Under the pieces are notes generated by a model, which had not been told where the DNA came from, searched no databases, and saw only the letters and a program-made list of their open reading frames with translations. 38,585 bases of DNA. It comes from Chloroflexota bacterium. GTDB lineage: Bacteria; Chloroflexota; Anaerolineae; Anaerolineales; UBA11858. This document shows, one piece after another, positions 1 through 38,585 of the stretch. A program made the translations under genes and the position numbers. Location: the NCBI GenBank assembly GCA_030666985.1, contig DAOUWT010000002.1:1-38585 (forward strand). The letters run 5' to 3'. Numbering within the stretch: the first letter of the stretch is position 1; each line of letters begins with the position of its first letter.

Positions 1-64
1 CCCTGATCTCCTGCTTCCCTGATCTCCTGCTTCCCTGTTCTCCTGATGCCTAGTTCCCTGATTC

Positions 65-1483
65 CTACAAGAAATCCTCCAACGTAGAAGACACGTTCGG
101 GCTGCGCAACTTCCGCAAAGCTTTCGCTTCTATTTGCCGGATGCGTTCCCGGGTAACATCGAAATATCGTCCAACATCCTCCAAGGTATGCGTTATACCA
201 TCCTTCAATCCAAACCGTAGTTCTAACACCTGTCGTTCGCGAGTAGATAAGTTTTCCAACGTTTTTTGTAATTGTTTCTGCATCATCTCTCTCGCTGTCG
301 CTTCGAGGGGAGCTAAAGCCTCTTTGTCTTCGACGAAATCACCCAATTGATTGTCATTTTCGTCGCCAACGGGACGGTCCAAGGACATAGGTGCTTCAGC
401 AGCTCGTAAATATTTAGTGACTTTGCTGGTGGCTTTCCGCCAACGCCGGTTCATTTCCACAGGGATAGCGCTCCCTTCTTGGAGGTGCTTATGGATTGTT
501 TTCTTGTCTCGCGGGTCAAGGTAATCTGTTTCTAGGGCAATGTCTTCAGGCGTGGGGTCCTGTCCTAACTTTTGTGTCAAATGGCGTCTAATACGGAGTA
601 AATGGGTCACTGTCTCGAAAACATGCACCGGGATACGAATCGTCCGAGCCTTATCGGCAATAGAGCGGCTCACCGATTGCCGGATCCACCAAGTAGCATA
701 AGTGCTAAACTTATATCCCCGTGTCGGGTCGAATTTTACAACCGCACGCAATAATCCCACATTCCCTTCTTGAATCAGGTCCAAAAAAGGGTTTCCCCGC
801 CCGATATACCGCTTGGCCACGCTGACCACCAACCGCAAATTGGCGCGAATTATAGCATTGTACCCTTCATAATAGCGGCTCCACAAGTCATCAATCTCTA
901 CTTGAAGAGATTCATCTCCGGGTAAACGCTTTGTGAAATCTTTCAGCGCAGGCAAATCTCCTTTAGTTTTAATGACATACGCCCTTAACCACGCACTAAC
1001 TTCCTCTGGAAAGGAATAAAAAGCAATAAAGAGGGTAAAAATATTATCTGCCACACCTCTCCACTTAACATCTTTTCCCCATAAGCCATTATCTAAATAA
1101 GCGCGTGTATAAGAAGGAGATTCTAAATCCCAAGTCTCCCGCAAAGTACCGGCTTCTTCGATGATAGAGACCAAATCAGGGCATTCCAACTCCAATCGCA
1201 CTATGTCCTCTCGAACCCGTCGCCATGCTACCGTCAACTCGTCATACAAGGCCCGAAAAAAATTTGTAGGGGTATTTTCACCATTGCGGGTGAAGGGATG
1301 CTCCCTCCTGATGCTGATCATCCGGCGCGTGGAGAGCAAACGTACACCCAACCAGAATTCCTGATTCGGCTCCAGAAGGTCAATGGTGCCAATATCGTTC
1401 AGGTACATCTGAACAGGGTCATCTCTAACCGCTGCCCTGATGTTGGCCTTCTCCACATCTCTGGGAGATGCACCAGTCTCCAT
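65..1483 (-). CDS. rpoD: RNA polymerase primary sigma-70 factor (RpoD/SigA)
   Basis: The ORF spans 65..1543. Sigma-70 region 2 is '[35 protein letters not shown]' and region 4.2 is '[27 protein letters not shown]'. I placed the start at ATG 1483 (METGASP...) because GGAGGAGG lies just upstream on the minus strand. The 20 extra upstream codons have no RBS. Confidence 0.9.
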
Positions 1484-1551
1484 ACGACTCCTCCTCCATT
1501 CGGAAGCACACCAAAGGTACACACCGTGAGCTTCCAACTCCAAAAAGGTAT

Positions 1552-1607
1552 TTCACGCAACACGCCTCACTCTTCACGCTTCACGTTTATCACGTTTCAC
1601 TCTTCAC
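1552..1607. repeat. tandem heptamer array (8 units, complement of the GTGAAxx family)
   Basis: TTCACGC AACACGC CTCACTC TTCACGC TTCACGT TTATCAC GTTTCAC TCTTCAC, between dnaG and rpoD. Confidence 0.9.
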
Positions 1608-3538
1608 ATCCGCATCTCCAAAGCCGCCGCTCGGTTTGTATAACGCTCCTTCGCGATATCTATTTTATGCAAATTAGACAAATATTGCATAACAGTTTTC
1701 TGGTACTCAGTAGCTTTGAGATCCCCATTTTCCTGTTCGCTTTCTATTACGTAATCTAAATGAATTTTCTTGTCGAGTATGTACCAGCGCCGTAAATTTA
1801 ATAAGGCCAACATCACATCTTCCAAAACCTTATCCGTCTTGGGATCAAACTCTGCCGTATGCGCCAACAACTCATCCACCGATTCTATGAGCGTCATCGG
1901 GAGATTTCCAAGCACGTGATTGGCCGGTTCCACTTCCTCTTGCTTCAAAGCTTTGCGCACCAATTCGAACACAATTTGATGATCAATATTCTGAAAATCC
2001 TTCTCGTTAATGCGTTCCAACCCCGCCTCGCTCAAACGACGGTCAACCTTATACATCAATTCTGGATGTCTGACCAAGAACCCCACACAATGAGCTTCAT
2101 AAACTATTTCTTTTCTTGGGGGAGGAACCTGGCGTGCGGCCCCTTGGTCAGGTGGAAACTCGGGGGGGCGTGGTCGCCGTTGCTGGTAAGGTCTTCCAGC
2201 CGGGGGGGGGCGGAAACCCAGCAGGGAGCGTTCGTCCACCTTGAGCATGCGTGCCAGGCGCTGCAAATAAGTATCGCGCTCTATTGCGCTGGGAATATCA
2301 TTGATCAAAGGCAAAACTTGGGCTGCAACCTCGCTCTTGGTTTTGGCGTCTTCAAGGTCGCGTCCTTCGGCCAGCATTTCCATAACGTGGACGACAACAG
2401 GGCGTGCCTCCGCCACAATCTGCTCCCACTCCCCTGGGTCACGGTTGACCACGTCGTCGGGGTCCATCCCCGGCGGGAGAGTCGCCACCCGCAGGTCGGC
2501 CTGAATGCGGGCCTCCCGGCGCAGCAATCCCCGCGCATCGAAAACCAGGTCAGTAGTTCTGTCCAGAGATTCGCGAGCAACTTCCAGGCCGCGCAAGGTT
2601 GCCTTTATCCCGGCGGCATCCGAGTCCATGGCCAGGATAATGCGCTTCGTGTAGCGTTTGAGTACCCGGAGATGCTCATCTGTCAGGGCTGTGCCCATCG
2701 TGGCCACCACGTTAGAATAACCGTGCTGGTGAGGGGCAATCACGCCCATATAGCCCTCCACGATAACGGCCTGATCCCCGGCCCGAATACCTCTCCCGGC
2801 TTTATCTAATCCATAAAGAATTTTACCCTTGTCGAACAAAACCGTCTGCGGGGAGTTGAGATATTTGGGAACCCCGTCCGGGTCTAGTGTCCGCGCCCCG
2901 AACCCAGTCATCCGCCCCCCCCGGTCCCGGATCGGGATCATCATCCGGTGGCGGAAGCGGTCGTACACGCCCCCGCCGTCTCGCTCCGTGACCAGGCCCA
3001 CCTCCCCCAAATCCCCCTCGCTATAGCCCTTGGTTTTGAAATAATTGGTGGTGGCTTCCCAGGAATTGGGGGCATATCCCAGCCCAAAGGCTTCTATGGC
3101 CTCGTCGGTCAATCCCCGCTCGTGCAAATAATCCAAAGCCACTTTACCGGCATCCGTGTTATAGAGATTGTGGCGGTAAAACATGACCGCTTCCTCGAGC
3201 AACTTTCGCAGGCGGACATGTTCTTCTTTTTTCTCTTGTTCTTGGGGGGTCAATGGCTTGAGCTGAACCCCGGCCCGTTGCGCCAAATTCCGCAAAGCCT
3301 CCGGGAAATCCCAGCCTTCTCGCTTCATCACAAAGTTGAAAATATCCCCGCCTTCATTGCATTCCCCAAAACAATGCCAGGTTTGGGTATCTGGGAAAAC
3401 GGCAAAGGACGGCGTCCGGGTGTTGGCATGGAAAGGGCAAAAGCCAGAATAACTCTTGCCCGAACGGCGCAGTTCCACGCTCTCGGAAACCAGGTCAACT
3501 ATATCTATGCGGTCTTTAATTTCGTCAGTTACGCTCAT
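1604..3538 (-). CDS. dnaG: DNA primase
   Basis: 644-aa ORF. It has the CHC2 zinc finger 'CPFHANTRTPSFAVF...HCFGEC' and the Toprim motifs 'VIVEGYMGV' and 'LAMDSDAAG'. It lies directly upstream of rpoD, the classic dnaG-rpoD arrangement. Its stop codon falls inside a heptamer array. Confidence 0.92.
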   Translation of the reverse strand: MSVTDEIKDRIDIVDLVSESVELRRSGKSYSGFCPFHANTRTPSFAVFPDTQTWHCFGECNEGGDIFNFVMKREGWDFPEALRNLAQRAGVQLKPLTPQEQEKKEEHVRLRKLLEEAVMFYRHNLYNTDAGKVALDYLHERGLTDEAIEAFGLGYAPNSWEATTNYFKTKGYSEGDLGEVGLVTERDGGGVYDRFRHRMMIPIRDRGGRMTGFGARTLDPDGVPKYLNSPQTVLFDKGKILYGLDKAGRGIRAGDQAVIVEGYMGVIAPHQHGYSNVVATMGTALTDEHLRVLKRYTKRIILAMDSDAAGIKATLRGLEVARESLDRTTDLVFDARGLLRREARIQADLRVATLPPGMDPDDVVNRDPGEWEQIVAEARPVVVHVMEMLAEGRDLEDAKTKSEVAAQVLPLINDIPSAIERDTYLQRLARMLKVDERSLLGFRPPPAGRPYQQRRPRPPEFPPDQGAARQVPPPRKEIVYEAHCVGFLVRHPELMYKVDRRLSEAGLERINEKDFQNIDHQIVFELVRKALKQEEVEPANHVLGNLPMTLIESVDELLAHTAEFDPKTDKVLEDVMLALLNLRRWYILDKKIHLDYVIESEQENGDLKATEYQKTVMQYLSNLHKIDIAKERYTNRAAALEMRM

Positions 3539-3892
3539 AGTGAATTGAAGAAGGTGAGAAATGTTTGTTTAGGCGGTACAAAGACGATTATACCAGTTTT
3601 GTGAACCAAGACCGAGATGGTTTATAGGAAAGGTGATTGCATTTGATATTGTAATCATTCCCCCCCTCGGAGGCTCTACGGAGATGGGTGGGAGCGCAAG
3701 CGGCTGGGGGTCACGGTGTTGCCCAAGGGCTAGCATACAACATTCAACTTGCCGAAATTGCGCGTTAGCGTTATCATGTGTGAGTGAGATAGTACAAGTC
3801 AGGATGTTAGCGTGTGTGATCGTCCGAGAGTAGATGTTTAGCCCTGGTCGCGTGTTTCAGGTTGATAATGTTTCACGCAAAGTGAGAAAAAG

Positions 3893-4306
3893 ATGAACGA
3901 ACAAACCATAACCATAACTTTGCCGGATGCGGTTTACGACCGTGTAAGAACGACGGCTCAAGCAACTGCGCTTACTTCGGAAGAAGTCGTCAAGCAATCG
4001 GTCGTGCTTTTATTACCCGCTTTTGAAGCGGATATGACGCCGCATCTGCGTTTAAGCCTGACCAAATTTTCGCTATTGAGTGACGTGCAACTTTGGAAAA
4101 CGGCCAATTCGGTCATGAGCCACGCCCGTCAGTTGCGCTTGGAGGAATTAGCCGAATTACAAAAGCAGTGTTCGCTCACAAAAAATGAGCAGGCGGAATT
4201 GGACGATTTAATGGATGAAGCTCAATACATAATGCTGCGTAAAGCGGAAGCCCGCCGCGTTTTGGCGCAACGTGGTCACATTGTTTTCAAACCGGTTGAG
4301 CTTTAA
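3893..4306 (+). CDS. small hypothetical protein with ribbon-helix-helix-like N-terminus, partner of the downstream HNH gene
   Basis: 137-aa ORF. The N-terminus 'ITITLPDAVYDRVRTTAQATALTSEEVVKQSV' has the beta-strand/helix pattern typical of RHH/CopG-type proteins. The C-terminal half is coiled-coil-like. Its TAA stop is 1 nt before the ATG of the HNH gene. Confidence 0.55.
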   Translation: MNEQTITITLPDAVYDRVRTTAQATALTSEEVVKQSVVLLLPAFEADMTPHLRLSLTKFSLLSDVQLWKTANSVMSHARQLRLEELAELQKQCSLTKNEQAELDDLMDEAQYIMLRKAEARRVLAQRGHIVFKPVEL

Positions 4307-4307
4307 G

Positions 4308-4727
4308 ATGTCCGCGTCTGTCGAATTGCGAACGTTGCTCGAAAAGCGGGACGAAAAACGTTGTTCGTACTGTCTTACTAGCGAGGATAACTGTGGTCTC
4401 AGAATGCACGTCGACCACATCGTGCCCGAATCAAGCGGCGGCCGCACGACTCGCGAAAATCTATGTCTGGCCTGTTTTTCGTGCAACGTGCATAAAGGAG
4501 CGAAACAGACCTGGCGAGACCCCTTGACTCGGGAAATCACGCCTTTGTTTCATCCACTGCAACAAGATTGGAATGAGCATTTTTGCTGGGATGAAAGTAA
4601 AATCAAAATAATAGGATTGTCACCTTGTGGAAGAGCGACGATCTCAGCCTTAAAGATGAACAATTCCACGGTAGTAAATGCCCGAAGGCGTTGGGTCAGT
4701 GCTGGTTGGCATCCACCCGAATTATGA
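4308..4727 (+). CDS. HNH endonuclease (small stand-alone type)
   Basis: HNH motif 'CSYC...HVDHIVPESSGGRTTRENLCLACFSCNVHKG'. I chose ATG 4308 because it follows the upstream stop in the 'TAAGATG' arrangement. The ORF track extends to 4272. Confidence 0.85.
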   Translation: MSASVELRTLLEKRDEKRCSYCLTSEDNCGLRMHVDHIVPESSGGRTTRENLCLACFSCNVHKGAKQTWRDPLTREITPLFHPLQQDWNEHFCWDESKIKIIGLSPCGRATISALKMNNSTVVNARRRWVSAGWHPPEL

Positions 4728-4750
4728 CAAGTTGAATTCGTCTTTAGCCA

Positions 4751-4813
4751 AGACCTCCGAGGTTTGCACTTCACTAGCCTACGGGCTGTACACCGTAAAA
4801 ACCTCGGAGGTCT
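4751..4813. repeat. 15-bp perfect inverted repeat hairpin (AGACCT-CCG-AGGTTT family)
   Basis: AGACCTCCGAGGTTT (4751-4765) pairs with AAACCTCGGAGGTCT (4799-4813), with a 33-nt loop. It lies downstream of the HNH gene. Confidence 0.85.
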
Positions 4814-4858
4814 GCCGTGCCAGAAGGGGGAGGTGAACGCTTACGAATAATCACCAGT

Positions 4859-4888
4859 TTCACAATATACCACCCAATATGGTACAAT
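4859..4888 (+). promoter_or_regulatory. candidate sigma-70 promoter for dedA
   Basis: TTCACA (4859-4864), an 18-nt spacer, then TACAAT (4883-4888) preceded by a TG-n extended -10. Confidence 0.35.
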
Positions 4889-5071
4889 CTCTGCCTTGAA
4901 TTCTCTCAGGAAACTATTTGGGTGCATTTCAAATGAGTTGAGAAAAGTCCGTATTGCGTGTTGCATATTCTGTTTTGAGAAGGTAACGCAACACGCAACA
5001 CTTGCATGGTTTCAACTGAAATGAAACACACCCAAATTATTAATAGACAACTTCTAAGGAGCAAGAACAAC

Positions 5072-5719
5072 ATGGGTTTAAGTCATCTACTAGACAGCGT
5101 TGCAATGTGGGCCCAAGACATTATCCGCGCCATGGGATATTGGGGATTGGGGTTTATAATGTTTCTCGAGAACGTTTTTCCGCCCATCCCATCCGAGGCC
5201 GTATTGCCAATGGCCGGGTGGTTGGCCTACGAAAAAGAGGGGAATTTCACATTATGGGGCGTGACGCTGGTGGGAGCGATCGGCTCTATTGCCGGGGCAT
5301 TGGTATTCTACGGGCTAGGTCACTGGTTTGGCGAGGAACGGGTGCGCCAATTGCTGCGCCGCTTCGGAAAATGGTTCTTGCTCACCGAAGCAGATTTCGA
5401 TACCGCCCTAAATTGGTTCGAACGCTACGGCGAGTTTGTGATCTTTTTTGGTCGCATGGTTCCCATTGTGCGCAGCTTGGTTTCTATCCCGGCCGGAATA
5501 GCCCGCATGAACCTGGGACTTTTCAATATATACACCGCAATAGGCACGGGCCTGTGGAGTTTCCTGCTCGCTTGGGCGGGGTATATATTAGGCCAAAACT
5601 GGGGCTTGGTCATGGAGTGGATAGATAAATACGAAAAAGTTGTTCTCGTCCTCGGTGTGGGAGTTGTGGTCGTTTTTGTGGTGAGCCGCTTGCGCCAAAA
5701 AATGAAGAGTGAAACGTGA
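5072..5719 (+). CDS. dedA: DedA-family inner membrane protein
   Basis: Multi-TM protein with the DedA/SNARE-associated signature 'FLENVFPPIPSEAVLPMAG'. ATG 5072 has AAGGAG about 10 nt upstream. The ORF track start at 5006 is also possible. Confidence 0.8.
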   Translation: MGLSHLLDSVAMWAQDIIRAMGYWGLGFIMFLENVFPPIPSEAVLPMAGWLAYEKEGNFTLWGVTLVGAIGSIAGALVFYGLGHWFGEERVRQLLRRFGKWFLLTEADFDTALNWFERYGEFVIFFGRMVPIVRSLVSIPAGIARMNLGLFNIYTAIGTGLWSFLLAWAGYILGQNWGLVMEWIDKYEKVVLVLGVGVVVVFVVSRLRQKMKSET

Positions 5720-5764
5720 AGAGTGAAACGTGAAGAGTAATGAGTGGCGAATGAAATGATATGA
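5702..5764. repeat. tandem heptamer array (GTGAAAC/GTGAAGA family)
   Basis: ATGAAGA GTGAAAC GTGAAGA GTGAAAC GTGAAGA GTAATGA GTGGCGA ATGAAAT. The dedA stop codon lies inside the array. Confidence 0.9.
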
Positions 5765-5786
5765 ATCTTGCCAACCCTTAAAAGAT

Positions 5787-5825
5787 GAAAAACCTCGGAG
5801 GTTGCGAAACCCTCCGAGGTTTTTG
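5787..5825. terminator. bidirectional rho-independent terminator between convergent dedA and the PPIase gene
   Basis: Stem AACCTCGGAGG (5791-5801) pairs with CCTCCGAGGTT (5811-5821). The stem is flanked by an A-run on one side and a T-run on the other. Confidence 0.6.
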
Positions 5826-5866
5826 CATACTCAATGACAACGCACATTTCTGCTAGCTCACTGCCC

Positions 5867-5924
5867 ACTGAATACTGAACACTGAACACTGAATACTGAA
5901 TACTGATCACTGATCACTGATCAC
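5867..5924. repeat. tandem heptamer array (ACTGAAT/ACTGAAC/ACTGATC)
   Basis: Eight in-phase heptamers. The last units encode the C-terminal 'VISDQ*' of the PPIase fusion on the minus strand. Confidence 0.9.
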
Positions 5925-7214
5925 CCGAACCAACGCATCTCCCGGCGGAAGCCCCAATCCCTGGGAGGGGTCACGAGGAGATAGGCTCTCGACTACATCC
6001 ATTCCTTCAATGACTTCACCAAAAATCGTGTAGCCGCCGTTCAAGTCTGGGGACGGGCCGTAGGTGATGAAGAATTGGCTGCCGTTTGCCTCCGGCCCAG
6101 AGTTAGCCATAGCTACCAAACCGGCCCGGTCGAAGATCAACCCAGGGTCAATTTCTATGCCGAAAGAATAGCCGGGGTTCCCATATCCGGTTCCGGTGGG
6201 GTCACCGGTTTGGGCCATAAAGTCTGGTATCACGCGGTGAAAAGTGGTACCGTCATACCAGCCATTCTCGGCCAAAAAGAGGAAACTGTTCACTGCCAGA
6301 GGAGCCACGTCGGGGAAAAGTTCAATGACAATGTCGCCTTTTTCAGTTTCCAGAGTGACTTGGTAGGTGCTTTCTGGGTCTACGGTCAGGGACGGACATT
6401 CGCTAAACTGCTGATCCTCCAACTTGATCAACTTGACAATAGCCGTTAAAGTATCAAGGCTGGGTTGGGCCTTAAATTGCTGATAATTGATCATGATAAA
6501 AGGCGTGCCGGGGATGCCAATTTCCTGTCCTTTTACCCAGGTCGCTTCGGCTTTGGCAACAATTTCATCACTGCTAAAATCTGCCTCGAACTGCTCCTCG
6601 TCTAAACCCAAATCTTTGGCCTGGGCAACCACCCAGGTTTTGAAAGCAGCTACAGAAAGGCCGGCCCATTCACCTGGCTTTTCGTAGAGGAGGTCGTGCA
6701 TGGCCCAAAATTCATCCTGTAAGCCGGCGGCTTCAGCAGCCTGTGTGGATAAAAGGGCTTTATCGTGAATGCTGTCCAATGGAAAGTGACGGTAAACAAT
6801 GCGTACATCCTCGGGGAATTGGGCTTGAAGCTCTCTCAGAATCGGCGCTAGCTGAGGACAATACGGGCACTGAAAATCGGCATATTCCACAATCGTCACC
6901 GCCGCAGTTTCGGGGCCTTTGATCCAATCTGTTTCAGGGTCAGGGGTGAAGATTTCTAAGATCTCCTCGGATGGGGTAGGCTTGGGTGCATTGGGAACAC
7001 AGACCGCGTCCGTGGCCGTGACAGGTGCAGACTCCTCCTCTTCCTGAGTCGCAGGGATGGGGGATGGTGCTTCTTGCGGGACAACCTCTACGGTTTCCTC
7101 CGCCTCTGCCGCCGCTGCCACCGTAGGAGCAACTTCGGTTTTCGAAGTCCCCCCACAAGCAGTTAATAATAGGGTTAAAACTAACAACATTCCAATGGTT
7201 ATTTTTTTAAGCAT
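5907..7214 (-). CDS. lipoprotein fusing a DsbA-like thioredoxin-fold domain with a cyclophilin-type peptidyl-prolyl isomerase
   Basis: Lipobox 'LLLTACGG' followed by an Ala/Glu/Thr/Pro linker. The thioredoxin-fold part is 'VEYADFQCPYCPQLAP...HFPL'. The C-terminal cyclophilin part is 'FHRVIPDFMAQTGDPTGTG' and 'GLVAMANSGPEANGSQFFI'. I placed the start at ATG 7214 (MLKKITIG) because AGGAGA lies upstream. Confidence 0.85.
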   Translation of the reverse strand: MLKKITIGMLLVLTLLLTACGGTSKTEVAPTVAAAAEAEETVEVVPQEAPSPIPATQEEEESAPVTATDAVCVPNAPKPTPSEEILEIFTPDPETDWIKGPETAAVTIVEYADFQCPYCPQLAPILRELQAQFPEDVRIVYRHFPLDSIHDKALLSTQAAEAAGLQDEFWAMHDLLYEKPGEWAGLSVAAFKTWVVAQAKDLGLDEEQFEADFSSDEIVAKAEATWVKGQEIGIPGTPFIMINYQQFKAQPSLDTLTAIVKLIKLEDQQFSECPSLTVDPESTYQVTLETEKGDIVIELFPDVAPLAVNSFLFLAENGWYDGTTFHRVIPDFMAQTGDPTGTGYGNPGYSFGIEIDPGLIFDRAGLVAMANSGPEANGSQFFITYGPSPDLNGGYTIFGEVIEGMDVVESLSPRDPSQGLGLPPGDALVRVISDQ

Positions 7215-7300
7215 ATTTTCTCCTGTAGATAATTTCTCCGAATTGCTTAAATACTGGCGCTTTTGTTTTCTCGTAAACACATATCAGGACGGGACAGAGT

Positions 7301-7359
7301 CCCTGATTCCTAATCCCTGATTCCTAATCCCTAGTCCCTAGTCCCTAGTCCCTGATTCC
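7301..7359. repeat. tandem heptamer array (CCCTGAT/TCCTAAT/CCCTAGT)
   Basis: Eight in-phase heptamers between the PPIase gene and the HExxH protein gene. A related octamer version (CTGNTNCC) fills 1-64. Confidence 0.9.
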
Positions 7360-8664
7360 TTATTCACCAAAATAATCCTCGAACGCACTCTCAAATTGAT
7401 CAACCCTCCACATCCAAGCCACTTTCTTCATAAAAGCGACGAAAGAAGGCATTTCATCCCGTAGTTTTCGGATATTGTTGCCAAGGGTGTTCGTGCTCCC
7501 GCTCACGGCCCCGCCAGCCTGTGCAGCATATGAGCCGTGAAAAGCAAAATAAGCCTGGTTCAGTTTTCGGATATGGTAGCCATGCTCCCAAAAGAACTCC
7601 CTGCGCTCTTCCATGTAGGCTTCCGCACCCTCCACCTGCCCTTCCTCGAGCATCTTGTCGACAACCACGCGCGTCTTGTGCATCTCGTGCCGGAAATCAA
7701 AAAGATAATGCCTCTGCATCTCCCGGAAAGAGATCAAGAACTTTGCGCTCTCCGAATATTGATCCGTGTCCGTGGACAATGTCGGCGCGGGAACGTGCTC
7801 CGGGTAGAAGCGTTCCACCACAGCGTCGCGTATCTCATAACTGGCTAAGTCGGCAATAGTTTCGTTGATAGCCGTCATGGCCGGGTTGGCGTAATAGTGC
7901 ATCCCAAGGGGGCGGATGGTCAAATAATTATGCGTCCACTCGTGGGTGACAACGTGAACCAGCCAAGATAAACCTCCCCCCTCGACGATCATAGCCGGAT
8001 ACGTACCCAATCCGCCTACCCCCACCACCAAAGCAGACACGTCCAAGTTTTCTTCCAAGTCATCTTCTAAAGATATGATCTCCTCCAATGTCAGGTCGGG
8101 GACGAGCATAAAACTAACCTCAGAGCGGATTTCTTCGCGGGGGGAGATGATCAGGGCGTAGGACTTGTGGACGGATTGGTAAAGGACCGGGGGGATGGCC
8201 TGCCCCCCCAGCGTGATGGACAGATCTGAAAGGACCGCGTTGATCTGGCGTTGGAGCACATCCTCGACCAGGGGGGCCAGGCTTTGGCGCTGGGAGCGTT
8301 TTTCAGCCAGTTGGGATTTTACACCCTCCGCCGCACTCTCTGGGTCAGCAATATTGGGATCGCTGAAAATCTCCTGGAGCGAGTGTTCAAGCTGAAAGAC
8401 CTCGTTGACCACTTCCAAATAATCCAAGACAAGTTGACTGCCATCAGAGACCGGCACATAGCGCTCGGCGCCCAAACTAAATTGCTCGAACTTATTCCAC
8501 ATGGCCCCTCCCATCCAGGAAAGGTAGTCGAACTCGAAAGGACGGGAATAAGTTCTAACGCGCTCTCTTTGATCGGCGGGATTCGGCGCGGACCGGGTTA
8601 CGAACAATATCAAAAGAAAGAGAGCAAGTACAACGCGCAACCAACGAGAAAGTTTTTTAATCAT
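7360..8664 (-). CDS. membrane-anchored hypothetical protein with HExxH motif (putative zinc metallopeptidase)
   Basis: 434-aa ORF with an N-terminal TM helix 'VVLALFLLILFV' and 'VVTHEWTHNY' (HExxH). I did not recognise the family. Confidence 0.55.
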   Translation of the reverse strand: MIKKLSRWLRVVLALFLLILFVTRSAPNPADQRERVRTYSRPFEFDYLSWMGGAMWNKFEQFSLGAERYVPVSDGSQLVLDYLEVVNEVFQLEHSLQEIFSDPNIADPESAAEGVKSQLAEKRSQRQSLAPLVEDVLQRQINAVLSDLSITLGGQAIPPVLYQSVHKSYALIISPREEIRSEVSFMLVPDLTLEEIISLEDDLEENLDVSALVVGVGGLGTYPAMIVEGGGLSWLVHVVTHEWTHNYLTIRPLGMHYYANPAMTAINETIADLASYEIRDAVVERFYPEHVPAPTLSTDTDQYSESAKFLISFREMQRHYLFDFRHEMHKTRVVVDKMLEEGQVEGAEAYMEERREFFWEHGYHIRKLNQAYFAFHGSYAAQAGGAVSGSTNTLGNNIRKLRDEMPSFVAFMKKVAWMWRVDQFESAFEDYFGE

Positions 8665-8790
8665 CTAAGTCACAAAAGGGCATCATCACCCGTAATTTAA
8701 TTGGCATAGATTCTACCACGCAGAATAAGCCGATTCCATTTGACATTTGTTAACTCTCTTGCCTTGTGGATCGTTGGCTCTTTGGGGTTT

Positions 8791-8849
8791 CGTGATGCGC
8801 GGTGCGTGATGCGTGAAGCGTGAGGCGTGAGGCGTGAGGCGTGACGAGG
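8791..8849. repeat. tandem heptamer array (CGTGATG/CGTGAAG/CGTGAGG)
   Basis: Eight in-phase heptamers in the divergent region between 7360..8664(-) and 8936..10153(+). Confidence 0.9.
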
Positions 8850-8935
8850 TGCAGACTTGCCTCTTGCCTCCTTCCCCCTGCCCCCTGCCCCTTTTCCCCA
8901 CCCGTCCTTGACTCGTATTTTAGAGTAGTGGTAAG

Positions 8936-10153
8936 ATGGGAAACATGTATTTAAATGGAAGTAAATGGAAAATGACCAAACGTCCCCGGCGGAGATCAAG
9001 GCCGTGGTATATTTTCATATTGTTGGCGCTAATTGCCGCCGTAGTGTATGTTAACCAAACGGTTGTGCCCATTACTGAACCATTCTTCATACCAACGGTA
9101 ACTCCTACCACGAACCCTGAGTCTTACACCAACAGAGCCGAAGCCTACTACGAAGAAGGGAAACTTCTCCAGGCTATCGAGGCTTATGAGCAAGCCATTC
9201 TTGCCGAGCCGGCCGATTCCACGCACTATGTGGCCCTGGCGCGAGTTCAAATTCTGGCCGGGCAATACGAAGCAGCCCTAGGGAACTCAGAGCTAGCTGT
9301 ACTGCGTAATAATGAGAACCCTTTAGCTCATGTAGTGAAAGCTTGGGCATTGGACTTCATGGGAGACAGCGTATTAGCAGAAGCCTCCATAAAAACAGCC
9401 CTAGAATTGGCTCCCGAGAATGCCTTCGCTCACGCCGTTTATGCCGAAATTCTCATGGATAATGGAGAATTCGACCAAGCCAGCGCAGAATCTCTCAGAG
9501 CGTTAGAGCTAGACCCCACCTCACTCGAAGCCCACCGCGCCCGGGGGTATGTCCTATATTGGACAGGGAACTACGAAGAGGCCATCACCGAATACAATGC
9601 CGCCATCAACATCAACAACAAAATCCCCAACTTGCATTTGATGCAGGGATATAGCTATTATGCCTTAAACGAGTACGACCAAGCTGTGAAAGCCTTCAGC
9701 CAGGCCAACGCCCTCAACCCCTCCAACCCCGAACCTGATTATGTGATTTCCCGCATCTATCTTTTAGAAGGTCTTTTCAGCCGCGCCGTGCAATATGCGG
9801 CTCAAGCAGTTGAAGATGCCCCTTCTGACCCCAAAATGCACGGCAACCTGGGCCTCATGTACGCCAAAAACGGCCAAAACGCAGACGCCCTGGAGCACCT
9901 TTCTTTGGCCGTCCACGGCGGAATTACGGAAAACGGCGATATCGTCGAAGGAATTCCTCTTTCTTATAAACCACGTGTGATCGAAGTGTTCTCATCTTAT
10001 AGCCTAACCCTGGCCCGCACAAATAACTGTGAAGAGGCCATACCTATTTTTCAAACCATGTTGAGCGAGGTCGGAGAGAATGAAATCGCTGTAGCGAACG
10101 CCAACGAAGGGTTAAGCATCTGTCATGCCAACTTGGAAGACGAAACTCCATAG
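8936..10153 (+). CDS. membrane-anchored TPR-repeat protein
   Basis: The N-terminus is basic ('KRPRRRSRP'), followed by one TM helix, a 'PTVTPTT' linker and multiple 34-aa TPR-like units (for example 'AIEAYEQAILAEPADS' and 'AVKAFSQANALNPSNPE'). The start is ambiguous among 8936, 8945 and 8972. Confidence 0.8.
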   Translation: MGNMYLNGSKWKMTKRPRRRSRPWYIFILLALIAAVVYVNQTVVPITEPFFIPTVTPTTNPESYTNRAEAYYEEGKLLQAIEAYEQAILAEPADSTHYVALARVQILAGQYEAALGNSELAVLRNNENPLAHVVKAWALDFMGDSVLAEASIKTALELAPENAFAHAVYAEILMDNGEFDQASAESLRALELDPTSLEAHRARGYVLYWTGNYEEAITEYNAAININNKIPNLHLMQGYSYYALNEYDQAVKAFSQANALNPSNPEPDYVISRIYLLEGLFSRAVQYAAQAVEDAPSDPKMHGNLGLMYAKNGQNADALEHLSLAVHGGITENGDIVEGIPLSYKPRVIEVFSSYSLTLARTNNCEEAIPIFQTMLSEVGENEIAVANANEGLSICHANLEDETP

Positions 10154-10213
10154 TGAAACGTGAAAACGTGAGGCGTGAAATGTAATCATTCACACCCCGT
10201 GGATTTTTTTGGG

Positions 10214-10302
10214 GAGGGCCCCACGCGGGGGCGTGAGACCAGATTGTCAGACTATATCAGGAAAGGGAGCGTGCGAGGGCCCCACGCGGGGGCGTGAGAC
10301 CA
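10214..10302. repeat. 28-bp perfect direct repeat in a GC-rich non-coding region
   Basis: GAGGGCCCCACGCGGGGGCGTGAGACCA occurs at 10214-10241 and again at 10275-10302. Confidence 0.85.
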
Positions 10303-10541
10303 ACCCCCAGGCGCTAGGCCACGCCCCAGCGTGGCACCCACGCCCCAGCGAGGACAAACCTTGGGGATTGGTGTCCACGCCGGGGCGAGGCTTTACCCAT
10401 CCCCCAGCCGCTAACGCCCACACCAAGTTGGTCGTTGCCCTGAAAACGGCCCAATTTTATTAGGCCGCTTCGCGTACCCAAACATTGAACTGATACCAGA
10501 TTAGTGAAGATTAGCGCAGATTAGCGGATAAAACACCAATT

Positions 10542-11873
10542 ATGGATCGAAACCTTACAGGGAAACGTCCCTCTTTCCGAGACGAAAAGAGGCAAATCAA
10601 TTTCACCCTCATCCTGATCTTGTTGGCTCTAATCATTGGCGGGGTGTGGTTTGCCAACGAAGTCTATAAGCCTGAGGGGCGCTTCGAACCTTTCTTTCTG
10701 CCCACACCTACCGCAACCCGGATGGTAAACACGTACATACAAGAGGCTCAGACCTACTTCGACGCCGGCAAAATCTACGACCCCGATGCCAGGGATGCCA
10801 TTGATGCCTATCGAGAAGCCCTGGAAATGAATCCGGATGATGCCGAGACCAGGGCAGAATTAGCCCGTCTGCTAACATACTCCTCCAGCCTCCTTTCTAC
10901 CCATAACGAGCGTGTAGAGCGTCTCTCTGTTGCCCGGCAAGAAATAGAACAAGCCGCCGCAGACGCCCCCGACAGCAGCAAAGTCCAAGCCATTCGTGCC
11001 CTGGTACTTGATTGGAGCGCAACTTCGATTGCAGCCAATCAGGAAGAACGCCAAAACTGGCTCGCTGAGGCCGAGCAAGCCGCCAACCTGGCCATTACCC
11101 TGGACCCCGACAATGCTCTGGCGCTCGCTTTCTACGCAGAAGTGCTCCTGGACCAGAATCAACTGGGACAAGCTCGAGAACACGCCAAACTGGCCGTTGA
11201 CCAGGCCCCAGAACTGATGGACACGCACCGAGTCTACGCTACCGTGATGGAAACCTATGGAGAGTACCGCTACGCGATCGAGGAATACAAAAAGGCCGTT
11301 GAAATTACTCCCAACCTTACCTTCCTCTACATCCGCATCGGCGTGGTCTACCGCGCCCTAAAAGTATATGAAAGCGCCCTGGAATATTTTGACAAGGCTA
11401 TCACCATCAATAACTCGAATGGGGTCCAAGACCCGCTCCCCTACGTGGCAATTGCCAAAACCTACGTGCGAATGGGGGAATTCTTTGTGGCAGCCCTGAA
11501 CGGCAAAAAAGCCATCGAGTTCAATCCTTATAACGCCAACACTTACGGCCAATTGGGGGATATTTACGTCCGCTCCCGCAACTATGAGGGTGCTCTGCCA
11601 ATCTTAAAATGCGTTGTGGAAGGGTGTACGGCCGACGAGAATGAAGTAGGCGGCGTAGCTGTGGAACCATTGGAGTTGACCAACTTCGAAATAGCCTACT
11701 ACTATGCCCGCTATGGCTCGGTTCTGGCAGCCCTGAGTCGTCCAGGCGCGAATCAATGCCCCCACGCCTTAGATGTGCTTGGGCAATTAGAAGATGTATA
11801 CGGAGGAGACCCCACATTGATGAGCATTGTCGCCGAAAACAGAGCCATTTGCGAATTATTAGAATCTCCGTGA
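10542..11873 (+). CDS. membrane-anchored TPR-repeat protein (paralog-like of 8936..10153)
   Basis: Same architecture as 8936..10153: a basic N-terminus, a TM helix 'FTLILILLALIIGGVWF', a 'PTPTAT' linker, then TPR units (for example 'AIDAYREALEMNPDDAE' and 'ALEYFDKAITINNSN'). Confidence 0.8.
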   Translation: MDRNLTGKRPSFRDEKRQINFTLILILLALIIGGVWFANEVYKPEGRFEPFFLPTPTATRMVNTYIQEAQTYFDAGKIYDPDARDAIDAYREALEMNPDDAETRAELARLLTYSSSLLSTHNERVERLSVARQEIEQAAADAPDSSKVQAIRALVLDWSATSIAANQEERQNWLAEAEQAANLAITLDPDNALALAFYAEVLLDQNQLGQAREHAKLAVDQAPELMDTHRVYATVMETYGEYRYAIEEYKKAVEITPNLTFLYIRIGVVYRALKVYESALEYFDKAITINNSNGVQDPLPYVAIAKTYVRMGEFFVAALNGKKAIEFNPYNANTYGQLGDIYVRSRNYEGALPILKCVVEGCTADENEVGGVAVEPLELTNFEIAYYYARYGSVLAALSRPGANQCPHALDVLGQLEDVYGGDPTLMSIVAENRAICELLESP

Positions 11874-12077
11874 AGAGTAAAACGTGAAACGTGATGAGTG
11901 ATGAGTAAAGCAATCCTCCCACGCTGGGGATCGCCCCACCCATCCCCCATCCCCCACCCGCACCTCACCCGTATGCGGAGGCTCACGTTTCACTCCTCAC
12001 TCCTCACGCAACACGCATCACGCAACACGTTCTATGTCAGAGTTTTGTTAGAATCACATTTATCAGCCCCTCTAAAC

Positions 12078-12106
12078 TTGACTTTCACTTAGAACACAGT
12101 TATCAT
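12078..12106 (+). promoter_or_regulatory. candidate sigma-70 promoter of groEL
   Basis: TTGACT (12078-12083), a 17-nt spacer, then TATCAT (12101-12106). The CIRCE-like element begins about 13 nt downstream. Confidence 0.45.
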
Positions 12107-12118
12107 GTTTTGCGTTGT

Positions 12119-12145
12119 TTAGCAGTCGGGACTCATGTCTGCTAA
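12119..12145. promoter_or_regulatory. CIRCE-like inverted repeat (HrcA operator candidate)
   Basis: The site reads TTAGCAGTC-N9-GTCTGCTAA, against the CIRCE consensus TTAGCACTC-N9-GAGTGCTAA. That is 1 mismatch in the left half and 2 in the right. It lies between the candidate promoter and groEL. Confidence 0.55.
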
Positions 12146-12182
12146 AGTACTGGTTGAGGTATCTTCTCAAAAATAGCGGGCA

Positions 12183-12224
12183 AGACTTCCGAAGTCTAAC
12201 GGCCTTTGAAGACTTCGGAAGTCT
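12183..12224. repeat. 15-bp inverted repeat of the same hairpin family
   Basis: AGACTTCCGAAGTCT (12183-12197) pairs with AGACTTCGGAAGTCT (12210-12224), in the groEL leader. Confidence 0.85.
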
Positions 12225-12339
12225 CTGCCCCGGAATATTGAGAAGACACTGGTTGAGCAACACAAATCCGACCAAGAAAAAGTATCAAAGTGATTTTAAC
12301 TTAGTTTATAAACGTTTTAGTTTGAAGGAGTAGAACTCT

Positions 12340-13998
12340 ATGTCTGGAAAGCTCGTTGTTTTTTCTGAGGAAGCCCGGCGAAAATTGCAAGCCGGCATGA
12401 ATATACTGGCAAAATCTGTCATTACCACTTTGGGGCCAAAGGGCCGCAATGTAGCCTTGGATCGCAGTTTTGGCAGCCCCACCATCACCCACGATGGCGT
12501 GACTGTCGCCAAAGAAATTGAATTAAGCGATAAGTTCGAGAATATGGGCGCTCAATTATTAAAAGAAGCCGCCACAAAAACTAACGATATCGCTGGTGAT
12601 GGCACTACCACCTCCACTTTATTAGCTCATACCATTGTCACCGAAGGTATGAAAAACCTGGCGGCTGGCTTCAACCCCATGCTGCTCAAGCAAGGTATTC
12701 AGGCTGCCACGAAAGTAGTTGCAGAGCATATTACTGAACAGGCTATTGATGTCACCACCAAAGAAGAAATTGCTAATGTGGCTTCTATTTCTGCTCAGGA
12801 TCGTTCCATTGGCGATTTGATTGCTGATGTGATGGATAAAGTTGGTAAAGACGGCGTAATTACCGTTGAAGAATCCAAAACCTTGGCCTTCGAGACGGAG
12901 TACGTGGAAGGCATGCAATTTGACCGTGGTTACCTCTCCCCTTATTTCGTGACCAATCCCGACGACATGGAGGCTGTCATCGAAGATGCGAATGTTCTCA
13001 TTCATGACTCCAAGATTTCTGCTGCCCAGGACATCGTTCCCCTGCTGGAAAAATTGGTTCAGATAGGCAAACGAGAAATGGTCATCATTGCCGAAGACAT
13101 CGACGGTGAAGCTCTGGCTACCCTGGTATTGAACAAACTCCGTGGCATGGTGAATGTTCTAGCAATCAAGGCTCCTGGATTTGGCGACCGCCGCAAGGCT
13201 ATGCTTCAGGACATTGCTGTCCTGACCGGTGCCACCGTGATCTCTGAAGATATGGGCCGCAAATTGGACAGCGCGACCATTGAGGATCTCGGTAAAGCCG
13301 AAAAGGTTATCTCCTCCAAAGACACCACCACAATTGTGGGCGGGAAAGGTGATAACAAGCAAATTAAGGCTCGCATTGAGCAAATTCGCAACGAGTCTGA
13401 AGCTAGCACCAGCGACTATGACCGCGAGAAACTACAAGAACGTCTCGCTAAGTTGTCTGGCGGTGTGGCCATCATTCGCGTAGGCGCTGCCACCGAGACT
13501 GAATTGAAAGAGAAGAAACACCGCGTTGAAGACGCTCTCTCCGCTACCCGCGCTGCTGTAGAGGCTGGCATCGTCGCTGGCGGCGGCGTTATCCTCGCCA
13601 ATGCAGCTTCTTCGCTTGACGACCTGAAAATGGACTCCCCTGACGCGCAAGTTGGCGTGAGCATCGTCCAGCGTGCTCTCGAAGCCCCCATTTGCAAGAT
13701 ATCCGAAAACGCTGGCAAAGATGGCGCCGTGATCTTGGAAAACGTGCGACGCTACCAAAAAGAACAAGGCGATGAGAACTTGGGATATAACGTGCTCACA
13801 GAAGAATATGTGAACATGATCAAAGCTGGCGTGATTGATCCCGTAAAGGTCACCCGCGGCGCTCTCGAAAACGCCGCCTCCATTGCCGCTATGATCCTGA
13901 CCACCGAAGCTCTCATTGCCGATGAGCCTGCAGATGAACCTCAAGGCCCTCCCATGGGCGGTCCCGGTATGGGCGGCGGCTACCCCGGCATGATGTAA
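12340..13998 (+). CDS. groEL: chaperonin GroEL (Cpn60)
   Basis: 552-aa ORF with '[13 protein letters not shown]', 'VAGGGVIL' and the Gly/Met-rich C-terminal tail '[13 protein letters not shown]'. GAAGGAG lies upstream. No groES is present in the 270 nt upstream. Confidence 0.97.
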
Positions 13999-14023
13999 GC
14001 CTGAGTATTTTCTGAAATCCAAA

Positions 14024-14066
14024 ACCCTGGAGCGCGGCCTGCTGGCTGCCTCTGGGGTTTTTTGTT
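14024..14066 (+). terminator. rho-independent terminator of groEL
   Basis: Stem CCCTGGAG...CTCTGGGG (includes two G-T pairs), followed by TTTTTTGTTT. Confidence 0.6.
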
Positions 14067-14106
14067 TGGATTAGTGACTAGGAATCAGGGACTAGGGGAA
14101 CAGGGT

Positions 14107-14360
14107 GCAGAGGAGCAGGGGAGCTGAGGGCTGGAGTCGGATTTGCCACAGGCACGCCTCTGGCGATCCGACTTGGTGCATTAGCCTGCAATTCATTCGC
14201 AGGCGGGGGAACAAGAAAGTAGGGGGCAGGAGGGCAGAGGAGCAGGGGAGCTGAGGGCTGGAGTCGGATTTGCCACAGGCACGCCTCTGGCGATCCGACT
14301 TGGTGCATTAGCCTGCAATTCATTCGCAGGCGAGGGAACAGGAAAGTAGGGGGCAAGAGA
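14107..14360. repeat. tandem duplication of a 127-bp unit, each copy carrying two hairpins
   Basis: Copy 1 is 14107-14233 and copy 2 is 14234-~14360. They differ at only a few positions over the first ~120 nt. Each copy holds a long hairpin AGTCGGAT...GCCACAGG-CACG-CCTCTGGC...ATCCGACT and a second hairpin GCCTGC-N9-GCAGGC. Confidence 0.9.
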
Positions 14361-14452
14361 CTGAAGATTGAAGACTAAGGACAGGCGACTAAAAAGCAGG
14401 AACTGGTAAAATGTGTGTGTAGACCGTCCGCAACCCGCAACTCGAATTTCAC

Positions 14453-15574
14453 ATGGAGGCCAAAAGCAGAATGCAAAAACTCCCCTTGAATACAATCCTA
14501 GAGGGCAATTGCGTGGAGGTGTTGAAACGCTTGCCTAAGGCTTCCGTTGATCTCATCTTCGCCGACCCACCCTATAATTTGCAACTGAAAAACGAACTCT
14601 ACCGCCCGAATATGACCAAGGTTGACGCGGTGAATGATGAATGGGATCAATTTGATTCTTTTGCGGCCTACGATGAATTTAGTGAGGCTTGGCTGCGGGC
14701 CTGCAAGCGTGTTCTGAAACCGACCGGCGCAATTTGGGTGATTGGGACTTACCACAACATCTTCCGCATTGGAAAGATCATGCAAGACCTGGGCTATTGG
14801 ATGTTGAACGATGTTTTGTGGATCAAAACCAATCCCATGCCCAACTTTAGGGGAGTCAGATTCACCAACGCTCATGAAACCCTGATTTGGGCCAGCACGG
14901 GTCAGGGGGCGAGATACACCTTCAATCACCACGCCATGAAAGGCCTAAACCATGACAAGCAAATGCGCTCCGATTGGTGGTTGCTGCCATTAGCAGCCGG
15001 GGATGAACGCCTCAAGGACGAAAACGGCGTCAGAGCACACAGCACCCAAAAACCAGAAGCCCTTCTGTACCGTGTCATCTTGTCATCCACCAATCCCGGG
15101 GATGTCGTCCTTGATCCCTTTTTCGGGAGCGGGACCACCGGCGCGGTCGCTAAGAAACTGCACCGAAAATGGATCGGCATTGAGCGAGAAGCAAAATATA
15201 TCGAATTAGCTCAAAAACGCATTGACGCTGTCCAGCCCGAACCCTTCGACCAGGCCGCTTTTGACGTCAGAAGCCGCAAGAAACGCGTGCCGCGTGTCCC
15301 CTTCTCCACCCTTTTAGAAAACGGATACCTATCCCCCGGTCAAAAACTATACTTCAAGAAAGACGCAGAACGAAGCGCTACCATCAAGCCCAACGCCAAA
15401 CTCCGCACCAACGACGGCTTCGAGGGTTCCATCCACCAGGCGGGGCAACACTTCTCGAACGGGAATCCCTGCAACGGCTGGGAACACTGGTATTTAGAAA
15501 AAGAGGGGGAAATGGTGAAATTGGATCACTTCAGGGAAGCGTATCACTTGGCGAACGATATGTATAATAGATAG
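14453..15574 (+). CDS. ccrM: CcrM-like beta-class N6-adenine DNA methyltransferase (probable GANTC specificity), orphan
   Basis: Motif IV 'FADPPYN' lies N-terminal to motif I 'LDPFFGSGTTGAVA', the beta-class order. 'RFTNAHETLIWAS' and 'HSTQKPEALLYRVIL' are present. The C-terminal domain 'RVPFSTLLENGYLSPGQ...GSIHQAG...CNGWEHWY' is collinear with my recollection of Caulobacter CcrM. No restriction gene is adjacent. Confidence 0.88.
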   Translation: MEAKSRMQKLPLNTILEGNCVEVLKRLPKASVDLIFADPPYNLQLKNELYRPNMTKVDAVNDEWDQFDSFAAYDEFSEAWLRACKRVLKPTGAIWVIGTYHNIFRIGKIMQDLGYWMLNDVLWIKTNPMPNFRGVRFTNAHETLIWASTGQGARYTFNHHAMKGLNHDKQMRSDWWLLPLAAGDERLKDENGVRAHSTQKPEALLYRVILSSTNPGDVVLDPFFGSGTTGAVAKKLHRKWIGIEREAKYIELAQKRIDAVQPEPFDQAAFDVRSRKKRVPRVPFSTLLENGYLSPGQKLYFKKDAERSATIKPNAKLRTNDGFEGSIHQAGQHFSNGNPCNGWEHWYLEKEGEMVKLDHFREAYHLANDMYNR

Positions 15575-15818
15575 TATATTGGTAAACTGGGGAGCGGTAA
15601 ATTGGTGTGGAATGGCATATTAGAAGTGACGTATTGATTAGGCACACATTTAGATTGTCAACAGGGAAAAACATGCCAACATTTGGAGTGAACACTGCAA
15701 TCATTGAAGACGGAAAGATTCTTCGGAATTCTTAGGAAAGGAGGAATGGCTCTGGGAAAACTTGAGTATAAAAAAATAAGGTTCTCTGAGCTATTGTGTG
15801 GTGAGAGGACACAGTACA

Positions 15819-15916
15819 AGACCTGTCAGGTTTCCAAAGACCCTTTTGGGATGAAAAACAAACATGAACTAGCCATTAACTTATCCAAAAATCACCCTTT
15901 AAAACCTGACAGGTCT
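15819..15916. repeat. 15-bp perfect inverted repeat hairpin (AGACCT-GTC-AGGTTT)
   Basis: AGACCTGTCAGGTTT (15819-15833) pairs with AAACCTGACAGGTCT (15902-15916), with a 68-nt loop. Confidence 0.85.
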
Positions 15917-15944
15917 GGATAACCACACAAAACATCAAAGAGCC

Positions 15945-15988
15945 AAAAATTAAACGCCCACGGGAGCGAAACCGTACCCGTGGGCGTT
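15945..15988 (-). terminator. rho-independent terminator downstream of cinA
   Basis: Perfect 12-bp stem AACGCCCACGGG (15953-15964) pairs with CCCGTGGGCGTT (15977-15988). On the minus strand it is followed by TTAATTTTT. Confidence 0.6.
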
Positions 15989-16005
15989 GGTATTTCTGGA
16001 AGGTA

Positions 16006-16773
16006 CTACTCAAGATCCACGATCCACTCATCAAGTATCTCTCGCAATTGTCTCTCGACCTCCGCTATCAACGCCTTGGCCGCTTCCTCGCTTCCCGCTT
16101 TAGCCGTGATGCGGACACTGACCGAATCCCGGTGCGCGGCCAATCCCACTGTGGGGTTCTCCAAACGTTCGAATTCATCAATAAGAACATCTATTTTAGA
16201 TTCCCCGATGCCAACCGTGTGCAGGCTGCGAGTTTTAATGACATCTTTAAGCTCAAAGTGGCTCTGGAGGTATGGCATAACCTTATCCGAGAGCAAGTTC
16301 TTCATCTCGTAAGGGACGCCGGGCAAGGAGATCAGAACCCTGTCCTCTCTCTCTACCAGAAAAGCAGGAGCCGTCCCCCACAGGTTTTCGAGGACTTGGG
16401 CATTTTGGGGAATATAGGCCTGTCGCTTGTTGTTCTCGGTGGGGATGCGGCCAAAGTCCCGGAAGCGGTCTTTGATTTGCTCCCAGAGTGCTTCGTGATA
16501 TTCAGTCTCCACACCAAAAGCCAGGGCAGCCGCCTCCCGGGTGGGGTCATCCACCGTGGGACCCAAGCCGCCCGTGGTGATGACAATCTCCGCGCGGGTC
16601 AGGCTCTCTTTGATGATCTCCGCGATGCGTTCCGCGTTGTCGCCCACGGTTGCGGTGCGGTAGATGTCCACTCCTTCATCGCGCAGGGCACGGGCAATGA
16701 AGCGTGTGTTGGTATCGACAATTTCCCCTAATAAAAGCTCGGTTCCAATGGTAATAATTTCAGCAGTTGGCAT
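16006..16773 (-). CDS. cinA: CinA-like protein, N-terminal molybdopterin-binding (MoCF) part only
   Basis: 'AEIITIGTELLLGEIVDTNT' and 'VITTGGLGPTVDDPTREA' are present. At 255 aa it is too short to include the C-terminal PncC-type deamidase domain of full-length CinA. GGAGG RBS. Confidence 0.85.
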   Translation of the reverse strand: MPTAEIITIGTELLLGEIVDTNTRFIARALRDEGVDIYRTATVGDNAERIAEIIKESLTRAEIVITTGGLGPTVDDPTREAAALAFGVETEYHEALWEQIKDRFRDFGRIPTENNKRQAYIPQNAQVLENLWGTAPAFLVEREDRVLISLPGVPYEMKNLLSDKVMPYLQSHFELKDVIKTRSLHTVGIGESKIDVLIDEFERLENPTVGLAAHRDSVSVRITAKAGSEEAAKALIAEVERQLREILDEWIVDLE

Positions 16774-16857
16774 GGTTTTTCCTCCGAGTGAAGCGTGAAA
16801 CGTGAAGAGTGAAAAACACCTTACGCATCACGTTTCACGTTTTATTTTTGCAGTTTC

Positions 16858-18012
16858 CTAAACCACATTATACTCATGTATCAAACGATCTTCTTCGAAA
16901 CGCGCTAAATCCAGCATGGAAACGTCCATGGTTTTGTACGCGCCATCTAAAATAATTTCGGCCATCAATTTTCCAGAGACAGGGCCGTGCATAAAGCCAT
17001 GGCCCGAGAAACCGGCCACCACGTAGAAGCCATCCACCGGCGTGGCCCCATAAATGGGATGGGCGTCGGGGGTCACTTCGTATAAACCAGCCAAGTGCGA
17101 GGCCAGGCCAGCCTTTTGGAGCAAGGGCAGGCGTTTAATGGCCGCTTCCATGTGAACTATTTCCCAATCGGGATCAATGCTTTGCCCAAATCCAATTTCT
17201 TCGTTGGGATTCGACATACCTGTCAACAAGCCCCGTCCTTCGGGGTGAAAATAGAGGGATTGGGCAAAGTCAATCACAAAGGGGAAGTCAGGGGGGAGGT
17301 CCGGGAGGTGAGTGGTGGTGAGCCATTGGCGGCGGAGTGGCTGGATGGGGATGGGTACCCCCGCCAGGTGGGAGACTTTCCCCGCCCAGGGGCCGGCGGC
17401 GTTGACCACGGTGGGGGCGGAAACCTTCCCCTCGGCGGTCTCCACGCCAGCGATTCGCCCGCCCTCCACGAGGATGCCCGTCACCTCCACGCCGGAGATA
17501 GCCGCAGCCCCCAGGCGTTGGGTCGCTCCAATGTAGCCCATCACCACCCCGTTGGGATCCACCACGCCATCTTTAGCGTTGTTGGTGGCCGCGATGACGT
17601 CATCCAGATTCATCACTGGCAAACGCTGCCGAACTTCATCCCCCGTTAACCATTCCGTATCCACACCCAGGCTGTGCTGAAGTTCGACGTTTTTCTCGAA
17701 CACCTCCAGGTCTTCTTCACGGGTCAGCAAAAAGAGATAGCCGACTTGGTGGTAGTCGATGGCCTGACCAAACTCCTCCTTGAAGCGCTCCAGCATGGGG
17801 AGGCTCTCCAGGGAAAGGCGGATGTTGACCTCGGTGCCGAATTGGTAGCGCACTCCCCCGGCGCAGCGTCCGGTAGCGCCCTGGCCGAAGAATTCTTCTT
17901 TTTCTAGGAGGAGGATGTCTTTGACGCCCCGCTCGGCAAGGTGATAAGCGGTGCTGGCGCCCATGACGCCTCCTCCGATGATGATTACGTTAGCTGTTTT
18001 TGGGATGGACAT
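16858..18012 (-). CDS. FAD-dependent oxidoreductase, DAO family (sarcosine oxidase beta / glycine oxidase-like)
   Basis: N-terminal dinucleotide fold 'NVIIIGGGVMGASTAYHLAERG'. The 384-aa length and C-terminal 'GFSGHGFMHGP' are typical of the DAO family. AAGGAG RBS. Confidence 0.85.
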   Translation of the reverse strand: MSIPKTANVIIIGGGVMGASTAYHLAERGVKDILLLEKEEFFGQGATGRCAGGVRYQFGTEVNIRLSLESLPMLERFKEEFGQAIDYHQVGYLFLLTREEDLEVFEKNVELQHSLGVDTEWLTGDEVRQRLPVMNLDDVIAATNNAKDGVVDPNGVVMGYIGATQRLGAAAISGVEVTGILVEGGRIAGVETAEGKVSAPTVVNAAGPWAGKVSHLAGVPIPIQPLRRQWLTTTHLPDLPPDFPFVIDFAQSLYFHPEGRGLLTGMSNPNEEIGFGQSIDPDWEIVHMEAAIKRLPLLQKAGLASHLAGLYEVTPDAHPIYGATPVDGFYVVAGFSGHGFMHGPVSGKLMAEIILDGAYKTMDVSMLDLARFEEDRLIHEYNVV

Positions 18013-18085
18013 GTGGACTCCTTTGGGAATGGTATATTGGAAGAATGGGGATTGGTATATTAGGAAATTAGTAGATTGGTCGGGG

Positions 18086-18238
18086 CTACTAGTGCATCAC
18101 GGCGGAAATTCGTTGAGGGTTGTTTCACTACGCTCGAGCAGGATGGCCACATCCTGCGGGCGGAGTACGGGGAAGTGGCCTTCCCCTCAGAGCAAAGCAG
18201 ATTAACCCTACAAGGACTTCCGCCGTCGTGTACTAGTG
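18086..18238. ncRNA. candidate structured RNA or MITE-like palindromic element (unclassified; strand unknown)
   Basis: A ~20-bp closing helix pairs 18086-18107 with 18218-18238. A second helix pairs 18113-18121 with 18204-18213. A third pairs 18132-18137 with 18187-18193. Two perfect hairpins sit inside: 18138-18157 (GCAGGATG-GCCA-CATCCTGC) and 18169-18186 (GGGGAAG-TGGC-CTTCCCC). There is no convincing ORF. Confidence 0.35.
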
Positions 18239-18323
18239 TGCAGGTATGCAAATGTGCAAGCAGGCTTGGGCAAGCGGCAAGAAGCCTAACCAATATCCCA
18301 ATATCTAATGTCCAGTACCCCAA

Positions 18324-18371
18324 TACAAAAAGAGCGCAGCGAGTGAACTCATTTTATCACCACTGCGCTCT
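18324..18371 (-). terminator. rho-independent terminator downstream of livF
   Basis: Stem AGAGCGCAG (18331-18339) pairs with CTGCGCTCT (18363-18371). A T-run (TTTTTGTATT) follows on the minus strand. Confidence 0.55.
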
Positions 18372-18391
18372 AATTTAGAAAAAGTTGATGT

Positions 18392-19105
18392 CTACTCGAT
18401 GCCAAGATAAGCCTTCTGCACCATTTCGTTGGTTTTGAGATTTTCTGCAGTATCATGCAAAATGATTTCACCAGTTTGTAAAACGTATCCCCTGTCGGCA
18501 ACTGAGAATGCCATGGTGGCGTTCTGCTCAACCAAGAGGATTGTGGTGCCTTCTTTATTGATGGCCTTGATGGTTTCGAAGGTGTCTTCCACCAGGATAG
18601 GAGACAAGCCCATGGAGGGTTCGTCCATTAGCATGAGGCGAGGGTGGGCCATGAGCGCCCGTCCTGTGGCAAGCATTTGCTGCTCGCCTCCTGAAAGCGT
18701 CCCGGCTACTTGTGCCCGCCGCTCTTTCAGGCGCGGGAACAGGTTATAAACTCGCTCTAGGTCTTGCCTTACGCCAGACGCGTCATCCCGTGAGAAAGCG
18801 CCCATGTCCAGGTTTTCGGCCACAGTGAGCCTCGAGAAAACACCGCGCCCTTCTGGTACCATAGCAACACCTTTATAGACCATTTCATGTGCTTTACAGT
18901 TAGCCAGGTCTTCTCCCTCCAAAATGATGCTTCCTTGACGTGGGTCAAGCAATCTACAGATAGAACGCAAAGTGGTGGTTTTCCCGGCCCCATTGGCGCC
19001 AATCAGGGTGACGATCTCGCCTTCTTCAACCTCAAGCGAGATTCCCTGCAAAGCTTGAATGTTTCCGTAGTATGTGTGAAGGTTCTTTACTTCTAACATT
19101 GCCAT
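18392..19105 (-). CDS. livF: branched-chain amino acid ABC transporter ATP-binding protein LivF
   Basis: Walker A 'GANGAGKTT', signature 'LSGGEQQ' and Walker B 'LMLMDEPS'. It is the last gene of the liv operon. Confidence 0.9.
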   Translation of the reverse strand: MAMLEVKNLHTYYGNIQALQGISLEVEEGEIVTLIGANGAGKTTTLRSICRLLDPRQGSIILEGEDLANCKAHEMVYKGVAMVPEGRGVFSRLTVAENLDMGAFSRDDASGVRQDLERVYNLFPRLKERRAQVAGTLSGGEQQMLATGRALMAHPRLMLMDEPSMGLSPILVEDTFETIKAINKEGTTILLVEQNATMAFSVADRGYVLQTGEIILHDTAENLKTNEMVQKAYLGIE

Positions 19106-19117
19106 AAAATCTCTCTC

Positions 19118-19897
19118 CTATAAGACCTCTGAGGACGCGCCGCGACCGAGGTAGGCTTCAATGACCTGCGGATTTCTTTGGATTTCTTCCGGTGTGCCTT
19201 CCGCGATCTTGGTCCCAAAGTCCATCACTCCGATATTTTCACTGATTCCCATGACGACTTTCATATCATGCTCAATGAGCAGAATGGTGATACCCAACTC
19301 ATCACGAAGACGCTGAATGAACCTCATCATCTCGATAGTCTCATTCGGGTTCATACCGGCGGTAGGCTCATCAAGCAAGAGCAGTTTTGGTCTATTGGCG
19401 AGAGCGCGGGCAATTTCTAAACGACGTTGTGCTCCGTAGGGAAGATTAGTAGCCAGTTGGTCACCCAATCCTTGAAGTCCTACAAAATCAAGCAAGTGCA
19501 GAGCCTCTTCTAGGGCTTCTGCTTCTTCTCGCAATACCCGTTTTGTTTGAACAATCGCCTCCATCCAAAAAGTCTTGTAATGCGGGTGACGACCTACAAG
19601 TATGTTCTCGATAGCTGTCATATTGGAAAACAAGCGGATATTTTGATAGGTCCGGGAAACACCCATCCTGGTGATCTGGTCAGTAGATTTCCCGTTCAAA
19701 ACACGTCCCATGAATTTAATTGCTCCGCCATCAGATTCGTAAAATCCGGTAATACAATTAAAGAAAGTCGTTTTCCCAGCCCCGTTAGGGCCTATAACGC
19801 TGTAGATTCTTCCTTCTGGGATATCAAAATCAAATTGGTTAACAGCAACTAAGCCGCCAAATTTCTTGGTTACATCTGTTGTTGATAGTACATGCAT
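19118..19897 (-). CDS. livG: branched-chain amino acid ABC transporter ATP-binding protein LivG
   Basis: Walker A 'GPNGAGKTT', 'LPYGAQRRLEIARAL' and 'LLLLDEPTAGMN'. Confidence 0.9.
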   Translation of the reverse strand: MHVLSTTDVTKKFGGLVAVNQFDFDIPEGRIYSVIGPNGAGKTTFFNCITGFYESDGGAIKFMGRVLNGKSTDQITRMGVSRTYQNIRLFSNMTAIENILVGRHPHYKTFWMEAIVQTKRVLREEAEALEEALHLLDFVGLQGLGDQLATNLPYGAQRRLEIARALANRPKLLLLDEPTAGMNPNETIEMMRFIQRLRDELGITILLIEHDMKVVMGISENIGVMDFGTKIAEGTPEEIQRNPQVIEAYLGRGASSEVL

Positions 19898-19919
19898 AGG
19901 ATTATCCTCTCAATAATTA

Positions 19920-21587
19920 TTAATCGCTGCTGACTGGCTCAGGCTCTTCGTGAGCATGAAGCTCGCGCTTGATGATCTCAGACGGCCAGAATCCCTCCGG
20001 TTTGGCAAGCATCATGACAATGAGAAGAGCACCATATATCAACATCCGGTGTTCCGCGAATTCGCGCAGCAACTCAGGGAGACCTACCAGAATCAGCGCA
20101 CCAACCACAACCCCTGGCAAACTTCCCAGACCGCCTACAATGATCAGGGAAAGCACGTTAATAGACACGATCAGGTTAAAACTATGGGGGAATATAGAGG
20201 TCAACTTACTGGCAAAAATAGCTCCCGCCAAACCTCCGAAGAACGCGCCGCTAGCAAAAGCCATCAATTTGGTACTCACCAGATTGATACCCATAGCTTC
20301 AGCGACATCTTCGTCGTCACGCATGGCCATCCATTGCCTTCCCAAGCGAGAGTCGCGCAGCCGCCATGAGATAAAGGCGGCCAGCAGCACTCCAAGGAGG
20401 ACAATATAGAAAAGGGATTCAGGCTGGATAAACTCAAATCCCATAATACTCGGTTTGGGGATCTGAAGGATTCCCTGCGCCCCACCAATATAGGGTTTTA
20501 ACATGTCAGAGAGAGCCAAGATACGAATGATCTCGCCAAAACCCAAGGTCACAATAGCCAGATAGTCACCGCGCATACCGAGAACCGGAATGCCCAGAAC
20601 AACTCCCGCCAAAGTAGACGCTAGCACTGAGAAGGGCAGAGCGGTCCAGAAGGTAAGACCAAGGCCTAGATGACCCTCTGAGGTCAAGACACCCATAGCA
20701 AAAGCGCCAATGGCAAAGAAAGCCACGAACCCAAGGTCAAGCAAACCGGCAAAGCCAACCACAATGTTCAACCCCAAACCCATGATCACGTAAAGACCAA
20801 CGTTATTGGCAACTTCTGTCAAATAAGTTCCCAGGATCAAAGGAGAAACCAACAAAAGAAGAATGCCTAATCCTATTCTTATTTTTGTCATCTTTTGCAG
20901 CTTTTTGATATCCTCGACTGTCTCTTCTTTTTTAGGGGCACGGGTATCCAGCCAATAAGTAATCCCAGCAGCAAGCACAAAGATGATCAAGGCTGCTATA
21001 GGGTTGAGGGCTTTTCCTGCAAAAATAAGCTTAACCACCCCGCGCCCAAAAAATGCCCGTACTCTTCCCAAAAGGATTTCAGAAAAGGTGCCTGCAATAA
21101 GCATCCAGCCTAAACCAGTAATGAGAGGATGTTGAAAGCGGTCAGGCAAAGTATGCAAACCCGCCGCGAGTAATCCAAGAATGCCCGTAACGACTACCAG
21201 GATCAGGCTGCCGACAGTCAAACCCTGGCCAAAAGTCAACAGTGAGATAAGGGAGGGGGAGACATTCGGCAAAAACTGGCGGATATCGAACGAGGTCGCC
21301 AAAATGGCCAAAACAACCAGCGGCAAGGCGGCAATCACGCCAATCAAAAAACCATATCCTAAAGCCTTGTTTTTTTCATCCGCCGAGACTTTGCCCGCCG
21401 AGACAAACGCCATCCCAAAAGGAGCCGCCAACATGAAAATATGTCCCAGGGTAAACATTCCGGCAACTAATTCACGGGTCCCAAGAAGATCAATAAAACC
21501 TATCACACTTAGGCTAAGCACAATTACGCCAGCTAAGAGTCCAAATTTGATAACATCTCGAATTTCAATAGATTTAGTAATAGTCAT
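19920..21587 (-). CDS. livM: branched-chain amino acid ABC transporter permease LivM with extended N-terminal membrane domain
   Basis: Polytopic membrane protein. The C-terminal ~320 aa are LivM-like ('GLNIVVGFAGLLDLGFVAFFAIGA'). I chose ATG 21587 (MTITKS) because AAGG lies upstream and it avoids a 29-nt overlap with livH. The ORF track start is 21626. Confidence 0.85.
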   Translation of the reverse strand: MTITKSIEIRDVIKFGLLAGVIVLSLSVIGFIDLLGTRELVAGMFTLGHIFMLAAPFGMAFVSAGKVSADEKNKALGYGFLIGVIAALPLVVLAILATSFDIRQFLPNVSPSLISLLTFGQGLTVGSLILVVVTGILGLLAAGLHTLPDRFQHPLITGLGWMLIAGTFSEILLGRVRAFFGRGVVKLIFAGKALNPIAALIIFVLAAGITYWLDTRAPKKEETVEDIKKLQKMTKIRIGLGILLLLVSPLILGTYLTEVANNVGLYVIMGLGLNIVVGFAGLLDLGFVAFFAIGAFAMGVLTSEGHLGLGLTFWTALPFSVLASTLAGVVLGIPVLGMRGDYLAIVTLGFGEIIRILALSDMLKPYIGGAQGILQIPKPSIMGFEFIQPESLFYIVLLGVLLAAFISWRLRDSRLGRQWMAMRDDEDVAEAMGINLVSTKLMAFASGAFFGGLAGAIFASKLTSIFPHSFNLIVSINVLSLIIVGGLGSLPGVVVGALILVGLPELLREFAEHRMLIYGALLIVMMLAKPEGFWPSEIIKRELHAHEEPEPVSSD

Positions 21588-21597
21588 GATAGATACC

Positions 21598-22659
21598 TTA
21601 TGCTTTCTCCACAGCCAATCGTTCACCCAAGATGCCTTGAGGCCGGAAGATCAACACTAAAACGAGCAGAGTAAAGGCGATCACATCTTTCAGTTGATGC
21701 GGAGCGGGGATACCCAAGCCTTCTAGGAAAAGGCCGGGACCTACAGACTCGAACATTCCCAACAAGAAGCCTCCCAAGGCCGCCCCGGGAACGCTCCCAA
21801 TCCCACCCAAAACTGCGGCAGTAAAAGCCTTGATACCCGGGATGAAGCCCATGAAAAAGTGCACCTGGCGGAAGACCAACGCAAATAATACTCCAGCGAT
21901 GCCTGCCATAGCAGACCCCATGGCAAAGGTGATGGCAACAGCTCGGTCAACGTTAATCCCCATCAATGCGGCTACGTCTTTGTTCTCAGCCACAGCTCGG
22001 ATTGATTTCCCCACCTTGGTCTTCATAATAAAGAAATAAAGCCCAATCAGCATCAAGACCGCGGCAATGATGACTATAATATGAGATTTAAGAATCGGGA
22101 TTCCCAAAATAGACGCTTTACCAGCCAGAGCCTCAAATTGAGGGAATGACTTCACTTCCGAGCCATACAATCCCCGGAAGAAGTATTGCCAAAAGAAAGA
22201 AGCCCCAATGGCAGTGATAAGTGGAACAAGACGGGGGGCTTTTCTCAAGGGGCGGTAGGCAACGCGCTCGGTTAGTAGGGCAATGCCTACAGAGACCAAT
22301 ATGGCCGTAACAGCTATCAGCGAAATACTAATGACGGGATGCGCATCCAAAAAGCCTGACGCTTTCATCGGCTGGGCTAAAAAGATAGTAGCCGTTATGA
22401 TCCCAGACATAAAAAACTCGCCATGAGCGAAGTTGATCATGAAAAGCACACCGTAGACCAGGGTATATCCGATGGCGATAAGAGCATAGAGACTGCCCTG
22501 GGCAATACCGGCGACGACCGTCTCCACCCATGTTTGAGCGGGGTAAGGGTTTTCGATAAGTGTAGCGACTGTCCCCCAAATAACAACAAAAATAATAATT
22601 GCGCCTAACGCCCATAGCGCGATGTCGAGAAAACTAATATTTTGGAGGCGTTGCAACAT
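21598..22659 (-). CDS. livH: branched-chain amino acid ABC transporter permease LivH
   Basis: 353-aa polytopic protein with 'GYTLVYGVLFMINFAHGEFFM', typical of LivH. GAGGAGA RBS. Confidence 0.9.
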   Translation of the reverse strand: MLQRLQNISFLDIALWALGAIIIFVVIWGTVATLIENPYPAQTWVETVVAGIAQGSLYALIAIGYTLVYGVLFMINFAHGEFFMSGIITATIFLAQPMKASGFLDAHPVISISLIAVTAILVSVGIALLTERVAYRPLRKAPRLVPLITAIGASFFWQYFFRGLYGSEVKSFPQFEALAGKASILGIPILKSHIIVIIAAVLMLIGLYFFIMKTKVGKSIRAVAENKDVAALMGINVDRAVAITFAMGSAMAGIAGVLFALVFRQVHFFMGFIPGIKAFTAAVLGGIGSVPGAALGGFLLGMFESVGPGLFLEGLGIPAPHQLKDVIAFTLLVLVLIFRPQGILGERLAVEKA

Positions 22660-22756
22660 AGATTATCTCCTCTTCTCATTAAGGGGATGGGTTCAAATTA
22701 GAAATATGAACCCATCCCCGTCAAAATAGTCTATATGTTAGTTAGCGCTAGAAAAA

Positions 22757-23959
22757 CTAGGGCCAAATAGGTGTGTACTCGCCACCAGTGAGCTGAGATA
22801 CAGAAATCTTTGGATCGGCGCAGTCGCCATATTCATCGCAGGTCAACGTGCCGGTGATGCCCTCGAAACCAGAGGTGGCATACAGGCAGGTGCGCATGTC
22901 TTGGCGGCCAATGTGGATGGTGTCGCCATCTTGAACGGCAACTTCCTCAATGCAGGCAAAGATCATGTTGGCAGCATCAAAGGAGTGCGCGTGGAAAACA
23001 GAGATTGGCTCAGAGCCGTAATCCTCAATGTACTTGGCAATGAAGTCCTCATACACCCCGCCAGAGAAGGAGAGGTCGGGGCCGGAGAAGTACATGCCTT
23101 CGCCAGCTTCGCCAACTGCCTCAGCGGCTGCGGAAGAGATCATGCCATCAGCCGCAGACAAAATGGTGTCCTCTAAACCAGAGACCTCTTTGGCCTGTTT
23201 GGTCAGGAATCCACCTTCGGCGGTGAAGACCGGGTAGTACAAGAATTCTGGTGGTCCAGCAGCGGCAACAGCAGCAAGCACAGGACGCATGTCGGTGTCA
23301 CCCTTGTTAACAGCGGTGAACTCAACAATGGTTCCGCCCATAGCCTCGAACTCGTCTGCGAATACACGGGCCAATCCCTCAGTATAGGGGTCGCCATCGT
23401 GAATGGCAGCGGCTGTGGTCACGCCCAACTCGTTGAGAGCGAACTCGGCCATAGCTTTCCCCTGCACCTTGTCATTATGAGCGGTGCGCAGGTAGCCAGG
23501 ATTCCAAGCTTCGTCAGGACTGGTCAGGGAGGGGGCTGTGTTCGAGGGGGAAACCATCGCGTAGCCAGCATCAGAGATAACCTTAGACATAGGAACGCCA
23601 GCGCCGGAGCAGCTTGTGCCTACCACACCAATGATGGTGGGGTCAGAAACGATCTTTTGGCCAGCGGCCTGCCCACCCTCAGCGGAGCAACCATCATCCT
23701 CGGCCTGAAGTTCAATCTCATGGCCTAGAACCGTTTCCTTGAAAGCAATAGCGATTTCCACGCCATACTGAGAGTCGGTGCCCAGGTCAGTGTTAGGGCC
23801 AGAGATTACCAGCGCAGAAGCGATGCGAATTGGCTCATCGGGGCCATAGGTCACGCAGCCAATCTCATCTTCACATTCGAACTTTGAGCCGCCACAGGCT
23901 GATAGAGCCAAAACGGCCAACAACAACAAACTTAGGATAACAAAGAGTTTCTTCTTCAT
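22757..23959 (-). CDS. livJ: branched-chain amino acid ABC transporter substrate-binding lipoprotein
   Basis: Lipobox 'LALSACGG'. The 400-aa type-I periplasmic-binding-protein-like sequence is the first gene of the liv operon. AAGGAGGAAG RBS. Confidence 0.87.
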   Translation of the reverse strand: MKKKLFVILSLLLLAVLALSACGGSKFECEDEIGCVTYGPDEPIRIASALVISGPNTDLGTDSQYGVEIAIAFKETVLGHEIELQAEDDGCSAEGGQAAGQKIVSDPTIIGVVGTSCSGAGVPMSKVISDAGYAMVSPSNTAPSLTSPDEAWNPGYLRTAHNDKVQGKAMAEFALNELGVTTAAAIHDGDPYTEGLARVFADEFEAMGGTIVEFTAVNKGDTDMRPVLAAVAAAGPPEFLYYPVFTAEGGFLTKQAKEVSGLEDTILSAADGMISSAAAEAVGEAGEGMYFSGPDLSFSGGVYEDFIAKYIEDYGSEPISVFHAHSFDAANMIFACIEEVAVQDGDTIHIGRQDMRTCLYATSGFEGITGTLTCDEYGDCADPKISVSQLTGGEYTPIWP

Positions 23960-24358
23960 ACTTCCTCCTTAACGGAATTTTGATTGTAATAAAAGTAGGG
24001 ACGATTTAGACAATGACAAGAAACGGGTTTGATATAAACCTCCTTTGGTAACTAGTACTCCGAAAAACAAAATGCAAGTATCGGCAAAACTCTAGTATAA
24101 ACTCTATCCACACTCGACAAGCCGTGAAGCAAGTTGAGGAGATACAGTTTAGTATTAATGTTGCCTAAATAAATATCGCATATTGTTTTTTTAGGGGGAA
24201 ACAGGGGGGTTCGAAACAGAAAATAGCCAACTTGAAATCAAGCATACCATTTCCTGACAAAGGAGTATATCATATTTTGTCGATATATCAAGCGTATGGC
24301 ATACAGTTTCATATCATTTTCGAGTGTTTTTGCCAAAATCACGGTCAAAAAGGGGGCA

Positions 24359-24402
24359 GGGAGAAATCTTTACCATCTAAAGTGACGAGAAAGATTTCTC
24401 CC
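24359..24402 (-). terminator. possible terminator hairpin downstream of the dehydrogenase gene
   Basis: Perfect 13-bp inverted repeat GGGAGAAATCTTT (24359-24371) / AAAGATTTCTCCC (24390-24402). The T-run on the minus strand starts 7 nt after the stem, so this is a weak call. Confidence 0.35.
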
Positions 24403-24456
24403 TTGCCGCAAGCACGCAAAGCGGGTCGAAATGACACTTGAGCAGTTACGAAAAAA

Positions 24457-25416
24457 CTACTCTATCGATAATAACACTTTGAAAACACCCCGTTCACTTG
24501 CTTTCTTAAAGGCTTCTAGTCCATCTGCAAGGGGATAGACGTGATCAATGAGAAGAGTAGGGTCAACCAATCTTTTCTTTAACAGGCGGATGGCGGGAGC
24601 GAATGGGCCGCAGCGGGAGCCTACCAGCCTGATTTCGTCGACCACCAAGGCGGAGGCGTCGAAATCCAGGTTGCCGGCGTAGGTGCTTTTGAGCACCAAA
24701 GTTCCCCGGGGGCGGAGGACCCGGCGGGCAAGGTTGAACCCCCCGGGGGCGCCGGTGGCGTCTATTACGATGTCCATGCTGCCCTCGGGGGCAGCGTCTT
24801 CGGGGAGGGCCGCAATGCCGCGCTGCGCCAATGCTTCACGCTGACGCTCGTGGCGGGCAACCACGCTCAGATCCGCGCCGGTCAGGGATAAGGCTTGGGA
24901 GATGAGCTGCCCCAACCGTCCCGCGCCCACCACCAGGACGCGATCCGTGGGATGAACGTGTACCTGTTCCAAAATCTCCAGGGCCGCCGCCAGGGGTTCG
25001 GTGAAGACGGCTTCCTCATCCGCTACCTCTCCCGGCACGAGATGCAAGTTCTCCACGGGGAGGGTGAAGTAGTCGGCGAAAACGCCGTCCCGGCCGGCTA
25101 TCCCCAGGACAGTGCGCTCCCGGCAGTGGCTGGGACGCCCCCCCAGGCAAGAGTCACACCCCCCACAGGTGGCGTTTATCTCCCCCACCACGCGCTCCCC
25201 CACCAGGTGCGGGGCCGCGTCCGCTTCTACCACTTCTCCCACAAATTCATGCCCCAAGACACCGGCGTAGGGATAGTAGCCGCGCAGCAACTCCAGGTCT
25301 GTGCTGCAAATCCCGGCCAAGCGGGTGCGGATGAGGGCTTCGCCGGGGGATGGCTGAGGGATGGGTAAATCTGTCCGGTAAGTGAGCTTTTGGTCTTCGA
25401 GCCATAAAGCGCGCAT
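24457..25416 (-). CDS. zinc-dependent medium-chain dehydrogenase/reductase (alcohol/threonine dehydrogenase-like)
   Basis: 'GICSTDLE', 'GHEFVGEV', the structural-zinc cluster 'CGGCDSCLGGRPSHC' and the NAD fold 'VLVVGAGRLGQL'. I placed the start at ATG 25416 (MRALWLE), which has GGAGA upstream. The 24 extra codons in the ORF track translate a heptamer array. Confidence 0.85.
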   Translation of the reverse strand: MRALWLEDQKLTYRTDLPIPQPSPGEALIRTRLAGICSTDLELLRGYYPYAGVLGHEFVGEVVEADAAPHLVGERVVGEINATCGGCDSCLGGRPSHCRERTVLGIAGRDGVFADYFTLPVENLHLVPGEVADEEAVFTEPLAAALEILEQVHVHPTDRVLVVGAGRLGQLISQALSLTGADLSVVARHERQREALAQRGIAALPEDAAPEGSMDIVIDATGAPGGFNLARRVLRPRGTLVLKSTYAGNLDFDASALVVDEIRLVGSRCGPFAPAIRLLKKRLVDPTLLIDHVYPLADGLEAFKKASERGVFKVLLSIE

Positions 25417-25429
25417 GGAATTGTCTCCA

Positions 25430-25510
25430 GTGAAACGTGAGGCGTGAAGCGTGAGGCGTGAAACGTGTTGCGTGAGGTCACGTTTCACGTTTTACTCTTC
25501 GCGTCTTCAC
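25430..25510. repeat. heptamer array followed by its inverted copy
   Basis: GTGAAAC GTGAGGC GTGAAGC GTGAGGC GTGAAAC GTGTTGC GTGAGGT, then CACGTTTCACGTTTTACTCTTCGCGTCTTCAC. A further CAACGCA/ACACGCA array lies at 25631-25667. Confidence 0.9.
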
Positions 25511-25679
25511 AGGTTGATAGGTTGGTTGAACCAGTATACCAGTTTCTCGATTTTCCAGGATACTAATATATATAAATTGCCAAAAAGCCTGCCAGGTATT
25601 AGAATGAAGACCGAAGGCGCACCCAGTGAGCAACGCAACACGCAGCACGCAACACGCGACACGCAACAAAGGAGTACAC

Positions 25680-27005
25680 ATGCCTCAAGCAACGTTCAAA
25701 TTTCCCAAGGGGTTTATGTGGGGGACGGCAACTTCTTCTCATCAGGTAGAAGGACGCAACACGAATAATAATTGGCATCAATGGGAGCAAGAGGGGCATA
25801 TCATCCATGACCATGAGTGCGGGTTGGCCTGCGATTGGTGGGGGGGACGCTGGCGCGAGGATTTCGACCGGGCCGCCGAGGGAGGGCAAAACGCCCACCG
25901 CCTTTCCCTTGAGTGGAGCCGCATCCAGCCCACTCCCGACCGCTGGGATGAGGGCGCCTTGGATCGGTACCGCCAGATGATACGCGGCTTGCACGAACGC
26001 GGCCTGAGGCCCATGGTCACTTTGCACCATTTCACAGACCCAATTTGGATCATGGAGCAAGGGGGATGGGAAAACGAGCAAACCGTGGAGCACTTCCAGG
26101 CTTATGTGGAAAAAGTAGTCACAGCCCTCAAAGAATATGTCACCACCTGGTGTACCATCAACGAGCCGAACGTATACTCAACTATGGGATACCTCATGGG
26201 CGATTTTCCTCCCGGCAAACAAGACCTGGGGAGCGCATTTCGGGTAATGACCAACTTGGTAAAAGGGCACGCGGCTGCTTACCATGCCATACATGAAATT
26301 CAGGCGGAGGCTGAAGTGGGGTTGGCCGTCAATTACCGGGGGATGGCCCCTCACCGCGCCTGGTTCCCGCTGGACCGCTTGGTAGCCGGGATCCAATCCC
26401 GAACCTATAACGATTTCTTCCCCCATGCGGCGGCGACCGGAAAACTAAAATTCCCTTTCAATCGCCAAACCATACCGGAAGCGGCCGGAACGCAGGACTT
26501 TTTAGGCATTAATTACTATACTCAAGAACTGGTCTCTTTTTCACTATTCGCAGCAAAGGAACTCTTTGGAAAACGATTCTTCAACCCGGCTGATAAAGTC
26601 AGCGAAACCGGATTTATCGCCAATCACCCTACTGGCCTCTTTGATGCTCTCAAGTGGGGACTGCAATTCAACGTTCCCCTCATCGTCACCGAAAACGGAA
26701 TAGAAGATTCCGCGGATACTCTTCGCCCTCGATATTTAGTGGAACACATCCGCCAAATTTGGTGCGGACTCAATTTCAATTGGCCAATCAGGGGCTACTT
26801 CTATTGGTCGCTGGTGGACAACTTCGAATGGGAACGGGGGTGGACGCAGCGTTTCGGCTTGTGGGAATTAGACGTGGAGACTCAGGCCCGAACCCGCCGT
26901 CCCAGCGCAGACCTCTACGCGGAAATTTGCCAGAATAACGCCCTTTCCTCGGAGATGGTCGCTGAGTACGCCCCAGGGGTGCTGGAGAAATTATTTCCGG
27001 GGTGA
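25680..27005 (+). CDS. GH1 beta-glucosidase
   Basis: 'FMWGTATSSHQVEG', the acid/base motif 'TINEPNV', the nucleophile motif 'IVTENGIED' and 'YFYWSLVDNFEWERGW'. I placed the start at ATG 25680, which has AAAGGAG upstream. The upstream ORF-track codons translate a heptamer array. Confidence 0.9.
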   Translation: MPQATFKFPKGFMWGTATSSHQVEGRNTNNNWHQWEQEGHIIHDHECGLACDWWGGRWREDFDRAAEGGQNAHRLSLEWSRIQPTPDRWDEGALDRYRQMIRGLHERGLRPMVTLHHFTDPIWIMEQGGWENEQTVEHFQAYVEKVVTALKEYVTTWCTINEPNVYSTMGYLMGDFPPGKQDLGSAFRVMTNLVKGHAAAYHAIHEIQAEAEVGLAVNYRGMAPHRAWFPLDRLVAGIQSRTYNDFFPHAAATGKLKFPFNRQTIPEAAGTQDFLGINYYTQELVSFSLFAAKELFGKRFFNPADKVSETGFIANHPTGLFDALKWGLQFNVPLIVTENGIEDSADTLRPRYLVEHIRQIWCGLNFNWPIRGYFYWSLVDNFEWERGWTQRFGLWELDVETQARTRRPSADLYAEICQNNALSSEMVAEYAPGVLEKLFPG

Positions 27006-27038
27006 TGTTGGGGATTGGGGATTGAGGCGGTTTTTGCT

Positions 27039-27067
27039 TTGACAAAACAATACCCCCATGCTAGAAT
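27039..27067 (+). promoter_or_regulatory. near-consensus sigma-70 promoter
   Basis: TTGACA (27039-27044), a 17-nt spacer, then TAGAAT (27062-27067). Confidence 0.5.
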
Positions 27068-27295
27068 TATTGCGTTAGTAGAATTTTGGTGCTCCGGCTG
27101 GCACTTTTTAGCCAGCATTAGGCCGTTCCAGGAAAATAGGTATCCCGAAAATACCACGCTATCGCATACAGAGACGGTGTTTTGGGATGATCTAAATTCT
27201 GGAACTACCAAGTTGGAAGAATGTTGTTTTATCAGTTTTTATTTAAGTTCATTTCAGACATTTATCGTCTAACTTAAATTTCAACCTGAAATCAT

Positions 27296-27331
27296 CACCC
27301 GGCCGATACTACTTCGTCCGGGTGTTTTTTT
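27296..27331 (+). terminator. rho-independent terminator/attenuator upstream of rnj
   Basis: Stem CACCCGG (27296-27302) pairs with CCGGGTG (27318-27324), followed by TTTTTTT. Confidence 0.6.
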
Positions 27332-27449
27332 ATTATTCACCGTGCTTTTACTCCTGAAATTACGGAAACACAAACAAGGAAAAACACATCACTTACCAGA
27401 ATTAACTCTTCAGGATAAAAGACTATATTAAATTTACGCGAGGTAAAAA

Positions 27450-29087
27450 ATGAGTTCGAAAAAATTAAAAATCATTCCTATTGGAGGATTGGGGGAAGTT
27501 GGGAAGAACATGATGGTCTACGAATATGACGGGAGCATCTTGATTGTTGATACCGGGATGATGTTCCCGGAAAATGACATGTTGGGCATAGACTACATCA
27601 TTCCCGATTTTGAGTACGTTCGTAAGCGAAAAGACATGGTGCGGGGGATTGTTTTTACCCACGGACACATGGATCACATAGGAGCAGTTTCTCATATTGT
27701 AGAAGAAATTTCCGCGCCTCTTTATGCCACCCCGCTAACGCGGGGACTGATCGAGGTCAAACTATCCGAAGATAGATTACTAAGTAAAGTTAACCTCAAC
27801 ACCATCCATGCCGGAGACTGTTTTAACGTTGGCCCCTTCAAAGTAGAAGCCTTCCACGTTTGCCATTCCATCCCCGACACGGTGGGCTTGGGTATTAGCT
27901 CCCCAGCGGGTTTAGTGGTTCACGCCAGCGATTATAAATTCGACCCTACTCCTGTAGATGGCTGGCCGACAGATTTCGCCAAGCTGGCAGATTTCTCCGG
28001 GCGGGGCGTCCTGGCCCTTTTGGCAGATTCCACAAATGCCGACCAACCCGGCTGGACACCTTCTGAAAAGGAGCTAGACACCGCCTTAGACAAGATATTC
28101 CAAACTGCACCGGGACGAATAATCATAGCTTCTTTCGCATCCCTGGTTTCAAGAATGAAACAAGTAGCGAAAGCTGCCGAACGCTACGGGCGCAAAATGG
28201 CCTTTGTGGGCTACAGCATGTGCCAAAACTCAGAGATGGCCCACAAATTAGGATACTTGAACATCCCCGACGATGTCCTCGTAGACCTAAACGAAGCCCT
28301 AAGCATGAAGCCCCGTGATGTCGTCCTCATGGCTACCGGCTCGCAGGGAGAACCTTATTCCATCATGGGACGTCTTTCGCGAGGCACCAACCGCCGCTTC
28401 GATTTGCTCGAAGATGACACAGTTGTTCTCTCTTCACACACCATCCCCGGAAACGAGGAGAGCGTCTACCAAACCATCAACCGCCTCTTCCAGCGCGGCG
28501 CAAATGTGGTTTACGCCCCGTTATCGCACATACACGTTTCGGGACACGCCAAGCAAGACGAAATGAAATTGATGATCAATCTTGTCAACCCCAAGTACCT
28601 GATCCCCGTGCATGGAGAATTGCGGCATCTCAAGCAACATGCCATATTGGCGGCGGAGGCTGGTTTCCCAGCCGAGAACATTGCCGCCGTAGAAAATGGG
28701 CAAGTGTTGGAATTCGAAGATGGAGAAATGACCATTGGGGAGCGCATCCCCGGCGGTTACGTTTTCGTGGACGGCGCCCGGGTGGGAGACATTGGCCCCA
28801 GCGTGGTGCGAGAGCGGGAAGCCTTAGCCCAAGACGGCGTGGTGATGATCAGCCTTGTCTTGAACCACAAAGGCCAATTGCAAACAGACCCAGAAATCGT
28901 TTCCCGAGGATTTGTGTACAAGCACGGTGATAGCGACATCATGGATGAAACGCAAAAGAAAGTGATTGATCTTGTCAAGAAAACAAAAGGCGGCATCCAT
29001 GAGCAAGTTGTAAAATCTGTGCGCTCTTTCCTGTATAGCAAAACTAAAAAACGGCCCGTTGTGCTCGTCACGCTAAGTTGGGTGTAA
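27450..29087 (+). CDS. rnj: ribonuclease J
   Basis: 545-aa ORF with the N-terminus 'KIIPIGGLGEVGKNM', the metallo-beta-lactamase motif 'FTHGHMDHIG', a beta-CASP region and 'HVSGHA'. GAGGT RBS. Confidence 0.92.
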   Translation: MSSKKLKIIPIGGLGEVGKNMMVYEYDGSILIVDTGMMFPENDMLGIDYIIPDFEYVRKRKDMVRGIVFTHGHMDHIGAVSHIVEEISAPLYATPLTRGLIEVKLSEDRLLSKVNLNTIHAGDCFNVGPFKVEAFHVCHSIPDTVGLGISSPAGLVVHASDYKFDPTPVDGWPTDFAKLADFSGRGVLALLADSTNADQPGWTPSEKELDTALDKIFQTAPGRIIIASFASLVSRMKQVAKAAERYGRKMAFVGYSMCQNSEMAHKLGYLNIPDDVLVDLNEALSMKPRDVVLMATGSQGEPYSIMGRLSRGTNRRFDLLEDDTVVLSSHTIPGNEESVYQTINRLFQRGANVVYAPLSHIHVSGHAKQDEMKLMINLVNPKYLIPVHGELRHLKQHAILAAEAGFPAENIAAVENGQVLEFEDGEMTIGERIPGGYVFVDGARVGDIGPSVVREREALAQDGVVMISLVLNHKGQLQTDPEIVSRGFVYKHGDSDIMDETQKKVIDLVKKTKGGIHEQVVKSVRSFLYSKTKKRPVVLVTLSWV

Positions 29088-29094
29088 AAAGCTG

Positions 29095-29223
29095 GGAGAT
29101 TGGTAGACTGGTAGATTGGGAAATTGGGAAACTGGTAGACTGGGAAAACCAATATACCAATATACTAATATACTAATCCCCAATATACCAACATACCAAT
29201 ATACCAATCCCCAATATACCAAC
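29095..29223. repeat. inverted pair of octamer tandem arrays between convergent rnj and pcm
   Basis: The left arm has GATTGGTA/GACTGGTA/GATTGGGA/AATTGGGA units. The right arm has their approximate complements CCAATATA/CTAATATA/CCAACATA/CCAATCCC. Together they give a long imperfect hairpin. Confidence 0.85.
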
Positions 29224-29874
29224 TCACAACCGGGGAGTATCCCATCCGTGTCTTCCCAGTAAGGGGACAAAAGCAACCGGGGCAAGTTTTTTCGAGGTGA
29301 ATTCCTCCCCCCGTCGCTGCCAAAGCTCCATCACCTGCCCAAAGCGTTCCCCCACCGGCATAATCAACTTCCCGCCGTCCTGCAATTGTTCGAGCAAGGG
29401 GCGGGGGACAGCAGGGGCGGCGGCCGTGACCATCACCGCGGCGTAGGGGGCAAATTCCAGCAGGCCCAAGGTGCCATCCCCCTGGTGGACGTGAATATTT
29501 TCGTAGCCCAGCTTGGACAGGCGTTTTTGGGCCGCGCGTGCTAATTTGTCGTGGCGCTCTATAGTATGAACTTCGGCCGCTAATCCCCCCAAAATGGCCG
29601 CCTGATACCCGGAGCCAGTCCCAATCTCTAGGATAATTTCATCCCCTTGTAGATTTAAGAGATCGGTCATATAGGCCACAATATAGGGCTGGGAGATGGT
29701 TTGCCCCTTGCCAATCGGCAGCGGGCTGTCGGCATAAGCGTGGTCACGGTCTCTCGCGGGGACAAAAAGGTGCCGGGGGACAGTTCGAAAGGCCTCCAAG
29801 ACGCGCTCATCTCGAATGCCGCGTCTGGCGATTTGCACATCTACCATCTCTTCACGCGCTAGTTGATAGTTCAT
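29224..29874 (-). CDS. pcm: protein-L-isoaspartate O-methyltransferase
   Basis: 'QTISQPYIVAYM' and the SAM motif 'ILEIGTGSGYQAA'. I placed the start at ATG 29874 (MNYQLAREEM). The upstream 'MHPLHPLHPLH' in the ORF track is translated repeat. Confidence 0.9.
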   Translation of the reverse strand: MNYQLAREEMVDVQIARRGIRDERVLEAFRTVPRHLFVPARDRDHAYADSPLPIGKGQTISQPYIVAYMTDLLNLQGDEIILEIGTGSGYQAAILGGLAAEVHTIERHDKLARAAQKRLSKLGYENIHVHQGDGTLGLLEFAPYAAVMVTAAAPAVPRPLLEQLQDGGKLIMPVGERFGQVMELWQRRGEEFTSKKLAPVAFVPLLGRHGWDTPRL

Positions 29875-30001
29875 GGTTTTTTGAGAATGCAGAGGGTGCA
29901 AAGGGTGCAGAGGGTGCAAATGAAACTATCACTTTCTCAGGGATTTTTTGCCTCTTCTGGTTCTTCTGTCTCTTCTGTTTCCTCTGCCTCCTCTGGCTCT
30001 T

Positions 30002-31066
30002 CTACCCCGCCAGCAAATAAGCAAGTACCCACTTGGTGGTCGCCGCCAGAGCGTCTGTGTGAGTGCGTTCGTAACTATGAGAGGCATCCACGCCGGGGCC
30101 AATTAGGGCCACCGCCACATCGCCTCCCGCCCGCCAATAGGCTTCCCCGTCAGAGCCATAATAGGGGTAAATATCGACTTTGAAGGGGATTGCGTGTTCT
30201 CGAGCCAACTTCCGGAGACGCTGGTTCAGGCCATGGTGATAAGGCCCGCCGGAGTCCTTGACACAGAGAGTGACATTGAACTCGTCTGAGGTTTGACCTT
30301 TCCCTACCGCCGCCATATCCACAGCGAGCAATTCGCTCAAGTTTTCCGGGAGGCCGCTGGCGGCCCCGTGCCCGACCTCTTCGTAATTGCTAAAGTGGAA
30401 GGTCGTATCCTGGGCCGGACGCAAATCCGCCTCGTGAAGCGCTCTGATAGCAGCCATCAGGCAGGCTATCCCGGCCTTGTCGTCCAGGTGGCGGGAGCGG
30501 ACAAAGCCGTTAGTGATCTCCACGCGGGGATCGAAGGCCACAAAATCACCCACCTCAATGCCCAATTCCTGGGTCTCTTCCTGAGAGGTGGTGCGGGCAT
30601 CCAGGCGGACCTCTATATGGTCATCGTCGCGTTTGGTTTCTCCCACGTCTTTGCCATGGACATGAACCGAGGCGGCATCAATGAGGATAGAACCACGCAC
30701 AGGCTCACCATGACTCGCGAAGACGGTACATCCTTCCCCTTCCACCGTGTTCCAAGAGAAGCCTCCCAATTTTGTCAACTTCAAACGCCCACTGCCCTTG
30801 ATCTCTTTCACCATAGCGCCCAGGGTGTCGGCGTGCGCCGTCAACCCGCGCGGAGATGTGGCACTTTGGCCTTTCCACGTTGCCACCAGGCCGCCTTTCT
30901 TGGTCCGAGAGATTTCCAAAACCGGGAAAACAGCTAAGGCCGCCTCTACATAGGCGATGGCCTTATCAGTGTAACCGGTTGGGCTGGGGATGTTCAAGAG
31001 GCCAACTAAAAAATCAATCAAGTACTCGTTATTTATGGCAGGGATTGTATTCAGGGAGAACCTCAA
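30002..31066 (-). CDS. M42-family metallopeptidase (glutamyl aminopeptidase / CelM-like)
   Basis: 'RHLDDKAGIACLM', 'FSNYEEVGHGA' and 'VDMAAVG'. The start is uncertain. The 432-aa ORF-track version has about 75 repeat-derived N-terminal codons and overlaps the thioesterase gene. TTG 31066 (…RFSLNTIPAINNEYLIDFL) gives a typical ~355-aa M42 protein. Confidence 0.78.
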   Translation of the reverse strand: MRFSLNTIPAINNEYLIDFLVGLLNIPSPTGYTDKAIAYVEAALAVFPVLEISRTKKGGLVATWKGQSATSPRGLTAHADTLGAMVKEIKGSGRLKLTKLGGFSWNTVEGEGCTVFASHGEPVRGSILIDAASVHVHGKDVGETKRDDDHIEVRLDARTTSQEETQELGIEVGDFVAFDPRVEITNGFVRSRHLDDKAGIACLMAAIRALHEADLRPAQDTTFHFSNYEEVGHGAASGLPENLSELLAVDMAAVGKGQTSDEFNVTLCVKDSGGPYHHGLNQRLRKLAREHAIPFKVDIYPYYGSDGEAYWRAGGDVAVALIGPGVDASHSYERTHTDALAATTKWVLAYLLAG

Positions 31067-31248
31067 CTTTGATGCGGTATAGGATGTTCCAAGATTTAAA
31101 TCATCCCAATCCGTGTTGCGTCCCCCTACGGGGATGCTTCGCGATGTTTCGTGTTGCGTGGGGGAGACTTTACGAAATACGCTTGTCAACGGCACACCCA
31201 AGGGGTGCACACCGTGAGCAAAGCGACGCAACACGAATTTTGGGGCAA

Positions 31249-31680
31249 TTATTTTCTTGGAATTTCCATATTCTCGAAAGCGGCAATTGCCTCGCGCCAT
31301 GCTGCTGGGATGGGAACTGTGCGGCCTTCGCGATAGTTATAAGCGACCAAGGTGGTGCTGCCCGTGGCGTAAACTTTCTCGTCCATCACCCCCGCTATTT
31401 GATACTCCATCTCGAGGCTTTTTTCACCGATACGTGAAACGCGCATTTTTATTTGAATGTCATCGGAGAGAAGAATGGGAGCCTTGAAATCTACATGGGC
31501 ATTTGCTAAAACAAAGCCGAGATCGAGAAAAGATTTCCCATCCCAAAGTTCAAGATGCTGAATGTAAACCACTCGAGCTTGCTCGAAGTAGCTCAGGTAA
31601 CGGGCGTTGTTGACATGCCCCTGGGGGTCAAGATCACTGTAGCGGACGATGATGGGGCAGGAAAAGCGGAAGTCGGGCAT
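31249..31680 (-). CDS. acyl-CoA thioesterase, hotdog fold (YbgC/4HBT family)
   Basis: 143 aa with 'VRYSDLDPQGHVNNARYLSYFEQAR', the canonical 4HBT N-terminal motif. Confidence 0.85.
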   Translation of the reverse strand: MPDFRFSCPIIVRYSDLDPQGHVNNARYLSYFEQARVVYIQHLELWDGKSFLDLGFVLANAHVDFKAPILLSDDIQIKMRVSRIGEKSLEMEYQIAGVMDEKVYATGSTTLVAYNYREGRTVPIPAAWREAIAAFENMEIPRK

Positions 31681-31877
31681 AGGGGTATTATAATGTAAAA
31701 AGTGCGTGAAGGGTAGAGAGAGGCAGGGAAACAGGAAAACAGGGGATCAGGGAAACAGGATGGGTTGAGCAAAGGGTCTGGCGATTGGCGGTTTGCGGGA
31801 GCGATACACGGTATAATAAGCTCCGACACGACAAGAAGGAATGACATTAAACGTTCTGAGTATAGGCTGTGAAATCA

Positions 31878-32846
31878 ATGTCCAAAAACACCACTCCTCC
31901 AAAAACAAGCCACCGAATGAATTCGGCGTCTTCCTCCGGGAAATGGCTCCTGGGCCTCTCAATCTTTGTTCTGATCCTCATTGCGGTAGGGAGTGGAATA
32001 GCGGGGTTCCAAGCCAACCTTCAGGTGGAGGATAGCGGCCAAACGGCTCAGGATATGATGGCAGCCATGGTCGCCGCCCAAGAGCAGTTCGTCCTGGGGA
32101 ATCAGGCCCTGGACGCCGAACGCTACATGGATGCTAAAATGCACTTCGAATATGTTCTCAAAATAGACCCGGCCTTCCCGGACATCGAGAAAAAATTGGT
32201 CGCCGCTCTAATAGGCATCTACGCCGAACCTACCCAAACGCCCGCGCCCGATCCGCAGGTCACTCCCACAATCACGCCAACACCTGAAATCCCAAATGAG
32301 GCCGAGCTTTTGTACCAGGCCCAAGACCTCGTGAAAAACAGGGAATGGTCACTGGCAATCGAGACCCTGCAAGCCTTACGCGCCTTTCATCCGGAGCATC
32401 AGCCCGCCGAGGTGGATGGCTTGTTATTCACCGCTCTCTACAACCGGGGGATGGCGTACATTGGGGAGGGGGACCTGGCGGGGGGCGTCTACGACCTGGA
32501 ACGCGCGGCCCGCTTCGGCGTCCTGGACGTGGAGGGGCAAAACAGCCTGGAGTGGGCCAGCTTCTACCTGACCGGAGTGAGTTATTGGGGCATAGATTGG
32601 CGCAAGGCGGTCTACTATTTTAGTTTGATAGTGGACGAAGCACCTGGCTTTCAGGACGCTTCGGGGGCCACAGTCCAGGAGCGCTACCGGGACGCAGTTC
32701 AACAATACGCTGAATCATTGACGGAAAAAGCAGAATGGTGCGAAGCGGAACGCTATTTTAGGATCGCTTTGGAATATGGGGGAGAAGCGAGCTTAGAGGC
32801 GAAAGTAAAAGACGCTGCCGAGATGTGTGAGGAAAAGGGAGGTTAA
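31878..32846 (+). CDS. membrane-anchored TPR-like protein
   Basis: It has a TM helix 'WLLGLSIFVLILIAVGSGIAGF', a Pro/Thr linker 'TPAPDPQVTPTITPTPE' and helical repeat-like remainder. I preferred ATG 31878 over the GTG at 31869. Confidence 0.65.
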   Translation: MSKNTTPPKTSHRMNSASSSGKWLLGLSIFVLILIAVGSGIAGFQANLQVEDSGQTAQDMMAAMVAAQEQFVLGNQALDAERYMDAKMHFEYVLKIDPAFPDIEKKLVAALIGIYAEPTQTPAPDPQVTPTITPTPEIPNEAELLYQAQDLVKNREWSLAIETLQALRAFHPEHQPAEVDGLLFTALYNRGMAYIGEGDLAGGVYDLERAARFGVLDVEGQNSLEWASFYLTGVSYWGIDWRKAVYYFSLIVDEAPGFQDASGATVQERYRDAVQQYAESLTEKAEWCEAERYFRIALEYGGEASLEAKVKDAAEMCEEKGG

Positions 32847-33030
32847 TTTGGGTCTCTGGGAACTTACGGGATAGATTTGCCAAATCGCAATTTTTCGCCA
32901 CTAACGCTTTGCGTATGTTTTACGCCGCGTGCCCATGGTATTCGTGCTAATTCGTGAAATTCGTGGCAAATGTTTGTTCAATCCCGTGAAATCCTAAAGA
33001 GCCAATATATTTTAGCAAATACCCCCACCA

Positions 33031-33115
33031 TCACCTTGGACTCCCCCACAAGCTTAGAGTGATATTCGTTCCTGGCCTTGGTTTTCAGGGCGGCGCTGCA
33101 AGTTATCGGTAGGCA
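33031..33115. repeat. copy A of a diverged ~85-bp direct repeat
   Basis: It aligns without indels to 33802-33886: TCACCTTGGACTC...CTGCAAGTTATCG, with roughly two-thirds of positions identical by eye. Confidence 0.7.
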
Positions 33116-33319
33116 TTATCTTTGAGGCAGAGCTAACTCATTTTCTCTTGCAATTCTAATTAAAAATCGCAGAGCTTCATTAACCGCCTCAGAGTCTGGA
33201 AACACATTGGCCACATCCTCTTCTAAGCGGACAGATGGCCCGAACCCCTTTCGTCCAGGCCCAACCTTTCTCACCCGCAAACTCCTCAAGTCGTATTCTG
33301 GGCGCAGTTCATCATCCAT
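33116..33319 (-). CDS. small antitoxin-like protein (orphan)
   Basis: 67 aa beginning 'MDDELRPEYDLRSLRVRKVGPGRKGF...', an N-terminal pattern I associate with small type II antitoxins. A 24-codon mini-ORF (33319..33393) overlaps its ATG as TAATG. Confidence 0.5.
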   Translation of the reverse strand: MDDELRPEYDLRSLRVRKVGPGRKGFGPSVRLEEDVANVFPDSEAVNEALRFLIRIARENELALPQR

Positions 33320-33423
33320 TATTGTTTTAACCTTCTCCTTGCTAAATACACCTGCCTGTGTAATTGAAACTTAAAGTATCCATCTTGTGTCATTAGCAAA
33401 ACAGCAACCAAGTTAATTATCTG

Positions 33424-33636
33424 CTATGCCCTAAATAATTTTTCAGAAATTTCTATGTTTTGTTTAAGCAAAGAATTGACAACTTCGCTCAAAGAAAGAA
33501 CGGTATCTTTATTTTGGATATTTTCGATAAAAAAGTCTTTAACCTCTTTATCTAAATAGATTGGAATATCTAATTCCTCTATTGGTCTATAAAATTTGCC
33601 TTGTTCTGCATTTGTGAAATCGTATTCTTTTTTCAT
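33424..33636 (-). CDS. small antitoxin-like protein
   Basis: 70 aa counted from ATG 33636: 'MKKEYDFTNAEQGKFYRPIEELDIPIYLDKEVKDFF...'. The 'KEYDF..A..GKFY' start followed by 'P(I/V)YLD' is typical of a widespread small antitoxin-like family. Confidence 0.55.
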   Translation of the reverse strand: MKKEYDFTNAEQGKFYRPIEELDIPIYLDKEVKDFFIENIQNKDTVLSLSEVVNSLLKQNIEISEKLFRA

Positions 33637-33697
33637 TTTGGACACCTTTTTTGATATGCCTGATTTTCTCTTTATTTGTATCCCATTCAAATTTCAC
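33587..33697 (-). pseudogene. truncated BrnT/DUF497-like toxin remnant
   Basis: Reading from GTG 33697 gives '(M)KFEWDTNKEKIRHIKKGV', matching the BrnT N-terminal signature (FEWDxxK...N..KHGV). The frame then runs out of phase into the antitoxin-like gene and stops after 36 codons. Confidence 0.4.
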
Positions 33698-33801
33698 AGC
33701 ATGTAGTCCTCAAGAGGAGCATCAAAGTCAGCTGGCATTTCAACAAGCCCTCGCAAATTTTGTCTTAGATAACTGAAGTATACCATAGGTAAATGTTACT
33801 T

Positions 33802-33886
33802 TCACCTTGGACTCTCCCATCATTTCAAAGTGGTATTTATCCCTATTCTTGTTTTCCAGGACAGCACTGCAAGTTATCGTTACCAT
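33802..33886. repeat. copy B of the diverged ~85-bp direct repeat
   Basis: See 33031..33115. It lies between the Toprim-like gene and the BrnT remnant. Confidence 0.7.
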
Positions 33887-34054
33887 CCACGAATTAGAGC
33901 ACGAATACTCGAATGGGTGGCCGTACAGTATTCGTTTTGCTCTGCACGCCCTTGGCGTTCGTGTTTTATTCGAGGATGGCCTCCTGCCCCAGCAGACTAC
34001 CACTCTGAGATACCCTGCTATTACTTTTGCCCCCTATTGGCTTAGTACGACAGT

Positions 34055-34684
34055 TTATGCATTAAACAACCGGTTCAGCCAATCCACAAACTTTTGTGCA
34101 AGCGGCTGATTATGTTGCAATGCATGTGCAGTTATGGCTAACCCCATAGGCTGACCAGGTGTTTCTTGCCAAGCCAACCATGTATGGATAAAAGCTTTCT
34201 GGTGATGCAAAGACGAATACCTGTTCAGATTTTCGTTTTCAATTTCCCGCAAAATATCTTCGGCTTTGGGTTTCAGGTCATCGTCATCTGGGATTAATTC
34301 TGCGACAAAGTCTTCCAACATTCCTGGTAAATGATTGTTCGGCATTATCCAAATGCCAACTCGAGGCATTTGATCCGATTCAATGATAGTCCCATTTGGA
34401 TTAGGCCCATCAGGAAGGTTTGAATACCCAGCCTGTCTCAAACGCTCACATACAGCGTCCCATCTACTCTCTATATCCTGGTCTGCATCCAGAACAATGC
34501 CAAGAGCATTGAGTTTAGACTGCTTTAGCCTAACCGCAATGCCTTCAAGCAAAGCATCTACACCGCCTTTATCTTCCCCTGGTTCCTCGACAGAAAAATT
34601 TTCCAGCACTTGATATTGCTCACATAAAGCCCAAACAACATGTTTATCATTTTTACCTTCAACGAGCAGTTCTGCGTTTAGCAT
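34055..34684 (-). CDS. small Toprim-like protein (DUF4276/DUF3226/DUF4435-like; family unresolved)
   Basis: 209 aa. The N-terminal 'AELLVEGKNDKHVV' fits the Toprim Glu motif, and 'GIVLDADQD' about 55 aa later fits DxD. Its ATG overlaps the ATPase stop as TGATG. Confidence 0.7.
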   Translation of the reverse strand: MLNAELLVEGKNDKHVVWALCEQYQVLENFSVEEPGEDKGGVDALLEGIAVRLKQSKLNALGIVLDADQDIESRWDAVCERLRQAGYSNLPDGPNPNGTIIESDQMPRVGIWIMPNNHLPGMLEDFVAELIPDDDDLKPKAEDILREIENENLNRYSSLHHQKAFIHTWLAWQETPGQPMGLAITAHALQHNQPLAQKFVDWLNRLFNA

Positions 34685-35778
34685 CAGCGCACCTCTATAT
34701 CTTGTTCTACAGCAATGCTCAATTCATCAACGGAGTAAGGCACTTCTCCAATCTGCTCGTCTATTCTCTCGATGCGAATTAACCGACCAAAATCAGGATT
34801 TTCAAATTCAACAAGTGCTTCCTGGAAAGCTTTAACGCAATCCCAGCTATGAGTAGTAGCAAAAACTTGTACATCTTGTTTGGATGCTGTCTGAAAAATT
34901 AGTCGCCACATATCCTTGAGTGTTGCATAATAAAGCCCTGTATCTATTTCGTCAACAAGCAATGTTCCGCTGCCAACATTCACTAACGAGGCTATTATTG
35001 CCAAAATACGCCGCATTCCATCCCCCATACTCCCAAGGGGTATTGGTTCATCTTTATCATCCAACTTAAGTAGGACTCCACTATTAGAGGTCTGCCGGCT
35101 TGTAAAACTGAGCCGCTTTACTTTTGGTTCAAGTATTTGTAGAGCATCAACAATCTTATCCTCTTTTTCTGTCAAGGTAATACCATCCCATAGAACTGCC
35201 AACTCATCGTATCCAAGATGATTTGTAGTAATCAGTTTGGAAATCTCAGATGGTATGGGAGTATTCCTTGTATACATCCTGTGGTCAGGAATTAGGCCAT
35301 CTACATCTAAAAGCAATGATGATTCTTTCTTTTTTGGAGATGTAAATTTAGAGTGTTCAAAAACAAGGCGATGCTCAAGTTCTCCTATTTCCGAGCCATC
35401 TTCGTCAAACAAGGATAGCTGAGTAGTATCTTCTTCATGCAAGGAAATCTTAAGACTAATTTTCTGATCATTCTTTGAAGAAATTATAATCGCTTGTCCA
35501 TACTCCAGTGAATGCCCGTTAAAAATATGCGAAACTTGATAACCACCACGAGTATCTGTTTTATAACGGTTAATTATTCTTGGAATATACTCGCCTCTTT
35601 CGTGCAACAGGTGTATTAAACTTGAACGAACATCATCGCTTGTTAAAAGATGAATCGCTTCTAATAAACTGCTTTTGCCAGAATTATTCGTTCCAACAAT
35701 CAAATTCACCTTAGCCAAAGACGATATTTCAAAATCTTCAAACAATCGATATTTTTGAATTCTCAAATTATGTAACAT
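34684..35778 (-). CDS. ABC-type (AAA_21/OLD-N-terminal-like) ATPase
   Basis: 364 aa with Walker A 'IVGTNNSGKSS', a signature-like 'LGSMGDGMRR', Walker B 'TLLVDEIDTGL' and H-loop 'ATTHS'. A long insert separates Walker A from the signature, as in RecF/SMC/OLD-type ATPases. Confidence 0.85.
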   Translation of the reverse strand: MLHNLRIQKYRLFEDFEISSLAKVNLIVGTNNSGKSSLLEAIHLLTSDDVRSSLIHLLHERGEYIPRIINRYKTDTRGGYQVSHIFNGHSLEYGQAIIISSKNDQKISLKISLHEEDTTQLSLFDEDGSEIGELEHRLVFEHSKFTSPKKKESSLLLDVDGLIPDHRMYTRNTPIPSEISKLITTNHLGYDELAVLWDGITLTEKEDKIVDALQILEPKVKRLSFTSRQTSNSGVLLKLDDKDEPIPLGSMGDGMRRILAIIASLVNVGSGTLLVDEIDTGLYYATLKDMWRLIFQTASKQDVQVFATTHSWDCVKAFQEALVEFENPDFGRLIRIERIDEQIGEVPYSVDELSIAVEQDIEVR

Positions 35779-35994
35779 GTGAATTTTCCCTATATCTAAA
35801 ATTGTCTTCCATTATTTAATCTATACTAGTGTACCAGATTTTCTAATTTTTGTTGTACTAGAAAAAATTCGGTATAATACTTCTACGAGTCATTTTCAAA
35901 TCACTTCCTATCACCTACGCACCCACAACATTCTCTTTGTAGTATAAGCCATTTCCAATCCAACTGTCAAGCGACTAATCCCCGAGGCCAACCC

Positions 35995-38585
35995 ATGCCC
36001 CGCTCCCCCCTCACACACCTCAGAAACCTCATACTCCTCACATCCCTCACACTCCTCATCCTCACCCCCGCCCACGCCGCCACCACCTGGCAAGAGGACT
36101 TCAACGCCCCCTCCCTTGACGGCAAAGGCGCCACGGGCAGCACCATCGACATGGACGGCGTCACCAAATGGAACATCGACATCAGCGGCGCCGACCTGAG
36201 CGCCACAACCGACTGGTTCCGCGTGGAGGGCGAAGTTTTCGAGGGCCGCGACCTGGACGGCCCCGCCGTGTGGGAATCGGAATCAATTGACATTTCGGGC
36301 CTCTCCGGCGTCAGCTTTAGCCTGGATGCCGCAGAATCGGGCGACCACGAAAGCGATGACTACTTTGACGTTTATTACAGTCTCGACGGCGGGGCGTTCA
36401 CCCTCATTGCCAACTGGAACGGGCTGGGGAGCGGCACTCACACTCTCGTGGGCGACATCCCCGACGACGGCGACTGGGGCACAACCACCATCACCCAGGC
36501 CGTATCCGGCAGCACGCTAAAAATCAAGGTGGTGATGAAAAATGATGCCGGCACCGAATATCTCCGTCTGGACAATGTGCAAGTTCTGGATGACACCACC
36601 CTCACCCCCATTTACGACATCCAGCACACCACCGACCCCAGCGGCGACTCTCCCCTCGCGGGGCAAAATGTCACCACCTCTGGCGTGGTCACAGCCGCTT
36701 TTGGGGATGGCTACTTCATTGAAGACCCGGCCGGCGGCGCCTGGAACGGCCTCTTCGTTTACGACCAAGCGCTCATGAGCGCCGCCAACCCTCCCACGCG
36801 GGGCGACCTCGTCCAGGTTACGGGAACAGTGGCGGAATTCAACAACCTCACCGAGCTGACCACCATCACCGGCTATACCCTTGTCTCCAGCGGCAACCCC
36901 CTCCCCGTGCCGGAAATTCTATCCACCGGGGATGTGGCCCAAGAGCAGTGGGAGGGCGTCCTCGTCCGCGTGGAAGTTGTCACCGTCACCGACCATAATC
37001 TGGGATTTGGCGAATGGGCCATTAACGACGGGAGCGGCAATATCCGCGTGGACGACAAGGGCAGCTACACCTACACCCCCGTCACCGGCGACACGCTCCA
37101 AAGCCTCACCGGCCCCGTGGACTACACCTACGATAACTTCAAAATTCAGCCCCGCGACGATGCAGACATCCAACCCGCCGCCAACTTGGTCATTAACGAA
37201 ATTCACGCCGACCCGGCCCCCGATTTGCCCGGCGACGCCAACGGGGATGGTGTGCGGAGCAGCAGCGCAGACGAATTTGTAGAGATCGTCAACAACTCGG
37301 TTTGGGATGTGGATATTTCGGGCTGGACATTGGCGGATGCCTCCGCCGTGCGGCACACCTTCCCGCCGGGGACGGTTATCCCTAGCCACTGCGGGATAGT
37401 TATCTTTGGGGGAGGAACTCCCACGGGAGATTTCGGCCAATCCCTCACGCAAACGGCCAGCAGCGGCGCCCTGAGTCTCAACAACGGCGGGGACACTGTC
37501 ACCCTCAACGATGGGGGTGGCGACCACGCTGTGGTTACGTTTGGCGCTGAGGGTGGGGACAACCAAGCCCTTAGCCGCTACCCAGATGTGACCGCGCCTC
37601 TGTTTTGGAAACACGCCGAAATCAAGGCATCCGCCGGGGCACTTTTCTCCCCCGGGACGATGGTGGACGGTACCCCCTTTGTGGGATGCTCATCCCCCGG
37701 CTACACGCCCATCTACGAGGTTCAATATCCCCCCGACACGAACGGCGACTCCCCCCTGGCGGGGCAAAGCGTGACCACCGGGGGCATAGTCACGGCCACG
37801 TTTTACAGCGGATATTTCGTTCAGGACTCCGGCGGAGGGGCGTGGAGCGGGGTGTGGGTGCATGACGGTGTCAACGTTCCCCACGTGGGAGACCGCGTGC
37901 GGCTAACCGGAACCGTGGACGAATACTTCGCCCTCACCGAGTTGGATTCCATCTCCGATTTCGAGATTTTATCCAATGACAACGCCCTCCCCGCACCCGA
38001 AGTTTTGCCCACCGGGGACGTCTCCCAAGAAAGGTGGGAGGGCGTGTTGGTGCGCGTTGAAACAGTCACCGTCACCGATGCGGATTTAGGCTTTGACGAA
38101 TGGGCCGTCAGTGATGGGGGCGGCGATGCGCGGATTGGCGATAAAGGCACTTACACCTACACGCCCGCCAACGGCGATAACCTGGATGCTGTGACCGGGC
38201 CGCTAGACTATTCTTATGGGAATTTCAAGATTCAGCCTCGAAATGATGGGGACATTCATCTGCCGGCCACCGTGATAATAAATGAGGTCGATGTTGACCA
38301 AGCCGGGGTTGATGGAGCTGAATTTATAGAACTATATGATGGCGGTGAAGGAAATACCGATTTAAGCGGCATGGTCATGGTGTTTTTCAATGGCTCCGAC
38401 GATGCCTCTTACCGCTCCATTGACCTGGATTTGTGGAGCACGGGTTCTACGGGCTATTTTGTGGTTTGTGGAAATAAAGCCAACGTCCCCCATTGTGATT
38501 TAGAATCTGTTTCAAACTTGCTCCAAAATGGACCGGATGCCGTGGCCCTTTACGAGGGCGATGCGGCCGATTTTCCCAACGATAC
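35995..38585 (+). CDS. secreted multidomain protein with duplicated OB-fold-like + lamin-tail-domain modules (ExeM/NucH-like N-terminal architecture), partial
   Basis: This open frame runs from ATG 35995 to the window end and is not in the ORF track because it has no stop. The signal peptide is 'LILLTSLTLLILTPAHA'. Two modules begin 'TPIYDIQ...SPLAGQNVTTSGVVTA' and 'TPIYEVQ...SPLAGQSVTTGGIVTA'. Each is followed by an LTD-like segment ('LVINEIHADP...DEFVEIVN...DISGWTL' and 'VIINEVDVDQ...AEFIELYD'). Confidence 0.85.
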   Translation, partial: MPRSPLTHLRNLILLTSLTLLILTPAHAATTWQEDFNAPSLDGKGATGSTIDMDGVTKWNIDISGADLSATTDWFRVEGEVFEGRDLDGPAVWESESIDISGLSGVSFSLDAAESGDHESDDYFDVYYSLDGGAFTLIANWNGLGSGTHTLVGDIPDDGDWGTTTITQAVSGSTLKIKVVMKNDAGTEYLRLDNVQVLDDTTLTPIYDIQHTTDPSGDSPLAGQNVTTSGVVTAAFGDGYFIEDPAGGAWNGLFVYDQALMSAANPPTRGDLVQVTGTVAEFNNLTELTTITGYTLVSSGNPLPVPEILSTGDVAQEQWEGVLVRVEVVTVTDHNLGFGEWAINDGSGNIRVDDKGSYTYTPVTGDTLQSLTGPVDYTYDNFKIQPRDDADIQPAANLVINEIHADPAPDLPGDANGDGVRSSSADEFVEIVNNSVWDVDISGWTLADASAVRHTFPPGTVIPSHCGIVIFGGGTPTGDFGQSLTQTASSGALSLNNGGDTVTLNDGGGDHAVVTFGAEGGDNQALSRYPDVTAPLFWKHAEIKASAGALFSPGTMVDGTPFVGCSSPGYTPIYEVQYPPDTNGDSPLAGQSVTTGGIVTATFYSGYFVQDSGGGAWSGVWVHDGVNVPHVGDRVRLTGTVDEYFALTELDSISDFEILSNDNALPAPEVLPTGDVSQERWEGVLVRVETVTVTDADLGFDEWAVSDGGGDARIGDKGTYTYTPANGDNLDAVTGPLDYSYGNFKIQPRNDGDIHLPATVIINEVDVDQAGVDGAEFIELYDGGEGNTDLSGMVMVFFNGSDDASYRSIDLDLWSTGSTGYFVVCGNKANVPHCDLESVSNLLQNGPDAVALYEGDAADFPND

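Follow-up and report, generated by a model that had tools for sequence, protein, structure and literature searches.

An ABC ATPase combined with a Toprim nuclease is a recurring design of prokaryotic immunity, found in OLD, Gabija, PARIS, AbiL and RloAB. According to the authors of the PARIS study, it is still a question whether all two-gene systems of this kind defend against phages, and what triggers them (PMC10802264). The same question is raised by two overlapping genes of a Chloroflexota contig (DAOUWT010000002.1), of which the whole analyzed stretch, 38,585 nucleotides in length, is hereafter called the window. The preliminary description of this DNA had taken the pair for a candidate anti-phage module of unresolved family, and possibly for a distinct, poorly described minimal variant. 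We sought to place the pair among known families and to weigh the functions that it could have.

Organization of the gene pair and motifs of its products

The open reading frame list and its translation gave two overlapping genes on the minus strand. The first, gene A (positions 34684-35778), encodes a 364-amino-acid ABC ATPase of the AAA_15/AAA_21 type, which presumably acts as sensor and regulator. The second, gene B (34055-34684), encodes a 209-amino-acid DUF3226 protein with a predicted Toprim domain and a helical domain, the presumed nuclease effector. Base 34684 is common to the TGA stop codon of A (34686-34684) and the ATG start codon of B (34684-34682), which yields the sequence TGATG. 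At this junction (GAGGTGCGCTGATG, positions 34682-34695, minus strand), an SD-like GAGGTG within the last codons of A (...IEVR) precedes the TGATG, an arrangement suggestive of translational coupling. A promoter-like TTGACA-18-TATACT, agreeing with 11 of 12 consensus positions and amounting to a consensus match only, lies about 160 nt upstream of A (35941-35970, minus strand). Translation confirmed the coordinates and lengths of the open reading frames, the shared base and every motif quoted in the preliminary description. Because both proteins have many relatives (2926 for B and 4365 for A, counted as clusters at 90% identity), the two reading frames are, judged from sequence, real genes and not chance open reading frames.

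Protein A has an ABC fold with intact catalytic motifs. On the minus strand, these are the Walker A motif or P-loop GTNNSGKSS (residues 29-37, including K35; positions 35668-35694), the ABC signature LGSMGDGMRR (residues 248-257; 35008-35037), the Walker B motif LLVDEIDTGL (residues 273-282; 34933-34962) and the H-loop ATTHS (residues 307-311; 34846-34860). The Walker A residues G29, N31, N32, G34 and K35 are invariant in one alignment and kept at 95% or more across 67 loci, and residues G252, G254, D276, E277, T309, H310 and S311, running from the signature to the H-loop, are also conserved, including in the 67-locus comparison. Pfam searches of A returned AAA_15 (E-value 8e-25) and AAA_21 (2.5e-20). 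Its AF2 model (pLDDT 84) matched in Foldseek the heads of PtuA, Rad50, GajA and Ts OLD, with E-values of 1e-13 to 6e-12 (about 1e-11), in line with the initial reading of A as an ABC/AAA_21-type ATPase. The spacing between Walker A and the signature, first put at about 200 amino acids, measures about 210 residues. It includes a hypervariable insert (residues 95-180; 35239-35496, minus strand), predicted to be beta-rich with strands at residues 96-164, in which the top-residue frequency is 0.24, against 0.66-0.69 in the core of the protein, with an entropy of 3.06 bits and 17% gaps. This insert is a candidate trigger-sensing surface.

In protein B, the Toprim residues had been proposed to lie in a glutamate motif, LLVEGKNDK (residues 6-14, with E9 and D13; 34643-34669, minus strand), and a DxD motif, VLDADQD (residues 64-70, with D66 and D68; 34475-34495, minus strand). 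Both choices held, these residues being invariant or nearly so: E9, G10 and D13 do not vary in alignments of relatives that include the 67 loci, D66 is likewise invariant, and D68, sometimes replaced by N, is kept in at least 90% of close relatives. A further stretch (34163-34324, minus strand) encodes E124, within GMLEDF, and the helical-domain sequence KAFIHTWLAWQ with K163, H167, W169 and Q173; these five residues are kept at 95% or more across the 67 loci. The AF2 model of B is confident (pLDDT 87.5) and shows a beta-alpha Toprim topology, in which strands at residues 4-7 and 60-65 precede E9 and D66-x-D68, respectively. Its five best Foldseek matches in the PDB are all C-terminal regions of Xcc or Bp OLD nucleases, at probabilities of 0.97-0.99 and TM scores of 0.40-0.53, with modest E-values (5e-3 to 2e-2). 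Solved structures searched by sequence with B alone gave no match, and a viral structure library searched with the model gave no significant match. As first proposed, then, B is modelled with a Toprim-like fold, and it is a putative nuclease with intact catalytic motifs. Within the best overall explanation of the locus, B is probably a split-off OLD-like Toprim nuclease carrying a predicted helical domain.

Family identity and relation to known ATPase-Toprim systems

B matched the Pfam family DUF3226 (PF11536), which was among those suggested for checking, over model positions 3-208 of 208 (E-value 3.1e-77; 259.5 bits against a cut-off of 27), and all 42 aligned relatives of B match this family as well. 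The best PADLOC match of A was PDLC04611 (PDC-M38A; 1.9e-89, 298.8 bits), covering residues 1-364 and model positions 1-383 of 383, and that of B was PDLC04624 (PDC-M38B; 7.4e-74), covering residues 2-208. Both models of PDC-M38 are thus matched by adjacent genes on the same strand. An NCBIfam search returned a specific model for neither protein. PDC-M38 is one of the 145 phage defence candidates of Payne et al. 2024, and its prototypes were cassettes found inside BREX, DISARM or type I RM loci (bioRxiv 10.1101/2024.01.29.577857). Among the literature texts searched, no paper text contains DUF3226, PF11536 or PDC-M38, and PDC-M38 appears only in the supplementary table of Payne et al.

These profile matches assign the pair to a widespread family that has been catalogued before as the candidate PDC-M38, and the present copy is nothing new in kind. 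The family, unresolved in the preliminary description, can therefore be named, and the suggestion of a newly recognized minimal variant falls, since the pair is already listed in PADLOC. The two-gene cassette and the gene order are the same, with no family-level difference. The settings differ: BREX, DISARM or type I RM systems surround the prototypes, but the present copy, like most pairs closely related to it, stands by itself between housekeeping genes.

Several better-known systems, namely PARIS, AbiL, Gabija and the fused OLD nucleases, resemble the pair, but by sequence comparison it is none of these. Like the pair, PARIS consists of two genes, the ATPase followed by the Toprim gene, with overlapping stop and start codons, and a PARIS-like pair in one of the loci (L090) also overlaps by a single base. 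The motif LLVEGKNDK of B aligns with LLVEGRHDR of AriB, and also with a DUF4435 protein of Pseudoalteromonas. The acidic residues of B (E9, D13, D66, D68 and E124) parallel E26, D30, D88, E90 and E122 of AriB, so that the set E-x3-D / D-x-D(E) / E is common to both; the catalytic residues of AriB include E26 and D30 (PMC11464382). Sequence-profile links of B to the Toprim domains of OLD or AriB are found at the motif level only. No DUF4435 match was detected at E-values up to 10 in 42 family members, and no match to the PADLOC AriB model at E-values up to 1. A profile comparison with AriB of the PDB gave an E-value of 1.6, again at the motif level, and hhalign aligned B with a DUF4435 protein over 22 columns at a probability of 3%. 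AriA models match A at 1e-25, against 1.9e-89 for M38A, and hhalign with an AriA-like protein aligned no more than the 76 columns that start at the signature motif and end at the H-loop. The proteins also differ in size (364 amino acids for A versus about 460 for AriA, 209 for B versus about 310 for AriB), and the insert of A is predicted to be beta-rich, whereas AriA has coiled-coil and helical insertions (PMC11464382).

AbiL comes closer on the ATPase side, the AbiLi model PDLC02336 matching A over its full length at 5.3e-62, second to M38A, whose models score far higher. AbiLii, like B, is reported to superimpose on an OLD C-terminal region, 6NJV (PMC13064643); B matched no RloB (PF13707) or AbiLii model. 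Two-gene ATPase and Toprim logic is also found in HEC-01 and in the AAA(D29)/TOPRIM_OLD pairs of NetFlax. A matches HEC-01A models at about 1e-16, and B matches no HEC-01B model. HEC-01, an ABC ATPase with a TOPRIM protein, gave no detectable defence when tested (bioRxiv 10.1101/2024.01.29.577857). The NetFlax pairs were validated in E. coli as TOPRIM_OLD toxins neutralized by AAA antitoxins (PMC10440598); these toxins are RloB/TOPRIM_OLD proteins, not DUF3226.

The pair also resembles OLD nucleases in predicted structure. A has an OLD/Rad50-type ABC head, and the whole of B aligns best with the C-terminal region of class 2 OLD nucleases of Burkholderia pseudomallei (6NK8) and Xanthomonas campestris (6NJV, 6NJW and 6NJX). 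At the sequence level, OLD-like_TOPRIM_1 (PF24395) was reached at an E-value of 0.2 in two of the 42 members. OLD nucleases of both classes 1 and 2 are single polypeptides, whereas here a stop codon separates two genes, and the 150 best family representatives of B are all standalone proteins of 163-251 amino acids. For Gabija, GajA models match A weakly (1e-16), the locus lacks a nearby helicase gene, and 82 related loci have no further conserved gene.

These likenesses could point to a DNA-targeting restriction system comparable to fused OLD or Gabija, in which B would stay bound to A throughout and the complex itself would cleave or nick the DNA of invaders, with nucleotides controlling the reaction. 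The class 2 OLD enzymes that B resembles are DNases, the ABC head of A resembles those of GajA and Ts OLD, and the PDC-M38 prototypes are embedded in RM or BREX loci. Such a system has a slim chance of being the right description, given that none of the 150 representatives has both modules in one polypeptide and that neither a GajB-like helicase nor another partner accompanies them.

Distribution and genomic setting

Among 82 related loci from five phyla, A lies directly upstream of B and adjacent to it in 80. The two genes overlap in 64 of these 80 loci, by one nucleotide in 58 and by four nucleotides in 6; a gap of at most 10 nt separates them in 13, and 3 junctions were uncalled. In 61 of the 80, the final 16 nt of A contain an SD-like motif. 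When a third conserved gene (helicase, HNH, RT or other) was sought in the neighbourhoods of the 82 loci, only A and B recurred, and the locus itself holds no helicase, HNH or RT partner. Both the translational coupling and the absence of such a partner, noted at first for this one copy, therefore extend across phyla. In all 66 paired loci compared, B is more conserved than A (54% versus 42% identity). The pair is patchily distributed in Chloroflexota, Cyanobacteria, Bacteroidota, Planctomycetota and Gammaproteobacteria. Relatives of B were found in at least 589 of the 185,579 species-representative genomes scanned, and the DUF3226 branch comprises about 3580 clusters at 50% identity.

The AT-rich island reported earlier was recovered. 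With a GC content of 0.40, it extends from about 32900 to 35950, between a TPR gene and a gene for a lamin-tail-domain protein, and holds the pair together with small open reading frames. At a GC content of 0.400, the pair lies below the 0.519 measured elsewhere in the window, and all 72 of the 72 loci compared agree in this respect, the pair being richer in AT than the flanking DNA. Plasmids of 4-14 kb also carry the pair, as one of very few cargo items; apart from it, two of them (6.4 kb and 9.7 kb) bear only rep, mob or tet(39) genes. In Plesiomonas, the pair adjoins P2-like tail genes. Because of this composition, the small plasmids and the P2-like neighbours, we favour the view that the pair is a mobile accessory element. 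For one relative, a ThsB_TIR gene was found at a distance of 3.3 kb. The whole window contains no tRNA gene, no integrase was identified among the window open reading frames scanned, and inverted repeats flanking the island did not go beyond chance-like pairs of 14-24 nt. A search of 50,697 phage genome records for relatives of B gave none, and a DNA query of the variant from a Citrobacter plasmid found no match in complete E. coli genomes.

Beside the pair lie two small antitoxin-like open reading frames and an 81-nt duplicated remnant. This much of the earlier mention of decayed toxin-antitoxin genes stands; the label itself is unconfirmed, since the small reading frames match nothing in Pfam or NCBIfam. 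Small toxin-antitoxin-like or PIN genes adjoin the pair both in the window and in one other locus (L001). Together with the few cargo items of the small plasmids, the tight coupling and the foreign, AT-rich composition, they would be consistent with the pair being itself a toxin-antitoxin or addiction module that has no dedicated anti-phage role. B would be the toxin and A the ATPase antitoxin, and loss of the module would kill or arrest the cell and thereby stabilize plasmids and islands. Precedents exist: PARIS counts formally as a type II toxin-antitoxin system (PMC10802264), and AAA/TOPRIM_OLD pairs show toxin-antitoxin behaviour in E. coli (PMC10440598). In Tychonema (locus L024), B persists although A is almost wholly deleted, which argues against unconditional toxicity of B and is weak counter-evidence to this role. 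The hypervariable insert of A would also be hard to explain if A merely neutralized a conserved partner. We regard a pure addiction role as unlikely, and addiction and defence are in any case not exclusive, as PARIS combines both.

The preliminary description had expected homologous pairs, if they serve defence, to be enriched beside defence genes. No such enrichment was seen, in a qualitative comparison made without a background rate, among the 148 distinct immediate neighbours scanned, out of 219, and this result counts in part against the defence assignment. The Pfam matches of these neighbours are mainly to housekeeping families, so that the related pairs give no defence-island signal. PADLOC matches among the 148 were few: PsyrT twice, mad2 twice and one RT.

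A housekeeping setting could instead indicate a housekeeping function, such as RecF/RecR- or Rad50-like repair and recombination or RNase M5-like RNA maturation, with domestication in some lineages. The Toprim proteins include RecR and RNase M5. At its N-terminus, A matches RecF (NCBIfam TIGR00611, 4e-11), and RecF and Rad50 chains were also retrieved. RNase M5 has been cited as a structural homologue of AriB (PMC10802264). The neighbours of the related pairs fit such a function, as does the synteny of 15 Oscillatoriales loci, where the pair lies stably downstream of cobN, which looks like vertical inheritance. However, the RecF and Rad50 matches extend over no more than the P-loop region, with scores far short of the family cut-offs, and in fold B comes closest to OLD nucleases rather than to RecR. 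The patchy distribution, the AT-rich composition in every locus compared and the plasmid carriage also speak against a housekeeping module, which we consider very unlikely.

The Oscillatoriales loci bear on a further reading as well. Owing to their stable cobN synteny and the lack of any defence-gene association, the pair might have been domesticated for a host function in this order. Alternatively, DUF3226 pairs in general might form a minimal and mechanistically distinct class of split OLD-like systems, in which the beta-rich insert of A would be a new invader sensor and the target of B would be unlike those of AriB and OLD. That one or the other of these holds seems to us improbable.

Proposed mode of action and significance

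The reading that we prefer, with a probability of about 60%, is that the locus is a self-contained two-gene PDC-M38 operon whose ATPase would restrain a Toprim nuclease that stops phages or plasmids. In its favour are the profile matches, the predicted folds and acidic residues, the conserved A-B pairing, the faster divergence of A with its variable insert, the signs of mobility, the ThsB_TIR gene near one relative and the origin of the PDC-M38 prototypes in BREX, DISARM or type I RM loci. Counting against it are the housekeeping neighbourhoods, the cobN synteny in Oscillatoriales, the lack of relatives in the phage records searched, the orphan B of Tychonema, the negative defence result for HEC-01, the modest fold scores of B and its motif-level links to OLD and AriB. 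Its mode of action can be proposed by analogy with PARIS, AbiL and the AAA/TOPRIM_OLD toxin-antitoxin pairs. In PARIS, AriA sequesters AriB and releases it upon sensing Ocr (PMC11464382; PMC10802264). In the PDC-M38 operon, A and B would be produced at a constant ratio and would assemble into a complex, with A keeping the two-metal Toprim nuclease switched off. A protein or nucleic-acid cue derived from the invader would be sensed by the variable beta-rich insert of A, and ATP binding or hydrolysis by A would then release or activate B. B would cleave a conserved nucleic-acid target, which could be tRNA or another RNA, as for AriB, or DNA, as for OLD and GajA. The resulting growth arrest or abortive infection would halt the propagation of the phage or plasmid.

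The pair is thus a sound, though not a new, defence candidate, to which we infer a function from its architecture, its signatures of mobility and analogy. The DUF3226 branch is large and compact, with proteins of 364 and 209 amino acids in the present copy. Its two-gene autonomy, the lack of a defence-island signal, the AT-rich composition, the carriage on small plasmids and the combination of a hypervariable-insert ATPase with a conserved putative nuclease offer experimental handles on the family.

A coupled gene pair in an AT-rich stretch

The pair consists of two overlapping ORFs on the minus strand of the window, gene A, encoding an ABC ATPase of 364 aa (34684..35778), and gene B, encoding a protein of 209 aa (34055..34684). 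ORF listing reproduced the coordinates, lengths and TGATG junction of the preliminary description, and all motifs that it claimed for the two proteins were present at the expected residues. The genes are coupled: the junction reads GAG GTG CGC TGA TG, with one base common to the stop codon of A (TGA, 34686-34684) and the start codon of B (ATG, 34684-34682), and a Shine-Dalgarno-like GAGGTG lies inside the last codons of A. The C-terminus of A (…IEVR, 34687-34698) is near-invariant as protein in the alignment of A homologues. Two of its codons, GAG GTG, also serve as the Shine-Dalgarno sequence of gene B, and this conservation may therefore mirror a joint constraint on protein and RNA.

The pair has a foreign composition (GC 0.400 vs 0.519 elsewhere in the window) and lies in an AT-rich stretch (~32900-35950) flanked by a TPR gene and a lamin-tail-domain gene. 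Judging by eye from ORF translations, we take the rest of the window to be ordinary chromosome, with rpoD, dnaG, groEL, a liv-type ABC transporter and RNase J. The same AT-rich island holds three small minus-strand ORFs (33116-33319, 33424-33690 and 33740-34003) beside an 81-nt direct repeat with 75% identity (33031-33111 and 33802-33882). Both repeat copies encode a similar peptide on the minus strand (ITCSAxLxxKxRxxYH…GESKVxV), and two of the small ORFs (67 and 88 aa) are antitoxin-like. The AT-richness of this island was described correctly; its label as an island beside decayed TA genes is plausible but unproven, because no Pfam or NCBIfam match was found for the small ORFs or the repeat. 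The lamin-tail-domain ORF (>866 aa, 35986-38583 on the plus strand, running past the window end; PF00932, 2.8e-25) is GC-rich (~0.61), with short C/T-rich repeats at its 5' end (35994-36058). Also on the plus strand are an N6_N4 DNA methyltransferase fused to a RAMA domain (14423-15571; Pfam 2.5e-65 and 1.8e-14) and a 164-aa HNH endonuclease-domain protein (4233-4724) adjoining a weak RHH-like ORF (3869-4303).

Family and fold of the two proteins

The family, previously left open, could be assigned with PADLOC. The best matches, both full-length, were PDC-M38A for A (PDLC04611, 1.9e-89) and PDC-M38B for B (PDLC04624, 7.4e-74), and B matched Pfam DUF3226 end to end (3.1e-77) and no other Pfam family. 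These profile matches place the pair in PDC-M38 and DUF3226. PDC-M38 is among 145 "phage defence candidates" that Payne et al. (2024, bioRxiv 10.1101/2024.01.29.577857) obtained from cassettes lying within BREX, DISARM or type I RM loci and added to PADLOC; two cassettes are assigned to it in the supplementary table. The pair is thus already catalogued rather than a distinct, poorly described variant, as had been suggested. In a literature text search, DUF3226, PF11536 and PDC-M38 were unmentioned in the paper texts searched. Along PDLC04607 (PDC-M38A, 715 positions), the window ATPase covers positions 385-673 only; some PDC-M38A proteins must therefore have an extra N-terminal region of ~380 aa.

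Protein A matched AAA_15 (8e-25) and AAA_21 (2.5e-20) in Pfam. Its AlphaFold2 model, built from 37 homologues (pLDDT 84), resembled the ABC heads of PtuA, Rad50, retron PtuA, GajA, Thermus OLD and SMC (Foldseek E 1e-13 to 1e-11). Against solved structures, its sequence profile found Ts OLD (3e-8), then RecF, Rad50, PtuA and GajA, with AriA at 7e-4, all limited to the region around the P-loop. The ATPase core is conserved and residues 95-180, predicted to form beta-strands, are hypervariable (top-residue frequency 0.24).

The model of B (pLDDT 87.5, pTM 0.84) has a beta1-alpha1-beta2-alpha2-beta3-alpha3-beta4 core followed by five helices. Its top five PDB matches were all class 2 OLD C-terminal (Toprim + helical) regions, from Xanthomonas (6NJX, 6NJW, 6NJV) and Burkholderia (6NK8), with E of 5e-3 to 2e-2, probability 0.97-0.99 and TM-score 0.40-0.53; AriB appeared lower down. 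Residues E9, D13 and D66 are invariant among relatives, D68 is at least 90% conserved (close relatives) and E124 at least 95%. The N-terminal LLVEGKND aligns to LLVEGRHDR of AriB, the site of catalytic E26 and D30 among its acidic residues E26, D30, D88, E90 and E122 (PMC11464382). The sole functionally meaningful sub-threshold Pfam match of the B family was OLD-like_TOPRIM_1 (E 0.2, 2 of 42 members). The earlier reading of B as Toprim-like is therefore supported by modelled fold and motifs, with no significant sequence-profile similarity behind it.

Several known systems were excluded. PARIS was ruled out by the lack of a DUF4435 or AriB match: hhalign of B against a DUF4435 protein aligned just the 22-column Glu motif, and A is shorter, without the coiled-coil insertions. 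AbiL was rejected since no RloB or AbiLii model matches B, although A matches AbiLi at 5e-62. A fused OLD nuclease does not fit two separate ORFs, and the best 150 of 3580 B clusters are all standalone proteins (163-251 aa). Gabija was dismissed as no third component recurs beside A and B. The best description of the pair is a split, minimal OLD-like module. It could act as an OLD/Gabija-like DNase complex from which B is never released, which we consider doubtful. A PARIS-like AAA ATPase and DUF4435 pair on Pseudoalteromonas pTHAF3_a (1071-3385) has the same 1-nt stop/start overlap as the DUF3226 pairs.

Distribution and genomic environment

Relatives of B number 2926 at 90% clustering, and the family comprises 3580 clusters at 50% identity (972 at E ≤ 1e-30). 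At least 589 species-representative genomes encode one; those listed include Chloroflexota, many Cyanobacteria, Cytophagales, Bacteroides, Isosphaeraceae and Lamprocystis. Metagenome-assembled genomes of Anaerolineae and other Chloroflexota carry the pair's closest relatives. As anticipated, the pair is conserved: an A homologue lies immediately upstream of B, on the same strand, in 80 of the 82 fetched loci (L001-L082), the exceptions being a contig end and a Tychonema locus. The genes overlap by 1 nt in 58 of these 80 and by 4 nt in 6, a gap of ≤10 nt separates them in 13, and 3 are undetermined. The two genes are autonomous, as a search for a third component by clustering all 1272 neighbouring ORFs found none, only A and B recurring. 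They evolve at unequal rates, B being more conserved in all 66 paired loci (mean identity 54% vs 42%). Flanking sequence sufficed for a comparison of composition in 72 loci, and in each of them the pair has a lower GC content than its flanks (mean 0.402 vs 0.474, an average difference of 7.2 GC points), even where synteny suggests long residence.

In the exceptional Tychonema bourrellyi locus (L024; NZ_NXIB02000122.1, 3575-9525), the DUF3226 gene is intact and only ~21 last codons of A are left (8777-8839). Without its partner, the nuclease gene is thus either tolerated or silent. Between cobN and B, this locus has a 1303-aa gene in the opposite orientation.

Immediately upstream of the pair, on the same strand, cobN was found in 15 Oscillatoriales loci (Microcoleus, Oscillatoria, Tychonema), namely L002, L013, L018, L024, L025, L027, L028, L033, L036, L039, L042, L044, L045 and L048, with L023 at a different position; the cobN-pair gap is 38 nt in L002. 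Defence systems do not usually show such stable synteny. A housekeeping role, RecFR-like or RNase M5-like, nevertheless seems very improbable for the pair, whose relatives also occur on ten plasmids. These include a 9.7 kb Acinetobacter plasmid with rep genes and tet(39), a 6.4 kb ColE10 mobilisable Citrobacter plasmid, and a Plesiomonas megaplasmid in which the pair adjoins P2-like tail genes. No relative of the pair was found in the phage collection searched.

The expected enrichment beside defence genes was not borne out. Among 148 distinct immediate neighbours, defence-type matches were few, the common Pfam families being histidine kinases, oxidoreductases, transporters and methyltransferases. 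Annotated example loci were likewise poor in defence genes, save one (L086; JGI 3300077993, 589-981) in which a ThsB_TIR-domain gene, together with several unannotated small genes, precedes a 65%-identical pair by 3.3 kb. A second contig, L087, has the same downstream flank and starts ~440 nt before the pair. According to Payne et al. 2024, candidates found through embedding show less association with other systems than those from defence-island enrichment.

A putative conflict system

We favour, with a probability of about 0.6, a conflict system in which A and B would form a complex, A holding the Toprim nuclease in check. An invader would be sensed by the variable insert of A, and B, released or activated in an ATP-dependent manner, would cleave nucleic acid and cause growth arrest. 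Of this reading, the data above supply the folds, motifs, coupling, two-gene autonomy, unequal rates, foreign composition and plasmid carriage. We infer complex formation, sequestration, trigger and substrate from precedents, namely the restrained Toprim nuclease of PARIS (PMC11464382, PMC10802264), the validated AAA/TOPRIM_OLD toxin-antitoxin pairs (PMC10440598) and AbiLii, which is reported to resemble the C-terminal regions of OLD nucleases (PMC13064643). Considering the toxin-antitoxin pairs, A and B could also be a pure addiction module, which we regard as unlikely. Of two related candidates assayed for defence, HEC-01 (ABC ATPase + TOPRIM) showed none, and the fused HEC-04 gave protection that depended on its Walker A and E/D/D residues (Payne et al. 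2024).

The original observation is thus confirmed and its interpretation as a defence module supported in part. We consider the module a sound candidate for defence, already catalogued and not new in kind.
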